Assembly (NCBI GenBank): GCA_035299385.1
Contig: DATGWQ010000130.1
Span: 1,093 to 65,092, forward strand
From: Bacteroidales bacterium
GTDB lineage: Bacteria; Bacteroidota; Bacteroidia; Bacteroidales; VadinHA17
Length of the DNA stretch: 64,000 nt
Direction: 5' to 3'
The notes beneath the pieces were generated by a model. The model worked only from the letters and a program-made list of their open reading frames with translations. It ran no database searches and was not told the origin of the DNA. A program made the translations under genes and the position numbers. The number at the start of each line of letters is the position of its first letter. The first letter of the stretch is position 1. Below, piece after piece: positions 1 through 64,000 of this stretch.

Positions 1-1316
1 CCGATCGAGCCGTCTCCTATTCTCGAAAATATCTGGTACTCGTCGAAGCTGGATTTGTCGAACTTGGCGATTATCCCCCTGCCTTTTCCGAGACGGAAGC
101 TGGAGATTGCAACATAGAGGAATCTCCGCATTTCGTCCATGGTTTCGAAATCCTCTTTCCTGATGTATTTAAACATCTGTGCAACAGGGAATAAGGCTCT
201 CGCATTCAGCCATTTGGAAAAATGATTCCTGGTGGCATGGTATTCGAGTGTCTTGTCAGGTATTGTAAGTATCTTTTGTTGAAGGCTTTGCAGGTCGGTG
301 GCAATTGCAATAGGCTCAAGCGTATCGGGATTCCTGAAGACGAAAGGACCGAAGGCGAGGTTCTGGATGATGAAGTTGCGGAGCTCCAGTGAGAGGGACT
401 TGGAGTATTTGTAAATGAATCCGGCTCCAAGTTCCTCAGCCACCTTCTTGTGTGCCGCGCTCGACGACTGAAGCAGGAATGGCACCTTGTCGTCATCGGC
501 CATCACCACCTGGCAGAGCTCAATTCCTGCATTCTCATCCTGGATGCCATCCCTCTTATAGCTGATATCCGAAATGACACCGAGAACATTGTATTTGTAC
601 TTTTTATAAAGGGACAGGGCATCGTTGAAGTTGTTTGCAAGAAGTATTTTAGGCCTTCCCCTCATCTTGAGCATCCTCTGGTGCTCATTCAGTGCTTCCC
701 TTTGAAAATCGAGCGACTGCAGAAGCACTATCCTGTAAATATTCGGAAGGTAAGCAGAAATGTACCTTATGGAATTTTCAATGAGGATAATAGCCTGCAC
801 GCCGATATGCTCGATGTCATATTCTGCATTCATCTTGTCCTCGATGAGCTTGATTATCGCCAGTATGAGAGAGGCATCACCAAGCCAGCAGAAGACATAA
901 TCTATTGCGCTGAGATCCTCTCCCTCCAGTCTCAGCGAAACTTCCCTGGAAAAATAAGTGAGTACGACAATCGGTATATCAGCATACTTCGATTTGATCC
1001 TTTTCGCAAGTGCGAATACATCCGTCCCCTTGAGGCTCAGCATCGATATTACAAGGTCTATGTTGCCTTCGCTCAGTATCCTGAAAGCATCCTGCGCATT
1101 GTCTGTCTGTGTGAATGACGGCGGATCACGAAGATTCAGAGAGGCATATTCATTGAAGATCTGTTCATCGATCCTGCCATCTTCTTCAAGCATGTAATTA
1201 TCATAATTGCTACATATTATCAGGACCCTGTGAATACGCTTCTGCATAAGCAGATCGAACGAAGTATCCGTAAAATCATATTTTTGCAGATCTGGTATGC
1301 CTTCTATATAGGTCAT
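1..1316 (-). CDS. PEP/pyruvate-binding (PPDK_N-type) signalling protein, receiver-like N-terminal part; 3' end runs off the window
   Basis: Absent from the ORF track because it is open to the window edge. Manual reverse translation from the ATG at 1314-1316 gives MTYIEGIPDLQKYDFTDTSFDLLMQKRIHRVLIICSNYDNYMLEEDGRIDEQIF... and ends ...FDEYQIFSRIGDGSIG at nt 1. It is colinear with residues ~175-605 of the upstream 1143-aa protein (shared RPKILLA, ISD, RNHFS-WL motifs). Confidence 0.8.
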   Translation of the reverse strand, partial: MTYIEGIPDLQKYDFTDTSFDLLMQKRIHRVLIICSNYDNYMLEEDGRIDEQIFNEYASLNLRDPPSFTQTDNAQDAFRILSEGNIDLVISMLSLKGTDVFALAKRIKSKYADIPIVVLTYFSREVSLRLEGEDLSAIDYVFCWLGDASLILAIIKLIEDKMNAEYDIEHIGVQAIILIENSIRYISAYLPNIYRIVLLQSLDFQREALNEHQRMLKMRGRPKILLANNFNDALSLYKKYKYNVLGVISDISYKRDGIQDENAGIELCQVVMADDDKVPFLLQSSSAAHKKVAEELGAGFIYKYSKSLSLELRNFIIQNLAFGPFVFRNPDTLEPIAIATDLQSLQQKILTIPDKTLEYHATRNHFSKWLNARALFPVAQMFKYIRKEDFETMDEMRRFLYVAISSFRLGKGRGIIAKFDKSSFDEYQIFSRIGDGSI

Positions 1317-1320
1317 AGGC

Positions 1321-4300
1321 TTATTTATTCATCGAAATTACTGATATTCCCTTCCTTCCATCCATCCTTACGGCAAGATTTTTTTCAAATCTCACATGTG
1401 TGAAGAATTTCCCCTTTTTAAGTTGCCGGGCGGATTCAAGCTTTTTCCAATCGACCTTTCCTCCTCCTTCCGAATCCTGGTTAATTGAAAAATAGCCTAC
1501 GTTCATTGAAGTGACATTATGAAAAAAATGCGATCCGAGAGATGCATCGAGGTGGGAGCCCGGAAGATTCACCTCGGCAATAACCCTCGCATTTGAAATA
1601 TCGGGCCAGCGCACCGGAATTCCGAGCAGATGGTCCCTTGTCCCCCAGCGTCCGGGTCCTATCAGTACATATTTCCTGTTCTCGCGTTTCATCACCTCGT
1701 TGAAAGCGGCAATTTCAGCCGCCATTTCACGCGAATTCCTGCTGCTGAATTTTTCAGGCTCGGCATAGATTATATCCGAAATATCCTCGATAAGGCCGTT
1801 TCCCATGCTCTTTCCTGAAAGAAGCAGCAGACCTTCATTGTCAATACTTTCAGTATCAATCGAGTAGCCTGCAAATGTTCCGACAAGGGGCTTGATCTGA
1901 AGAAGGTAGAATGATGCATTGCCATTTTCATCCTTGTTAAGGTCAACGGCAAATTCAATTTCAACCGGAGTGCCCAGTGCTTCACCCACGACATCAAGTA
2001 TAAGCTTCAATGTGGCAGAGAGCGGTATATATCCGTATTTCAATATGTCGGCAAAGTTTATTATTCTTGGTCCTGCTTTTTCGAGGCCCGGTGTTATCGA
2101 GTCGTTATCAGGGTTCAGGACGGATGCGCAATGATCCAGCGTTCCGTGTTTCTCGGCTTCAGAAATATCGAGAAGAATGAGCCCTGCATTTTCTCCCTGA
2201 AGCAGGTCCGGCTCATCCTTTGACATGTCGACCGCATAGAATTTGACCTGCGAATCCCTGAACATGTCTTCCTGCGATACGATATCCATTGCAGGGTATG
2301 AGGGGCAGAACCTGAATGCATTTTCACCCTCCACTACATATTGCCCGAGTCCGACTGCGCCAATGGCAACGCCATCTTCAGGTTTCATGTGCGAAACAGG
2401 ATAAAAATTGAACGATTGGGCTGTCCCGCTGATATGAGGATAGAAGGCATTTTTAAACTTGTTGCCCACCACAGGCTGTATTACCACAGCCATTTTCTCG
2501 TGCTCAATGTTAAACCTGATTGCCTCGAAATAAGTTCTTGATCCGGCAGAATATATCGAGCAGAAAACAAGCTTTATGGCATTTGAGAGCTGCCGGTACC
2601 TGGTCTCGGCGCTTGTGTGATTGTTCGGCAGCAGGTATGTTCCGAAGATCCCGGAAAAAGGCTGGGTGGTGGAATCCTCAAGCAGGCTTGACGAACGTAC
2701 TGCCAGTGGGCCGGTCATTTCCCTGATGATAACGCGTAATTTTTTCTCAAGCGAATAGCTGAGACTGCCTCCGATAAACAGCTTCTTAAGAACTGTAAAA
2801 TCCTTTTCCTCCCTGATCTTATCTCTCAGGTGGTTCCGTTCCATGAACATGTCAAACTCATCCGTGCCTATGATTGCTGTAACAGGAGTTTTAATATTGA
2901 TGCCCGGAATCAGCCTGCCGATTCCAAACCCGTGAATGAGAGTGTTCACAAATGCCAGTCCCCGACCCTTGCCCCCAAGGGAGCCGCTTCCAAGACTGAT
3001 CACATTTGCATCATCCCCGATGGCTGTTTCTTCGAAGCTGACCACTTTGCCCCTGTTCATTTCCTTTCTCCGTTGCCTTATCAGGTTGATCAGGAACTCC
3101 CTCATCTCCTGAAGGCTTTTGAAATCGGAGATAGTCATTGGGCTGATCTTTTTGGCAATTTTCACTTCACCCCTTGCCATCAGCCAGAGAGAAAAATGGT
3201 TTCGCATCGCATGATACCTCAGCGAATCCTCCGGCACTGTCTGAAGGATCTCCTCGAACTCCTTCATTGACTTGGCGACCGCTATCTGCCCCCCTTTCTT
3301 GTCCCTGTATATAAAATGCCCGAATCCCAGGTAATAGTTTATGAATGATTTGACATCCTGCAGGAGAGTGCCTGAGTTCTTGTTCAGGAAGCTTGCCTTG
3401 AGGGAATATGCATGTTTTGAATTATCAGGGTCAGATGACTGAAGCAGCGCGGGTAATGCGGGAAGGTCATTTTTTATCCGGGTAATGAGATCATAACCTG
3501 CCATATCGGTTTTTACCCCGTTTTTCGGGAATCGCATATCCGAGATTATGCAGAGCAGGTCATCCCTGTACTTTTCATAGATCGACATCGCACCCTCGTA
3601 ATCTGATGCCAGCAGTATCTTTGGCCTTGCCTTGAGCTTGAGGATCTTGTACAGTTCATCCGAGGAAACATCATCGATGAGGCTTTTAGTCTGATCCATC
3701 ACCATGCTGTACAGCAGAGGCAGATAATATGAGTAAAAGCGAACCGAGTCTTCAACCAGGAGGATTATCCTTATGAGTCCTTTCCTGGTGTCGTTTTCCG
3801 CGTTTACGCTGTCCTCAAGGAGGTTGACCATTGCAAAGAAGACCTTTGAATCACCCGTCCAGACGAAAAAATTATCAAACACAACACCTTTCTTCCGCTG
3901 CTGGCGCACATATGGCACATCGTCGGCATTGTTCAGAAGCAGGTAAGTGGTGATATACGGGTATTTCTGCTTGATCTTTCTGCAAAGCTCCATCTTGCTT
4001 TCTTTTTCGACACCGACCATTATTATAACCAGGTCATAATGACGGGTCCTCAGCCTTGCGAACGCCTCCTCCTCGCCCGATACGCCTGTCAGGCGCGGCA
4101 CAGTGGCCAGGCTCATCTGGTGGTACTCTCCGGCCAGGAAATCAGAAAACCGACCTTCACCCTCAATGGTATAAGCATCATAAAGGTTCGCGATGAGAAG
4201 TATTTCCCTGACCCTGAAAGGCATCAGATCATGGAAAATATCCCGTTCAGCATTGTGCCTGTCGATAAACTGCTGAAGAAGCTTGCCCCCGGTAATAACT

Positions 4301-4752
4301 TCAGCCTCTGTTGCGTGAGGTTTGATTATTTTCTTTGCCTTCGAGCTGTTAAGGTAACCTGCCAGAAGGTTTGCTATATTCCTGATCAGATCACGTTCCT
4401 CCTTCAGGAATGGTCCTTCATCCCAGTCGTCGAACTTTTTTGTGTAGCAAACTTCAATAAGGCCATTTTCATCATCGATAGTGCTGAACTCCTGTGACAT
4501 TTTCCAGTCAGTGTCACGATAGCCGGCAGTTGAAAATTCTGTTCCGTTGAAGCTTATCCGGGCAACCGTATGATCGGGATATTGCCAGGCTGCCGGAAGT
4601 ATAAGGACTATCTGGTGAAACGTCTCATCAAACGGCTTCCCTTCCCGGATAATAGACGTTGTCCGGTTTATGCAGGCCAGTTCCTTGAGTCTCTCCTGCT
4701 GTTCATGAAGAAGCTTGCTGTAGTCAATGTTTTTCTGCACCCGATCGTCCAT
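1321..4752 (-). CDS. Multidomain protein: GAF-like N-terminus, two receiver-like domains, PPDK_N (PEP/pyruvate-binding ATP-grasp) domain
   Basis: 1143-aa ORF. Receiver motifs LLVEDS and IISDMRFP. ATP-grasp motifs GGKGRGLAF and AVRSSSLLEDS resemble the PEP synthase/PPDK N-terminal domain. No TSHAA-type phosphohistidine motif seen. Confidence 0.85.
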   Translation of the reverse strand: MDDRVQKNIDYSKLLHEQQERLKELACINRTTSIIREGKPFDETFHQIVLILPAAWQYPDHTVARISFNGTEFSTAGYRDTDWKMSQEFSTIDDENGLIEVCYTKKFDDWDEGPFLKEERDLIRNIANLLAGYLNSSKAKKIIKPHATEAEVITGGKLLQQFIDRHNAERDIFHDLMPFRVREILLIANLYDAYTIEGEGRFSDFLAGEYHQMSLATVPRLTGVSGEEEAFARLRTRHYDLVIIMVGVEKESKMELCRKIKQKYPYITTYLLLNNADDVPYVRQQRKKGVVFDNFFVWTGDSKVFFAMVNLLEDSVNAENDTRKGLIRIILLVEDSVRFYSYYLPLLYSMVMDQTKSLIDDVSSDELYKILKLKARPKILLASDYEGAMSIYEKYRDDLLCIISDMRFPKNGVKTDMAGYDLITRIKNDLPALPALLQSSDPDNSKHAYSLKASFLNKNSGTLLQDVKSFINYYLGFGHFIYRDKKGGQIAVAKSMKEFEEILQTVPEDSLRYHAMRNHFSLWLMARGEVKIAKKISPMTISDFKSLQEMREFLINLIRQRRKEMNRGKVVSFEETAIGDDANVISLGSGSLGGKGRGLAFVNTLIHGFGIGRLIPGINIKTPVTAIIGTDEFDMFMERNHLRDKIREEKDFTVLKKLFIGGSLSYSLEKKLRVIIREMTGPLAVRSSSLLEDSTTQPFSGIFGTYLLPNNHTSAETRYRQLSNAIKLVFCSIYSAGSRTYFEAIRFNIEHEKMAVVIQPVVGNKFKNAFYPHISGTAQSFNFYPVSHMKPEDGVAIGAVGLGQYVVEGENAFRFCPSYPAMDIVSQEDMFRDSQVKFYAVDMSKDEPDLLQGENAGLILLDISEAEKHGTLDHCASVLNPDNDSITPGLEKAGPRIINFADILKYGYIPLSATLKLILDVVGEALGTPVEIEFAVDLNKDENGNASFYLLQIKPLVGTFAGYSIDTESIDNEGLLLLSGKSMGNGLIEDISDIIYAEPEKFSSRNSREMAAEIAAFNEVMKRENRKYVLIGPGRWGTRDHLLGIPVRWPDISNARVIAEVNLPGSHLDASLGSHFFHNVTSMNVGYFSINQDSEGGGKVDWKKLESARQLKKGKFFTHVRFEKNLAVRMDGRKGISVISMNK

Positions 4753-4823
4753 GAGAATCAGTAATATGCAAAAATAGGAAATATTAACATGAACTCACCC
4801 CCTCGATCCGAATGGTAGAAACG

Positions 4824-4857
4824 CAGCCCCCTCTCTACCTGCGTAAAGAGGGGGCTG
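4824..4857 (-). terminator. Stem-loop downstream of korB (possible terminator)
   Basis: 11-bp perfect inverted repeat cagccccctct/agagggggctg with a 12-nt loop, 19 nt after the korB stop. Only a weak U tract (cguuucu) follows on the minus strand. Confidence 0.5.
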
Positions 4858-4875
4858 GGGTGTTAGTGAACAGTA

Positions 4876-5898
4876 CTATTCAACTTCCCAGGTGGCTCCG
4901 CTTTTCAGCAGGTCGTCGACGCATTTGATTTTTGCAGTCTTCCTTACTTCACTTACCTGGTCAGCCACATCCCTGTCATAGGTCCGTCCCGGTACTGCCC
5001 TGATTATCCCCAGTGCTACGGGAAAATCAGGATAACCCATATGGGCAAGCATATAATGGACACCCGGATTGGGTTCAGTGGCATCATGAACGAGAATATG
5101 GTCCTCGGTAATTCCGTTTTCACCTATGTTTACCACTTTCAGCTTCAGTCCGTCAAGGATAAGGCCTTTTTCATTATTCTTTCCGAAGAGCATTTTTTCG
5201 CCGTGCTTCAGAATAATTGTTCTTTCATCGCGGAATTCCTTGGAAGCGACATTATCATGGATGGCATCATTGAAAATGACACAGTTCTGAAGGACCTCGA
5301 TCACCGATGTGCCCCTGTGCTTTTCAGCTTCAATATATATCTGAGTCGAAAGAGCGACATTGACATCTATTGTGCGCGCAAAGAATTTACCCTTGGCTCC
5401 TACCACCAGCTCACCGACGGAAAAAGGCTCTTCCACGGTGCCGAAAGGGGAAGTCTTTGTGACGGTTCCCCTTTGTGAAGTTGGAGAATACTGGCCCTTG
5501 GTAAGGCCATATATTTCATTGTTGAACAGGATGATGTTTATATCTATGTTCCTGCGAATTGCATGGATAAAATGATTACCTCCGATTGCAAGCGCATCAC
5601 CGTCACCGGTCATCTCCCATACTGACAGGCCAGGATTTGCCGTCTTTACTCCGGATGCAATAGCCGCCGCACGGCCATGAATGCTATGAAATCCATATGT
5701 ATCCATATAATAGGGGAACCTCGATGAACATCCTATACCCGAGATGAAGGCATACTTCTCCTTCGTGATATCAAGTTCGGAAAGAGCTTTCTGAACAGCA
5801 TTCAGCACGGAATGATCGCCGCAACCCGGGCACCATCTTACTTCCTGATCGCTCTTGAAATCTCTTGGCGAATATCTTGTTGTAACTGCGTCTGCCAT
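4876..5898 (-). CDS. korB: 2-oxoacid:ferredoxin oxidoreductase beta subunit (TPP-binding)
   Basis: 340 aa. WCPGCGDH motif and TPP motif GDGDALAIGGNHFIHAIRRN. Its ATG overlaps the stop of the alpha subunit gene by 1 nt. Confidence 0.9.
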   Translation of the reverse strand: MADAVTTRYSPRDFKSDQEVRWCPGCGDHSVLNAVQKALSELDITKEKYAFISGIGCSSRFPYYMDTYGFHSIHGRAAAIASGVKTANPGLSVWEMTGDGDALAIGGNHFIHAIRRNIDINIILFNNEIYGLTKGQYSPTSQRGTVTKTSPFGTVEEPFSVGELVVGAKGKFFARTIDVNVALSTQIYIEAEKHRGTSVIEVLQNCVIFNDAIHDNVASKEFRDERTIILKHGEKMLFGKNNEKGLILDGLKLKVVNIGENGITEDHILVHDATEPNPGVHYMLAHMGYPDFPVALGIIRAVPGRTYDRDVADQVSEVRKTAKIKCVDDLLKSGATWEVE

Positions 5899-7742
5899 TA
5901 TTTTTCCTCCAGCATTTTAATGCATTTTTCTGTTATTTCCTTAACTGTGAAAGGTATTCCCTGGACCTTGTTATGCTGTTCATAAGTGAAATGCGGATAC
6001 TTCATCCTCAGGTAACTTGCAAACTGACCAAGGTTAAGCTCACATACAACGATCTTTTTGAATTTGCTGAATACCTCGCCTGTATTTTTAGGCAGGGGAT
6101 TGATATAATTGAAATTAACCAGACTTACCTTGTGATTTTCAGCCTGCAACTCCCTTACTGCAGTAAGCAGGTATCCGAACGAACCTCCCCAGCCCACAAC
6201 AAGGAGATCGCCTGAATCCTCTCCATATACTTTAAGTTCAGGCAGCTCGTCGGCAACCTTTTCAACCTTTGCAGCCCTGAGCCTTACCATCTTCTCATGG
6301 TTTTCGGGTACGTACGATACCGTACCCCTGACCGTCTTCTCGAGTCCGCCGATTCTATGCTCCAATCCTTCCATTCCGGGAACTGCCCATGACCTCACAA
6401 GCGTCTTTTCATCACGCTGGTAGGGAAGGAAAGGTGTATCTTTCTTCACTGCAAAAGGGGGTTTGATGCCCGGCAGATCCTTCGTTGAAGGTATTTTCCA
6501 GGGCTCGGTGCCGTTTGCAAGATAACTGTCAGATAAAAGCAACACAGGGGTCATGTGCTCAAGTGCAATTTTTGCAGCTTCAAAGCCGAAATGGAAGCAG
6601 TCCGACGGGGTGCTCGAAGCAATAACCACAAGCGGGCATTCCCCGTTTCTTCCGAACAGTGCCTGGAGAAGGTCAGACTGTTCTGTCTTTGTCGGCAGCC
6701 CGGTAGAGGGCCCTCCCCTCTGCACATTTATTATGACAAGCGGCAGCTCGGTCATCACTGCCAGCCCTATGGCTTCCGACTTGAGGGCAAGGCCGGGGCC
6801 GGATGTTGAGGTTACTGCCAGGCGGCCAGCAAAGCTAGCACCTATTGCAGTGCAGATTCCTGCTATTTCATCTTCAGCCTGGAAGCTTTTCACGCCAAGA
6901 TCTTTCCTGGCTGACAATTCCTCGAGAATACTCGTTGCAGGTGTGATCGGATAAGAGCCGATGAACAGCTCAAGCCCTGATTTTTCAGCAGCTGCAAGCA
7001 ATCCCCATGCTGTAGCCGTGTTTCCTGAGATATTCCTGTAAGTGCCTTTCGGAATGTTGGCCGGCGGAACTTTGTACACAGGAGTTAAAGCTTCAATTGT
7101 CTCAGCATAATAATAACCCGATCGCAAAGCAATTTTATTTGCTTCAGCAACCGTTGGTTTATTTTTGAATTTCTTATCAAAGAATTCCTCCGTGTATTTC
7201 AGCTTCCTGTCGAAAAGCCAGTAAACCATTCCAAGAGCGAACATGTTCTTGGTGCGCAGGACAGATTTTTGATCAAGCCCGTGATCTTTGAGAGCCTCTT
7301 TAACCATGGTCGATATCGGAGCTGCGATCACGTTATAGTCTTCGAGCTTTTCTTCTGTTATCGGGTTGGAGGTATAACCTGCTTTCTGAATGGTTTTCTC
7401 ATTGAAGTTGCTCTCGTCAAAAATTACCGTCCCTCCCTTCTTAAGCCATTGTGCATTAGCTTTAAGAGCTGCGGGGTTCATAGCGACAAGAACATCCGCA
7501 TAATCTCCGGGCGTATAAACCTCCGAATGCCCGAGATGAACCTGGAAACCGGAAACACCGCCTACGGTACCCGAAGGGGCACGGATCTCAGCAGGATAAT
7601 CAGGAAATGTCGACAGGTCGTTGCCGAATAATGCTGCAGTATCAGAAAAGAGGGTGCCGGTAAGCTGCATGCCATCACCGGAATCGCCTGAAAACCTTAT
7701 AACAACCTCATCTCTTTCGATGACCTCAGATTTCTTAGCCAT
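5898..7742 (-). CDS. korA: 2-oxoacid:ferredoxin oxidoreductase alpha subunit (fused gamma/alpha type)
   Basis: 614 aa. GSYPITPATSILEEL and GPGLALKSE motifs typical of KorA/OorA. Adjacent to the beta subunit gene. Confidence 0.9.
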   Translation of the reverse strand: MAKKSEVIERDEVVIRFSGDSGDGMQLTGTLFSDTAALFGNDLSTFPDYPAEIRAPSGTVGGVSGFQVHLGHSEVYTPGDYADVLVAMNPAALKANAQWLKKGGTVIFDESNFNEKTIQKAGYTSNPITEEKLEDYNVIAAPISTMVKEALKDHGLDQKSVLRTKNMFALGMVYWLFDRKLKYTEEFFDKKFKNKPTVAEANKIALRSGYYYAETIEALTPVYKVPPANIPKGTYRNISGNTATAWGLLAAAEKSGLELFIGSYPITPATSILEELSARKDLGVKSFQAEDEIAGICTAIGASFAGRLAVTSTSGPGLALKSEAIGLAVMTELPLVIINVQRGGPSTGLPTKTEQSDLLQALFGRNGECPLVVIASSTPSDCFHFGFEAAKIALEHMTPVLLLSDSYLANGTEPWKIPSTKDLPGIKPPFAVKKDTPFLPYQRDEKTLVRSWAVPGMEGLEHRIGGLEKTVRGTVSYVPENHEKMVRLRAAKVEKVADELPELKVYGEDSGDLLVVGWGGSFGYLLTAVRELQAENHKVSLVNFNYINPLPKNTGEVFSKFKKIVVCELNLGQFASYLRMKYPHFTYEQHNKVQGIPFTVKEITEKCIKMLEEK

Positions 7743-7852
7743 ATCAGTTATTTGCTTTTATTCCAGGAATTACGAAACACCCAAAATTAACCTTTTAAAT
7801 ATGAAATTATTAATTTTTAACTATGTAATGCTATGATATTGATCATGTTTGA

Positions 7853-7916
7853 GACGGAAGACGGAAGACCGAAGACCAGCGGACCAGAAGACCAGAAGAC
7901 CAGAAGACCAGAAGAC
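7853..7916. repeat. 7/8-nt tandem repeat (gacggaa x2, gaccgaa, gaccagcg, gaccagaa x4.4)
   Basis: Read directly: gacggaagacggaagaccgaagaccagcggaccagaagaccagaagaccagaagaccagaagac. It ends 1 nt before the murI stop codon (7918-7920). Confidence 0.9.
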
Positions 7917-7917
7917 T

Positions 7918-8718
7918 TCAGCTCCAGATATCGGCTTTCTTAAGATTGATCTCCTCTTCGAAAAACATACGTGCGATTTTTTCGAAAAAGGGCGTATAGT
8001 CTGAGACGAAGAATTTATCCCTGACCTTGCCTGATGTACTGAGAAGATTATTCTTCTCTAGCGCGTCTCTTACAATGGATGCAACAGTTTTGCCGGAGTC
8101 TATAACCTCCACGTTGAAATTGAAGATTTTGCTGATCTGGTTCTTTATGATGGGATAATGGGTGCAGCCGAGAATCAGGGCCTGTATTCCGGAAAGGGAC
8201 TGGTTTGAAAGGTAAGACCGGAGGATTGCGTTACTGATGTCATCGAAAATAAAACCTTCCTCTATCATCGGAACGAGCAGGGGCGTGGCCAGGGAGACTA
8301 CGGAAGTGCCAGGCGATTTCTGACCGAGCTTCTTTTCATAAGTGCCTGAGCTTATGGTTCTTTTTGTTCCGATCACACCTATCCTGCTGTAGTTCCTTGA
8401 GCTCACATACTGGACCACCGGATCGATGACGTCAAACAAAAGAACCTTGTCCCTGAATTGCCTTTTTAGGGAATCAAAGGCGGAGGCTGATGCAGAGTTG
8501 CATGCCACCAGCACGGCTTTTGCATTCTGCTCCAGCAGAAATTGGGTGATCTTCTCGGAATAACCCTTGATTGCTTCAGCTGACTTATCACCATACGGCA
8601 GATGTGCGGTATCGCCGAAGTAAACAATACTTTCACGAGGAAGGATCTGTTTCAGCGAATGTGCTACTGTCAGTCCCCCTACTCCCGAATCAAATACTCC
8701 GATGGGTTGATCGTTCAC
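7918..8718 (-). CDS. murI: Glutamate racemase
   Basis: 266 aa. VFDSGVGGLTV plus the catalytic Cys motifs VACNSASA and LGCTHYP. Confidence 0.95.
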   Translation of the reverse strand: MNDQPIGVFDSGVGGLTVAHSLKQILPRESIVYFGDTAHLPYGDKSAEAIKGYSEKITQFLLEQNAKAVLVACNSASASAFDSLKRQFRDKVLLFDVIDPVVQYVSSRNYSRIGVIGTKRTISSGTYEKKLGQKSPGTSVVSLATPLLVPMIEEGFIFDDISNAILRSYLSNQSLSGIQALILGCTHYPIIKNQISKIFNFNVEVIDSGKTVASIVRDALEKNNLLSTSGKVRDKFFVSDYTPFFEKIARMFFEEEINLKKADIWS

Positions 8719-8779
8719 AGCTTCAATAAAAAAACAACCATCCTGTTCAAAGGATGGTTGTTGGTTTAAGGTATGTAAC

Positions 8780-9313
8780 TTATTTCTTTACGGCGGTTTC
8801 CTTTATTCCAAGCTTTGTCTTTGCAAGCGGAAGAATATCCGTGCTCTTTGCAGCATCAAAATAAAGAAGGCCTTTTATATCGAATATATAAACGAAACCG
8901 TTTTCCTTGCCCACATCCTTGATGGCTTTGTCAACCTTGGCATAAATAGGCTGAAAAAGCTCTGTCTGTTTTTCCTGCAGCTGTGTCTGGGCATTCTGCT
9001 GGAATTCCTGGATCCTCCTGTTGATATCAACGAGCTCCTGTTCCTTTGTCTGTTTTACGACGTCGGTCCAGTTCTTGTTTTCTTTATTATAAGTTTCATT
9101 CTTATTATTGAATTCCACAGACATCAGTTCCATGGCATTGATAAGGTCTTTCCTGAATGACTCGAGTTTGACTGAAGCTGAATCGAATTCGGGCAAAGCC
9201 TGCAGAAGCTCGTCACTGTTTATATGCCCGAATTTAAGATTCTGTGCCTCAGCCTTATGTCCGCCGAAGGCTAAAAGGATAGCAATGAATGCCACTCCTA
9301 AAATTTTTTTCAT
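8780..9313 (-). CDS. skp: OmpH/Skp family periplasmic chaperone
   Basis: 177 aa. Signal peptide, coiled-coil K/E/Q-rich body, position downstream of bamA. Confidence 0.85.
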   Translation of the reverse strand: MKKILGVAFIAILLAFGGHKAEAQNLKFGHINSDELLQALPEFDSASVKLESFRKDLINAMELMSVEFNNKNETYNKENKNWTDVVKQTKEQELVDINRRIQEFQQNAQTQLQEKQTELFQPIYAKVDKAIKDVGKENGFVYIFDIKGLLYFDAAKSTDILPLAKTKLGIKETAVKK

Positions 9314-9350
9314 CTTGTTTTCCTATTAAAATATGTGCAAAAATAATTAA

Positions 9351-9866
9351 TTAATTCTTATAACCTAATTTTTCAAGTACCTGGTCGCTAAGGTCAAATT
9401 TAGGATTCGCGAACAGGATATTGCCGCCTGCAGCGGTATCGAAGATAACGGCATAGCTTCCTTCCACGGCAAGCTCTTTGATGGCTTTGAGTATTTCATC
9501 CTGGATTGGTTTCACAAGCTCCTCCCTTTTCTTGAAGAGTTCGCCTTCCATGCCAAAATACTTATTCTGCAGATCCTTCATCTCCTTTTCCTTGCCTATG
9601 ATTGCCTCTTCCCTTTTGGCTTTCATTTCCTGTGAGAGGAGGACTGCATCGTTCTGGTACGATTTGTACATCTGCTCCACGACAGCATAGCCGTCGGCCA
9701 CTTCTTTCTCCCACTGTTTGGAGAGTTTGTCAAGCTGCTCCTGGGCAGCATTGAATGAAGGAATGTTTTTCCTTATATATTCGGAATCGACAAAGGCATA
9801 TTTCTGAGCCATCGAAACAGCCGACGTCAGAATGAACAAGCTTATCAGAATACCAATTTTTTTCAT
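9351..9866 (-). CDS. skp: OmpH/Skp family periplasmic chaperone (second copy)
   Basis: 171 aa. Signal peptide MKKIGILISLFILTSAVSMAQ and a coiled-coil body. Directly downstream of bamA. Confidence 0.85.
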   Translation of the reverse strand: MKKIGILISLFILTSAVSMAQKYAFVDSEYIRKNIPSFNAAQEQLDKLSKQWEKEVADGYAVVEQMYKSYQNDAVLLSQEMKAKREEAIIGKEKEMKDLQNKYFGMEGELFKKREELVKPIQDEILKAIKELAVEGSYAVIFDTAAGGNILFANPKFDLSDQVLEKLGYKN

Positions 9867-9881
9867 GATGGTGTGATTTAG

Positions 9882-12413
9882 TTAGAACTGTTGACCTATG
9901 ACAAAATGGAATTGTGAATGATTAGCATTTTGATACCTTGCCGGATTCGGAACAGGATCGAAACCATAGCCCCAGTCTATGCCGAGGAGACCGAACATCG
10001 GAAGATTAGCCCTCAGGCCAATACCTGCTGAACGGTTCATCTTGAAAGGATTATACTCGTTCAGCTTGTACCATGCGCGTCCTGCTTCAAGGAAAGTAAG
10101 AGCGTAAATTGTTGCCTGCGGATTGAGCGAGATCGGGTACCTCAGCTCGAATGTGATCTTGGAATAAACATTTCCTGCCGGAGTATACCTATCCTTCACG
10201 GTGGGATCATCAGGAGTCAGAGATCCGTTTGTATAACCTCGCAGGGCAATTACTTCCCTTCCATAAAAACTGTAACCTGTCATACCATCACCTCCCAAAA
10301 AGAAGTTCTCAAACGGAGATGGTCCGATGTCTTTATTATAGTGCCCGAGGTAACCGAATGCAAATCTTGAATTCAGCACAAGCTTGTCGTTCCTTGATAT
10401 CGGGTAATAATAATCTGCCTTGAAGGTCCATTTGTGGAACTCTATCCAGTTATATTTTACATCAGGAGGAGCATCCTTCAGATTTTGGCCCGATATCAGA
10501 GAATAAGGAGGAGTTGCCTGGAGGGAGAGAGAGAATGATGATCCCGTTCTCGGGTAAATAAGGTTCGGTCCTGTTGAATATCTTGTAAGCCTGCCTGTAA
10601 GGCTAAGCAGGTTTGATTTTCCATCTTCAAACAGGAACTGCATCACATTATAGTTATTCAGGTCATACCGCTGGTAGCTGAGCTCACCCTGGAGTGAAAA
10701 CCAGTCATCGGGCCATGACAATCGTTTGCCGAGCCCGATTGAAGCTCCGTCTATTATCATGGACTCACGGCCGTCTTCATTTTTTCTCTTGCCGTTTGTC
10801 ATAAGTGACCTGTAGAATGAAACGGAGAAGCTGTTGGGCCTTTTTCCTCCGAGCCACGGTTCGACAAAAGAAATGTTGTATGATTGATAAACACGCCCGT
10901 TTGACTGGGCCCTGATGCTGAGGGACTGCCCGTCTCCTGACGGATATGGCCTCCATTCCTTCAGGTTGAAGAAGTTCCTCATTGCGAAATTGTTGAACCG
11001 CACGCCAACAGTTCCGACAAGCATGCCTGCTCCCCATCCGCCGGATACCTCGAACTGGTCATTTGCCTTTTCTTCAAGCTTGTACAGCAGGTCGACAGTA
11101 CCGTTTGTCATATCCGGAAGCGGCGTGGGATTGATCTTCTCCGGGTCAAAATGACCCAGGACTCCAAGCTGACGTATAGACCTTATTATTTTATCCTTGC
11201 TGAATAGATCCCCGGGCAGTGTGTAGAGCTCCCTTCGGGCTATCCTTTCATTAGTCCTTGTATTTCCCTCGATAAGGATATTGTTCAGGTAAGCCTGGTC
11301 GCCTTCGTATATTCTAACCTCAAGATCGACAGAATCCTTATCCACCTTTGCTTCAACCGGGGTCAGCCTTGAGAACAGGTAACCATGATCCTGGTACAGG
11401 TTGCTTACGGCATCCTGGTTACCGGCCGTTCCATTAAGCCTTTCATCAATAAGCGACTGGTTATAGACCGAACCCTTATCTATATTAAAGGCTCTTTCGA
11501 GTATTTCTTTGGAATACACACTGTTGCCGACAAAGTTGACGTTCCTCAGGAAATACTGGTTGCCTTCGCTCACCCTGATCTGCAAACCCACCCTGTCCTC
11601 TGATATGGTATAGAGTGAATCGGAGATGATTGTGAAATCCTTGAAACCGTTGTCATTGTAAAATTTCGCAAGCTTCTCACGGTCCTCCTTGTATTTTTCA
11701 TCTATATATTTCGATGCCCTGAAGAAATTCCAGTTCTTGACTTTCGTCCCCTTCATCTGCTTTCTCAGCTTGCTGTCGGGGAAATACTCGTTCCCTGCGA
11801 ATGTCAGCTCTCCGATCTTGACCTTTTCCTTCTTGTCTACATTGACTGCCAGGACCACATTGTTAGGCTGGTCGGGATCGTCCTTCTGAACAAAAGTGAC
11901 ATCGGTATTGAGGAAGCCCTTTTCTATAAAATGATCCTTTATGATCTTCTTTGCGGTATTGAGCAGGTAATCTGTCACCTGGGAACCAACAGGAAGATTG
12001 AGCTTTTTGACAAGATCGTCCGTTTCGGATTTTCTCATCCCGTTATACTTCACCGAGGATATCCTGGGACGTTCCTGCAGGGCAATATCGAGTAAGACTG
12101 TATCGCCTTTGTAGTCTGCAAATATTTTGACATCAGAGAAGAGTCCCTGCATCCACAACTTCTGTATTGCCGTTGTAACGGCCTCGCCCGGAATTGTTAT
12201 TTCCTGCCCTTTTTTCAACCCCGAAATGCTTATCAGGGCATTGGGGTCAAGGAACCTGACACCTGAGACCGACACTCCTCCGATAATGTAATCATCAGGT
12301 GTCATATAATCGACTATCTGCTGTGTTTCCTGGGCTTTAGCACACAGGTTCAGCAGCAATAGAAATGTCGCTGAAAAAATCCTAGTTACTGTTTTGATCC
12401 GCATTAAATTCAT
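9882..12413 (-). CDS. bamA: Outer membrane protein assembly factor BamA
   Basis: 843 aa. N-terminal POTRA-like repeats, a C-terminal beta-barrel ending in ...FVIGQQF, and the conserved uppS-bamA-skp context. Confidence 0.95.
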   Translation of the reverse strand: MNLMRIKTVTRIFSATFLLLLNLCAKAQETQQIVDYMTPDDYIIGGVSVSGVRFLDPNALISISGLKKGQEITIPGEAVTTAIQKLWMQGLFSDVKIFADYKGDTVLLDIALQERPRISSVKYNGMRKSETDDLVKKLNLPVGSQVTDYLLNTAKKIIKDHFIEKGFLNTDVTFVQKDDPDQPNNVVLAVNVDKKEKVKIGELTFAGNEYFPDSKLRKQMKGTKVKNWNFFRASKYIDEKYKEDREKLAKFYNDNGFKDFTIISDSLYTISEDRVGLQIRVSEGNQYFLRNVNFVGNSVYSKEILERAFNIDKGSVYNQSLIDERLNGTAGNQDAVSNLYQDHGYLFSRLTPVEAKVDKDSVDLEVRIYEGDQAYLNNILIEGNTRTNERIARRELYTLPGDLFSKDKIIRSIRQLGVLGHFDPEKINPTPLPDMTNGTVDLLYKLEEKANDQFEVSGGWGAGMLVGTVGVRFNNFAMRNFFNLKEWRPYPSGDGQSLSIRAQSNGRVYQSYNISFVEPWLGGKRPNSFSVSFYRSLMTNGKRKNEDGRESMIIDGASIGLGKRLSWPDDWFSLQGELSYQRYDLNNYNVMQFLFEDGKSNLLSLTGRLTRYSTGPNLIYPRTGSSFSLSLQATPPYSLISGQNLKDAPPDVKYNWIEFHKWTFKADYYYPISRNDKLVLNSRFAFGYLGHYNKDIGPSPFENFFLGGDGMTGYSFYGREVIALRGYTNGSLTPDDPTVKDRYTPAGNVYSKITFELRYPISLNPQATIYALTFLEAGRAWYKLNEYNPFKMNRSAGIGLRANLPMFGLLGIDWGYGFDPVPNPARYQNANHSQFHFVIGQQF

Positions 12414-13159
12414 TCTTTTTCCAAAACCTGTTCACTGGTTTTACCGAATCTCCTCTCTCTTTTCTGGTAGTCGATTATAGCTTCGTACAAGTCTTTCTTA
12501 CCAAAATCGGGCCAAAGTTTTTCAGTAAAATACAATTCTGTGTAGGCAAGCTGCCAGAGAAGGAAGTTGCTTATCCTCATCTCGCCGCTCGTCCTTATCA
12601 TTAATTCAGGGTCGGGAATGCCCGAAGTGCAAAGATATTCCCCGAATTTTTCTTCATTTATTTCATCAGGATTGATTTTTCCTGAATTGACATCGGTGTA
12701 TAGGCTACGCACCGCATCGATTATTTCCCATCTGGAGCTGTAGCTCAGAGCCACCACCAGGTTCAACCCGGTGCATCCTGATGTAAGTTTGATGGTTTCC
12801 TCAAGCCTTTCACGCACCTCATCTGAGAGCCTTTCGAAGTCGCCTATTATCTTCAGCCTGATATTGTTCTTAATGAGTGTGTCGGTCTCGTCATTAAGTG
12901 ATTGAACCATTATTCCCATGAGTGCAGCGACCTCATCGTCGGGACGTCCCCAGTTTTCCGTCGAAAATGCATATAGTGTGAGATAACCGATGCCCAGTTC
13001 AGCCGATGCCTCAATAACTTCGCGGAGGGCTTTCACTCCCTGCTGATGCCCGAATACCCGGTCGAGGCCCCTTTGCCGGGCCCACCTGCCATTCCCGTCC
13101 ATGATGATTGCAACATGTGCGGGCAGCTTCTCTTTATTTATACCGTTCTCCAAATTCAT
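12410..13159 (-). CDS. uppS: Isoprenyl transferase (undecaprenyl diphosphate synthase)
   Basis: Motifs HVAIIMDGNGRWA, FSTENWGRP and IRTSGEMRISNFLLWQLAYTELYF. Start trimmed to the internal Met (MNLENG...) because the 13231 extension overlaps the upstream gene. ATGA overlap with bamA. Confidence 0.93.
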   Translation of the reverse strand: MNLENGINKEKLPAHVAIIMDGNGRWARQRGLDRVFGHQQGVKALREVIEASAELGIGYLTLYAFSTENWGRPDDEVAALMGIMVQSLNDETDTLIKNNIRLKIIGDFERLSDEVRERLEETIKLTSGCTGLNLVVALSYSSRWEIIDAVRSLYTDVNSGKINPDEINEEKFGEYLCTSGIPDPELMIRTSGEMRISNFLLWQLAYTELYFTEKLWPDFGKKDLYEAIIDYQKRERRFGKTSEQVLEKE

Positions 13160-13167
13160 ATTCAGCG

Positions 13168-13839
13168 TTACCTGTTCGAATCTGCATCTCCATAGGCAGG
13201 GCAACCGGCGAGTTTGCTCATCAGCTTCCATGTTAACGAGATTCCCGCAAAGGAATACCAGTCGTTGTTGTGTATCAGTGAGTAATCAGCCGGGTCCACA
13301 AAATCTTTTAAGCCGTCAAAGTTATCATAAAAAGTTTTACGAAAACCATATTCAGCTTCCAATCCCATATTTTTCAGAATATTGAACTTAAATCCGATTG
13401 AAAAAGGGATAACAGGAAGCAGTTCATTTGTCACAGTCATGCTGTACGCCACTCCTGCGCCGGCAGCCAGGTAGGGCGTATAATCGAGTGTTTTACCATC
13501 GGTCGAATAAGGGAAGAAGTTGAATTCGTACTGGATTGCGAGCTCACCAAAAAGTCCGCTGAAAGACCTTGCACGTGATTGCTGGAAGCTGTTGCTGAAA
13601 TCAAGATCGTTGCCGTTCAGACCGCCTGCCATGATATTTGCCCGCAGAGCCTGCCTCGGGTTAAAATTAAACCGGTAGAAAAGTCCGCCTGCAGGCTTTG
13701 GCGAGTACATGAGCCTGCCGGGGTTGATATCCCCCATGTACGATGATATACCTGCCATGAAGCCATAATCGGCACGCGGCTGACCTTTGAGTGACAGTGA
13801 AAGAATTAAGAAGAAAACTGACCAGTTTAATCTTTTCAT
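13168..13839 (-). CDS. Putative outer-membrane beta-barrel protein (hypothetical)
   Basis: Signal peptide MKRLNWSVFFLILSLSLKGQ, then alternating aromatic/Gly-rich beta-strand pattern. Paralogous in style to the next gene. Start chosen at the internal Met. Confidence 0.6.
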   Translation of the reverse strand: MKRLNWSVFFLILSLSLKGQPRADYGFMAGISSYMGDINPGRLMYSPKPAGGLFYRFNFNPRQALRANIMAGGLNGNDLDFSNSFQQSRARSFSGLFGELAIQYEFNFFPYSTDGKTLDYTPYLAAGAGVAYSMTVTNELLPVIPFSIGFKFNILKNMGLEAEYGFRKTFYDNFDGLKDFVDPADYSLIHNNDWYSFAGISLTWKLMSKLAGCPAYGDADSNR

Positions 13840-13863
13840 TAACAAGTGATCCGGCTCAATCAA

Positions 13864-14631
13864 TTAAAAACGCCTGTTGTTAAAGATGACAGGCCATCCT
13901 TTCCTGTTGGTCCTCATCTTGTAAGTAACCGTGAAGTCCAGAAAATAATAAACGTCGTTTGAGCTGGAAAATTGTGAGGTATATCCGTCAATATAGTCAG
14001 AAAATGAATATCTTCCGCCTACTTCGACACCGAAGTCAAGATCGGCTGAATAAATAAGGTTTGCACCGACACCGATCGGGATTACAGGTGTAAACCCGCT
14101 TTTCTTCAGATTTTTGTTTTGAAGAAGATCGTTGCTATTTACAGAATAAGCAGCTCCTCCAAAACCAGTAAAAGTATAGACATCGATGGATGACATGATA
14201 CTTCTGAAAAGACGCTTACCCCTGGCAAACCGCCAGCTTGATTCATTCTTGTTCTTTATGAAGTAGAACTCCCCGATCAGGGCCGGTTCGAATATATTGA
14301 TTTTCGATTCATAGCTCCTGTTTTCATTTGATCCCCGCGTGTCTGTTGCTTTCAGCATGGCCTGGCTGAGGCTTAACCTGACATTAAGGTCGTTTGTCAG
14401 CCTGTACTTGAAGCTTGCATTCACATTATATCGTGTCTGAAGGAAGGTAAGGTCCTTGAAACCCAGGATATTTTCGCCATGGGAGAAACCACCGACGTCA
14501 CCGAAGAAAAAAGACGGACCAAAACCGGCAACTGCTTCGAATCTTCTTTGTCTCCACAGCTGCTGGGCGCCAAGCTGCATTTCACCGCAAAGAAACGACA
14601 GGATAAAAAATAACAGTACCGTTCGTTTCAT
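13864..14631 (-). CDS. Putative outer-membrane beta-barrel protein (hypothetical)
   Basis: 255 aa. Signal peptide, beta-strand-like alternation, C-terminal ...NNRRF (terminal Phe typical of OMPs). Confidence 0.6.
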   Translation of the reverse strand: MKRTVLLFFILSFLCGEMQLGAQQLWRQRRFEAVAGFGPSFFFGDVGGFSHGENILGFKDLTFLQTRYNVNASFKYRLTNDLNVRLSLSQAMLKATDTRGSNENRSYESKINIFEPALIGEFYFIKNKNESSWRFARGKRLFRSIMSSIDVYTFTGFGGAAYSVNSNDLLQNKNLKKSGFTPVIPIGVGANLIYSADLDFGVEVGGRYSFSDYIDGYTSQFSSSNDVYYFLDFTVTYKMRTNRKGWPVIFNNRRF

Positions 14632-14694
14632 CAGTTTATGTGTTAGGTTAGCTGACTAAAAATATCAGATTATCAGTACAAATATAAAAATAAA

Positions 14695-15570
14695 TCAATT
14701 CCTGCTATCGGCTCCCCACATAAGTTTATTTCTCAGGGTACTGTAGAAATCCCTGCTTCTCATCATCACTGTTTTTATCTTTTCATGAGACCGTACAATG
14801 TGCACTTCCTCCCCGAAAGGCACTTTCCTTGAGCGAAAATCGACAGTGGCCATATATTCGAGGCTTCTTCCTTCCACTATCATCTTCAGCTTGCTTTCAC
14901 CTGATATCACGATCGGACGAATTGTCAGGTTATGAGGCGCTATAGGCGAGATAATTATGCTTTCATCCTCGGGTGTGAGTATGGGCCCGCCGGCGCTCAA
15001 GTTGTATGCTGTTGATCCTGTCGCAGTGGAGATGATCAATCCGTCGGACCAGTATGTATTAAGGTAGGCTTCATTTACATAAACACTTATTGTTATCATG
15101 CTGAGGTCTGACTTCTGTATCGTAATCTCATTCAAGGCAAGGGAATTGTTGCCCTCGAAAAGGTTTGAAGGCCTTTCAAGCTTCAGGAGGCAGCGCTCTA
15201 TGATGTCGTATTCATTGTGGCTGAGCATGTCGAGGGATTTGCCTATCTCGTCGGCATAAATATTTGCAAGGAAGCCCATTCTCCCTGTATTGATCCCGGC
15301 TATAGGTATGCCTGAATCCTTCACCTTTATGATCGTTTCAAGGAAAGTTCCGTCGCCTCCGACACTGAAAACGAAGTCAGGCTTTGTGCCCAACCCTTCA
15401 AGATCCTGAAAATACTCTATCGGTGCATCGGGGCTGGAATGGAAATCATTGCTCCGCTTCTGCATGAAAATTTTAACACCCCTCAGGTTAAGCTCATCGG
15501 TAAGCCTGCCTACGCCTGCCCTTGTTTTTGAAGTGTTGTCCTTGCTGAAAATAGCAACAGAATTCAGCAT
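14695..15570 (-). CDS. nadK: NAD kinase
   Basis: 291 aa. Motifs GGDGTFL, NTGRMGFL, TGSTAYNLSAGGPI. Confidence 0.92.
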   Translation of the reverse strand: MLNSVAIFSKDNTSKTRAGVGRLTDELNLRGVKIFMQKRSNDFHSSPDAPIEYFQDLEGLGTKPDFVFSVGGDGTFLETIIKVKDSGIPIAGINTGRMGFLANIYADEIGKSLDMLSHNEYDIIERCLLKLERPSNLFEGNNSLALNEITIQKSDLSMITISVYVNEAYLNTYWSDGLIISTATGSTAYNLSAGGPILTPEDESIIISPIAPHNLTIRPIVISGESKLKMIVEGRSLEYMATVDFRSRKVPFGEEVHIVRSHEKIKTVMMRSRDFYSTLRNKLMWGADSRN

Positions 15571-15574
15571 TATG

Positions 15575-16240
15575 TCAGATATTAAGGTATTTCATCAGGA
15601 GATCGAATCTCTCTGAATACAGGGAATCCATTGAATCGTTTGTGGAAACCCAGGTTTTTACTTCATAGTTGTAGCGTTCGAATGTCCTCATCACCGAGGT
15701 CAGATCGGTCGTATTGACCTTCAGGGTCACCTCGAGCTTGGTTGAATCAGGCGGTGATGTTATGTACATGCTCACAATCTTGATACTGTTACTCTCGACA
15801 ATCTGGGCGATCTGTGTAAGAGAGTAATCACGCTCCAGAAGCTCAAGAACAATGATTCCGCCAGGCTGATCCATCGATGAGATGCCCGCAATGTGCCTGA
15901 TGAGATCGTTTGTCGTTATCACACCGAGAAAACGGTTCTTGTTGTCGAGCACCGGCACAACTGACAGCTTCATGCGCGATGCCAGCCCGATAACCTCAAA
16001 GATATGCTGATCCTCCCTGACAAAAGGTTTCATGAGAGTAAGCTCATGATTACCTATTGGTTCACTGGCCTGGTTCATATCATATATGTCGGCATCGGAG
16101 ATCAAACCGAGAAAATCCTGGTTGTTTACAATAGGGAGATGAGATATCCTGAAGATCTCCATCCAGTTCAGGGCTGTCTGGCCGAGATCGGAGGTTTTCA
16201 GAGCAGGAATTACTTCAGATATCAAATCTTTTGCAACCAT
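15575..16240 (-). CDS. CBS domain-containing protein
   Basis: 221 aa. Tandem CBS-pair pattern (LPIVNN..FLGLISD.DI and VPVLDN..RFLGVITTNDL) followed by a small C-terminal domain. Confidence 0.8.
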   Translation of the reverse strand: MVAKDLISEVIPALKTSDLGQTALNWMEIFRISHLPIVNNQDFLGLISDADIYDMNQASEPIGNHELTLMKPFVREDQHIFEVIGLASRMKLSVVPVLDNKNRFLGVITTNDLIRHIAGISSMDQPGGIIVLELLERDYSLTQIAQIVESNSIKIVSMYITSPPDSTKLEVTLKVNTTDLTSVMRTFERYNYEVKTWVSTNDSMDSLYSERFDLLMKYLNI

Positions 16241-16324
16241 AATTCATTTTCTTACAACTAATATAACAAAAAAAATACCGTTATTGTAATTTTGCCGTCA
16301 ATTAAGAAAACATTAACACTCCCG

Positions 16325-17038
16325 ATGACCAAATTAAGTGTAAACATCAATAAAATAGCCACATTGAGGAATGCAAGAGGAGGAAATATGCCAAATGTCC
16401 TCAATGCAGCCATTAACTGCCAGCTTTTCGGAGCTGACGGGATTACCGTTCACCCGCGTCCGGATGAGCGTCATATAAGATATTCAGACGTGATGGAAAT
16501 CAAGCCTGTTATCACTACTGAATTCAATATTGAAGGCTACCCGGCCGACAAGTTCATCGCGCTTGTTCTTGCGGTGAAGCCCGACCAGGTAACACTTGTC
16601 CCGGATGCTCATGATGCCATAACATCAAATGCAGGCTGGAACATAATGAAAAACAAATCTTTTCTGACCGATGTAGTCTCGGTTTTTAAAAAACATGGCA
16701 TAAGGACATCTCTTTTCGTCGACACCGATCCTGTCAATGTTGAAAATGCGGCTCTCACAGGCACTGACAGGGTGGAACTGTATACGGAACCTTATGCAGC
16801 CAGGTTCAGCGATAATGCACCGGAAGCTGTTTCGCCATTTTCCAGGGCTGCCGAAATAGCACATAATTCAGGCATGGGCGTAAATGCAGGTCACGACCTC
16901 AGCCTTGATAACCTGCACTATTTTTATCAGAATGTGCAGTGGCTGGAGGAAGTGTCCATAGGCCATGCGCTGATCTCGGATGCGCTTTATCTTGGTCTCG
17001 AGAATACAATACAGATGTACAAAAGACAATTAAAGTGA
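16325..17038 (+). CDS. pdxJ: Pyridoxine 5'-phosphate synthase
   Basis: [28 protein letters not shown] and SIGHALI motifs. Start moved to the ATG at 16325, since the track start at 16292 is TTG. Confidence 0.93.
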
Positions 17039-17039
17039 A

Positions 17040-17834
17040 TTGAAGCTTTTTTACAGGAAATATGGCCAGGGACCCTTACTGTTCATATTACACGGGCTGT
17101 TCGGATCATCCGATAACTGGGTAACTATCGCCAAAAGGCTTTCCGACACATTTACCGTCATAGTGCCGGACCAGAGGAATCACGGGCAGTCACCTCACTC
17201 GGATGTTCATGATTATGAGGCAATGCGGGAGGATCTTTTTGAGCTTGCGGAGGACCTGTCTGCAGAGAGGTTCTTTCTTGCCGGTCACAGCATGGGCGGC
17301 AAGACAGCGATTTCATTCGCTCTTAAATGGCCTGAAATGCTCAACGGGTTGCTTGTTGCCGATATCTCACCATTCAAGGGAGACGACCCTGCCAGGACAG
17401 AGTATAATCAACATCTGAAGATCCTGGAAGCGATGATGTCCCTCGACCTGGATTCACTGAAGTCGAGACAGGAAGCCGACAAAGAACTTGAGAAAGCAGG
17501 CTTGCCTCCGCATGTGCGTGGTTTTGCACTCAAGAACCTTGAAAGGATTCACGGGAACAGGTTCGAATGGAAGCTTAACGCCCCGGCACTTTTAAAAAAC
17601 CTGGATAAAATAATGAAGCCCGTCAGCAGGGATATGGCCTATTCCTACCAGGTTACCGGATTCCCGGTGATCTTTCTGAAAGGTGAAAATTCTGCATACC
17701 TGCCGGAGGAAGATTATGCCGACATAAAAAAGATATTTCCTGCAGCCGAGTTTGTGGAAATCAAAAATGCCGGGCACTGGGTACATGCGGACAACCCGGA
17801 GGAAATAATAAAAAATATAAGAAAATTGATTTAA
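17040..17834 (+). CDS. Alpha/beta hydrolase (YbfF-like esterase)
   Basis: 264 aa. HGLFGSSDNW, nucleophile elbow GHSMGG, C-terminal GHWVH. TTG start. Confidence 0.85.
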   Translation: MKLFYRKYGQGPLLFILHGLFGSSDNWVTIAKRLSDTFTVIVPDQRNHGQSPHSDVHDYEAMREDLFELAEDLSAERFFLAGHSMGGKTAISFALKWPEMLNGLLVADISPFKGDDPARTEYNQHLKILEAMMSLDLDSLKSRQEADKELEKAGLPPHVRGFALKNLERIHGNRFEWKLNAPALLKNLDKIMKPVSRDMAYSYQVTGFPVIFLKGENSAYLPEEDYADIKKIFPAAEFVEIKNAGHWVHADNPEEIIKNIRKLI

Positions 17835-17844
17835 TCACCTGTTC

Positions 17845-17943
17845 TGCCCCTCTGAATCCCCCCAAATGGGGGGACTTGATTTCAAACATGACCAATTTGT
17901 TATTGCCCCTCTAAATCCCCCCAAATGGCGGGACTTTGGTTTC
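17845..17943. repeat. Twin ~40-nt direct repeat, each copy carrying a C6/G6 hairpin
   Basis: Copy 1 (17845-17883) tgcccctctgaatccccccaaatggggggacttgatttc. Copy 2 (17904-17943) tgcccctctaaatccccccaaatggcgggactttggtttc. Lies between convergent genes. Confidence 0.85.
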
Positions 17944-18041
17944 GTAACGTGATCAGCTTAATTCCATTAGAGAATTTTTTTCCCTTCAGGGGGAAGTGCG
18001 TTGGCCTGTGCAGATGGCAAAAGGAGGCCGGGAGGGGCACT

Positions 18042-18764
18042 TTATTCAAACGTCACCGATTCGATCCTGTCCTCCGTTATCTGCGGCAGGTTCATAAAGC
18101 GCAGGAGCACCTGGGCGATCGCTATGACGTCCTTTTCACAATAGCGGACAATCCTTTGCAGGTCATTCTCCTTATAATATATGCCTGCCACCATGCTGCC
18201 GTCGATATCATCCTTGGGTGTGGGAATGCCAAGCACGGATGTGAGGAGCTCAAGTGAGGTGAAATTCTTATAATCTCCGAATTTCCAGAGATCCATTGTA
18301 TCGAGAAGCTTCACATCCCACGGCTTCTTGCCTGAATTATCAAGAAGCTCGGGTATGACAACACCGTTGATAACCATCCTCCTGGAAATATAAGGGAAAT
18401 CGAATTCCCTGCCGTTATGTGCACACAATATGGCATTGCTGTGAAGCTTGCAGAATTTCACGATCAGGTCGGAAAAATCCAGAAGAAGTGCCTTTTCATC
18501 ATTGCTGTAAAATGACTTCAGGCGGATAAAGCTTCCTTCACCAACCTTGACAATACCCACTGAAATGCAGATAATCTTTCCGAATTCGGAGTAGATACCT
18601 GCCCTTTGGTATACTTCTTCCGCGCTCTGAGCTTCCTCCCTGAAATGCTTTGACTTTTTATCCCAGAGGGTCCGGAACACCGGGTCGAGTTTTTCAAATG
18701 ATTCAGCTGCGGGGACAGTTTCGATATCCAGGAAAAGGACATCTTCGGGGTTTACATTAACCAT
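18042..18764 (-). CDS. 3'-5' exonuclease, RNase H-like fold (PolB-exonuclease-like)
   Basis: 240 aa. Exo motifs FLDIETV, CAHNGREFDFPY and YCEKDV. Confidence 0.75.
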   Translation of the reverse strand: MVNVNPEDVLFLDIETVPAAESFEKLDPVFRTLWDKKSKHFREEAQSAEEVYQRAGIYSEFGKIICISVGIVKVGEGSFIRLKSFYSNDEKALLLDFSDLIVKFCKLHSNAILCAHNGREFDFPYISRRMVINGVVIPELLDNSGKKPWDVKLLDTMDLWKFGDYKNFTSLELLTSVLGIPTPKDDIDGSMVAGIYYKENDLQRIVRYCEKDVIAIAQVLLRFMNLPQITEDRIESVTFE

Positions 18765-18775
18765 ATTCAGTGAAT

Positions 18776-19399
18776 TTAATCTTTCCTTCTTTTCTGCAAA
18801 TGCTTCTCAATTATTGAAACCAGCACTTCGATTCCGACCTGGTTCTCTCCTCCTCCGGGTATAATAATATCGGCATAACGCTTTGAAGGCTCGATGAACT
18901 GCAGGTGAGATGGCTTTACTGTATCGTGATACCTTTCAAGCACTTTCAGCACGGAACGGCCCCTTTCGATTATATCACGCTGTATCACCCGCCCGAGCCT
19001 GTCATCAGCATCAGCATCGACAAAAACTTTAATATCCATTATTTTGCGCAAAGCTTCATCGGTGAGAATAAGGATACCTTCGACAAGTACGACCCTTGCC
19101 GGCTTCACCGGAACAGTCTCCTTCGCCCTGATGCATGTAAGGTATGAATAAACCGGCATTTCGATGCTTTTCCCTTCCCTGAGTAGTTTAAGATGCTCGA
19201 TCAGCAGCTCGAACTCAACCGATGCCGGGTGGTCGAAATTGATCTTCTGCCGCTCTTCGAGAGGAATCGAACTATTGTCGCGGTAATAAGCATCCTGCGG
19301 GATGATTATCACTTCACCGTTTGGAAATACCTTCATCAGCTTCTTAACCACAGTTGTCTTTCCTGAGCCTGTTCCGCCCGCAATTCCTACTATCAGCAT
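18776..19399 (-). CDS. udk: Uridine kinase
   Basis: 207 aa. P-loop GIAGGTGSGKTT plus FDHP and EGIL motifs. Confidence 0.95.
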   Translation of the reverse strand: MLIVGIAGGTGSGKTTVVKKLMKVFPNGEVIIIPQDAYYRDNSSIPLEERQKINFDHPASVEFELLIEHLKLLREGKSIEMPVYSYLTCIRAKETVPVKPARVVLVEGILILTDEALRKIMDIKVFVDADADDRLGRVIQRDIIERGRSVLKVLERYHDTVKPSHLQFIEPSKRYADIIIPGGGENQVGIEVLVSIIEKHLQKRRKD

Positions 19400-19495
19400 A
19401 AATTCCTATTTTTGCATTCAGTTACGACTTCAAAAATAGTAATTTGCACAGATGTTAAAAATCTGATCAGTTTTCAAATTCTTAGATTCATCGAT

Positions 19496-20488
19496 ATGTC
19501 AGACCTGTACCCGTTGAAATTTGAACCTGTCCTCAAGGAAAAAATCTGGGGAGGACGTGCACTGGCGGAACATTATAACAAAAAGGCAGGCATGGATAGG
19601 GCATTAGGTGAAAGCTGGGAGATCTCGGCAGTTACGGGCGACATCTCTGTTGTAACCAACGGCTTTCTTGCCGGCAACAGCCTCGAGGAGCTTATCGAAG
19701 TGTACATGGGTGACATAACGGGCGATTCTGTTTACGAGAAATTCGGGAACGAGTTCCCGTTGCTGATTAAGTTCATTGAAGCCGGTCAGGATCTGTCAGT
19801 CCAGGTTCACCCGGGGAATGAAATTGCACGGAAAAAGCATAATGCATACGGAAAAACAGAGATGTGGTACATCCTTGAAAGCAAAAAAGGTGCATTGATC
19901 TATACAGGCTTCCGCGAGGGTGTCACAAAAGAAATGTACCAGAAAGCTGTAGAGGACGGCACGATAGCAGAATTCCTGAATGCCGAAGAGGCAGAACCCG
20001 GAGATGTGTTCTTTACCCCGGCAGGCAGGGTACATGCAATAGGAAAAGGAATCGTTCTTGTTGAGATACAGCAGACCTCCGATATAACTTACAGGATCTT
20101 TGACTGGAACAGGAAAGGCGCCCAGAAGAGGGAACTGCATACGGAGCTCGCTCTTGAAGTCATCGATTTCAGCCAGGAAGGTAAAAATAAGGTCAGAATT
20201 GAACCTGAAACAAACAGGATTTCCGGCATGGTCAGCTGTGAATTCTTTAACACTGACATTCTTAAATTTGACACGCCACTGAGAAGGGAATATTACCTGA
20301 GGGATTCCTTTGTAATTTACATCTGCACCGAAGGAGCCTTCAAATTAAAATGGGAAGGGAAAGAAGACAGGGTTATCAAGGGTGACACAATCCTTCTGCC
20401 GGCAATGATAAAAGAGGTTATCCTCGAGCCTGAACTCTCTGCAACAATTCTTGAGGTATATATAGATGAAGAAACCAAATATATCTGA
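19496..20488 (+). CDS. manA: Mannose-6-phosphate isomerase, type I
   Basis: YPLKFEPVLKEKIWGG, SVQVHPGN, KTEMWYILE and GRVHAIG motifs. Start moved to the internal Met (MSDLYPLKF). Confidence 0.85.
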   Translation: MSDLYPLKFEPVLKEKIWGGRALAEHYNKKAGMDRALGESWEISAVTGDISVVTNGFLAGNSLEELIEVYMGDITGDSVYEKFGNEFPLLIKFIEAGQDLSVQVHPGNEIARKKHNAYGKTEMWYILESKKGALIYTGFREGVTKEMYQKAVEDGTIAEFLNAEEAEPGDVFFTPAGRVHAIGKGIVLVEIQQTSDITYRIFDWNRKGAQKRELHTELALEVIDFSQEGKNKVRIEPETNRISGMVSCEFFNTDILKFDTPLRREYYLRDSFVIYICTEGAFKLKWEGKEDRVIKGDTILLPAMIKEVILEPELSATILEVYIDEETKYI

Positions 20489-20491
20489 ACG

Positions 20492-21256
20492 ATGAGATTT
20501 TTTAAAAGCTTTCTGATACTTTCTGCCATTGCCTTTCTTATAGCATGTGGCAGTAAAACCACGAATAATAATCCGGCAGCCGGGAACGATACAATAACTG
20601 TCCCTGATACAGGATACACCGGCATAAAGCAATTTATGAGCGGAAAGTATATTGTCAGCGAGGTGAACTTTGTGAATGGCGTAAGGCAGGGGCTTACAAA
20701 AACTTTTTACCAGAGCGGCAGGCTGCAAAGGACTTACTGGTACGAAAAGGGCGTAAGGCAGGATTCATCCTGCTGGTATTACGAGGAAGGTCAGCTGTTC
20801 CGCACAACGCCCTTCAGGAATGACACTGTGGACGGGATCCAGAAACAATTCTACCGCACCGGTGAGCTCAAGGCGGAAATGGGCTACAAAGACGGGTTCA
20901 GAACTGAGTATTTCAAAGAGTATACACGCGAAGGCAAGCCTGTAAATGATTACCCCGACATTGTGGTACGTACCGAAGACAACTACAAGGCTGCCGGCCG
21001 GTACAGCATCATACTCGAACTTTCCGACAAAAAGGTGAATGTAAACTGGCGCAGGGGAGAATTTACAGATGGAAAATATGATACGGCACAACTGCAGAAA
21101 ATAATAAAAACCGGAAATACTGGTCGTCTTGACCTGAAGAAAACCGGAGCTGCCACGCAGACTTATGTGAATGTCATTGCAGAAATACTCACGGATTTCG
21201 CAAACAGAAAGCTTGTTGAAAAGAAGATCGTGCTCCCCTATAATGATCTGAAATAA
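20492..21256 (+). CDS. MORN-variant/YwqK-like repeat lipoprotein
   Basis: 254 aa. Lipobox LIACGS. Repeated G-x-x-x-G-x-x-K-x-(F/Y)Y-x-x-G modules. Confidence 0.6.
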   Translation: MRFFKSFLILSAIAFLIACGSKTTNNNPAAGNDTITVPDTGYTGIKQFMSGKYIVSEVNFVNGVRQGLTKTFYQSGRLQRTYWYEKGVRQDSSCWYYEEGQLFRTTPFRNDTVDGIQKQFYRTGELKAEMGYKDGFRTEYFKEYTREGKPVNDYPDIVVRTEDNYKAAGRYSIILELSDKKVNVNWRRGEFTDGKYDTAQLQKIIKTGNTGRLDLKKTGAATQTYVNVIAEILTDFANRKLVEKKIVLPYNDLK

Positions 21257-21261
21257 GCATT

Positions 21262-21870
21262 ATGATTATCCATTCAGCACGGTTCGTCAAAAGCAGCCCC
21301 TCTCTCAGGGACTGCCCTGCACCGGACAAGGCCGAATTCGGATTCATCGGGCGCTCAAATGTGGGTAAATCGTCGCTGATCAACATGCTGACAGGATTCC
21401 AGAAACTTGCCAAGACCTCCTCCCTTCCAGGTAAAACAAGAACTATAAATCACTTCATCGTGAATGATTCATGGTATCTTGTCGATCTTCCGGGATATGG
21501 TTATGCAAAGGTGTCTGCATCCAAGAGGGATAAATGGGTTTCTGAAACAGAGAAATTCATACTGAAGAGAGATACGTTGTTAAGTCTTTTTGTGCTGATC
21601 GATTCACGTCATAAGCCTCAGCCTTCAGACCTGCAATTCATGGAATTTCTCGGGGTGAATGAAATCCCTTTTGCAAGGATATTTACCAAAAGCGACAAGC
21701 TCTCTCCAAATGCACTCCTGAAATCCATCCATGAATATGACAGGATAATGCTGGAGAAGTGGGAATCACTTCCTGTAACATTCATCACCTCAGCCATTAA
21801 CAGCAAAGGTCGCAATGAGATTCTTAAGTATATAGAAGAAACTGTCAACAATTTTTCAAAAGGCAGGTGA
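21262..21870 (+). CDS. engB: Ribosome biogenesis GTP-binding protein YihA/EngB
   Basis: 202 aa. G1 GRSNVGKSSLIN, G3 DLPGYGYA, G4 TKSDK. Confidence 0.9.
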   Translation: MIIHSARFVKSSPSLRDCPAPDKAEFGFIGRSNVGKSSLINMLTGFQKLAKTSSLPGKTRTINHFIVNDSWYLVDLPGYGYAKVSASKRDKWVSETEKFILKRDTLLSLFVLIDSRHKPQPSDLQFMEFLGVNEIPFARIFTKSDKLSPNALLKSIHEYDRIMLEKWESLPVTFITSAINSKGRNEILKYIEETVNNFSKGR

Positions 21871-21912
21871 TATCGGTCCGGAATTTTTAATTTTGTACTC
21901 AAATTTCTGCCT

Positions 21913-22851
21913 ATGTTCGGACATGCACCAATGAAGCTTTTTTCCTGCAGGTCCTCGCTTCATTTGGCAAAGATGATTGCCGATAAGCTTGGGATCGAAC
22001 TTGGAAAAAGCTCAGTTACTAAATTCAGCGATGGCGAATTCCAGCCATGTTTTGACGAATCAGTGAGAGGCTGCATGGTCTTCATAGTACAGTCGACCAA
22101 TCCACCGGCCGAGAACCTTCTCGAGCTGCTGCTCATGATAGACGCGGCAAAGAGGGCATCCGCTTACAAGGTTATTGCCGTTATCCCATACTATGGTTTT
22201 GCACGCCAGGACAGGAAAGACAGGCCGCGTGTATCTATCGGTTCAAAACTCACGGCGGACCTCCTCAGCACTGCAGGCGTCGACAGGGTAATAACGATGG
22301 ACCTCCATGCGGACCAGATACAGGGTTTTTTCAACGTGCCCGTCGATCACCTTTTCGGTTCAGCAGTATTCGCACCATATATATCAAACCTGAAGCTTAA
22401 AAACCTTACCGTTTCCGCACCCGATATGGGGGGGTCGAAAAGGGCAAACGCCTATTCGAGATTCCTGCAATCGGAAATGGTGCTTTGCTATAAGCTCCGC
22501 AAAAAACCGAATGTGATCGAGGAAATGTCGATAATCGGGGAAGTTGAAGGCAGGAATGTTGTGATAATTGACGATATGGTCGATACGGCAGGGACACTGG
22601 CTCTTGCGGCCAATATGATGAGGGAAAGAGGTGCAACCAGCATCAGGGCTGTGGCAACTCATCCCATTCTGTCGGGAAATGCCGTAGAGAGAATAAATGA
22701 TTCAGCAATCGAGGAGCTCGTCGTAAGCGATTCAGTCCCTTTCAATAATACCTCACCAAAAATAAAGGTTCTCTCCATCGCCGATATTTTCGCCAGGACA
22801 ATAATGGCTGTAACCACTAATCAGTCAATCAGTACAAATTTTGTATTCTGA
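21913..22851 (+). CDS. prs: Ribose-phosphate pyrophosphokinase
   Basis: 312 aa. ARQDRK, DLHADQIQGFF and PRPP-binding IIDDMVDTAGT. Confidence 0.95.
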   Translation: MFGHAPMKLFSCRSSLHLAKMIADKLGIELGKSSVTKFSDGEFQPCFDESVRGCMVFIVQSTNPPAENLLELLLMIDAAKRASAYKVIAVIPYYGFARQDRKDRPRVSIGSKLTADLLSTAGVDRVITMDLHADQIQGFFNVPVDHLFGSAVFAPYISNLKLKNLTVSAPDMGGSKRANAYSRFLQSEMVLCYKLRKKPNVIEEMSIIGEVEGRNVVIIDDMVDTAGTLALAANMMRERGATSIRAVATHPILSGNAVERINDSAIEELVVSDSVPFNNTSPKIKVLSIADIFARTIMAVTTNQSISTNFVF

Positions 22852-22870
22852 TTCCTTTGTTCTATATTTG
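22840..22870 (+). promoter_or_regulatory. Bacteroidota sigma-A type promoter for rplY-pth
   Basis: TTTG (22840-22843), 19-nt spacer, TATATTTG (22863-22870) matching the TAnnTTTG -7 element. About 80 nt upstream of the rplY ATG. Confidence 0.55.
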
Positions 22871-22948
22871 CAGGCCAAAATTTTTATTAAAAACCGTGTA
22901 ATGAGATGATCATCACTGATTATCTAGTAGCACAATAACACATCTAAA

Positions 22949-23593
22949 ATGAAAACAATAGAGATCAAAGGTTCTTTCAGAAACGAGCTTGGAAAGAAAA
23001 GCTCCAGGCAGTCAAGGAAATCAGGGAATGTGCCATGCGTGATCTATGCAAAAGAAGGAAACATCCATTTCGAGGCGCCCGAACTGAGTTTTAAAAACCT
23101 TATTTACACCCACGAAGCACATCTCGTCAAACTTCTTGTTGACGACAAGGAATACAATGTTGTGCTGAAGGACATCCAGTTTCACCCTGTAAATGACAAA
23201 ATACAGCACGTTGACTTTATACAGATCTCGGAAGATAAACCCGTGATCATCGGTGTTCCTGTTAAGGTCACCGGAACTTCTGCCGGTGTTCTTGCAGGCG
23301 GAAAGCTGGTTACCAAGAAGAGAAACCTCAAGGTAAAAGGATTCCCGAAAGATCTTCCTGAGGAACTTACCGTCGATATCACAGAGCTTAAGATTCACCA
23401 GTCAATAAAAGTCGGTGATCTTTCTTTCGACAAGATCGAGCTTCTCGATCCCAAGAAGGACATGGTAGTCGGTGTCGCCACCTCGCGTGTTGCGAAGACT
23501 ACTGAAGAGGAAGCTGCTGAAGCTGCTGCTGCTGCTCCTGCTGCAGGTGAAGCTCCTGCTGCAGGTGCTGAAGCAGAAGAAAAGGGAAAATAA
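22949..23593 (+). CDS. rplY: 50S ribosomal protein L25/general stress protein Ctc
   Basis: 214 aa. N-terminal KSSRQSRKSGNVPCVIY pattern. Ala/Glu-rich C-terminal tail. Confidence 0.9.
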   Translation: MKTIEIKGSFRNELGKKSSRQSRKSGNVPCVIYAKEGNIHFEAPELSFKNLIYTHEAHLVKLLVDDKEYNVVLKDIQFHPVNDKIQHVDFIQISEDKPVIIGVPVKVTGTSAGVLAGGKLVTKKRNLKVKGFPKDLPEELTVDITELKIHQSIKVGDLSFDKIELLDPKKDMVVGVATSRVAKTTEEEAAEAAAAAPAAGEAPAAGAEAEEKGK

Positions 23594-23615
23594 TTCATTT
23601 AACTGAACAGGCTGT

Positions 23616-24200
23616 ATGAAGTATCTTATAGCAGGCCTGGGAAACATAGGTGACGGATACAAGGATACACGTCACAACATAGGTTTTACCGTATTGGATG
23701 CCCTGGCCAGGGCATCCAATACTTCTTTTACGGACAGGCGTTACGGAGCAGTCTGCAATGTAAAGTACAGGGGCAGAGAACTTATCCTGCTAAAGCCGTC
23801 AACCTTCATGAATCTCAGCGGGAATGCAGTAAGCTACTGGCTGAAAAAAGAGAATGTCCCTCTTGAAAATCTCCTCGTAATTGCTGATGACCTTGCGCTG
23901 CCCCTTGGAACCATAAGAATGCGACCAAAGGGAAGCGATGGCGGGCATAACGGCCTTGCCCATATAAATTCTGTGCTCGGTACGAATGAATATGCAAGGA
24001 TCCGTGTAGGCATAGGCAGTAATTTCAGGAAGGGGGCACAGGTCGATTATGTCCTTGGAACATGGACTCCTGAAGAAATGAAGATCCTGCAGGAAAGAAT
24101 TGATATCGTGGCCGAGATGATCAGATCATTCTCGTTCCAGGGAACCGAACTCACTATGACAAATTTCAACAAGGCCGGAAAGATGCCGGAGAAAGAATAA
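23616..24200 (+). CDS. pth: Peptidyl-tRNA hydrolase
   Basis: 194 aa. LIAGLGNIG, TRHNIGF, GSDGGHNGL. Confidence 0.95.
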   Translation: MKYLIAGLGNIGDGYKDTRHNIGFTVLDALARASNTSFTDRRYGAVCNVKYRGRELILLKPSTFMNLSGNAVSYWLKKENVPLENLLVIADDLALPLGTIRMRPKGSDGGHNGLAHINSVLGTNEYARIRVGIGSNFRKGAQVDYVLGTWTPEEMKILQERIDIVAEMIRSFSFQGTELTMTNFNKAGKMPEKE

Positions 24201-24223
24201 TGAACTTGCCTTTAAAAGAAATT

Positions 24224-24329
24224 TCCCGCAGATACCGCTGATTATCGCAGATTGAAAAACGCAGATTTATTTCTGTCAAAATTCAATCCGCGTAATCTGC
24301 GTGAATTTCAATCCGCGTAATCTGCGGGA
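24224..24329. repeat. CGCAGAT word array (3 direct + 2 inverted copies) including a 20-nt tandem duplication
   Basis: CGCAGAT at 24227, 24246 and 24260. ATCTGCG at 24295 and 24320. ttcaatccgcgtaatctgcg occurs twice (24282-24301 and 24307-24326). The 10-bp outer complement is tcccgcagat (24224-24233) with atctgcggga (24320-24329). Confidence 0.85.
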
Positions 24330-24345
24330 AAAAGGCTGTTAAAAA

Positions 24346-24732
24346 ATGGACACCGAAATACGTATCGACAAATTCCTCTGGGCGGTAAGGGTCTACAAGA
24401 CACGCAGCATTGCCACAGATGAATGCCGGAAAGGCAGAATACTTGTCAATGATGTCCCGGTAAAGCCTTCAAGAAATGTTTCCGCCGGTGAAATAATTGT
24501 TGTCAGGAAACCGCCTGTAACATACACTTACAAAGTGCTGGATCCCATCATTAACCGTGTATCCGCAAAACTTGTGCATAACTTTGTCGAAGACATCACA
24601 CCCGAAGAGGAAAAAATGAAGCTCGACTACCGCCAGCCTGCTTCCGGTATATACAGGCCAAAAGGACTCGGGAGGCCTACGAAAAAGGAAAGAAGGCTTA
24701 TTGACAGGCTGCAGGACGGTATCGAAGATTGA
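24346..24732 (+). CDS. hslR: S4-domain RNA-binding protein, Hsp15-like
   Basis: 128 aa. RIDKFLWAVRVYKTRS S4 motif and basic C-terminus. Follows pth, as in many bacteria. Confidence 0.75.
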   Translation: MDTEIRIDKFLWAVRVYKTRSIATDECRKGRILVNDVPVKPSRNVSAGEIIVVRKPPVTYTYKVLDPIINRVSAKLVHNFVEDITPEEEKMKLDYRQPASGIYRPKGLGRPTKKERRLIDRLQDGIED

Positions 24733-24862
24733 ACCGGGGTGGTATAAAGACCTATAATTGAGAAAAATTCCTCAGAATCTATCCCTGCCTTTGACCTGAT
24801 TTTCCATTTTTTATAACTTGCAGCAGCTGTGAAAACGCGTTTTTGGAAACGCAGATTTAATA

Positions 24863-26206
24863 ATGGGAAAGCAAAACATCGAAAAATATTCTTCAAGGTA
24901 TGCACTCCTGAAGTTCGTCTCAGGCTTCTGGCATAATAACGTGTATTACAGGCGGGTAATAGTCTATGGCCGGGAGAACATCAATTTATCAGCTTCCAAC
25001 ATTTTTGCACCCAATCATCAGAATGCACTCATGGATGCGCTTGCCGTTCTTTTCACACACAAGGGGCAGCCGGTTTTTCTTGCGCGTTCCGATATCTTCA
25101 GGAAAAAATTCATGGCTAAGCTGCTTTACTTCCTTAAAATGCTGCCTGTATACAGGATAAGGGACGGCTTCAGCAGCCTGAAGGAAAACGATGAAATCTT
25201 CGAAAAGACAATAGATGTTTTAAAGAACAGGAACGGGCTTGTCATCCTTCCGGAAGGTGATCATGCAGGATTCAGGAGATTAAGGCAGCTGAAGAAAGGT
25301 ATCTGCAGGATAGCATTCCAGGCGGAAGAGGCCACCGGCTATAATCTCAAGATCAAAATAATACCGGTAGGGCTTGAATTCTCACATTACAACAGGTACA
25401 GGCAGGTGCTGACTGTTGTTTATGGCCATCCTGTCGAAGTGTCTGATTACATCGAGTCGTACAGGACCAGCCCTGAAAAAGCTTTCAACGAGCTCCGGGA
25501 CAGGTTAGCCGACGAGATCAGGAATCTTATTGTGCATATCGAATCAAAAGAAGATTATGAGGCCATAGATGAGCTGCGCGATATTATTAACGGAAAGTAC
25601 AGCGACGATATAAAATTCCCTAAAATATTCAGGGACAGGATGCTTATCGGTAAACTTAACGGTCTCCGTGAAAAAAACTTTCCCTTGTACAGGAAAATCT
25701 GCGACCTCAGCCTCGAGATCAAGAAAAGGGCGGCAGAAATGAAACTCAGCTACAGGGTCCTGGGTAAAAAGAATCATTCTTTAACGGGACTACTTGCCGG
25801 TGTTATTGGATTGATCGCAACTTTCCCGCTTTACCTTTATGGAAATATATTCAATCTCACCTTCCTGGCCATCCCCAACCTTCAGATCCCGAAGATCAAG
25901 GATCCGCAGTTCCATGCCACCATCAGGTACGGATTATCGCTTGCACTGGCATTCATATTTCTTCCCGTGTACCTCATTCTCTGTTTCCTGATCTTTTCTC
26001 CCTGGTGGATGGCAATATTGATTTTTCTCACACTTCCTCTTTCAGGTCTTTTTGCATGGGATTATTACCTGATATTCAAAAGAATAGCCGGGGGATTCAG
26101 AATAAGGAACCTGATAAAAAGAAATGATTCCGCATTCCTTGATCTCAGGAAAAAATACAAAGAATTGAAGGACCTGATTGCAAATCTCAGATATGAAGAC
26201 AAATGA
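24863..26206 (+). CDS. Acyltransferase (PlsC/LPLAT family) with C-terminal membrane domain
   Basis: 447 aa. NHQNALMD motif-I-like box, VILPEGDH motif, C-terminal TM helices. Confidence 0.75.
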   Translation: MGKQNIEKYSSRYALLKFVSGFWHNNVYYRRVIVYGRENINLSASNIFAPNHQNALMDALAVLFTHKGQPVFLARSDIFRKKFMAKLLYFLKMLPVYRIRDGFSSLKENDEIFEKTIDVLKNRNGLVILPEGDHAGFRRLRQLKKGICRIAFQAEEATGYNLKIKIIPVGLEFSHYNRYRQVLTVVYGHPVEVSDYIESYRTSPEKAFNELRDRLADEIRNLIVHIESKEDYEAIDELRDIINGKYSDDIKFPKIFRDRMLIGKLNGLREKNFPLYRKICDLSLEIKKRAAEMKLSYRVLGKKNHSLTGLLAGVIGLIATFPLYLYGNIFNLTFLAIPNLQIPKIKDPQFHATIRYGLSLALAFIFLPVYLILCFLIFSPWWMAILIFLTLPLSGLFAWDYYLIFKRIAGGFRIRNLIKRNDSAFLDLRKKYKELKDLIANLRYEDK

Positions 26207-26996
26207 GGCGCTGAAAGGTAAAACGGCCTGGATCACCGGTGCATCTTCCGGGATCGGGGAAGCCCTTGTAAGAAAATTCTCGGGATCGGGAGCAGCAGTG
26301 ATTGCATCGTCGAATGATCCTGATGGCCTTACAAAAGTTAAGGAATCATGCCAGAACAGCGGGAAAATCAGGTGTGTTCCCTTCGATCTTTCAGACACCG
26401 CCGGAATCGGTTCGCTTGTATCGGATGTTATAAATGAAGCAGGCAGAATTGACTACCTCATTAATATCGGAGGAATCAGCCAGCGGGCACGAATTGAAGA
26501 AACGCCCCTGTGGCTTGACAGGAAGATATTCGAAATAAATTATTTCGGAACGATCGCATTTACAAAAGCTGTCCTGCCCTTTATGGTGAAGCAGGGAGGA
26601 GGCCATATCCTGGCAACAAGCAGTATTTCAGGAAGATTCGGCTTCCCTCTCAGATCAGCTTATTCAGCCAGCAAACAGGCTATCCATGGTTTTTTCGAAA
26701 CACTTTATCTCGAGAATAAGGGAAATAACATAAGAGTTTCTGTGATCATACCGGGAAGGGTAAGGACTTCAATATCCTATCATGCACTGGTTGCTGACGG
26801 CAGTGAGCACGGAAGGCTTGACGACGGACAGGCAGGCGGGCTACTGCCGGAAAAAGCGGCCGAAATCATAGTGAAGGGAATGCTGAAGAACAAAAGAGAG
26901 ATCCTGGTGGGGAACGGAGAGCTGATGCTGCTGCATATAAGAAGGTACATGCCCTGGCTGTTCTTCAGGATTGCCGACAAAATCAAATCGACATAA
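26193..26996 (+). CDS. Short-chain dehydrogenase/reductase (SDR)
   Basis: TGASSGIGEA cofactor motif and catalytic YSASK. Start set to the internal Met (MKTNEALKGK). Small overlap with the upstream gene. Confidence 0.85.
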   Translation: MKTNEALKGKTAWITGASSGIGEALVRKFSGSGAAVIASSNDPDGLTKVKESCQNSGKIRCVPFDLSDTAGIGSLVSDVINEAGRIDYLINIGGISQRARIEETPLWLDRKIFEINYFGTIAFTKAVLPFMVKQGGGHILATSSISGRFGFPLRSAYSASKQAIHGFFETLYLENKGNNIRVSVIIPGRVRTSISYHALVADGSEHGRLDDGQAGGLLPEKAAEIIVKGMLKNKREILVGNGELMLLHIRRYMPWLFFRIADKIKST

Positions 26997-27013
26997 AAAT
27001 TAAAACATTTGAA

Positions 27014-28090
27014 ATGAAGGGGTATACGTTGAGCGGGATTCAGCAGGTCGGTATAGGCGTTACGGACCTGCATGAAGCATGGAAATGGTATCGTCAGTAT
27101 TTCGGAATGGATTGCCGCGTTTTTGAAGATGAAGCAGAAGCAAAACTGATGCTTCCATATACAGGGGGACAACCGAGAAAAAGGCATGCCATCCTTGCGG
27201 TCAATCTCCAGAGCGGCGGAGGATTCGAAATATGGCAGTACAAGGGGCGGAAACCAATAAATATCAAGGAAGAAATCAGGATAGGCGACCTCGGTATCAT
27301 TGCATGCAAAATAAAGGCAAAAAACATTCCCACAGTTCTTCAGATGTACCGCTCCGAAGGCCTGAATGTGCCCGAAAACTATGCAATGGATCCGGCAGGC
27401 AAAATGACATTCATCGTAAAGGACCCTTACGGAAACCTTTTCCAGGTCGTCGAAGCAAGGGACTGGTTCATGAACGAGAAAAAGCCGACGGGAGGATCAT
27501 ACGGAGCCATGATCGGGGTGTCTGATATTGAAAAATCAAAAGCGATTTATTGCGATATCCTTGGTTACGATGAAGTTATTTATGACAAATCGGGGATATT
27601 CAATGATCTTTCGGCCATTCCCGGAGGATCAGCCGAGTGCAGGAGGGTCCTGCTTAAAAGATCGAAAAAGTTCGCCGGCCCGGTGAGCAGGATCTTCGGC
27701 GACAGTGTTATTGAACTTGTCAGCACAAAGCTACCCGGCAAACGCATATACAGGGACAGGTTCTGGGGAGACCCCGGCTTCATCCATCTATGCTACGATA
27801 TGCAGGGGATGGACGCTTTGAAAGAATTCTGTGAACAGAAAGGGTACCCGTTTACGGTTGACAGCAAGAAACATCATGAGGGCGCCAGCTTCGATATGGG
27901 AGAAGCTGCAGGACATTTTTCGTACATCGAAGATCCTGACGGAACCCTGATCGAATTCGTGGAAACGCATAAAATACCGATCATAAAAAAACTGGGCCTC
28001 TTTATCGATCTCAGAAAGAGAAATCCTGAAAAATCACTTCCGGACTGGATGCTTAAGACGTTGAGGTTCTCCAGAGTGAAGGATAAATAA
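27014..28090 (+). CDS. VOC (glyoxalase/bleomycin-resistance/dioxygenase) family protein, two-domain
   Basis: 358 aa. Two VOC-like modules: GIQQVGIGVTDL..DPYGNLFQV and GAMIGVSDIEKS..DPDGTLIEFVE. Confidence 0.7.
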   Translation: MKGYTLSGIQQVGIGVTDLHEAWKWYRQYFGMDCRVFEDEAEAKLMLPYTGGQPRKRHAILAVNLQSGGGFEIWQYKGRKPINIKEEIRIGDLGIIACKIKAKNIPTVLQMYRSEGLNVPENYAMDPAGKMTFIVKDPYGNLFQVVEARDWFMNEKKPTGGSYGAMIGVSDIEKSKAIYCDILGYDEVIYDKSGIFNDLSAIPGGSAECRRVLLKRSKKFAGPVSRIFGDSVIELVSTKLPGKRIYRDRFWGDPGFIHLCYDMQGMDALKEFCEQKGYPFTVDSKKHHEGASFDMGEAAGHFSYIEDPDGTLIEFVETHKIPIIKKLGLFIDLRKRNPEKSLPDWMLKTLRFSRVKDK

Positions 28091-28091
28091 A

Positions 28092-28137
28092 GGTAATCGG
28101 TAATCGGTAAAATCGGTAAAATCGGTAATCGGTAATC
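28092..28137. repeat. Tandem repeat with symmetric 7-7-9-9-7-7 unit pattern
   Basis: ggtaatc ggtaatc ggtaaaatc ggtaaaatc ggtaatc ggtaatc. Fills almost the whole spacer between convergent stops at 28090 and 28144. Confidence 0.9.
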
Positions 28138-28143
28138 AATACT

Positions 28144-29352
28144 CTAAACCGTTCCCGCAATTGATTCCACCCTGCGCAGGACCCTCATAACGTTGCCTCC
28201 CCATATCTTCTCGATATCTGTCTTCGTGTAACCGCGGCGAAGAAGTTCAATCGTGATATTCTTCATCTCAGCAGCTGAATGGCAGCCGTCAACTCCTCCT
28301 CCCCCGTCGAAATCCGTTCCGATTCCCACATGATCCACGCCTATAATCTGCACAGCATGATCGATGTGATCGGCAATATCCTTTACGGTTGCAAGCTTTT
28401 CAAATTTTTTCTGCACAGCCCTGTATTCGACACGCAGGATCTTTTTTGAGTCTTCGGGCAGGGAGGTATAATCACCATACTTCTGCCTGAGCTCTTTAAG
28501 CGCAGCATCCATCTGTGCATTGGGTTCCGGGGTCTTCAGGTAGTTGCTGAGAATGCAGATCTGAATAACACCGCCATTTGCCTTCAGAGCCAGCAACATG
28601 TCGTCTGTAAGGTTCCTGGGGCTTCCGCATAATGCACGGCATGAGGAATGTGAAGCTATGACGGGCGCTGAGGTGACTTTAAGCACATCATAAAATGCCT
28701 CATCTGAGATGTGCGAAACGTCTACCATTATGCCAAGCCTGTTCATTTCATGGACAACCTGTTCGCCAAGATCGGAAAGGCCATTGTTCTCGGCGCCTCC
28801 AGGATCGGTCGAAGAATCGCACAGATCATTGTTTTTTGAGTGTGCGAGTGTAATGTACCTTGCCCCCTGATCATAATATTCTTTAACTCTTGCTATATTA
28901 TGGCCGATCGGATAACCGTTCTCAAGCCCTATGAATGCTGCTATCCTCCCCTCTTTCGCAATCCTGTATGCATCATCGGCTTTAAGGGCTATTTCAGCGA
29001 GCGAACTGTTTTTGGCAACATTATCATGAATTGCCCTGAATATCTTCATTGTATTGCCATGCACCTTTTCAAAGGCCGAATCATTTCTTGGGCCCTGGCC
29101 GATGAATACAGCGAAGAATTCTGAATGCAACCCTCCTTCCGCCATCCTGGGAAAATCAACACAGCCTTCGTCATGACGTGCGCCAAGATCATATGTTGAA
29201 TCATCCTCGAAATTCATCGGGGTATCGCAATGGGTATCCACAGTCAGAATGGACGAATGGATCCTGTCAGCTTTCCTGACAAGCTTTTCCTCACTGTCAG
29301 TACAACCCTGTATCAGGAATATAATAACCGGGATAAACAAAAGTTTTTTCAT
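28144..29352 (-). CDS. Membrane dipeptidase (peptidase M19), lipoprotein
   Basis: 402 aa. Lipobox LIQGCT plus VDTHCD, DVSH, ASHS and GTDFDGGGG motifs. Confidence 0.85.
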   Translation of the reverse strand: MKKLLFIPVIIFLIQGCTDSEEKLVRKADRIHSSILTVDTHCDTPMNFEDDSTYDLGARHDEGCVDFPRMAEGGLHSEFFAVFIGQGPRNDSAFEKVHGNTMKIFRAIHDNVAKNSSLAEIALKADDAYRIAKEGRIAAFIGLENGYPIGHNIARVKEYYDQGARYITLAHSKNNDLCDSSTDPGGAENNGLSDLGEQVVHEMNRLGIMVDVSHISDEAFYDVLKVTSAPVIASHSSCRALCGSPRNLTDDMLLALKANGGVIQICILSNYLKTPEPNAQMDAALKELRQKYGDYTSLPEDSKKILRVEYRAVQKKFEKLATVKDIADHIDHAVQIIGVDHVGIGTDFDGGGGVDGCHSAAEMKNITIELLRRGYTKTDIEKIWGGNVMRVLRRVESIAGTV

Positions 29353-29563
29353 AGGTAACCGGGGCTATTCAATGCAATATAATTAAAATGCATGCGGGAA
29401 CTGAAGAAAATCAATTCTTTAACCAATTTTAACAATAACCCGCCTGTACAACAAGGCTGAAGCATACCCTGAAAATCCGACCTGCAGAATCGAATAAAAT
29501 TTGGTTCCTAATATTTTTTTGATTAACTTAAATATTGAAACTCAGGATAACTTTTTCTTATCC

Positions 29564-30004
29564 ATGAAAGAAACAGTTATAATATTATCCTGTACGTGGA
29601 AATTTGCGGCAACTTTTCCTGTCGCGATATATGCCATGAAGATGTCGGCGGCTGAAACCCTGATCTGCACAAATGCCGGAGGTATTTTGGGTTGGTTTAT
29701 ATTCCTTAATTTCTCAGGCTATCTCCTGAGGGTTTGGGACAAATTCAGTCCGGCTTTTAACAGGAAGAAGAGAAAAGTATTTACCAGTGCAAGCAGAAGG
29801 CTGGTAAGAATAAAGAATAAATTCGGGCTGGCCGGGATTGCAATTCTGAGCCCATCCATATTATCCATACCGGTTGGCGCCTTCCTGGCTGCCAAATATT
29901 ATGGACTCAGAATGAGAGTCTGGATATTCCTGGCCGCGGGTCAGGTTTTCTGGTCGCTTGTCTTTACTTTTTTTTATACCCAGATCAGAACTGCAGCAGG
30001 CTGA
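29564..30004 (+). CDS. Small integral membrane protein (function unknown)
   Basis: About 146 aa from the internal Met (MKETVIIL...). Four predicted hydrophobic helices and a basic loop RKKRKVF. Confidence 0.5.
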   Translation: MKETVIILSCTWKFAATFPVAIYAMKMSAAETLICTNAGGILGWFIFLNFSGYLLRVWDKFSPAFNRKKRKVFTSASRRLVRIKNKFGLAGIAILSPSILSIPVGAFLAAKYYGLRMRVWIFLAAGQVFWSLVFTFFYTQIRTAAG

Positions 30005-30017
30005 GCTTTATTCAACC

Positions 30018-31016
30018 TTAGCGGTATCTCTCTATGAAAGCAGAAATTGAAGATGCAAATTCAGAAGGATTGTCAACCTGCGGAGAATGAGCGGACCCCT
30101 GAACAGTTATTATCTTTTTATCTGCTGAATCTGTGGCGATCTGATCATATGCATAGCGTGAAAGCGGGAGGGGAAGGATGCCGTCTTCTTTACCCCATAT
30201 TATGAGGCTGGGGATGTGAATATTATTGAGCTGAGGCGTGAAGTCGATCCCGTCAGCCATAGTCTGATCAACATGATTACTGTAGACAGCAAGCGAAAAA
30301 GGGGAGCTGAAGACAAGCCTGGCGAGGGGATAATTCGCTGAATTCTTCTCATCTCCGCCAAGAGCTGAAACATACAGATATGGCTCTTCATCTGAGTATA
30401 CAGGTAAAGGGTTTTCATTGTACCAGTCTATGATAAACTGCCAGAACGGCGGATCATCAGAATAATGTTCAGGAACACGCTCCAATATCCATTTCCTGAT
30501 CTCTGCTTCTTCAATATCGTCCCTTACGGAACCGTCGACATCGATCCACCCACTAAATGCAGACTGGTTGTCGTCCGAACCAAGATAGGCTGCTGAAAGG
30601 CCACCTCCCCATGAATGACCGAGCATGAATAGCTTTGCTGAGGGATACTTCGATCTCGCAAGCTGCACAATCTTCGATACATCATCTATAAACTGACCTA
30701 TCGTAAGCGTTGACTTATCAGGATTCCCCTGTGAAAGGCCTGAGTACCTCTGGTCCCAGTACAGAACTGCATAGTTTTTTTCCAGTTGCCTGAAGCCTTC
30801 AGATAACAGGAGTGTATGACCTGACCCTCCGGGACCTCCATGGACGGTGACAAGAATAATTCCCGAGCTCAGATTACCCCGAATCCACACTGGCAGCACG
30901 GCTCCATTATTCTTCAGGAAAAAATATTCGCCGTCATTCAGGAACTCTGATTTTTCACAGGCTGAAAAACATAAAAGCAGACCCAAGAGGAGAAAAATGC
31001 TAATTGTCTTTGACAT
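30018..31016 (-). CDS. Alpha/beta hydrolase, lipoprotein
   Basis: 332 aa. Lipobox LCFSACE, HGGPGGSG oxyanion region, nucleophile elbow GHSWGG. Confidence 0.75.
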   Translation of the reverse strand: MSKTISIFLLLGLLLCFSACEKSEFLNDGEYFFLKNNGAVLPVWIRGNLSSGIILVTVHGGPGGSGHTLLLSEGFRQLEKNYAVLYWDQRYSGLSQGNPDKSTLTIGQFIDDVSKIVQLARSKYPSAKLFMLGHSWGGGLSAAYLGSDDNQSAFSGWIDVDGSVRDDIEEAEIRKWILERVPEHYSDDPPFWQFIIDWYNENPLPVYSDEEPYLYVSALGGDEKNSANYPLARLVFSSPFSLAVYSNHVDQTMADGIDFTPQLNNIHIPSLIIWGKEDGILPLPLSRYAYDQIATDSADKKIITVQGSAHSPQVDNPSEFASSISAFIERYR

Positions 31017-31563
31017 GTTTGTTCAGAGTAAAGGAGAAACCAGCCTGAAGGGCAAAATGCGGAAGTGCAAGATTATTGTAGGGAAGCTGCCAATATATCC
31101 TGGGCCGCAGCCAGAATGCATATTTTCCTGACCTGTATCCTGTTCCCAGGATAACAGAAGGCATGAAATTGAAATTTCCGAATTTTGAGACCCTGACTGC
31201 ATTTCCATTATCATCGATATGCCAGACATCTTCATTGAAAAAATCTGCAATTGTGCCTATACCGAGATATTGTTCTGCAAAAAAATTTTTCCCGAAATAC
31301 TGCCTGAAACCATGATTGATGCCTATGAACCAGGAATCATGATTCCGCGGATGATGATAATATCCCAGTTCAAGAGAGGTGGATATACCTGCTTTACCGG
31401 AAAATACTTTTTCCCTTTCAGCTGAAATTGTGAAACCCGGGTATGTAATTGTTTCACCAAAGTATCCGCCTGAAATTTTCAGGTTTTTCTCCTGCGCATA
31501 AATCTCCCCTGAATGAAAAACAAAAAATATGAGGCTAATTACCAGGACGTTCTTGATAACCAT
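31000..31563 (-). CDS. Hypothetical secreted/outer-membrane protein
   Basis: 187 aa. Signal peptide ending ...IYAQE, Gly/aromatic-rich beta pattern. 17-nt overlap with the downstream hydrolase gene. Confidence 0.5.
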   Translation of the reverse strand: MVIKNVLVISLIFFVFHSGEIYAQEKNLKISGGYFGETITYPGFTISAEREKVFSGKAGISTSLELGYYHHPRNHDSWFIGINHGFRQYFGKNFFAEQYLGIGTIADFFNEDVWHIDDNGNAVRVSKFGNFNFMPSVILGTGYRSGKYAFWLRPRIYWQLPYNNLALPHFALQAGFSFTLNKHVKDN

Positions 31564-31666
31564 TATAAATAGTAAACTGATATAAAAATGAAATATTATT
31601 TGTCACCAGATAAAGAATTTTTTAGCTTCCTGACCTTTACGAACAACAGAAAACAGCGATAAGCTG

Positions 31667-31693
31667 AAAAAAGCCCCGACTTGTGGTCGGGGC
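31667..31693 (-). terminator. Intrinsic terminator of the LysE-family gene
   Basis: 8-bp GC-rich stem gccccgac/gtcggggc with a 5-nt loop, followed on the minus strand by UUUUUU (A-run 31667-31672). Confidence 0.65.
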
Positions 31694-31809
31694 AGCCATG
31701 AAAAGAATGGGAAATTTTTGCTTTTTGGACAGTAAAAAGCAATTGTAAAAATATGTTAAATTTTTAAGATTGTCAACAGGTGTATGCCTTTTTGATGGTA
31801 AAAATCATT

Positions 31810-32451
31810 TCATAGCGCAGGAGATACAAACAGGCTGAGGATTAGAATAACACCAATACAGGTAATTACGAATCCGGCGATCCTGTTTATCATGAAAATG
31901 GTCCTGAGCCTTACTCTCCCTTTGAACCTGCTTATCACCCAGCTCACCGTGGTCCACCATGCCATTGTACCGATAAAAATCCCCGGGATAAGTATGAATG
32001 GCACCATCTCAGCCCTGAGGTCACTTTTTAACGGGAACCCGGTGAGGAAGGCAACAAATATCAGAACTGTATAAGGATTGGTCACTGACATTAAGAACAC
32101 TGACCAGAAATCCCGCCAAAGCGATTTATTTCCATTATCCTTTTTACGGATATCAGCAACAGGATTTGAAAGAAAGATCCTGACGCCAGCAAAGATAATC
32201 ACAATACCGCCGGCAAGGCTTAATATGAATCTCTCTTCACGGATGAAGCTGATTATCATCGTCAGTCCGACCACTGCAATCACAGCCTGGACAAGGTCAG
32301 CAGCGCTCAGTCCCAAACCTGAAAAAAAACCGGACCACAATCCTCTTTTCAAAGTCCTGTTTATCAGGATTATACCGATAGGACCAAGTGGGACCGATAC
32401 TATCAGTCCAAGTATAAAACCTTTAACAAGTATCTGTACTGCTGTAATCAT
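31810..32451 (-). CDS. LysE family amino-acid exporter
   Basis: 213 aa. Six hydrophobic helices. N-terminal GLIVSVPLGPIG pattern typical of the LysE/RhtB family. Confidence 0.8.
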   Translation of the reverse strand: MITAVQILVKGFILGLIVSVPLGPIGIILINRTLKRGLWSGFFSGLGLSAADLVQAVIAVVGLTMIISFIREERFILSLAGGIVIIFAGVRIFLSNPVADIRKKDNGNKSLWRDFWSVFLMSVTNPYTVLIFVAFLTGFPLKSDLRAEMVPFILIPGIFIGTMAWWTTVSWVISRFKGRVRLRTIFMINRIAGFVITCIGVILILSLFVSPAL

Positions 32452-32512
32452 GCATGATTGAAAGAAATCAAAGATAGAAAGTTGATTATAATTATAATAC
32501 TATTTTTGTGCC

Positions 32513-33418
32513 TTGGTGGTTGAAAAGAGAAAATTCTGGCATTGGGCGGTACTTGCTGCCCTCTCCCTCATCTGGGGATCGAGCTATATCCTTATGAAAA
32601 AAGGCCTTCAGTCATTCACCCCCTACCAGATAGGTTCAATAAGAATTCTGATCACATCCGTCTGCCTGCTACCTGTAGCACTGAAAAACATGCACAGGTT
32701 AAACCGGAATAACATTATCTCTGTACTGATAATCGGATATGCCGGAAATGCAATCCCGGCTTTCCTTTACCCTGCAGCCCAGACACATATCAGCAGCTCA
32801 TTGACAGGCATGCTCAATACTCTCAGCCCTGTATTCACACTGCTTTTAGGAATCATGATTTACAGGAGAAAGGCTATAAACAGCCAGATCACAGGTGTTT
32901 TCCTGGGCCTGGCGGGAGCTGCAGGCCTGCTTTATTCCGGTTCATTTTCGATCAACTGGTTCGGATTATTTGTTGTGGCAGCCACAATGCTTAACGGACT
33001 CAGCAACAATGAGGTGAGCAGAACCCGGGGGCTTAATGGTATAAGGATCACGGCTCTTGCCTTCTTCCTTTCACTGCCGCTGGCAATTGCATATCTTCCT
33101 TTTTCTCATATAGGCACAGCTCTTCATTCCCAGGGTGCAGTCCGAAATCTTGGTTACATCACCATCCTTTCTGTTGTGGGAAGCGCCATTGCCCAGGGAT
33201 TGTACTATATGCTCATAAGGGACACTTCGCCGGTATTCGCTTCGGTCGTTACGTACTTTATTCCTGTCGTTTCGACGATGTGGGGAGTGCTCGACGGTGA
33301 GGCATTGTCCGCTTCAATGGCATCGGTGATATTTATTCTTGCGGGAGTATTCTTTATAAACAGGCCCGATTTTTTACTCAGAAAAAAGAAAGCTGAGGTG
33401 CCGGTCAATGTGCCTTAG
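32513..33418 (+). CDS. EamA/DMT family transporter
   Basis: 301 aa, about 10 TM helices in two EamA-like halves. TTG/GTG start. Confidence 0.8.
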   Translation: MVVEKRKFWHWAVLAALSLIWGSSYILMKKGLQSFTPYQIGSIRILITSVCLLPVALKNMHRLNRNNIISVLIIGYAGNAIPAFLYPAAQTHISSSLTGMLNTLSPVFTLLLGIMIYRRKAINSQITGVFLGLAGAAGLLYSGSFSINWFGLFVVAATMLNGLSNNEVSRTRGLNGIRITALAFFLSLPLAIAYLPFSHIGTALHSQGAVRNLGYITILSVVGSAIAQGLYYMLIRDTSPVFASVVTYFIPVVSTMWGVLDGEALSASMASVIFILAGVFFINRPDFLLRKKKAEVPVNVP

Positions 33419-35384
33419 CGTTGAACGCAGCAATCCCTTCATCAAGCCAGGCTTTGTATTCCTCCACGTTAAGGTTTGTGGGCATGGGCTTGTTCAGAGG
33501 ATTTCCTTCATAATCAGTAATGACGTAGAGAGGCATTGAATTGGTTTTGAACTTCGATATTTCAAGATCCTCATTTACCTTTCCGATTGTCTTTTTCACC
33601 TTTCCGTCGACTGAAGAAGTTACCCATTCACTTTCCGGAAGCTGGGTCCTGTCATCCATGTAAAGCGCTATGATGACAAACTCTTCTTTTAACATTCTCA
33701 GCACTTCAGGATCAGACCACACCTTTGCTTCCATCAGCTTGCAGTTGGCGCATGCATGTCCCTTGAAATCGAGAAATACAGGCTTCCCTTTCTCCTTCGC
33801 GCAGGCAAGCCCCTGTTTGTAATCAAAAAATCCTGTCAGTCCAAGGGGCATGTGAAGGAAATCACCATATTTTGGAGCCTGGCATTGTTCACTTGTGGCC
33901 ACAGGACCAGGCTGGCCAGCCGAGGTCTGCACATTTACCGAAACCGGCTTTGAGAGGTCCAGCTCACTGTTACCTGAAGGCATGAATGAAGACAATGCCG
34001 TCAAAGGTGATCCGAAGAGGCCGGGGATCATGTAAACAACAAAGCTGAAAACAGCTATTACCAGGAATAACCTGAATGTTCCGATATGCGGGAGATCGCT
34101 GTCGTGAGAAAATTTGATCTTGCCCATAAGGTATAATCCGAGCAGGCTGAAAAGCACTATCCAGATTGCAAGGAAGACATCACGTGAAATAAAATTCAGG
34201 TTATATACGCTATCGACAGTTACCAGGAACTTCAGGCTGAATGCGAGCATTAAAAAAGCCAGCACAACCTTTATCGAATTCAACCACCCGCCTGATTTTG
34301 GAAGCTTGTTCAGCACTGCCGGGAAAAGTGCAAATATTGTAAAAGGCATAGCGAAGGCCAAACCAAAGGCAAACATGCCCACGGTAGGCCGTAAAACATC
34401 ACCTCTTGCAGCTTCAACCAGAAGTCCACCGACAATAGGTCCGGTGCATGAAAACGAAACAATTACTGTCGTCAGGGCCATGAAGAATGATGCCAGCATG
34501 CCTCCCCTGTCTACTTTTGCATCCGCACTGTTTGCCCATTTGCTTGGCAGGACAAGTTCAAAAGCTCCCAAAAATGAGACTGAAAAAATTACGAACAGCA
34601 GGAAGAATATAATGTTTGGTATCCAGTGTGTGCTTAAGGCATTTGCAAATCCGGCCCCTGCACCGGTAAGGGAAATTATTATGCCGGGTGAAGTGTAGAT
34701 AAGTACTATCGAAAGTCCGAAAATAAGGGCATTCAATATTGCTTTTGACCTGTTCTCAGATCCTCGTGTAAAGAACGCGACGGTCATTGGTATCATGGGA
34801 TACACGCAGGGCGTCAAAACACCAACGAGGCCGAGAATAAAAGACCAGAAAAAGAAAGACAGCAATCCCTTGCTGCTGAGCGTACCTTCCTCATCTCCCG
34901 ATATTAATGATGCGTCCTGCGATTTATTCTCTCCTTTGATGTCTATACTGAACTCCACATCCTTTGGCGGTGAACAGGTCTTATTGTTGCATGCCATATA
35001 ATTCACGGTGCCTGTTACTGTGAATTGAGGCTGTGAACCTGTAATTTTCTGCCTGAATTCAGCTGTATTGCTGAATGTCCGGATATTCATCTCGAAAGCT
35101 TCATCGTAAAGCTCTTCCGGCTTTGTTACCTGGTATGTTTTCCCGATAACGCTGTAGACTGAAGCAGAATCCACACTGAATAACGTGGGTATTGGTCCTC
35201 CTTCAGGTATGTCCATCGCATAAATGTGAGAACCCTCTTCAATATTTGCCCTGAACACGAGCTCATACTGGTTGCCGCCTTTCTTTTCATAACCGAATTC
35301 CCAGGTTACAGGATCGTATATCTGTGAATATGAAAGAGATGCGAAAAGGATGAATACAAAAAAGAGGATGGATCTTCTTACCAT
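33405..35384 (-). CDS. dsbD: Thiol:disulfide interchange protein DsbD-like
   Basis: 659 aa. Central membrane domain with the CVYPMIP motif and a C-terminal thioredoxin-like domain with CANC (CxxC). Confidence 0.85.
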   Translation of the reverse strand: MVRRSILFFVFILFASLSYSQIYDPVTWEFGYEKKGGNQYELVFRANIEEGSHIYAMDIPEGGPIPTLFSVDSASVYSVIGKTYQVTKPEELYDEAFEMNIRTFSNTAEFRQKITGSQPQFTVTGTVNYMACNNKTCSPPKDVEFSIDIKGENKSQDASLISGDEEGTLSSKGLLSFFFWSFILGLVGVLTPCVYPMIPMTVAFFTRGSENRSKAILNALIFGLSIVLIYTSPGIIISLTGAGAGFANALSTHWIPNIIFFLLFVIFSVSFLGAFELVLPSKWANSADAKVDRGGMLASFFMALTTVIVSFSCTGPIVGGLLVEAARGDVLRPTVGMFAFGLAFAMPFTIFALFPAVLNKLPKSGGWLNSIKVVLAFLMLAFSLKFLVTVDSVYNLNFISRDVFLAIWIVLFSLLGLYLMGKIKFSHDSDLPHIGTFRLFLVIAVFSFVVYMIPGLFGSPLTALSSFMPSGNSELDLSKPVSVNVQTSAGQPGPVATSEQCQAPKYGDFLHMPLGLTGFFDYKQGLACAKEKGKPVFLDFKGHACANCKLMEAKVWSDPEVLRMLKEEFVIIALYMDDRTQLPESEWVTSSVDGKVKKTIGKVNEDLEISKFKTNSMPLYVITDYEGNPLNKPMPTNLNVEEYKAWLDEGIAAFNAKAH

Positions 35385-35462
35385 AATTCATTTATTGGGA
35401 GATGCAAAAATAATAAAACAAATATCATCAATAGAATTATCGCGCGAAGTTCAAGTAGTTGT

Positions 35463-37022
35463 TCACGAAAGGTCGATTTCATTTCCGTCCTGGTCGCAGA
35501 AATGGTATTCCAGCATGTAATATGAAGTAACCGGCTGAACCTTGAGACTGATCTTGTGCTTCATATTCCATTTCATCCTGACTGAAATGATGCCTTTGGT
35601 AAGATAAGATGCAATGAAGGGATGGACATTGAGGATCAGCTTTCGTGTTTTTATCTTGTCTACGATGAAGGCAAGGTCTCTTTCAAGCTCGTCCGTGAAC
35701 AGGATTGTGGGTCTGGTTTCACCCGTTCCCTGGCATGAGGGGCATTTTTCGTTTGTAACTATATTCATCTCGGGGCGCACGCGCTGCCTGGTGATCTGCA
35801 TGAGACCGAACTTTGTTACAGGCAAAATATTATGCTTGGTCCTGTCGCCCGACATAACTTCCTTCATCCTGTCAAAAAGCTGCTGTTTGTTCTCATTGGT
35901 CTGCATGTCGATGAAGTCGACAACGATTATGCCGCCCATATCCCTGAGCCTCAGCTGCCTTGCAATTTCGGCAGCTGCTTCAAGGTTAACCTCAAGGGCA
36001 TTCGCTTCCTGGTCATTGCCCGACCGTGAGCGGTTGCCGCTGTTCACATCGATTACATGCAGAGCCTCTGTGTGTTCAATTATAAGGTAAGCCCCGTGCT
36101 TGAATGAGACTGTTTTACCAAACAGGGCTTTTATCTGCTTGTTGACACCGAAATGATCGAAGATGGGCAGGGTACCCTTATAGACCTTGACAATCTTTTC
36201 CTTTTCAGGCGCTATCTCCCTGATGTACGTCCTCACCTCTTCCGCCATGGAAACATCATTGATGTGAATGTTATTGAAAGTAACATTCAGAATGTCGCGC
36301 AGGATTGTGCTGGTCCTGTTCATTTCGCCGATGAACAAACGCGGAGTCTTGGTATCCTTCTTCAGGGTTGAAAATGCTGATTCCCATCTTGCGACAAGCT
36401 CCTTGAGCTCGGCATCGAGTGTTTCCACTTTCTTGCCTTCAGCCACTGTTCTGATGATTACGCCGTAATTCCTGGGCTTTATGCTTTGAACTATGGCTTT
36501 CAGCCGGCTTTTCTCTTCGGAGCTTTCGATTTTTGCAGAGACTGACACCTTGTCGCAATAGGGCATCAGCACAAGATTTCTTCCTGCAATGGAGATTTCC
36601 GAGGCAAGCCTGGGGCCTTTTGTCGAGATTGGTTCCTTGGTGATCTGGACGATAACTGTCTGTCCTGTTGTAAGGACATCAGTTATCTTTCCATCCTTGT
36701 CAATTTCAGCTTCGGGCTTAAACTTGTGTACCGGAGGGACTTTGCCCTGCTTCTGGATGGCAACACTATAATATTTATGCTGTGTCCTGAACTGGGCGCC
36801 AAGGTCAAGATAATGAAGAAAAGCATCCCGTTCATAGCCTACATTAACAAAAGCCGCATTTAGCCCGGGCATGATCTTTTTCACCTTGCCCAGGTAAATA
36901 TCCCCAACCGAGTATCTTACGTTGCGTTTTTCCTTGTTAAGCTCGACAAGCTGCTTATCTTCAAGCAAAGCCAGGGAAACTTCGGAATTTCCAGCATCAA
37001 TGATCAGGTCCTTATTCAACAC
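35463..37022 (-). CDS. rng: Ribonuclease E/G family (RNase G-like)
   Basis: 519 aa. S1 domain GDIYLGKVKKIMPGLNAAFVNVG, catalytic GGIIVVDFIDM, and a Zn-link CPSCQG. Confidence 0.9.
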   Translation of the reverse strand: MLNKDLIIDAGNSEVSLALLEDKQLVELNKEKRNVRYSVGDIYLGKVKKIMPGLNAAFVNVGYERDAFLHYLDLGAQFRTQHKYYSVAIQKQGKVPPVHKFKPEAEIDKDGKITDVLTTGQTVIVQITKEPISTKGPRLASEISIAGRNLVLMPYCDKVSVSAKIESSEEKSRLKAIVQSIKPRNYGVIIRTVAEGKKVETLDAELKELVARWESAFSTLKKDTKTPRLFIGEMNRTSTILRDILNVTFNNIHINDVSMAEEVRTYIREIAPEKEKIVKVYKGTLPIFDHFGVNKQIKALFGKTVSFKHGAYLIIEHTEALHVIDVNSGNRSRSGNDQEANALEVNLEAAAEIARQLRLRDMGGIIVVDFIDMQTNENKQQLFDRMKEVMSGDRTKHNILPVTKFGLMQITRQRVRPEMNIVTNEKCPSCQGTGETRPTILFTDELERDLAFIVDKIKTRKLILNVHPFIASYLTKGIISVRMKWNMKHKISLKVQPVTSYYMLEYHFCDQDGNEIDLS

Positions 37023-37080
37023 TTCACAATATTAATTCCTGAGTTAATTAATATGACTCATCCCACTGACAATTACATAC

Positions 37081-37115
37081 AATAAACCTAAAGACCATCA
37101 GCCTTTAGGTTTATT
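37081..37115 (-). other. 13-bp perfect stem-loop between the bS22-like ORF and rng
   Basis: aataaacctaaag / ctttaggtttatt with a 9-nt loop. No clear U tract, so it may be a processing or attenuation site rather than a terminator. Confidence 0.5.
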
Positions 37116-37143
37116 GCATATTGAAGACCATTAAACTGATCTG

Positions 37144-37233
37144 CTATTTCTTCTTATGTCTGTTCTTCCGCAAACGTTTTTTACGTTTGTGGGTGGCCAT
37201 CTTATGTCTTTTTCTTTTTTTACCGCTTGGCAT
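37144..37233 (-). CDS. 29-aa highly basic protein, bS22-like (AURKAIP1/COX24 family) ribosomal protein candidate
   Basis: Below the ORF-track size cutoff. Manual translation: MPSGKKRKRHKMATHKRKKRLRKNRHKKK*. The ATG is 4 nt after the hup stop. The pattern resembles mycobacterial bS22. Confidence 0.6.
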   Translation of the reverse strand: MPSGKKRKRHKMATHKRKKRLRKNRHKKK

Positions 37234-37237
37234 ATAT

Positions 37238-37525
37238 TTATTTCTTAGCGTGAGATTTAACCTTTGTTACAAATGATTTTGCCGGCTTGAAAGCTGGGAT
37301 ATTGTGAGCTGGTATAATGATAGTAGTGTTCTTTGAAATATTACGTGCAGTTTTCTTAGCTCTTTTCTTGACTATGAAGCTTCCAAAACCCCTGAGAAAA
37401 ACGTTATTTCCTTTTACCATAGAGTCTTTAATACTTTCCATCAGGGCCTCAACAGTCTTCTGAACAGTTACCTTTTCAATACCAGTGCTTTTGGCAATCT
37501 CATTTACAATGTCTGCTTTAGTCAT
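37238..37525 (-). CDS. hup: HU family DNA-binding protein
   Basis: 95 aa. MTKADIVNEIAKSTG... and the arm region ARNISKNTTIIIPA. Confidence 0.9.
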   Translation of the reverse strand: MTKADIVNEIAKSTGIEKVTVQKTVEALMESIKDSMVKGNNVFLRGFGSFIVKKRAKKTARNISKNTTIIIPAHNIPAFKPAKSFVTKVKSHAKK

Positions 37526-37837
37526 CTTAGTGAAGTTTAAAATTCAACAAATTATTTGAGTCATGCATTTTTTTCAACTGTGCAAATATAAAAATATTAT
37601 TCATTCCACAGGGGTAGACAGTAAAAAATAATTTTTTTTTGAGTGTTTATTATTGCCTAAAATACAATGATATAGCTATGGTTAAACGGTGTACATTCAT
37701 TAAACCGGCCCTCCTGAGGGCAAATATTCCCTTTTTATAATAGCCTGATTTCATGATATTTCTGCTGCCGTTGTAAAAAGGTGTTTTTTTGTTACCTTTA
37801 CTTTTCTGTTTTAAGTTACTATTTAATTCATAACTCT

Positions 37838-38326
37838 ATGTCTATCAATAAAGTGATACTGGTCGGCAATGTTGGCAAAGACCCTGTTGTCCGATATTTC
37901 GACAAAGGTGTGGCAAAGGCTACTTTTCCGCTTGCCACAAGCGAAACTTACACAAACCAGAAGGGAGAAACCATAACCTCCACTGAATGGCATAACATAG
38001 TTTTATGGAGAGCTCTCGCTGAAGTTGCTGAGAAGACAATAAAAAAAGGCTCGCAGGCCTATATTGTCGGAAAGATCCAAACAAGATCCTACGTTGACAA
38101 AGAAGGTGTGAATAAGTATATAACTGAAATAGTTGCGGATACACTTCTTCCGCTTGAAAAGAAACAGCAGCCTGGTGCGACCGGCACACAATCCCAGACC
38201 ATAAGTAACAGTACCGCAAAATCCCAAGCCAGCCCGGCGATCAATGAGCCCGCTCCCGGATATGGGAATGACATTCCTGAAGATGTGCCGGGCAATGCGC
38301 AAACAGAGGACGATCTGCCCTTTTAG
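37838..38326 (+). CDS. ssb: Single-stranded DNA-binding protein
   Basis: MSINKVILVGNVGKDP OB-fold N-terminus and acidic tail ending DDLPF. Start moved to the internal ATG. Confidence 0.95.
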   Translation: MSINKVILVGNVGKDPVVRYFDKGVAKATFPLATSETYTNQKGETITSTEWHNIVLWRALAEVAEKTIKKGSQAYIVGKIQTRSYVDKEGVNKYITEIVADTLLPLEKKQQPGATGTQSQTISNSTAKSQASPAINEPAPGYGNDIPEDVPGNAQTEDDLPF

Positions 38327-38343
38327 TCTTTAACTGAATTCAA

Positions 38344-39612
38344 TTGGACGCTGAACATCAATTCTCGTTATTGTCATTCGTTGCTGCAGGCGTGATATTT
38401 GAAATCATAATCCTGGCAATTCTGCTCGTTCTTTCAGGCCTGATATCTGCTTCTGAATCTGCCATCATCTTACTCACCGACGATGAATCCGTAAAACTCA
38501 GGTATGGCGGGAGCAGGAAATCAGAAATAATATCAAGGCTTCTCGAAAAGAGGGCCTTGCTAACAGTATGCCTGGCCGTCACCAGGAACATTCTCAATGT
38601 TATTATCGTATGCATGGCAGCTGTTATTGCCGTCAGCATCTTTTCAGGTAATATTGCGGGAATAACCCTCAGCATGACTTTTATACTGCTGATCCTGCTT
38701 TCGTGCGATATCTTATCCAGAATTTATATCGTACCAAGGCATGTTCAGTTTATAGGGGCAATGTACCATCCATTGTATTTTCTGCTTGGACTTTTCCAGC
38801 CGCTCGCATCCCATATAACAGGAAGCAAAAAATTATTTACGGGAAATGAGTCAGATAATTTGAAATCTTCTTCTAAGATCATCGAAGAGGAAACAATAAT
38901 AAAAGGGATCGCCAATTTTGGCAATACAAATGTCAGCGCTATCATGTGCCCGAGGATAGACGTTACCGCCGTTGATATTAAATGGGGATTTGACAGGATC
39001 ATACCTGTGATTATCAATTCAGGTTTTTCACGTATTCCTGTGTACTCAGGGTCATTTGATACTGTCAGGGGCATCCTGTATGCAAAAGACGTCCTCCCCT
39101 ATTCAAATTACCCGGCCAGCTTCAAATGGCAATCACTGCTCCGCCCTCCTTACTTTGTACCGGAAACGAAGAAGATAAATGAGCTGCTTAACGATTTCCA
39201 GCTGAGGAAAATCCACATGGCTGTCGTGATAGATGAATATGGAGGAACTTCCGGTATTGTGACACTTGAAGACATATTGGAGGAGATAGTCGGTGAGATA
39301 ACCGATGAAAATGATGAGGAAATCACATTATTCCGCAGAATCGATGAAACACATTATATATTCGAAGGCAAAATACTGCTCCATGACTTCTGTAAAATCC
39401 TTGGCATTGAAGAAGACATATACGATCCGGTGAGAGGCGAATCGGAAACGCTTGCAGGCCTTATGCTTGAGCTTGCGGGTGAAATTCCACAGAAAGACCA
39501 GGTCATTAACTTTCATAATTTCATGTTCAGGATCGAATCTGTGGACAGGAGAAGGATAAAGGAGATTCTTGTGGAAATTACTAAGAAAGATGAAAAGCCC
39601 GAAGAGATCTGA
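38344..39612 (+). CDS. gldE: Gliding motility-associated protein GldE (CNNM/DUF21-CBS-CorC family)
   Basis: 422 aa. N-terminal DUF21 TM domain, CBS pair and CorC_HlyC C-terminus. Conserved ssb-gldE-gldD order. TTG start is uncertain. Confidence 0.8.
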   Translation: MDAEHQFSLLSFVAAGVIFEIIILAILLVLSGLISASESAIILLTDDESVKLRYGGSRKSEIISRLLEKRALLTVCLAVTRNILNVIIVCMAAVIAVSIFSGNIAGITLSMTFILLILLSCDILSRIYIVPRHVQFIGAMYHPLYFLLGLFQPLASHITGSKKLFTGNESDNLKSSSKIIEEETIIKGIANFGNTNVSAIMCPRIDVTAVDIKWGFDRIIPVIINSGFSRIPVYSGSFDTVRGILYAKDVLPYSNYPASFKWQSLLRPPYFVPETKKINELLNDFQLRKIHMAVVIDEYGGTSGIVTLEDILEEIVGEITDENDEEITLFRRIDETHYIFEGKILLHDFCKILGIEEDIYDPVRGESETLAGLMLELAGEIPQKDQVINFHNFMFRIESVDRRRIKEILVEITKKDEKPEEI

Positions 39613-40189
39613 ATTCCTCCTTATTTTGATGCTGCCGGTTTTCATGACAGCATGCAGTAAAGCTCCGGTGCCGAAACCAAGGGGGTACTTCAGGATTGAT
39701 TTCCCTGAAAAGAAATATGCAAGGTTTGATGGTCAGAATGGTGTTCAGGATATGCCATGCTCATTTGATTATCCGGTATATGGCATCATCTCGCCTTCCG
39801 GTGAAAGGAACGGCAATGAAGGCTGGTTCAATATAGATTTCCCGGCATACCGTGCAAGAATATACCTGACTTACAGGTATATACATAACGATTTTGCCAG
39901 CCTGATGGAACAAACTTACAGGCTGAACGTTAAGAATCATATTGCGAAAGCAGATGCAATAAATGAACAGGCCATAACCAACAATGACCGGCAAGTTTAC
40001 GGTATGCTCTACGATCTTGCGGGAAACACCGCAACTTCGGTTCAGTTCTATGCTACCGACAGCACCAGGCATTATCTCAGGGGATCACTTTATTTTTCTG
40101 CTGAGCCAAATTCTGATTCGCTTGCACCTGTTATAAAATTTTTCAGGGAAGACATTGTTCATCTTATGGAAACGCTGGACTGGAAATAG
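39590..40189 (+). CDS. gldD: Gliding motility lipoprotein GldD
   Basis: Lipobox FMTACSK. Close resemblance to Flavobacterium GldD as recalled (PKPRGYFRIDFPEKKY, VYGMLYDLAGN, QFYATDS, DIVHLMETLDWK). Overlaps the gldE 3' end by 23 nt. Confidence 0.88.
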   Translation: MKSPKRSEFLLILMLPVFMTACSKAPVPKPRGYFRIDFPEKKYARFDGQNGVQDMPCSFDYPVYGIISPSGERNGNEGWFNIDFPAYRARIYLTYRYIHNDFASLMEQTYRLNVKNHIAKADAINEQAITNNDRQVYGMLYDLAGNTATSVQFYATDSTRHYLRGSLYFSAEPNSDSLAPVIKFFREDIVHLMETLDWK

Positions 40190-40197
40190 TATCATTG

Positions 40198-40836
40198 ATG
40201 GGTTGCATCACAAAACATTATCTGGATGAGTACTCCATCCTGGGAGTCTGGAAGATCGAGGAGGACATCGATGCTCTCCTCGGTCTCGTATCGCTGGATA
40301 ATGAGGAGAAAAAAAGATTCAAAGGCTTCAGCAGCACGTCACGGAAACTCGAATTCCTGAGCGTCAGGGCCCTTTTGTCAGAGCTGATCGGCAAGGATGC
40401 TCACATAGTTTATAATAAGAACAACAAGCCGTTCCTGAAGGATGGGTCAAGGTTCATCAGCATCTCCCATTCCCACAAACTGACGGCAATACTCCTTAGT
40501 GTGAACGAAAAAGTCGGAATCGATCTTGAATACATGAGCACCAACATTGCTGCAATAGCTTTCAAGTTTCTTAACCGCAAGGAGAAAGTGGCCAGGGAAG
40601 CTGATGAAAAGAGATACCATCTGTACATTCACTGGTGTGCAAAGGAAGCTCTCTACAAGATATGTGACAAAGAAGGGATAAGCATTAGGAAGAATCTGAC
40701 GATCGAGCCTTTCAAAGTGCAGGACTCAGGTGAGATCAAAGGACATGTTCACACGGATAAGATCAATGAATCTTTTGACCTGTTCTATTCAAAATATGAC
40801 AACTACGCAATTGTCTGGACAAAGAAGAAGCTATGA
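40198..40836 (+). CDS. 4'-phosphopantetheinyl transferase (Sfp-type)
   Basis: GIDLE metal-binding motif and WCAKEALYK motif. ATG at 40198, one codon after the TTG used in the track. Confidence 0.85.
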   Translation: MGCITKHYLDEYSILGVWKIEEDIDALLGLVSLDNEEKKRFKGFSSTSRKLEFLSVRALLSELIGKDAHIVYNKNNKPFLKDGSRFISISHSHKLTAILLSVNEKVGIDLEYMSTNIAAIAFKFLNRKEKVAREADEKRYHLYIHWCAKEALYKICDKEGISIRKNLTIEPFKVQDSGEIKGHVHTDKINESFDLFYSKYDNYAIVWTKKKL

Positions 40837-41573
40837 AAACCGAAAGCATTCAGCGTGGAAAATATATAGGGCTGCTGCTCGATCCTGACAGGACTGGAGG
40901 GGATACACTCACGGAAGCCCTGGAAATCGCAACAGAATCCGGAACTGATTACATTTTTACGGGAGGATCAATTTCTTTCAGGAACATTGATGAGCTTATC
41001 GATGAAATAAAAAAAAGCTGCATCATTCCTGTCGTTCTGTTCCCCGGCAACCTTCTCCAGCTTAGCCTGAAAGCCGATGTCATACTTCTGCTTTCATTGA
41101 TCTCAGGAAGGAATGCCGAGCTTCTGATCGGCAATCATGTTACGGCAGCCCCTTATCTCAGGAACTCAAAAGAGAAAGTGATCCCGACAGGATACATTCT
41201 CATCAGCTGCGGCAGAAGGACCTCAGTTGAATATGTCAGCCAGACAGAAGGAATACCATCCGACAAGACTGATCTTGCTGTTGCAACAGCCCTTGCCGGC
41301 GAAATGCTGGGCCTTAAGCTCATTTACCTGGAAGCCGGTTCTGGTGCGGAATACCATGTACCTCTTTCTCTCATCAGCGCCGTGAGAAAAAACATAACAG
41401 TGCCCCTGATTGTGGGCGGGGGGATCAGGACAGAAAAGGAAGTCGATGACGTTTTCAATGCAGGCGCAGACATGATAGTCCTGGGAAACGGATGCGAGGA
41501 AAACCCGGATCTCCTAAGGAAAGCATGCGCAGTAAGGGACAGGCTGAGGAAAACACAGCACCCCCTGGCCTGA
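40833..41573 (+). CDS. Geranylgeranylglyceryl/heptaprenylglyceryl phosphate synthase family protein (PcrB/GGGPS)
   Basis: 246 aa. TIM-barrel pattern with IYLEAGSGA and PLIVGGGIRT phosphate-binding motifs. ATGA overlap with the PPTase stop. Confidence 0.8.
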   Translation: MKTESIQRGKYIGLLLDPDRTGGDTLTEALEIATESGTDYIFTGGSISFRNIDELIDEIKKSCIIPVVLFPGNLLQLSLKADVILLLSLISGRNAELLIGNHVTAAPYLRNSKEKVIPTGYILISCGRRTSVEYVSQTEGIPSDKTDLAVATALAGEMLGLKLIYLEAGSGAEYHVPLSLISAVRKNITVPLIVGGGIRTEKEVDDVFNAGADMIVLGNGCEENPDLLRKACAVRDRLRKTQHPLA

Positions 41574-41579
41574 TCCGCC

Positions 41580-43238
41580 TTACCTGAAAAGCTCAATCAT
41601 TGGCTCTCCAGTACAGGCGTTGGGATAAGGCACCCTGCACAGCGCCGATAATGTTGCAGCTATATCCGTCATGTTTACCTTGCGGGTTACTGTCGCACGG
41701 TTAACAGTCCAGCCGTACCAGATCAGCGGTACATGTGAATCGTATTCATAAGGTGAGTTATGGTTTGTCACCGATTCATCGTCTTTTTCAACCCAACCCG
41801 GATTCAGCGTTACGATAACATCACCCGACCGCTGCGGATTGAAATTATTAAGTATCCTTTTCAGGTTTCCGCTTGCAAAATCGTTTGCTTCGAATGCAGA
41901 AAACGGGTATGCCGCAGCCACTCCTTTGAACTGGACAAGAAAACGTGCAACCTTTTTCTGAACATCATCGAGAGAAAGCCTTGCATCCTCAATGAGGGTC
42001 CTGTTAAGGAAGATCTGCCGTTCCGAGTACCCTTTGACCCAGTTGCCCTCCCCGTAAACCGCATTCAGATAGCTCCTGAGAAGCTGAAGCGCCTGGTTCT
42101 GCAGGAAATATCCCGAAGGAATATGGCTTTTCTCGAGTACCTTCGGTATCTCGGAAATGCCGTGTGCAGATGTGAAATAAACAAGGACATTCCTTTTCCC
42201 TATGCTGTCGTTCAGGTAATCCAGGAGATTATGGATTTCATCATCCAGCCTGAAAATGGCATCCCCCATCTCCACTGAGGACGGTCCGAAACGATGGCCT
42301 ATGTTGTCGGTTGCCGAGTAACAGACGGAAATGTAATCTGTATTATCATCCTTTCCGAGTTTTTCATTCCGGATCAGTTTGATCGCAAAAGCTGTTGTAA
42401 GGGTGTTGGCATATGGAGTTTCGGTCAGAAGGGAAAAATCCTTCCTTGCCTGGGGATCGAGCTTTGATCTTATTTTTTTCAGATCATACGGAAAATAATT
42501 TTGCCCGGCAAATCCTCTCTCATAAACATTTGAATCCGGCAGGCAATCAGAATAGGCCGACGGTGGGGAATGAAGCTCCCATTTTGAATTCAGGTAATTA
42601 TCGGCATAGCTCATCGCATTGAAATCATTGACCCATGAAGGCAGGCTGTTCATGTAATAACTTGATGACATCCAGCCTCCGGTTATCCGGTCAAACCAGA
42701 AAACTCCATCAGCCGCATGGCCCGCCGAAAGTATTGCAGCCTTCTCGCTGATGCCCACTCCGAATATCTTTGATCTCTGCTTCGAGGCCATCGACAGTTC
42801 GTCAGAAAAAGTTGAAGACTGAAGGTTTACCGGCGAATGCAGCCCTGACTCATAGCTTCCCCCGACAGGATTCACTTCATTATCCTTTGTGCAGTTTATG
42901 AGCTCATTCCTGAGCGGAACATACCAGTTGTCTGAAGTAATCCCATGATAAGAAGGCTCTGCACCCGTAGCGATGGTCGCATGACCGGGAGCAGACTGCG
43001 TCAGCATATATTCGAATGAAGCATTCTTGAAGTATGTCCCCTCATTGATCAGCCTCTTGATACCATTCTCACCAAGCCTGTCCCTGTACTTTTCAAGCTG
43101 TTCATATTTCAGCTGCTCAACAATAATTCCCACAACAAGCTTCGGCCTGTCAGGCGGTATGTATGCACCCTGTGAATACGTTCGGCCCAATGCAGCCATG
43201 CATAAACCTGTCAAAACCAATAATCTTTCAAACTTCAT
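41580..43238 (-). CDS. Alkaline phosphatase superfamily protein, PafA/NPP-like
   Basis: 552 aa. Signal peptide, SATDNIGHRFGP and YDSHVPLIWYG motifs. Overall colinear with PafA-type phosphatases as recalled. Confidence 0.8.
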   Translation of the reverse strand: MKFERLLVLTGLCMAALGRTYSQGAYIPPDRPKLVVGIIVEQLKYEQLEKYRDRLGENGIKRLINEGTYFKNASFEYMLTQSAPGHATIATGAEPSYHGITSDNWYVPLRNELINCTKDNEVNPVGGSYESGLHSPVNLQSSTFSDELSMASKQRSKIFGVGISEKAAILSAGHAADGVFWFDRITGGWMSSSYYMNSLPSWVNDFNAMSYADNYLNSKWELHSPPSAYSDCLPDSNVYERGFAGQNYFPYDLKKIRSKLDPQARKDFSLLTETPYANTLTTAFAIKLIRNEKLGKDDNTDYISVCYSATDNIGHRFGPSSVEMGDAIFRLDDEIHNLLDYLNDSIGKRNVLVYFTSAHGISEIPKVLEKSHIPSGYFLQNQALQLLRSYLNAVYGEGNWVKGYSERQIFLNRTLIEDARLSLDDVQKKVARFLVQFKGVAAAYPFSAFEANDFASGNLKRILNNFNPQRSGDVIVTLNPGWVEKDDESVTNHNSPYEYDSHVPLIWYGWTVNRATVTRKVNMTDIAATLSALCRVPYPNACTGEPMIELFR

Positions 43239-43353
43239 CTTACCTTCCTCAACAAAATGATTTCACAACATAAACGCAACAACGGTAAAACTGATTGCAG
43301 GCGCCAAAAATAAAAATTATACAGCTAACTACAGCACACTGATGATGTTTTAC

Positions 43354-45054
43354 TTACCTTATCACAACGAATTTTCCTTTAACAGTTTCACCGGTCATAA
43401 TGTTGCTGAACCGGATGAAATATATTCCGCTTACATAATGGCCTATATCTAACGGCAGGGGGGCTGAACCATAAACAACATCCTTATAATCGGCAATCAG
43501 TGAACCTGCTGCATTATAAACAGTTATCCTGACAGGACCCGAAAATGATACAGGCAGTACAGCACTGAGCCTTTTGCCTGCAGGATTCGGGAAAAGGAGC
43601 GCTTTCTCTTTTACATCTGAAATGCGGATCATTCTCACCGGAATATCTATTCTTTCCCTGTTCGCCAATGGAACGGTTATGATCGTATCCCTGTATCCCG
43701 GAGCGGAGAATCTGAGGTTCCAGTTTCCTGAATCGAGCATTCGCAGGAATCTTCCCGACAGCGTATCCGAATATACCTGTGAACTGTCCTTATCGTGATT
43801 CTCAATGAAAATCCTGGCAACAACAGGATTGGATTTCTCTGAATCAACCACATAACCGTGAATACCGAATGTTGCATTCTCGAGATACCTGAGAAGTGAA
43901 CGGTAATTGTTTTCCCAGAGCCTGTTCAGCTCCGTTGAGGGAGTGACAAAATTCCTGTCCAGCTCTATCGTAACTTCACGCCCGTGCAACTGCCACGTGA
44001 CAAAATCCTGCCTGCCGCCCTTTATTACGTACCAGTCGATCCCCCGGGTCACACCATTATCGAAGCCACTCATATAACCGGACTGGCTGTGGCGATGCAC
44101 AGTATCGGCATACGCCCTGCTGATGTAATAAAACCAGCTGTCATCCGCATGGAACTTGCCTTTCCACCTGTCGTTCTGATCCCAGCTGTCCCATGGATAA
44201 TTCACCACTTCATCGCCTGAATGGAAATTTGCGGAGAGCACGAACCTGTGCTTCCGGAGAAAATTCACCATGTCAGATGTTTCCTTCTGCATCACATTGC
44301 CCGTATTATAAGGTGTCGAAGGATCCGGAAAGTTCCTGTTCAGATCATAACCCCTGGCATTAAACCGCACAGGATTGTCGATGACATTGGCATTACGGTA
44401 AGCGCCATCGGGATTTGCGAGGGGATTGATCCATATCTCGAGGCCATCAACCAGCTTTTTCACGGGTTCATTAACCTGGTAGTTCCCGAGAAGGTAATCT
44501 GCAAGACGAAGCATAAGGATAAAGCCGCCGGTTTCATCACCATGAATCGATGAGGAATAAAATACTTCAGGCTCGTCTTCGTCTGACTGTACATTGTCGG
44601 ATATTTTCAAAGAAAGGACCAGCTTGCCATTATTAGTAGAACCTATGGTATCGAGCCGGCACATTGAAGGATACTGGCGGACAAAGTCTTTCATCAGAGC
44701 AAGGTACAGGTCGTAGGTGGGATATGAATCCCATTCCAGAACGTTTTTTAAGCTTGAAGAGGTGATAATACCCTTGGTCACAGATGGTTCAATCAGCTCA
44801 TATTTGAAATTTTGGGAGATGAACCATGAGGCTGTACGCTCCGACAGCTTAATATCTATTTTGCCATCCCGTATGAAGGAAATTGAAACATGTTCCGAGA
44901 TTTGATTTGCAGCAGCTTTGCTCTCAAAAGGAATTGTGACTTCCGCCTGACCGTATTTCCTGATCAATTCGAGGACCCTTGCATCTTTTTCACTGCTCTG
45001 CGCCGAAAGGACAACCGGCAGGGTGACCAGCAGCAGGATAAGGATCCGTTTCAT
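43354..45054 (-). CDS. M14 zinc carboxypeptidase with T9SS C-terminal sorting domain
   Basis: 566 aa. Signal peptide, HGDETGG, NPDG and NRNFP motifs. C-terminal ~80 aa (LLFPNPA...GIYFIRF...GKFVVIR) is typical of a type A T9SS CTD. Confidence 0.85.
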   Translation of the reverse strand: MKRILILLLVTLPVVLSAQSSEKDARVLELIRKYGQAEVTIPFESKAAANQISEHVSISFIRDGKIDIKLSERTASWFISQNFKYELIEPSVTKGIITSSSLKNVLEWDSYPTYDLYLALMKDFVRQYPSMCRLDTIGSTNNGKLVLSLKISDNVQSDEDEPEVFYSSSIHGDETGGFILMLRLADYLLGNYQVNEPVKKLVDGLEIWINPLANPDGAYRNANVIDNPVRFNARGYDLNRNFPDPSTPYNTGNVMQKETSDMVNFLRKHRFVLSANFHSGDEVVNYPWDSWDQNDRWKGKFHADDSWFYYISRAYADTVHRHSQSGYMSGFDNGVTRGIDWYVIKGGRQDFVTWQLHGREVTIELDRNFVTPSTELNRLWENNYRSLLRYLENATFGIHGYVVDSEKSNPVVARIFIENHDKDSSQVYSDTLSGRFLRMLDSGNWNLRFSAPGYRDTIITVPLANRERIDIPVRMIRISDVKEKALLFPNPAGKRLSAVLPVSFSGPVRITVYNAAGSLIADYKDVVYGSAPLPLDIGHYVSGIYFIRFSNIMTGETVKGKFVVIR

Positions 45055-45060
45055 CAGGTA

Positions 45061-46155
45061 TCAGACATTAAACCTGATGTGAAGAATATCCCCGTCGTCG
45101 ACCACGTAATTTTTACCCTCTATGTAGAATTTACCCGCTTCCTTGCAGGCATGTTCGGATCCGAGGCTGACAAAATCCTGGTATTTCATCACCTCAGCCC
45201 TTATAAAACCCCTTTCCAGGTCGCTGTGAATGACACCGGCTGCCTGGGGGGCGGTCATGCCTTTTTTTATGGTCCATGCGCGGATCTCCATAGGTCCCAC
45301 GGTGAAAAAAGTCTGCAGGTTAAGCAGCTTGTATGCTGCCCTTACGAGCTTGTCCACACCCGGCTCTTCAAGGCCTGCATCTTTAAGAAAGTCGTTGCGG
45401 TCAGCAGGATCGAGCTCTGCAATTTCAGCCTCCACTGCACCGGCAATAACAAGTATTTCGGCATTTTTATCCTTCAGGAATTCCCTTACCCTTTCAACAT
45501 GCCTGTTCCCCTTAACTGCTGAATTGCCGTCCACATTGCATACATACATGACCGGCTTCATTGTAAGCAGGAAAAGATCATCGACATACTTCCTGTCTTC
45601 ATCCTTCAGATCCAGTGTCCGTGCATTCCCGAAATTCTCGAGATGCTCCCTGTATAGCCCCAGGACTTCGACGCCGCGTTTTGCATCCTTGTCACCTGTT
45701 TTAGCAGCCCTGCCCAGGCGTTCAATTTTCTTTTCGACGCTCTCGAGATCCTTTACCTGCAGCTCGAGATCGACTGTCTCTAGATCCCTGACCGGATCAA
45801 CCGAGCCTTCAATGTGTGGAAGAGACTCATCATCGAAACACCTCAGGACATGGATCAGGGCATCGGTATTCCTTATGTCGCCAAGAAATTTATTCCCCAC
45901 ACCCTCTCCTTTATTCGATCCTTTTGCAAGTCCCGGGATATCCACAATTTCAACAGTGGTATGTACTATCCGGTCGGTAACCTGGTGCTTCTCGAGCTCG
46001 TAGAGCCTTTTGTCGGGCACCTGCACCACCCCGATGTTGGATTTTGTGGCGCTGAATGCAAAAGCGTTTGTTTCGCCTTTGGTGTTCGAGATGCAGTTGA
46101 ATATGGTTGTTTTACCGGTGTTTGTGATGCCTGTTATGCCGCACTGGAGAGCCAT
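45061..46155 (-). CDS. ychF: Redox-regulated ATPase YchF
   Basis: P-loop GITGITNTGKTT, DIPGLAKG, and C-terminal TGS-like MEIRAWTIKKGMTAPQAAGVIHSDLERGFIRAEV. Start at the internal Met (MALQCG). Confidence 0.95.
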   Translation of the reverse strand: MALQCGITGITNTGKTTIFNCISNTKGETNAFAFSATKSNIGVVQVPDKRLYELEKHQVTDRIVHTTVEIVDIPGLAKGSNKGEGVGNKFLGDIRNTDALIHVLRCFDDESLPHIEGSVDPVRDLETVDLELQVKDLESVEKKIERLGRAAKTGDKDAKRGVEVLGLYREHLENFGNARTLDLKDEDRKYVDDLFLLTMKPVMYVCNVDGNSAVKGNRHVERVREFLKDKNAEILVIAGAVEAEIAELDPADRNDFLKDAGLEEPGVDKLVRAAYKLLNLQTFFTVGPMEIRAWTIKKGMTAPQAAGVIHSDLERGFIRAEVMKYQDFVSLGSEHACKEAGKFYIEGKNYVVDDGDILHIRFNV

Positions 46156-46237
46156 GTGATTGTTTTGATGGATGAGATGCAAATTTAATACATCTCCGTT
46201 CCACTTGCAACCCCCTTCAGGATTTCACTTTGGTTAT

Positions 46238-46315
46238 GCTCACTTCGACTTCACACTTCGACTACGCTCAGTGAGCAGCCGTCGGTCGTCGAGCGCGGAG
46301 CCCGGTCGTCGAGCG
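46238..46315. repeat. GC-rich island of local duplications in the ychF / ECF-sigma divergent spacer
   Basis: cacttcgact x2 (46241, 46254). cggtcgtcgagcg x2 (46283, 46303). Inverted repeat tgctcac/gtgagca (46238-46244 / 46271-46277). Confidence 0.8.
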
Positions 46316-46407
46316 AAGCCGAGACGAGCAGGATCGTTTCTTCAAAACTATTAGGATTTATTTTAAACCTTTCCTTTAAATTCACATCAAATTGAAAACA
46401 GATCTGG

Positions 46408-46947
46408 TTGAATACTTCGGAAAGCGATATAACATCATTGCTTAAAACTGACCTCAAAAGGGGATTCAGGCTCCTTGTCGAAACTTATAGCCAAAAGCTT
46501 TACTGGCATATAAGACGCCTGGTCATTCTTCATGAAGATGCCGATGATGCACTTCAGAATACCTTCATAAATGCCTGGAGGAAAATCGGAGATTTCAGGA
46601 ATGAGAGCTCCCTTTATACCTGGCTTTATAAAATTGCGACGAATGAGGCGCTCATGATAATCAATAAAAGAAAAAGGGATGCAACTCTTTCGATCGATGA
46701 GCTTTCAAGATTTTTCGAGAATTCCCATGAAGGCAGTACATGGTTCGACGGGGATGAAGCCGAAGCAAAGTTTCAGAATGCAATCCTGCAGCTTCCTGAA
46801 AAACAGAGGACAGTTTTCAATCTGAAATATTTCGAGGAAATGACTTATGAGGATATGAGCAGGGTACTCGGCACTTCGGAAGGAGCTCTTAAGGCTTCGT
46901 ATCACCATGCCGTTAAAAAAATCGAAAAAATACTTGGTGGAGATTAA
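46408..46947 (+). CDS. RNA polymerase ECF-type sigma-70 factor
   Basis: 179 aa. Region 2 DADDALQNTFINAW. Region 4 LPEKQRTVFNLKYFEEMTYEDMSRVLGTSEGALKASYHHAVKKI. TTG start. Confidence 0.9.
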   Translation: MNTSESDITSLLKTDLKRGFRLLVETYSQKLYWHIRRLVILHEDADDALQNTFINAWRKIGDFRNESSLYTWLYKIATNEALMIINKRKRDATLSIDELSRFFENSHEGSTWFDGDEAEAKFQNAILQLPEKQRTVFNLKYFEEMTYEDMSRVLGTSEGALKASYHHAVKKIEKILGGD

Positions 46948-46979
46948 ACCTTTGTACAGATAAATCATCTACAGTTCAA

Positions 46980-47393
46980 ATGGAAACATCAGGCAAAATA
47001 CCGCAAAAAAATCCATTCAGGGTACCTGAAAACTACTTTGATGAAGTAACCAGGAAAATACTTGCTGAAACTTCAGAAAAGGAACAGGCAAAAATTACCC
47101 TGTTCAGCCGGATCAAACCTTTCCTCGCAGCCGCCGCGGCAGTTGCAGTCCTTGTCACAGCAGCATACTTCACGACAAAGCTCTTTTCACCGGCGGAAAA
47201 GGAAATGAAGCTATCCGGCTTAAATACCCATGAAACAGAACTGATTCTTAATGAGATAGATATAGCTGCGCTTGAGAATGAAACTATTGTAAACGGTTTG
47301 TTTGCTGAAGCTCCCGAATTAAGCAGCAGTGAAATAATAAACTGTCTTATTGACGAAAATATTGACATCAATGAAATTTATGAAGCTCTTTAA
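46980..47393 (+). CDS. Putative anti-sigma factor (single-pass membrane protein)
   Basis: 137 aa. One TM helix (PFLAAAAAVAVLVTAAYFTT). Position immediately after the ECF sigma gene. Confidence 0.5.
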   Translation: METSGKIPQKNPFRVPENYFDEVTRKILAETSEKEQAKITLFSRIKPFLAAAAAVAVLVTAAYFTTKLFSPAEKEMKLSGLNTHETELILNEIDIAALENETIVNGLFAEAPELSSSEIINCLIDENIDINEIYEAL

Positions 47394-47403
47394 AAATACT
47401 TAC

Positions 47404-47892
47404 ATGAAAAGTTGCATTAAGCTTGCCCTCTTCCTGTCATTGTTTCCCCTTGTCACGGCTGCCCAGAACAACGTGCCTGAGCGGTTGAATGCCTATAAAA
47501 TAGGATTCTTCACCAAAAGACTGAATTTATCCGCTTCGGAAGCGGAGAAATTCTGGCCGGTCTACAACGACTTCCAGCTGCAGAGACAACAGGTACAGGC
47601 AGAGAAGCTGAAACTAATAAGGACATTCAACCAGGGTGAAAATACCTTAAGTGACAATCAGATAAGTGAAATCGGCGACAAGCTGGTCGGCGCAATTGTG
47701 AAGGAATCAGAGCTGGCTGTTGCTTTTCATAAAAAACTTAAGGAAGTGCTGCCCCCTGCAAAGGTTATCAGGTTTTACCAGGCGGAGAACCAGTATAAAA
47801 TGCAGTTGCTCAATGAGCTGCAGAAAAGACAGCAAAACTGGCCTCCCGCAGGCAGGCAGGGACAGATGCCTGATGCACCTGATCTATTCTGA
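47404..47892 (+). CDS. Periplasmic Spy/CpxP-like helical protein, third gene of the ECF module
   Basis: Signal peptide MKSCIKLALFLSLFPLVTAAQ. Helical K/E/Q-rich body with FWPVYNDF and RFYQAE motifs common to Bacteroidota ECF-associated proteins. Confidence 0.55.
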   Translation: MKSCIKLALFLSLFPLVTAAQNNVPERLNAYKIGFFTKRLNLSASEAEKFWPVYNDFQLQRQQVQAEKLKLIRTFNQGENTLSDNQISEIGDKLVGAIVKESELAVAFHKKLKEVLPPAKVIRFYQAENQYKMQLLNELQKRQQNWPPAGRQGQMPDAPDLF

Positions 47893-49374
47893 GAATTTGT
47901 AATTGCGGATGAAGTCTGAAGATTTATTCATCCCGTCATACATCACCCTGTCATCATTGATGAATGAAACATCTTTCCTGTAGTCGGCAATAATTTTCTC
48001 CAGGAAAGGCGATGATTTCAGGGGTCTTCTGAACTCGATTGCCTGTGCAGCTGTAAAAAGCTCAATCCCAAGGATCTTAACGACGTTTTCAGCAACCCGC
48101 AGAAGCTTTGTTGCGCCATTGGCTCCCATACTTACGTGATCTTCCTGCTCATTAGAGGAAGGTATGGAATCAACGGACGAGGGGGAACAAAGCTGCTTGT
48201 TCTGGCTCACGATAGCTGCAGCAGTATACTGGGGAATCATAAAGCCGCTGTTCAACCCGGGGTTGGCAACAAGAAATTCAGGTAACCCGCGCTGCCCCGA
48301 TATGAGCCTGTAAACCCTCCTCTCCGAAATGCTTCCAAGCTCAGCCAGTGCAATCGCCAGGTAATCAAAGACTAACGCAAGAGGCTGACCATGAAAGTTT
48401 CCCCCGGAAACGATCAGGTCGTCGTCAGGGAAAACAGTGGGATTATCAGTTACCGAGTTCACTTCAGTACAAATTACAGATGAAGCATAGTTAATAACAT
48501 CCCTGGTAGCGCCGTGCACCTGCGGAATGCACCTGAATGAATAAGGATCCTGCACATGCGGCTTATGGCGTGAGATAATTTCACTTCCTTCAAGTATCCT
48601 CCTGAAAGCTGCTGCAGTCTCAATCTGCCCCTTATGGGGGCGTATCTCGTGTATCCTCTGAAAAAAAGGATCCAGTCTCCCGTCGTATGCCTCGAGTGAA
48701 ATGGCTGAGATCACATCGGCAAACTTTGAAATGCGTTTCCCTATATTAATGGTATAAACGCCATATGCACCCATGAACTGTGTCCCGTTCAGGAGAGCCA
48801 GTCCTTCTTTTGAGCGAAGCTGCAAAGGACTCCAGCCAAACTTCTTAATTATTTCCGCTGATCCGTACCTGTTGCCTTTCCATTCAACTTCACCCATGCC
48901 GAGCAAGGGCAGTACAAGGTGAGCCAGCGGCGCGAGATCGCCTGATGCGCCAAGAGAGCCCTGTTCGTATATCACCGGGGTGACACCTTCATTGAAGAAA
49001 TCGCATAACCGCTGAACCGTGTCTACCTGCACACCGGACATTCCTTTGCTTAAAGCATGAATCTTGAGAAGCAGCATTGCCCTGACAATATCTTCACGCA
49101 CCCTGTCTCCCATGCCACAGGCATGCGACATGACAAGATTCTCCTGGAGCTTGTTAAGCTGATCGCTGCTGATTATCCTGTTATGCAATGAGCCGAATCC
49201 CGTAGTTATGCCATACAGGGGCTCGGTGTTATTTTCAAGTTTATGGTCCAGGTACTCCCTGCACTTATTTATGAGGGCACGGGACTCATCCGAGAGGATC
49301 AGCCTGCCTTTCTTTTCAACAATTTCCTTAATGATCTCCGGGGTCAGGTCACCGGAGTTTATTTTGTAATCCAT
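47884..49374 (-). CDS. hutH: Histidine ammonia-lyase family (MIO-dependent ammonia-lyase)
   Basis: MIO-forming GSLGASGDLAPLAH and typical NGTQ and YSFRC motifs. ATG at 49374 preferred over the TTG at 49389. Confidence 0.85.
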   Translation of the reverse strand: MDYKINSGDLTPEIIKEIVEKKGRLILSDESRALINKCREYLDHKLENNTEPLYGITTGFGSLHNRIISSDQLNKLQENLVMSHACGMGDRVREDIVRAMLLLKIHALSKGMSGVQVDTVQRLCDFFNEGVTPVIYEQGSLGASGDLAPLAHLVLPLLGMGEVEWKGNRYGSAEIIKKFGWSPLQLRSKEGLALLNGTQFMGAYGVYTINIGKRISKFADVISAISLEAYDGRLDPFFQRIHEIRPHKGQIETAAAFRRILEGSEIISRHKPHVQDPYSFRCIPQVHGATRDVINYASSVICTEVNSVTDNPTVFPDDDLIVSGGNFHGQPLALVFDYLAIALAELGSISERRVYRLISGQRGLPEFLVANPGLNSGFMIPQYTAAAIVSQNKQLCSPSSVDSIPSSNEQEDHVSMGANGATKLLRVAENVVKILGIELFTAAQAIEFRRPLKSSPFLEKIIADYRKDVSFINDDRVMYDGMNKSSDFIRNYKFSE

Positions 49375-49385
49375 AAGAATTAAAT

Positions 49386-50780
49386 TCAATGAATTCCGCC
49401 AGCCGGTTTTTCTTTCCTGATCCCGACCCTTACAAATGCTTCGAGGTCGTTCAGGGCTATTGACTGCTGTGCTCCGGTCAACATTGTTTTTACAGTTATA
49501 TTTGAGTTTTTGATCTCGTCAGCTCCGGCCATAACAATATACGGTATCTTCCTGGCAGATGCATATGACAGCTGCTTCTTCATCTTTGCCATATCAGGAT
49601 AGAGCTCTGTGCGGACCCCTGACCTGCGCAGGATATCGGTGATTTTAATCGCATACTGCAGTTCTGCCGTGCCGAAATTAACAACCATGCATTCTGTTGA
49701 AACCGTGCTCCCGCTGTCGAAGAGGTTCAGCTGCTGGAGGACATCATAGATCCGGTCGGCTCCAAACGAAACGCCGACTCCTGAAACACCCGGCATACCG
49801 AAAACGCCGGTAAGATTATCATACCTTCCTCCGCCGCAGATGCTTCCGAAGCTGAGATCCTTAGCTTTAACCTCGATTATTGCGCCTGTATAATAATTCA
49901 GTCCGCGTGCAAGCGAAAGATCGAGTTCAACATCACATGCAACATTATCCTGTATATATGTGAACAGCTCCGTCATTTCCAAAATGCCCTTTATGCCTGT
50001 TTCTGATGCAGACAAAATCTTCTTCAGCTCATCAAGCTTTGAGCCTGTATCACCCTGAAGCTGAAGAACGGGCTGCAGCTTTGAAACAGAATCATCGGAA
50101 AGGCCTTTTTCCCTGAGCTCATTATTCACCTGTTCAATACCGATCTTCTCAAGCTTGTCGATTGCAACCGTGATCTCGGGGAATTTTGAGGCGTTGCCTA
50201 TGTATTCGGCTATCCCTGAAAGGATTTTCCTGTTATTCAGCTTTATTAAAACATTTACCCTGAGCCTGCGGAATATCTCATCGATTATCCTGATCAGCTC
50301 ATATTCATTAAGAAGGGAATCGCTGCCGATAACATCGACATCGCATTGGAAGAACTCCCTGTAACGTCCTTTCTGAGGCCTGTCCGCCCTCCAGACAGGC
50401 TGAATCTGGAATCTCCTGAAAGGAAAGACTATCTCATCGCGATGCTGCACAACATATCGTGCAAACGGGACGGTAAGATCATATCTCAGTCCTTTGTCGC
50501 ACAGGATGGCTGATAATGCTGCTGTATCGCGTTCAAGCAGCTGTTCATCCGTTATCCCTGAAAAATAGTCCCCTGAATTCAGGATCCTGAAAAGCAGTTT
50601 ATCTCCTTCCTCTCCATATTTGCCCAGCAATGTCGAAAGGTTTTCCATTGCGGGTGTCTCTATGGGCTGGTAACCGTACAATCTGAAAACATCTCTTATG
50701 GTACCGAAAATATATTCCCTCCTCAGCATCTCTTCTGCTGAGAAATCACGCGTTCCCCTCGGTATTGATGGTTTGGACAT
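49386..50780 (-). CDS. hisS: Histidine--tRNA ligase
   Basis: 464 aa. [27 protein letters not shown] and GGGRYD motifs. Confidence 0.95.
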
Positions 50781-50817
50781 AAATGATAGAAGTAAAAAGG
50801 CAAATGTAGTGAAAAGC

Positions 50818-50863
50818 GCCTAGAGTGCCTAGAGTGCACTAACTCTAGCGCACCCTGGCGCAC
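50818..50863. repeat. Local duplications plus hairpin downstream of ppk2
   Basis: gcctagagt x2 (50818, 50827). 7-bp hairpin ctagagt-gcacta-actctag (50829-50848). gcgcac x2 (50848, 50858). Confidence 0.75.
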
Positions 50864-50877
50864 TTCTTTATATCTGC

Positions 50878-51774
50878 CTAATATTTTTCCGGCACAAACG
50901 TCTGGTCCGTAACCGGAGGCCTTACGTATGCAACGTCATGTTTCAGAGGGGGCAGCTTGAACGGCTTTTGCGTAAGATCCTCGTAAGGAATCATCGAAAG
51001 AAGGTGGCTTATGAGGTTCAGTCGTGCCCTTTTCTTATCATCACCATGCACGACGTACCAGGGTGATTGCTTTGTATCGGTGAAAGAGAACATCTTGTCC
51101 TTGGCCATGGAATATTCGACCCATTTATCGCGTGATTCAATGTCCATCGGGCTTATCTTCCATCTCTTTGTCGGATCCTTTATCCTTTCCTGGAAACGTT
51201 TTTCCTGTTCGTGATCGCTGACAGAGAACCAGTATTTCAGAAGTATAATGCCTGAGCGTATAAGCATCCTTTCGAATTCGGGGCATGACCGGAGGAACTC
51301 CTCGTATTCGTCGTTGGTGCAGTAGCCCATGACTTTTTCCACACCGGCACGGTTATACCAGCTTCTGTCGAAAAGAACTATTTCACCCCCGGCCGGAAGC
51401 TGGGAAACATACCGCTGGAAGTACCATTGTGATTTTTCCTTTTCCGTGGGAACACCAAGTGCAACGATGCGGCAGATCCTCGGATTAAGGCAACCTGCTA
51501 TTGTCTTGATCACCCCGCCTTTTCCGGCTGCATCCCTTCCCTCGAATACAACGACAACCCTGAGCTTTTTGGTTTTCACCCATTCCTGGAGCTTAACAAG
51601 CTCGATTTCGAGATTGCCAAGCTGTTTCATGTACTCCGTGTCTTTGATCTTTTTCTTCTTTTCAGGTTCTATGTCGTAGTACAGCTCAGCTTTTTCAGCT
51701 ATTTTGAACTTTTCAGGATGCTTCTTACCATTCTTGGCGTTTTTTTTGACATTTTTCTTGACTTCAGTTGCCAT
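50878..51774 (-). CDS. ppk2: Polyphosphate kinase 2
   Basis: 298 aa. Walker A VVFEGRDAAGKGG and DRSWYNR motif. Confidence 0.9.
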   Translation of the reverse strand: MATEVKKNVKKNAKNGKKHPEKFKIAEKAELYYDIEPEKKKKIKDTEYMKQLGNLEIELVKLQEWVKTKKLRVVVVFEGRDAAGKGGVIKTIAGCLNPRICRIVALGVPTEKEKSQWYFQRYVSQLPAGGEIVLFDRSWYNRAGVEKVMGYCTNDEYEEFLRSCPEFERMLIRSGIILLKYWFSVSDHEQEKRFQERIKDPTKRWKISPMDIESRDKWVEYSMAKDKMFSFTDTKQSPWYVVHGDDKKRARLNLISHLLSMIPYEDLTQKPFKLPPLKHDVAYVRPPVTDQTFVPEKY

Positions 51775-51891
51775 ATCCGGGATGTTTAGGTTAGTTAAGT
51801 GAAATATAGCACAATAATTTGAATATCAAAAAAGAATGTTGGTTTAGCCTCAAAAAGAAATCCTGTTAAAAACTTCGCAGACATTTACAGA

Positions 51892-51918
51892 ATTAATTAC
51901 GTAATTAATTACGTAATT
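51892..51918. repeat. Tandem 12-mer, each unit containing the palindrome AATTACGTAATT
   Basis: attaattacgta attaattacgta att. Lies ~120 nt upstream of the ppk2 ATG (minus strand). Confidence 0.85.
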
Positions 51919-51934
51919 CTTTTAAATCTGTAAA

Positions 51935-51999
51935 GCCGTTGCATACAACGGCTCTACTAATATGATCTATGATTTGCAGCAGCGTTGCATGCAACGCTG
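51935..51999 (-). terminator. Twin related hairpins downstream of the DUF4870 gene
   Basis: gccgttg-cata-caacggc (51935-51952) and the perfect palindrome cagcgttgca/tgcaacgctg (51980-51999). Both share the core GTTGCAxxCAAC. Only a weak U tract follows the distal hairpin. Confidence 0.55.
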
Positions 52000-52003
52000 G
52001 GCC

Positions 52004-52360
52004 TTACTGTATAAACGGGATTGCAAGCGGGTACTTGAACATCTCACCCCTTGCCGCCTTGACACTGCCGATCGTGATACACACTATCTTTAGAATGCCT
52101 AAAGCCATGATTATCGGTATTCCGATAATGATGATCATCAGGGGCAAAGCAAGTATTATATAGAGCAGCATTGACAAATTGAAATTGAGAGATGCCCTGC
52201 CGTTTACGTTTATCCAGGCTGATTCATCCTTTTTTGACAGATAACAAATGAGAGGCCCGATAACCCCGCCGAAAGGGAAAAAGAATCCGGCGAAAGCAGA
52301 AAGATGGCAAAGCATTGCCCAGTTCCTTTCTGTTTCTGTTAATAATCTGTTCTCTTCCAT
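52004..52360 (-). CDS. DUF4870-like small membrane protein
   Basis: 118 aa. ERNWAMLCHLSAFAGFFFPFGGVIGPLICYL and ASLNFNLS patterns. Three TM helices. Confidence 0.6.
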   Translation of the reverse strand: MEENRLLTETERNWAMLCHLSAFAGFFFPFGGVIGPLICYLSKKDESAWINVNGRASLNFNLSMLLYIILALPLMIIIIGIPIIMALGILKIVCITIGSVKAARGEMFKYPLAIPFIQ

Positions 52361-52406
52361 GACATATTGTTTTACTTAAAGACGGCCCAACAGGCACAAT
52401 GCTGCA

Positions 52407-53252
52407 TTATTCAGCCAGCCTTTTAAGATCGGCTGCAAGCAATCCGTTTGGAGCGTTTTTGCTGATTACATGCTGATTGTAATAATACATATTTGCATCG
52501 TCTGTCCCGATGAGCATTTTAAAACAATATCCCTGGTTCTTTTCACCGACAGGACCAACCTTATGAAGAATCACAGTATTCGGTGCCTTCGTCTCGATGG
52601 CCTTCACAATATCATCCTCAGTTACAATTTCGACATTGTACTTATATATTGACTTTATTTTTTCAATGGTTGAAATCTCTGGCGCAAGATCCTCCTCCTT
52701 CACAAGGATGGTCTTTGACCTGACATCCGGAATGAACCTGTTGTAATATTTAAGATACTTCCTCCCTGTAAGCGAAGGATCGGCCATTATCATCTGTGCA
52801 TGCTTCTGCATAAAAGAAAGGATTGCTCCAAGCTTGTAAGCATATTCAAGATCCTCTTCCCCGGCATACGAGAGCGGTACAGCGCAGATCTCAGGCATCT
52901 CCCCGAGATTGTTTATCTTTTTGCCTTGCAGCAGGTTGATGAAGTTAAACAGGCCGTTGGCCTTGTCCTTTTCATAGTTTGTCTGGGTAAGTACGATAAA
53001 GGAATATTTCGGGTCGAGCCTCCTGATATTGAAATCCTTAACTTCAATAAATTCAACCGGCGTGATTTTCCAGAACTCTTTCACAGCCTTTTTTATGTAT
53101 TCATTATAAGCGGAAAAGATGTTATCCTCAAGAACGACACATGTTGTTGAAGCTTCGAACTGCTTTATTTCATCTTTGCCGGGAAAAGGAGCCTGCCCGG
53201 AAAGGATGGCTGCACAAGCCAGTATCATTCCGGAAAGAAGGAATTTTTTCAT
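52407..53252 (-). CDS. Hypothetical secreted protein
   Basis: 281 aa. Signal peptide MKKFLLSGMILACAAILSGQ. No recognisable catalytic motif. 4-nt spacing to the upstream gene. Confidence 0.6.
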   Translation of the reverse strand: MKKFLLSGMILACAAILSGQAPFPGKDEIKQFEASTTCVVLEDNIFSAYNEYIKKAVKEFWKITPVEFIEVKDFNIRRLDPKYSFIVLTQTNYEKDKANGLFNFINLLQGKKINNLGEMPEICAVPLSYAGEEDLEYAYKLGAILSFMQKHAQMIMADPSLTGRKYLKYYNRFIPDVRSKTILVKEEDLAPEISTIEKIKSIYKYNVEIVTEDDIVKAIETKAPNTVILHKVGPVGEKNQGYCFKMLIGTDDANMYYYNQHVISKNAPNGLLAADLKRLAE

Positions 53253-53256
53253 AGTG

Positions 53257-54024
53257 TTATTTTTCAGAAGGAATATAAAGGGGATTTTTTTCGTTGAACT
53301 TCCTTATATAAACAAACATAAGCTCTTTCCTTTTCCTCCTGGGAAGATTAACCCATTCCTCGTACAGCTGGTTATCCTTCATAAGAAGCAGCTCGGTATT
53401 GTGAATATCGAATTCCAGCACTTTCCCGTTATCGAAGTCAATTATATACTGCTTGAGCTCATTTCTCGACATGTTGGACCTGTACGGCGAATAGTAGGGG
53501 CTGTACGGACTGTAAGGAGAATAGTAACTATTGTAGCCGTAAGGTGAATAATAGTAAGGGTCGTAATAATTTCCGTAACCGTAAGGATTGTAATACCTTG
53601 AATCATAAGTTGTGATATCAGCCACGAAGTGACTTATGCTGCCCACAAATGTGATCCTGTTGAAATTTTCCTGTATCTGAACATAAAGCACGCCGTTCCT
53701 TGCATATCCCCAGATATTGTTCTTGCCTACTTCCTGCCTGATCCCCATGTTGTCGTAAAAATAGATCTTGTCATTCTCGAAAAGCTTCCTGAAAAACTCC
53801 CTGTCGTTGTAATCGACTGATGTGAGGAGCTTTGCTTTCGGAATGGGATTGTTCTCCTTCACCTGTTCGAAATTCAGAAAAATACCGTCTTTGAACCTGA
53901 AATCAGGAGTAAACTTGACCATCCCCGGTTTATTCTCCTGAAGATCCTGTGCGGACAGAAAGGGGAATGATACGAATAAACTTATAAATACCGCTACCCT
54001 CAATGCTTTCAACATATGCTTCAA
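53257..54024 (-). CDS. Hypothetical secreted protein with Tyr/Pro/Ser-rich low-complexity core
   Basis: 255 aa. Signal peptide ...FLSAQ. Residues 140-181 read YDSRYYNPYGYGNYYDPYYYSPYGYNSYYSPYSPYSPYYSPY (19 Tyr in 42 aa). Confidence 0.6.
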   Translation of the reverse strand: MKHMLKALRVAVFISLFVSFPFLSAQDLQENKPGMVKFTPDFRFKDGIFLNFEQVKENNPIPKAKLLTSVDYNDREFFRKLFENDKIYFYDNMGIRQEVGKNNIWGYARNGVLYVQIQENFNRITFVGSISHFVADITTYDSRYYNPYGYGNYYDPYYYSPYGYNSYYSPYSPYSPYYSPYRSNMSRNELKQYIIDFDNGKVLEFDIHNTELLLMKDNQLYEEWVNLPRRKRKELMFVYIRKFNEKNPLYIPSEK

Positions 54025-54102
54025 GTTTAATCTTTTCAGATCAAATATTGTACCATCCAGACAAAATTAACGTTTTCCATTGAAGGTTGTTTATTTCCGT
54101 TA

Positions 54103-55479
54103 ATGTATATTTACGAAAAAAAGCTGTTCATGGTGGAAGAATCCGCGAAAATGAATTCCTCAGAAAAGATCAGGGAACCTTCCGGCCGTATATTCGAGAG
54201 GGTCGGGAAAAATACCGAAAAACTATCGCTGATAGCCTTGTTTTGCCTTATTGCAGCAGTTCTGCTGTTATCTGTCGGACAGATCCTAATAGCAGGGTGC
54301 ATGGTTGTAGCTGCGGCTGCGGCGGGTATTCTGATCTACAGCAAAACACTCGAGCTGAACAGGAAGTATAATGACACCCTGTCCGAAATGAATTCGATAG
54401 GCGGCAAACAGGATGAAGTTATTTCCAGCTTTTCTCATAAGATCAGGGAGCCCCTGAACAACCTGGTCATCATAACTGACATGCTTTCCGAATCAGGGCT
54501 GACCAAAAAACAGCAGGAGCTTCTCGAAACCTTCATAGCTTCGACCAACAACATGGTGACAACCGTGAACGAGCTCTCCATGCATTCTTCAGGAACAACG
54601 ATACATGAACAAAGAAAATCGATCCGGTTCAACCTTATCTCAACTATCGAGAACACTTTTGATCTTTACAGCCTGAAGGATCAGGCTAATCTCGAGTTCA
54701 TACTGAATAAAAAGGATTTCAGGGATGCCGAATATTATGGTGATCCGATATCGATCAAGCAGATCTTTCTCGACCTGTTCAACACTATCGAGAACCAGGC
54801 TTCAGAAAAGGCTATCACTGTGACGATCAATCTTAAGAAGGTGAAAGAAACCGCCAGTGAAAGTACAATTGCATTCAGGATACAGATTGACAGGAATATC
54901 ATACTGATCGACGAAGCTGAAACGGACAGGAGCCTTGCAGCACGTCTGATTTCAGCAAACAGGGGGAGCTATGACCAGGAGGCAGGTCCAAATCACTCAA
55001 TACTGAATTTTTATCTCACGCTGGGCAATACAACTCCTGAGCCGAGGCATAAGGCTGTCTCTCCCATCATGGAGGAGCTTGCACATAAGGAAAAAGCCCG
55101 CAAGAACCTGAAAGATCTTAAGGTCCTCCTCGTTGAAGACAACCTGATTAACCAGAAAATTACCCTGCTCACACTGAGTCCTTTTGTAGGAGCTATTGAA
55201 ACAGCATCAAACGGCAAGGAAGCGCTCGACAAGTTCGGTACGACAAATTATGATCTTATCCTGATGGATATCCAGATGCCTGTGATGAGCGGCCTCACAG
55301 CAGCCGAAAAAATAAGGGCTCTCGAATCGACGACAAACACACATGTGCCTATCATAGCGATTACAGCGAATGCAATGATTGGTGATAAAGAGAAATGCCT
55401 TGCCGTCGGAATTGACGATTATATAAGCAAACCCTTCCAGCCTGCCTCGCTTATAGAAAAGATTAAGAAGATTATATAG
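54103..55479 (+). CDS. Hybrid sensor kinase-like protein: TM region, HisKA, degenerate ATPase-like region, receiver
   Basis: 458 aa. H-box SFSHKIREPLNN. Receiver VLLVEDNLINQK...DLILMDIQMP...ITANA...SKP. I could not find G1 (DxGxG) or G2 (GxGLG) boxes between them. Confidence 0.8.
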   Translation: MYIYEKKLFMVEESAKMNSSEKIREPSGRIFERVGKNTEKLSLIALFCLIAAVLLLSVGQILIAGCMVVAAAAAGILIYSKTLELNRKYNDTLSEMNSIGGKQDEVISSFSHKIREPLNNLVIITDMLSESGLTKKQQELLETFIASTNNMVTTVNELSMHSSGTTIHEQRKSIRFNLISTIENTFDLYSLKDQANLEFILNKKDFRDAEYYGDPISIKQIFLDLFNTIENQASEKAITVTINLKKVKETASESTIAFRIQIDRNIILIDEAETDRSLAARLISANRGSYDQEAGPNHSILNFYLTLGNTTPEPRHKAVSPIMEELAHKEKARKNLKDLKVLLVEDNLINQKITLLTLSPFVGAIETASNGKEALDKFGTTNYDLILMDIQMPVMSGLTAAEKIRALESTTNTHVPIIAITANAMIGDKEKCLAVGIDDYISKPFQPASLIEKIKKII

Positions 55480-56515
55480 TCCCTGCGCTCAGCGGACGAA
55501 ATCCTATCACCATTATATCGTCCACCTGGACATTCCTGCCCATCCAGTTGCGGATATTGTCTTCAAGAACGACTTTCTGATCACTGAAAGGAAGCTTGTG
55601 TATGTTCAGCAAGAGATAACGGAACCGCCTGTACATGAACTTTTTATTATCCTCTCCCCCGAACTGGTCAACATACCCATCTGAAAAAATGTAAAGGACA
55701 TCATCATCCATAAGATCGTATTCAGTCTCGGTGTACCTGTGGCCTTCAGGGTTCATGCCGATGATCAGCTTATCGCCCCTTATCTCAGTAAGAGTGCTTT
55801 TCCTGATCAGGTAAAGAGGAAAAAATGCCCCGGCATAATGCAGCTTCCTCAGCTTCTTTTCAATTATGCACAAACCCACATCCATACCGTCCCTGATTAT
55901 TGTTCCGATATTTTTTTCCCTGCTGAAAGTCTTTTCCAGCGCCTTGTTGAGGATAGCGAGGATCCTGGCTGGGTCCTGGATATGATCATCGTTGATAGTC
56001 TTTTCAATAATTTCATGGCCGATCATCGACATGAGGGCGCCCGGCACACCATGACCCGTACAGTCTGCGGCAACAACAAATATCTTATCATCGTTTTCAC
56101 CGATCCAGTAAAAATCGCCGCTCACTATATCCTTGGGCATGAAGAGAATGAAAGAATCCTGGAATCTCTGACGGAAGTAGTCCTCTGACGGAAGCAGGGC
56201 TTCCTGAATTCTCTGTGCATATATAAGGCTGTCAATAAGGTTTTTATCCTTGAGCTCAAGCTCTGCTTTCTGCCTGTCGACAGTTTCAAGAGCCTGTTCC
56301 TTCTCTTTAAGCAACCTCCGTGTCTGAATAAGCAGCCTGGTTTGTAATCTTAGAATAAGGTAAACGAGCGCAACCGCGATAATTCCAAAAACAAGAATTC
56401 TGAAGAATGCACCGGATGCCCATGGAAAGGTATCCTGAAGGGAAGTCTGCTCAAGAGCCTTTCCGGCTAAAATGAAATGGTATGTCAGAACATGGTATAA
56501 CATCGAAGAATACAA
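55472..56515 (-). CDS. PP2C-type serine phosphatase (SpoIIE/RsbU family) with N-terminal TM and coiled coil
   Basis: 347 aa. GDFYWI...VAADCTGHGVPGALMS and SDGYVDQFGG motifs. The 3' end overlaps the convergent kinase-like gene by 8 nt. Confidence 0.85.
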   Translation of the reverse strand: MYSSMLYHVLTYHFILAGKALEQTSLQDTFPWASGAFFRILVFGIIAVALVYLILRLQTRLLIQTRRLLKEKEQALETVDRQKAELELKDKNLIDSLIYAQRIQEALLPSEDYFRQRFQDSFILFMPKDIVSGDFYWIGENDDKIFVVAADCTGHGVPGALMSMIGHEIIEKTINDDHIQDPARILAILNKALEKTFSREKNIGTIIRDGMDVGLCIIEKKLRKLHYAGAFFPLYLIRKSTLTEIRGDKLIIGMNPEGHRYTETEYDLMDDDVLYIFSDGYVDQFGGEDNKKFMYRRFRYLLLNIHKLPFSDQKVVLEDNIRNWMGRNVQVDDIMVIGFRPLSAGTI

Positions 56516-56530
56516 AAATATATGGTTTTT

Positions 56531-58432
56531 TCAAACCATTGCTCTGCCTGTTAACAACTCATCATTCCCCGCTTTTTTCAGCTTTCTGTATCTGAGCGAG
56601 GGTGATTCGATAAATTCCCCGATCCCAAGTTCCGGCCATAATGAATCCACGCTGGACATTGTTTTATTGTCAGAACAAACAACATTCGGCCATCTTCTCG
56701 GAAAACCTCCCTTCCTGTAAGCCTTTATCGTGCCATCAACGAAAACCACCTCGCCGTTTATGAAGAAATGATCACGCCCGGGATCGCTGTTTGCAAGGAC
56801 CTGCCATGCAACAGTGAAATAATCCCTGACATCCACAGCATTGTCGACAGCCACAACAAGCTTTACTGCTGTATCACTGAGCCGCCCGGACAGCAATTCC
56901 TTTAACTTGCCTGTCGATTCCGGGTCAGAAACGAGGTCGACAGACAGGATCAGGACAGGAATGCCGTCTTTGATCAGCTCAGAATTGAAATCTTTAATCA
57001 CACTGGATCCGGATATAAAAGAGAAATCCTGCTCCGCCGAATTCAGCTTTGACCGGGTAACTCCTGAAAATTCCTCCGGCATTTTCGATGTAGCATCAAT
57101 CCCGGCTTTTCCTCCGAAAGAGAATGAATCCGAGGCATGATCCAGCACGTCGAGAGGGCCACGGCTGAATAAAATATCTTTCACGGGATCAGTATTAATG
57201 AAGACATGCCTGGCAAGTTCATAGTAATTCCTTATATCGACTCCGCCGTCGACGACAACAATGTATTTTGAAAACATCATCTGCCCTGCCCCGAAAAGTG
57301 AATTGATGACCTTAATGCCCTGGCCTGGATAACTCTTCCTGATACTGACAATAACGAGGTTGTGAGCTGTTCCTGCATCCGGCATATGGAAGTCAAGCAC
57401 CTCGGGCAGCATGGCCATCCTGACAGGGCCGAGAAAGATCCTTTCCGTAGCCTTTGCAAGCCATGCATCTTCCATCGGAGGAATTCCCACGATAGTTGCA
57501 GGATATACAGCTTCTTCCTGATGAGTTATACAGGTGACATGAAAGCGCGGGTAAAGATCAGAAAGGGAATAAAAGCCTGTATGATCGCCGAACGGGCCTT
57601 CCATAAAGAGCTCTTCCGAAGGGTCGACATATCCTTCAATGACAATATCCGCATCTTCCGGAACCATCAGGTCGTTTGTGATGCATCTGACCAGCCTCAC
57701 TCTTTTCTTCCTCAGGAATCCTGCAAGAATATATTCACTGATGTTTTCCGGAAGCGGAGCTGTTGCAGCGTAGGTGTATACGGGGTCTCCGCCCAGGGTT
57801 ACCGATACAGGCATCCTCCTGCCCTTTTTTTCCCATGCCTCAAAATGATTTGCACCTGTTTTGTGCCTTTGCCAGTGCATGCCGGTTGTTCGGCTGTCCA
57901 GAACCTGCATCCTGTACATGCCGACATTGGGGCTGCCGGTTTCTGGATGGATGGTGTGCACCATTGGAAGTGTGATGAAGCGCCCGCCGTCATAAGGCCA
58001 GCATTTCAGAATCGGTAGTATACCAAGATCAGGATCGCGGATTATTACATCCTGGCAGGCGCCCCTTTTATTTGAATGCGAGGGTAACAGGGAGGAGAGC
58101 TCAAACAGCTCAGGCAATGATTTAAGCTTTGAGGTGAAAGAGGGCTTCAATGAAGAAAAGCGGCTGAACAATCCTTCAATTTCCTCACCTGCATCGTAGG
58201 GATTTTCGCGTGAAAGGGCAAGGGCCATCCTTTTGTCGGAGCCGAACATATTGATCAGAACCGGGAACCCTGTACCGTCATTTGTGAAAAGAAGCGCTTT
58301 GCCGTTTGATTTTACAACTCTGTCTGTGATCTCAGTAATTTCAAGTTCCGGGTCAGCGAACCTGTTGATTGTTATGAGTTCGTTCTCCTTATTGAGCCTC
58401 TTTATAAAAGAATTAAGGGAAGTGTATGGCAT
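56531..58432 (-). CDS. UbiD family decarboxylase (menaquinone/ubiquinone-type prenyl-aromatic decarboxylase)
   Basis: 633 aa. GPFGDHTGFYS and HWQRHKTG motifs typical of UbiD. Confidence 0.85.
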   Translation of the reverse strand: MPYTSLNSFIKRLNKENELITINRFADPELEITEITDRVVKSNGKALLFTNDGTGFPVLINMFGSDKRMALALSRENPYDAGEEIEGLFSRFSSLKPSFTSKLKSLPELFELSSLLPSHSNKRGACQDVIIRDPDLGILPILKCWPYDGGRFITLPMVHTIHPETGSPNVGMYRMQVLDSRTTGMHWQRHKTGANHFEAWEKKGRRMPVSVTLGGDPVYTYAATAPLPENISEYILAGFLRKKRVRLVRCITNDLMVPEDADIVIEGYVDPSEELFMEGPFGDHTGFYSLSDLYPRFHVTCITHQEEAVYPATIVGIPPMEDAWLAKATERIFLGPVRMAMLPEVLDFHMPDAGTAHNLVIVSIRKSYPGQGIKVINSLFGAGQMMFSKYIVVVDGGVDIRNYYELARHVFINTDPVKDILFSRGPLDVLDHASDSFSFGGKAGIDATSKMPEEFSGVTRSKLNSAEQDFSFISGSSVIKDFNSELIKDGIPVLILSVDLVSDPESTGKLKELLSGRLSDTAVKLVVAVDNAVDVRDYFTVAWQVLANSDPGRDHFFINGEVVFVDGTIKAYRKGGFPRRWPNVVCSDNKTMSSVDSLWPELGIGEFIESPSLRYRKLKKAGNDELLTGRAMV

Positions 58433-58515
58433 CTGTCTTTGATATCTGCCATAAAGATATTCAATATTGTATTGCAGTTGGCTTGGCCGACTTTAAGAGA
58501 GCAGAATAATCTTTG

Positions 58516-58595
58516 CGGGCTTTAGGACTAAAGTCCTTTCGTGGCCGGCCTTTAGCCCGCTGGCTGAAGCCAGCGGTAATGAAGCCAGCGGTAAT
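58516..58595. repeat. Hairpins plus tandem 15-mer between the ncRNA terminator and the UbiD-family gene promoter
   Basis: aggac-taaa-gtcct (58524-58537). gctggc-tgaa-gccagc (58559-58574). gaagccagcggtaat x2 (58566-58580 and 58581-58595). Confidence 0.8.
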
Positions 58596-58600
58596 TTTAT

Positions 58601-58640
58601 AAAAACAAAAATGGGAATCAATCCTGAAGATTAACTCCCA
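58601..58640 (-). terminator. Intrinsic terminator of the orphan ncRNA unit
   Basis: Minus-strand RNA reads UGGGAGUUAAUC-UUCAG-GAUUGAUUCCCA. This is a 12-bp stem (2 G-U pairs) followed by U-UUUUGUUUUU. Confidence 0.75.
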
Positions 58641-59111
58641 TCCACCGTTTTCAACCGTAATTGAATCCGGCGTCAGGTTACTGTTATTATGACCGGCTGC
58701 TTCTGTGAATAAAAAGACATTTCTGAATTAAAACTCATTCTGCAGCCCCAAACCGTCAGGCATTGCTTTTTACGGCAGCACCATCCGGCTGTCCTTTTCT
58801 CCCGCCGGAGCGGAATTAAGGGACGAAGCGTCATTCAGGCCCCGCGGCACCATCCCGAGGGACAGATGACGGTTTCCAGCTTAATATCCGGACCGAAGTC
58901 CTTCAATTATCTGAAGCCCTGTGACTCAATCATTGAAAGAACGTTTCCGAGCTTCATTGACCTACTGAACATCTTGAGCTTTCGCCCCTGGTCCAGGTCT
59001 TCGGCTCTCCTGATATGCAGTCCCGGAGGTCTGACCGAAACGGATCGTGTTTCATTTAAGTAACCTTCTCCGCTTCCACATCATTCGAGCGGTCTTTTAT
59101 CGCTCACCTGA
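58601..59111 (-). ncRNA. Candidate large structured ncRNA (~510 nt), family not recognised
   Basis: Bounded by a consensus promoter and an intrinsic terminator. No minus-strand ORF >=60 aa. Visibly more G+C-rich than the flanking spacer. Hairpins include GGAC-UUCG-GUCC (58890-58901), GGGC-GAAA-GCUC (58976-58987), CCGC-UCCG-GCGG (58802-58813) and GACG-CUU-CGUC (58822-58832). Confidence 0.55.
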
Positions 59112-59116
59112 TAAAT

Positions 59117-59147
59117 CAAAGATACTACCAATTTTCCCAATAACAAA
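59117..59147 (-). promoter_or_regulatory. Bacteroidota sigma-A consensus promoter driving the ncRNA unit
   Basis: On the minus strand: TTTG (59144-59147), exactly 19 nt, then TATCTTTG (59117-59124), a perfect TAnnTTTG. Predicted TSS about 59109-59112. Confidence 0.65.
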
Positions 59148-59385
59148 CAAAATCACCCGCTTTTTTTCACACCGAATCAACACCATGTTCACATATTTGT
59201 TAATAACGTCTTGAATGCGCATAAAATCATCATTTGCGTATACATAAAAATAATCCTGAATTTATAAAAAAACTGCATTGATCCGGCTATTCTGAACACC
59301 CGTCTAAAATTCGGATACGCTTATCCTTATTTATTGGTTTTTCATCAAATCTTACAACCATTAACCTTAAACAAAAACAAAAGAA

Positions 59386-59511
59386 ACACGGAGACATGAG
59401 AACACGGAGGTACACGGAGGTGCACGGAGAAAATTGTAGGGACATGCCATGGCATGTCCCTACGATAAACCGCGATAAAACACGTAGGGACACGCCGTGG
59501 CGTGCCCCTAC
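59386..59511. repeat. Octamer tandem words plus twin 28-nt palindromic hairpins downstream of eno
   Basis: (a/g)cacggag x4 (59386, 59402, 59412, 59422). Perfect palindrome gtagggacatgccatggcatgtccctac (59436-59463). Related gtagggacacgccgtggcgtgcccctac (59484-59511). cgataaa x2 lies between them. Confidence 0.9.
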
Positions 59512-59533
59512 GAAATTAAATAACGTGAATTCT

Positions 59534-60823
<1,290 letters not shown>

Positions 60824-60897
60824 TTAAATTAAACACTTAAGCTGCACTGATTATGTAAAGATAAAAGTTAAAGTTATGTCTTTTGTCTCTTTTGAAA

Positions 60898-60935
60898 TAA
60901 AAAAGGGATCAAACCAAACCGATTCATCCCTTTTT
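60898..60935 (-). terminator. Terminator-like hairpin downstream of rplQ
   Basis: aaaaaaagggat ... atcccttttt inverted repeat, bidirectional in shape. On the minus strand the stem is followed by a U run. Confidence 0.6.
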
Positions 60936-60957
60936 CGCAATATAACTCAGTAAGCAT

Positions 60958-61494
60958 TTACTTTTCTTCAGGAACAGTACCTTCTTCGGGTTTTTCAGCT
61001 TCCGGAGCTTTTTCTGTTTCAGCTTTTGCAGCAGCAGGTTCACCTGCTTTTACATCTGCTGTTTCCTTCTTCTTTGAAGAAGCTCTTCTTCTCCTTGTGG
61101 TCTTTGTCTTTGCTGCTTCTCCTCCGAGCATTGCTTCATTGTAGTCAACGAGTTCGAGAATGCACATTTCGGCATTGTCGCCTATCCGGTTGCCGGTTTT
61201 CAGGATCCTTGTATAACCGCCCGGGCGCTCTGCAATCTTCGGGGAAACCTCCCTGAAAAGCTCGGCAACAGCTTCCTTGTCCTTCAGGTAGCTGAATACA
61301 ATCCTTCTCGAATGCGTTGAATCTTCCTTTGATTTTGTTATTAATGGTTCAACAAACGTGCGAAGGGCTTTTGCCTTTGCAGTTGTTGTTGTTATCCTTT
61401 TATGAAGGATCAGTGATGAAGCCATGTTGGAAAGCATCGATTTCCTGTGTGCACTTGTTCTTCCCAGATGGTTGATAACTCTTGAATGTCGCAT
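60958..61494 (-). CDS. rplQ: 50S ribosomal protein L17 with long K/E/A/P-rich C-terminal extension
   Basis: 178 aa. [22 protein letters not shown]-terminus. The low-complexity tail starts after about residue 120. Confidence 0.95.
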
Positions 61495-61521
61495 TTCTAA
61501 ATTTCCTTAACCGGTTTCAAA

Positions 61522-62514
61522 TTAATCTTTCTCTAACTTATATTTACTTACATCCATTCCGAAAGAGAGACTCATGGATTCAAGCAGCTCATCAAGCTCT
61601 GTGAGCGATTTCTTCCCGAAATTCCTGAATTTGAGCAGGTCGTTCTTATTAAATTTCACAAGATCACCCAATGTTTCCACCTCCGCAGCCTTAAGGCAGT
61701 TCAGGGCCCTGACTGACAGATCGAGATCGACCAGCTTTGTCTTGAGCAGCTGACGCATATGGAGCACTTCCTCATCGAATTCCTCATTCGCCATCTTATC
61801 GTCCGAATCGAGTGTGATCTTTTCGTCTGAGAAGAGCATGAAGTGGTAGATGAGGATCTTTGCAGCCTCTTTAAGGGCATCTTTCGGGTGAATTGATCCG
61901 TCTGTCTCTATTTCAAGAAGAAGCTTTTCGTAGTCGGTCTTCTGCTCAACACGGTAATTCTCTACTGAATATTTCACATTGCGTATCGGCGTGAAGATTG
62001 CATCGATGGCAATCAGTCCGAATTCGCTGTCTGCAGGCTCATTCTCTTCGGCCGGGATGTATCCGCGTCCTTTGCTGATGGTAAGCTCTATCTGGAGTTT
62101 CACATCAGGTTCCATCCTGAAGACCACCAGCTCGGGATTCAGGACTTCGAAGCTGGTGAGAGCGCTTTTCAGATGCCCTGCCTTGAAAACGTCCTGGCCA
62201 TTTAATTTAACTGTGACCTTTTCGTGATCTGCATCCTCAACTATTCTCCTGAAGCGGACCTGCTTGAGGTTGAGGATTATCTCGGTTACATCTTCCATAA
62301 CGCCGGTTATGGTAGAGAACTCATGGTCTATACCCTGTATTTTGACGGTTGTGATGGCATAACCTTCAAGGGAGGAAAGGAGTATCCTTCTGAGGGCATT
62401 CCCGACAGTGATACCATAACCTGGTTCAAGCGGACGGAATTCGAACTTTCCGGTCCGGTCGTCTGCTTCCAGCATTATAACTTTATCAGGCTTCTGGAAT
62501 GATAAAATGGCCAT
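61522..62514 (-). CDS. rpoA: DNA-directed RNA polymerase alpha subunit
   Basis: 330 aa. [17 protein letters not shown], with a C-terminal domain containing [10 protein letters not shown]. Confidence 0.97.
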
Positions 62515-62533
62515 AGATTATTTTGTTTATTTA

Positions 62534-63142
62534 TTACTTCGAATACAATTCAACGATAAGCTGTTCCCTGATGTTTTCGGGAATATCTGTACGCTCGGGG
62601 ATGCTCATGAACTTACCTGCCATCTGGGCATCGTCCCACTCCAGCCAGGGAAGCTTTGAAAAGCTTCTTGTTGTCAATGAATTGACAATAGCCTCGAGTG
62701 ATTTTGATTTTTCACGAACGCCGATGATGTCCCCCGGTTTAAGCTGGTAAGAAGGAATGTTTATCACCTGGCCGTTAACTGTAATATGCCTGTGAGAAAC
62801 AAGCTGCCTTGCGGCTGCCCTTGTCGGGGCAACTCCCAGACGGTAAACTGTATTGTCGAGACGTGCTTCGAGCATCTGGAGAAGCACCTCACCGGTAATC
62901 CCTTTGCTTCTTGAAGCTTTCACAAACGTATTGTGGAACTGACGTTCGAGTATTCCGTAGGTGTATTTTGCCTTCTGTTTTTCCCTGAGCTGAACACCGT
63001 ATTCGGAAGTTTTCTTTCTCTTCTTGTTCATACCATGCTGCCCCGGCGGAAAGTTTTTCCTTTCCAGGTGCTTATCGGGGCCAAAAATTGGTTCTCCGAA
63101 CTTTCTTGCAATTCTTGATTTTGGGCCGGTATATCTTGCCAT
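62534..63142 (-). CDS. rpsD: 30S ribosomal protein S4
   Basis: 202 aa. [16 protein letters not shown], with an S4 domain containing [10 protein letters not shown]. Confidence 0.97.
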
Positions 63143-63207
63143 TTTGTCTTAAAAATATTTGTACTTACTTATTTATTATTTCGGATTTCAATCAATCGCC
63201 AAACCGC

Positions 63208-63225
63208 TCCCGATAGCTATCGGGA
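63208..63225. repeat. 18-nt perfect palindrome in the rpsK-rpsD spacer
   Basis: tcccgatagctatcggga, read directly. It lies 12 nt downstream of the rpsK stop. Confidence 0.8.
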
Positions 63226-63236
63226 CCGCAATTTCT

Positions 63237-63626
63237 TTAAACTCTTCTCCTTCCGGGTGCGCGGCAGCCATTATGCGGCATTGGAGTGACATCAATGATC
63301 TCTGTCACCTCGATACCCTGATTTGACAATGACCTGATAGCTGATTCACGTCCTGAACCCGGGCCTTTAACATAGACCTTTACTTTCCTCAGTCCAAGAT
63401 CGTATGCAATTTTAGAGCATTCTTCAGAAGCCATCTGGGCAGCATAAGGGGTGTTTTTCTTTGAACCCTTGAATCCCATCTTGCCGGCTGACGACCATGA
63501 TATCACCTGACCTGAATTATTCGTCAGGGTTACGATAATGTTATTAAAAGATGAATGAACATGAGCCTGGCCGGAAGGTTCAACCTTTACGACTCTCTTT
63601 TTTGCAGCTCCAGTCTTCTTTGCCAT
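63237..63626 (-). CDS. rpsK: 30S ribosomal protein S11
   Basis: 129 aa. [17 protein letters not shown], with a C-terminal ...[13 protein letters not shown]. Confidence 0.97.
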
Positions 63627-63633
63627 ATTCTAT

Positions 63634-64000
63634 TTATTTAGTAGCTTTTTTCTTGTTTGCAACGGTTTTCTTACGTCCTTTTCTTGTCCTGGCGTTGTTC
63701 TTGGTGCTCTGACCGCGAACGGGAAGGCCGAGCCTGTGACGGACACCCCGGTAACATCCGATATCCATGAGCCTTTTGATATTGAGCTGTGTTTCGGAAC
63801 GGAGTTCACCTTCAAGCCTGTAATTATCATTAAGGATACGACGGATATCGTTGATCTGGTCGTCGGTCCATTCCTGGACTTTGGCATTCCTGTCAACACC
63901 AGCTTCGTCGAGGACCTTCTGTGCTGTGCTTCTGCCAACTCCATAAATATACGTCAGGCCTATTTCGCCTCTTTTATTTCTTGGTAAATCAACACCAACT
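63634..64000 (-). CDS. rpsM: 30S ribosomal protein S13 (5' end off window)
   Basis: Not in the ORF track. Manual reverse translation: [35 protein letters not shown]...[37 protein letters not shown]. Stop at 63634-63636. Confidence 0.9.

Follow-up and report, generated by a model that had tools for sequence, protein, structure and literature searches.

A probable stand-alone, highly structured non-coding RNA family of Bacteroidota that is absent from Rfam

In the window analysed here (the whole 64-kb stretch of DNA), the gap between the enolase gene (eno) and a UbiD-family menaquinone-decarboxylase gene (TIGR03701 mena_SCO4490) holds a predicted RNA gene on the minus strand, preceded by a promoter and by an array of short boxes. 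The features of this unit are as follows:

59163..59206, minus strand: upstream array of four DnaA-box-like 9-mers
59206-59198, minus strand: box TTATTAACA
59193-59185, minus strand: box TGTGAACAT
59182-59174, minus strand: box TGTTGATTC
59171-59163, minus strand: box TGTGAAAAA
59144..59147, minus strand: -33 element TTTG of the RNA gene promoter
59117..59124, minus strand: -7 element TATCTTTG (consensus TAnnTTTG), 19 nt after TTTG
58601..59112, minus strand: predicted RNA transcript of about 510 nt with a non-coding body, its 5' end placed by promoter geometry and its 3' end by the terminator U-tract
58601..58642, minus strand: terminator hairpin H2 (GAUGGGAGUUAAUC / GAUUGAUUCCCAUU) and U-tract (helix 20, 99.8% paired)

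An earlier note on this DNA had recognised a Bacteroidota promoter on the minus strand (TTTG at 59147-59144, 19 nt, then TATCTTTG at 59124-59117), and this promoter is present and conserved. All 123 distinct homologues checked have the -7 box at an unchanging distance from the 5' motif that follows it, and TTG lies 19–21 nt upstream of it in 136 of 159 homologous promoters. The intrinsic terminator proposed for the other end was recovered by a consensus scan at 58643-58609, with its U-tract. Its lower stem (AUGGGAA/UUCCCAU) is kept in sequence family-wide, and in Cyclobacteriaceae it covaries to GCGGGAA/UUCCCGC. A family-profile nhmmer search matches 59113-58602 (E = 2e-124), with one copy within the window. 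The boundaries of the predicted gene are defined by these conserved promoter and terminator signals. The unit as a whole, made up of the upstream 9-mer array, a housekeeping-type Bacteroidota promoter, the RNA and an intrinsic terminator, reads as a portable cassette. The body is also richer in G+C (0.55–0.60) than the stretch at 59150-59350 (0.30–0.33), as had been noticed before. The 1.1-kb gap, said to lack any minus-strand ORF of at least 60 aa, does have one of 68 aa with a GTG start (59287-59493); its position is upstream of the RNA, where hairpin repeats follow eno.

The earlier note had also named what would speak against an RNA gene, namely codon-periodic conservation of a small ORF. 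Across 67 homologues, column entropy is flat over the three codon phases, period-3 spectral power is below the median, and no ORF occurs at a conserved position or frame, 8 of the 67 having no ORF of 25 aa or more at all. The window copy has minus-strand ORFs of 53 aa (58673-58834) and 33 aa (58954-59055), as a gene for a small protein, or an RNA with a dual function, would require; but neither their position nor their frame is kept, and sequence variation in the homologues is compensatory and falls within helices, so that the likelihood of a coding function is close to nil.

The sense strand folds at -181.7 kcal/mol (z = -3.7, a value that none of 100 shuffles matched), and the antisense strand at z = -2.0. 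RNAalifold finds 83 consensus pairs with compensatory changes in 63. In an alignment of 67 sequences, 94.7% of cells pair, versus 25–47% in slid controls; double (compensatory) changes occur in 70 of 93 pairs, and covariation supports 20 helices. The covariation score of 0.361 compares with 0.05–0.12 in controls and was reached by none of 500 shuffles. Constructs of the conserved terminal region, or handle, from 46 sequences across Bacteroidales sub-lineages are 89.5% paired versus 29–45%, with double changes in 23 of 32 pairs, and direct reading of Cytophagales members gives the same covariation in the closing helix P1 and the terminator. Secondary structure is conserved and covariation is strong. 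The predicted transcript is a structured ncRNA, and by generic criteria it counts as one because covariation, lack of coding signal and transcription signals of its own come together.

The handle is laid out as follows:

59106..59111, minus strand: P1 5' strand UCAGGU at the extreme 5' end (helix 1, 99.8% paired)
58673..58678, minus strand: P1 3' strand ACCUGA, 3'-proximal
59095..59105, minus strand: internal-loop strand GAGCGAUAAAA, 5' side, nearly invariant columns
58679..58690, minus strand: internal-loop strand AUAAUAACAGUA, 3' side, invariant columns AUAAC.GUA
59092..59094, minus strand: P2 5' strand GAC (helix 2 of 20)
58691..58693, minus strand: P2 3' strand GUC
58643..58672, minus strand: 3' hairpin H1 (GCCGG...UCAAU-UACG-GUUGA...CGGU) between P1 and the terminator (helix 19)

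As judged by sequence comparison, every member keeps this handle, i.e., P1, a near-invariant loop, P2, a 3' hairpin and the sequence-conserved terminator. Across all clades P1 changes from CAGGU/ACCUG to CAAGU/GCUUG or CAGAU/AUCUG. The middle pair of P2 is AU in 34 and GC in 25 of the 67-sequence set, and in the 46 handle sequences all three P2 pairs and 10 of 10 H1 pairs have double changes. The internal loop (GAGCGAUAAAAG / AAUAACNGUA) is asymmetric and near-invariant; AGUA next to P1, opposite GAG, presumably fits a G-bulged (sarcin-ricin / loop E-like) module, for which it is a candidate. The possibility that the C of GAGCG forms a standard pair with the N of AACNGUA was considered and rejected as unsupported (4% of cells).

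Between the strands of P2 lie three domains:

59004..59090, minus strand: 5' domain (helices 3–8, constrained fold)
58823..59003, minus strand: central domain (helices 9–13)
58694..58822, minus strand: 3' domain (helices 14–18)

The body is lineage-specific, with GNRA- and UUCG-capped helices of variable length. The 5' domain is closed by GCUC/GAGC (RNA positions 24–27 with 107–110) and holds a hairpin with a CUUAAnUG loop and the CCUCCGGG hairpin. The central domain, closed by a long-range helix (59003-58998 / 58828-58823), is the variable region, partly absent in variants of about 400–445 nt and expanded in variants of about 1.1 kb, such as the giant member at locus L206. The short variants lack profile positions 240–322, and in minimal members of about 285–315 nt most of the body is missing. 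The 3' domain holds UCC/GGA, the GGUGCUGCC...GCAAUGCC hairpin, the CCGC-UCCG-GCGG hairpin and the GGCUGC/GCAGCC helix (58747-58742 / 58700-58695).

Several hairpins of the earlier note agree with this fold. GGAC-UUCG-GUCC (58890-58901, central domain), CCGC-UCCG-GCGG (58802-58813) and GGCUGC/GCAGCC (58695-58747) are supported by covariation. At 58976-58987, 58939-58955 and 58851-58868 the homologues likewise have hairpins, which lie outside the 93 tested pairs. Others were paired differently. In the proposed 5' hairpin GAGCG-N9-CGCUC, GAGCGAUAAAA is instead the internal-loop strand, and the partner of GCUC is GAGC at RNA positions 107–110; GACG-CUU-CGUC gives way to the long-range helix of 59003-58998 with 58828-58823; and a suggested long-range helix of 59064-59074 with 58809-58821 is absent from the consensus. 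What that first reading did not see was how the long-range pairing is actually arranged, how widely the family occurs, and that a conserved element precedes the promoter.

A search for homologues, which the earlier note had advised, found conservation well outside the source genome: at least 187 loci qualify under a strict rule that combines promoter, 5' motif, 3' motif, 5/5 P1 pairs and a T-run. Each of three independent motif scans over GTDB species representatives, one of them with the 3' internal-loop motif, gave at least 120 matches, and with the 5' internal-loop motif 120 of the 120 matches listed were true homologues. The predicted RNA recurs in well over 150 Bacteroidota species. Carriers include Bacteroidales (with isolates of Prolixibacteraceae), Cyclobacteriaceae, Saprospiraceae and others; the cultured isolates among them would allow the gene to be studied there. 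Named carriers are Draconibacterium sediminis JN14CK-3, D. mangrovi, Maribellus maritimus, M. sediminis, Tangfeifania diversioriginum DSM 27063, Cecembia lonarensis LW9 and Mariniradius saccharolyticus AK6. The RNA is not universal, even within Bacteroidales. Full-length relatives are found by nhmmer with E down to 1e-85 for a single sequence and 1e-164 for the profile, and for the UbiD-family neighbours in the same genomes, protein identity is only about 60%. Total RNA length varies about four-fold across the family, from about 285 to 1150 nt. Several Prolixibacteraceae genomes have two copies, and OW818689.1 has three in tandem, each with its own promoter and terminator.

Of the 103 loci with sufficient room, 76 have the RNA immediately upstream of the UbiD-family gene and co-oriented with it, 18–365 nt apart. 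This arrangement, together with an attenuator-like terminator at the end of the RNA, is what a cis-acting leader would show, i.e., a giant riboswitch or attenuator controlling the UbiD-family gene through the terminator. In 27 loci, however, neither eno nor the UbiD-family gene is near the RNA; what flanks it there differs from locus to locus (fucosidase, ArgRS, citrate synthase, KdsA and others), often with a convergent gene next to it, and the neighbours of the Cyclobacteriaceae RNA are likewise unrelated. In a sister clade eno and the UbiD-family gene are direct neighbours and the RNA is missing from between them. The UbiD-family gene was suspected earlier to have a -7 element of its own, and a TATCTTTG/A box indeed follows the terminator in nearly all loci examined. 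No conserved anti-terminator partner was seen for the AUGGGAAC arm, and the separate promoters and terminators of the tandem copies also speak against a leader. The leader reading is largely refuted and very improbable. Given its changing neighbours and the separate promoter of the UbiD-family gene, the RNA gene reads as an independent gene and not as a leader. Beyond the clade-specific eno and UbiD-family genes, no recurring partner protein gene was found in the flanks.

The array upstream of the promoter in the window is a split version of a family palindrome, GTTATTAACAATTGTTAATAAC + TGTTTATAT boxes. The palindrome was found in 126 of 159 distinct promoters, with its centre 73–74 nt upstream of the -7 box in 118 of these 126. 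The exact palindrome occurs once per locus (103 loci), just upstream of the RNA gene in every region inspected. Matches to the DnaA box with at most one mismatch number 115 in the upstream regions versus 6 in control windows, a strong enrichment; perfect boxes number 12, in 9 of 209 promoter regions, versus none in controls, and those of them that were read directly are in Cyclobacteriaceae. The Bacteroidales boxes TTATTAACA / TGTTAATAA have two mismatches to the canonical DnaA box TTATCCACA. A DNA-binding factor on these boxes probably switches transcription of the RNA. This factor might be DnaA, in which case RNA levels would be linked to the state of replication or growth, but the identification is doubtful; because the Bacteroidales boxes differ at two positions, a factor other than DnaA is at least as likely there. 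Linkage of the boxes to oriC or dnaA was considered and rejected, since the window has no GC-skew switch at the locus, across which genes are co-oriented, and dnaA was found neither in the window nor in any of 385 loci.

The same boxes, the ends joined by a closing helix, a genomic position that varies by lineage and the tandem or multiple copies of some genomes would also suit an RNA of a mobile or defence element (retron msr/msd, IscB/TnpB omega-RNA or a group II intron remnant) or a replication-origin transcript. Against this, no RT, IscB, TnpB or transposase neighbour recurs, searches of viral contig, phage and plasmid collections did not find the RNA, and synteny is stable within clades; the missing skew switch and dnaA count against an origin transcript. 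Such an identity is scarcely credible.

The earlier note could place the RNA in no known family, and comparison with Rfam 15 (4227 covariance models; a match is a score at or above the gathering threshold) bears this out. The gathering-level scan of the 64-kb window gave no matches, and that of 36 homologous loci from all clades gave only tRNAs elsewhere in the loci. Permissive scans (E up to 10) of the window copy and a minimal member returned either nothing or miRNA/snoRNA noise in the flanks. None of the Weinberg 2010 Bacteroidetes motifs with Rfam accessions (RF01685, RF01692-RF01694, RF01705) matches the RNA. No description of the family was found in open-access text, and one may exist elsewhere. 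The family is previously uncatalogued and absent from Rfam.

The RNA could still be a diverged or atypical member of a known family (RNase P RNA, 6S RNA, tmRNA, SRP RNA, OLE, ROOL, GOLLD, raiA or Bacteroidales-1). The strong consensus promoter and 5'/3' closing helix are housekeeping-like, the large conserved internal loop recalls the 6S central bubble, and by eye there is a short likeness to RNase P (UGAAUGAC, GUAA-type loops). Such membership is highly unlikely given that loci of every clade lack a gathering-level score and that no RNase P P4 sequences, tRNA-like domain or tag ORF were found.

All three parts of the original interpretation, a structured ncRNA, an independent gene and no known family, have survived testing. 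The minus-strand element at 58601-59112 is likely a member of an uncatalogued family of stand-alone, highly structured Bacteroidota ncRNAs that act in trans. Action in trans, taken by itself, is very likely. As to function, the best guess is a regulated, trans-acting RNP scaffold. The handle may, more tentatively, be a recognition platform for a protein partner, the RNA being an RNP scaffold or regulator. Since no protein gene conserved in the neighbourhood suggests a partner, the RNP idea is drawn solely from the architecture of the RNA. The body of the main clade is strongly conserved in sequence, which a handle-only model leaves unexplained.

Function might instead reside in the RNA without protein: it could assemble with itself as ornate RNAs do (ROOL, GOLLD or OLE multimers), be a ribozyme, or sense a ligand in trans. 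Numerous GNRA and UUCG tetraloops cap helices of variable length, junction nucleotides are highly conserved and no conserved partner gene lies nearby; the ornate RNAs of PMC12286853 are comparable in size and complexity. In the minimal members most of the body is lacking, so any activity would need to lie in the handle, and the handle resembles a module for recognition more than one for catalysis. A crude all-against-all scan gave no convincing pseudoknot or tertiary covariation, returning mainly G-U-driven false positives. Taken together, these protein-free functions are unlikely, and the RNP scaffold is the preferred reading.

A bolder proposal would have a phylum-wide RNA under the control of DnaA or a dedicated factor bound to the upstream boxes, with a handle that recruits a conserved cellular machine; the RNA would then link the state of replication or growth with a further core process, or feed back on initiation. 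It is quite improbable; were it true, the family would be a major class of bacterial RNA on a par with 6S, OLE or raiA. Few bacterial RNAs are both large and intricately folded (ribosomal RNAs, RNase P, tmRNA, group I/II introns, OLE, ROOL, GOLLD, raiA), and each of those known revealed new biochemistry or RNA architecture. The present family stands out by its occurrence in several Bacteroidota orders, its covariation-backed fold and its own conserved upstream array. Its two-layer design, an invariant handle with a body of about four-fold size range, is unusual. Distribution, fold, two layers and array make the family testable straight away, and it would fill a gap in Rfam-based annotation of an ecologically important phylum.

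Among known systems, RNase P RNA and tmRNA resemble the new RNA in being chromosomal, with a strong promoter, a terminal 5'/3' helix and tolerance of clade-specific insertions. RNase P RNA (models RF00010, RF00011) has a P4 helix with a conserved GGAAAGUCC...ACAGAA..GGCUUA core; its covariance models do not match even at E up to 10, and the core sequences are absent from the alignments. The new RNA differs from both in lacking the P4 core, tRNA-like domain and tag ORF, and occurs in two to three copies in some genomes.

6S RNA (ssrS) and 6S-Flavo are likewise stand-alone, and their end-closing helix adjoins a large conserved internal loop. The clade-wide tie of the new RNA to a downstream protein gene recalls the ssrS-ygfA linkage. 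6S RNA, however, is a rod of about 185 nt (about 180–200 nt), whereas the new RNA has a 6-bp P1, several domains and two extra 3' hairpins; the 6S models RF00013 and RF01685 match neither the window nor the homologous loci.

OLE (ornate, large, extremophilic), an RNA of Bacillota, is also chromosomal, and both RNAs are about 500–600 nt long with conserved sequence and structure and many conserved junction nucleotides. OLE works as an RNP and is linked to a partner gene, oapA; for neither RNA is a biochemical function established. The OLE gene sits among isoprenoid-pathway genes, and in its main clade the new RNA adjoins a gene of menaquinone, an isoprenoid quinone. The phylum is different, OLE being oapA-linked whereas the neighbours of the new RNA vary, and the new RNA has its own promoter and terminator and an interior far more variable in size. 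The models of OLE, ROOL, GOLLD, raiA and HEARO gave no match, and partner genes or contexts of such RNAs (oapA, IscB, tRNA/phage context) do not recur in the flanks.

ROOL and GOLLD are ornate RNAs of 500–800 nt that share with the new RNA many tetraloop-capped helices and variable peripheral domains. They are typically encoded by phages or prophages beside tRNA genes, whereas the new RNA is not tRNA-linked and, as described above, does not occur in the mobile-element collections searched.

The rsmX/Y/Z and CsrB-type genes resemble the new RNA in regulatory architecture only, with paralogues that are sometimes tandem, a strong terminator and a variable number of hairpins. As in the Gac/Rsm RNA genes, with their conserved activating palindrome, a conserved palindrome lies upstream at a fixed position of about -75 to -85. 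The new RNA lacks their repeated GGA-type loop motifs, and whereas the rsmX/Y/Z and CsrB-type RNAs consist of independent sponge hairpins, it folds into a defined set of covarying helices, long-range ones among them.

Comparison of homologous loci indicates that the feature between eno and the UbiD-family gene (58601-59112, minus strand) is real, and that it is the gene of a predicted, uncatalogued, phylum-level class of large structured RNAs equipped with a regulatory module of its own. The earlier note had correctly spotted a candidate large structured non-coding RNA here; the class is broader than it proposed. The gap measures 1101 nt and the window has exactly one copy of the RNA gene, with the following parts (RNA position i is window coordinate 59114 - i):

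59534-60811, minus: eno, upstream flank
59147-59144, minus: TTTG, -33 promoter element
59124-59117, minus: TATCTTTG, -7 promoter element, 19 nt after TTTG
59111-59106 with 58678-58673, minus: P1, UCAGGU with ACCUGA, closing the molecule
59105-59095 opposite 58690-58679, minus: near-invariant, asymmetric internal loop inside P1, GAGCGAUAAAA opposite AUAAUAACAGUA
59090-59004, minus: 5' domain
59003-58823, minus: central domain, closed by the long-range helix 59003-58998 / 58828-58823
58822-58694, minus: 3' domain
58672-58643, minus: hairpin H1, after P1
58642-58610, minus: terminator hairpin H2, its lower stem AUGGGAA/UUCCCAU conserved in sequence
58643-58609, then U-tract, minus: terminator as recovered by consensus scan
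58459-58452, minus: TATCTTTA, -7 box of the UbiD-family gene, about 20 nt before its ATG
56531-58432, minus: UbiD-family gene, downstream flank

The promoter fits the Bacteroidota -33/-7 type. Promoter, terminator and the contrast in G+C between RNA body (0.55-0.60) and the spacer upstream of the promoter (0.30-0.33) are as first described from the sequence. The sense strand folds at -181.7 kcal/mol (z = -3.7; 0/100 shuffles equal), and the antisense strand has z = -2.0. The longest minus-strand ORF within the unit has 53 aa. The statement that the gap lacks any minus-strand ORF of 60 aa or more was mistaken, a GTG-start ORF of 68 aa being present upstream of the unit (59287-59493). It overlaps two sets of repeats and is probably spurious. 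The first set comprises two perfect palindromic hairpins of about 30 nt directly past the eno stop (59436-59465 and 59484-59513), GTAGGGACATGCCATGGCATGTCCCTAC and an 87%-identical copy, both terminator-like by score. Another species also has this element 5' of its RNA gene (L120 6705-6730); it may be REP-like and double as eno terminator. The second is CTCCGTG, repeated four times at about 10-nt spacing (ctccgtgcacctccgtgtacctccgtgttctcatgtctccgtg; 59387-59429, minus) between these hairpins and the AT-rich spacer. The spacer from RNA terminator to UbiD-family gene (58525-58594) contains a 15-nt tandem duplication, TGAAGCCAGCGGTAA twice at 58565-58594, along with two short palindromes, GCTGGCTTCAGCCAGC and GGACTTTAGTCC; in homologous loci it holds other junk-like GC-rich repeats (e.g., L091, L081). 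By eye from translation, ribosomal protein L17 (rplQ, 60958-61494) lies just upstream of eno, which places the RNA gene at the distal end of the ribosomal-protein/rpoA cluster, and a putative membrane-anchored PP2C/SpoIIE-like phosphatase of 347 aa (55472-56515) follows the UbiD-family gene.

The first loci were collected via the UbiD-family protein. In these, nhmmer found full-length RNA homologues immediately 5' of the UbiD-family gene in 19 genomes (E down to 1e-85); the UbiD-family proteins are only about 60% identical, so that the RNA is better conserved than the neighboring protein. Scans of one genome per GTDB species gave at least 120 matches to the 5' motif GGTGAGCGATAAAAGNNNGCT, all those listed being true homologues, at least 120 to the 3' motif, adding at least 66 confirmed loci, and at least 120 to a variant 5' motif that takes the family outside Bacteroidales. 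A strict rule (-7 box, 5' motif, 3' motif, 5/5 complementary P1 positions and T-run) is satisfied by at least 187 loci, and conservation thus extends well beyond the source genome. Cultured carriers include Draconibacterium sediminis, D. mangrovi, D. aestuarii, Maribellus maritimus, M. sediminis, Tangfeifania diversioriginum DSM 27063, Bacteroidales bacterium 6E, Cecembia lonarensis LW9, Rhodonellum psychrophilum, Mariniradius saccharolyticus AK6, Pleomorphovibrio marinus, Shivajiella indica, and Cognataquiflexum aquatile. Further carriers are MAGs that bear the labels Saprospiraceae, Flammeovirgaceae, Flavobacteriales, and Chlorobiota. Paralogues occur as well: two copies, dispersed in the genome, are present in several Prolixibacteraceae (L220/L238, L258/L265, L230/L271). 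OW818689.1 (L244 837-3022, minus) has three tandem paralogues of about 550 nt each (91% mean column identity), with a separate promoter and terminator per copy and compensatory changes between copies. A Mariniphaga MAG carries, about 1.7 kb beyond the full gene in the downstream direction and past a 507-aa ORF, an extra partial copy limited to the 3' module (L130 4260-4359, profile positions 441-539), with the 3' strand of P1, the hairpin and the terminator.

Structure was assessed on 67 sequences with <88% pairwise identity. RNAalifold gives 83 consensus pairs, with compensatory changes in 63. Pair counting on the same alignment (93 pairs in 20 helices; controls with 3' partners slid by 1-3 columns, plus shuffles) finds a standard pair in 94.7% of cells vs 25-47% in slid controls, changes on both sides in 70/93 pairs vs 41-48 slid (shuffled mean 42.7), and a covariation score of 0.361 vs 0.05-0.12 slid; 0/500 shuffles match the observed values. 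A protein-coding gene is ruled out by column entropy that is flat over the three codon phases (0.90, 0.89, 0.92), period-3 power under the median, and the lack of any position-conserved ORF among the 67 homologues, eight of which have no ORF of at least 25 aa. Covarying helices and absent 3-nt periodicity show the predicted product to be a structured, non-coding RNA, as the earlier note had supposed. Three of the internal hairpins it listed and its terminator are supported by covariation, and three more coincide with hairpins in homologues; two local hairpins and its long-range helix are superseded by the consensus fold.

The RNA has two layers. Divergent members keep only the promoter and the handle, i.e., P1, the internal loop, P2 (GAC/GUC), H1, and H2; their interiors show no sequence relationship and vary widely in size. 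Minimal forms have about 285-315 nt (L231, L270, L250, L205), Cyclobacteriaceae RNAs about 290-300 nt, and a short variant about 400-445 nt; the median is about 490 nt and the largest reach about 1150 nt (L206, L213, L251). For 46 sequences sampled across Bacteroidales sub-lineages, the two parts of the handle (5' and 3') were joined by an artificial GAAA linker; in these constructs 89.5% of cells pair vs 29-45% in slid controls, with double changes in 23/32 pairs. Cytophagales members, which lay outside this alignment, show the same covariation when read directly: CAAGU/GCUUG replaces CAGGU/ACCUG in P1, and GCGGG/CCCGC replaces AUGGG/CCCAU in the terminator. Inside the main clade the body is highly conserved and therefore not mere filler.

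The order eno, RNA, UbiD is kept in 76 loci, and the UbiD-family gene is TIGR03701, a menaquinone biosynthesis decarboxylase (MqnL-like). A leader or riboswitch for this gene is rejected, because in nearly every locus the gene has its own TATCTTTG/A box past the terminator, as had been noticed in the window, because the RNA has varied flanks, and because the eno-UbiD pair also exists without RNA. In 27 loci neither eno nor the UbiD-family gene is near the RNA; there the next gene is often convergent, and flanks include GH29 fucosidase, ArgRS, citrate synthase, acetyl-CoA hydrolase, KdsA, and others; flanks vary in Cyclobacteriaceae too. In a sister Bacteroidales clade (L019-L034, upstream of position 4001) only 100-230 nt separate eno from the UbiD-family gene and the RNA gene is missing from this gap; the adjacency of the two genes seems older than the presence of the RNA there. 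MAG244 of this clade has a divergent RNA copy elsewhere, beside a different gene (L218). Every one of the 123 distinct homologues examined at first has TAnnTTTG 3-8 nt ahead of the 5' motif, 136/159 promoters have a TTG at 19-21 nt 5' of the -7 box, and a conserved hairpin with U-tract ends all homologues examined. Comparison across loci shows the predicted RNA gene to be a self-contained cassette independent of neighboring genes, in line with the first reading. Among loci with only 18-31 nt from terminator to ATG by tblastn, three (L160, L163, L110) have the ATTG of CCCAUUAUUGUUUU, past the terminator, at about 20 nt 5' of the UbiD -7 box, where it could double as UbiD -33 element.

A conserved element accompanies the gene upstream of its promoter. 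The palindrome GTTATTAACAATTGTTAATAAC is present at 126/159 distinct promoters; after it come boxes resembling TGTTTATAT and GTKTAYAAC, and in 118 of the 126 the distance from palindrome center to the downstream -7 box is 73-74 nt. In 103 loci there is a single exact palindrome, which in the upstream regions inspected immediately precedes the RNA gene; in OW818689.1 only the first tandem copy has it, and it is absent from the rest of the window. In the window's own subclade the half-sites are split apart, with TTATTAACA at 59206-59198, then TGTGAACAT, TGTTGATTC, and TGTGAAAAA down to 59163 (minus). At the corresponding position Cyclobacteriaceae carry perfect TGTGGATAA boxes, TGTGGATAA being the DnaA box TTATCCACA as read on the opposite strand. 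Across 209 distinct upstream regions, perfect DnaA-box matches number 12 (-130 to -30) vs 0 (control, -400 to -300), and those with at most one mismatch 115 vs 6. A replication origin is ruled out by the lack of a GC-skew switch, co-oriented genes across the locus, and no dnaA in the window; dnaA was likewise not found in any homologous locus examined. The element is read as a candidate binding array of a transcription factor, possibly DnaA, which would gate transcription of the RNA.

The RNA would act in trans and be recognized functionally through the invariant handle, most likely by a protein. Its 5' end would be buried in P1 with a putative G-bulged module alongside, followed by the two 3' hairpins; AGUA beside P1, opposite GAG, presumably fits such a sarcin-ricin/loop E module by eye. 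Lineage-specific bodies may contribute clade-specific functions or stability. The same gene might instead encode an RNA-only assembly, a ribozyme or a ligand sensor.

Rfam 15 contains no match for the window copy or for members from any of the clades, which leaves the RNA outside known families and covers the 2010 Bacteroidetes motifs with Rfam accessions, none of which matches. No description was found in full-text literature searched by topic, taxon and motif strings, with incomplete coverage, and the RNA was not found in IMG/VR contigs, phage genomes or plasmids. Covariance model and context do not place it in OLE, 6S, rsm/csr-type, ROOL or GOLLD, and likenesses to these closest analogues are only functional or architectural: for OLE, in size, conservation and RNP character; for 6S, in a closing helix that adjoins a conserved internal loop and in being linked to a gene downstream; for rsm/csr-type genes, in having a palindrome upstream, paralogues in tandem and a variable number of hairpins; and for ROOL and GOLLD, in ornate variable bodies.
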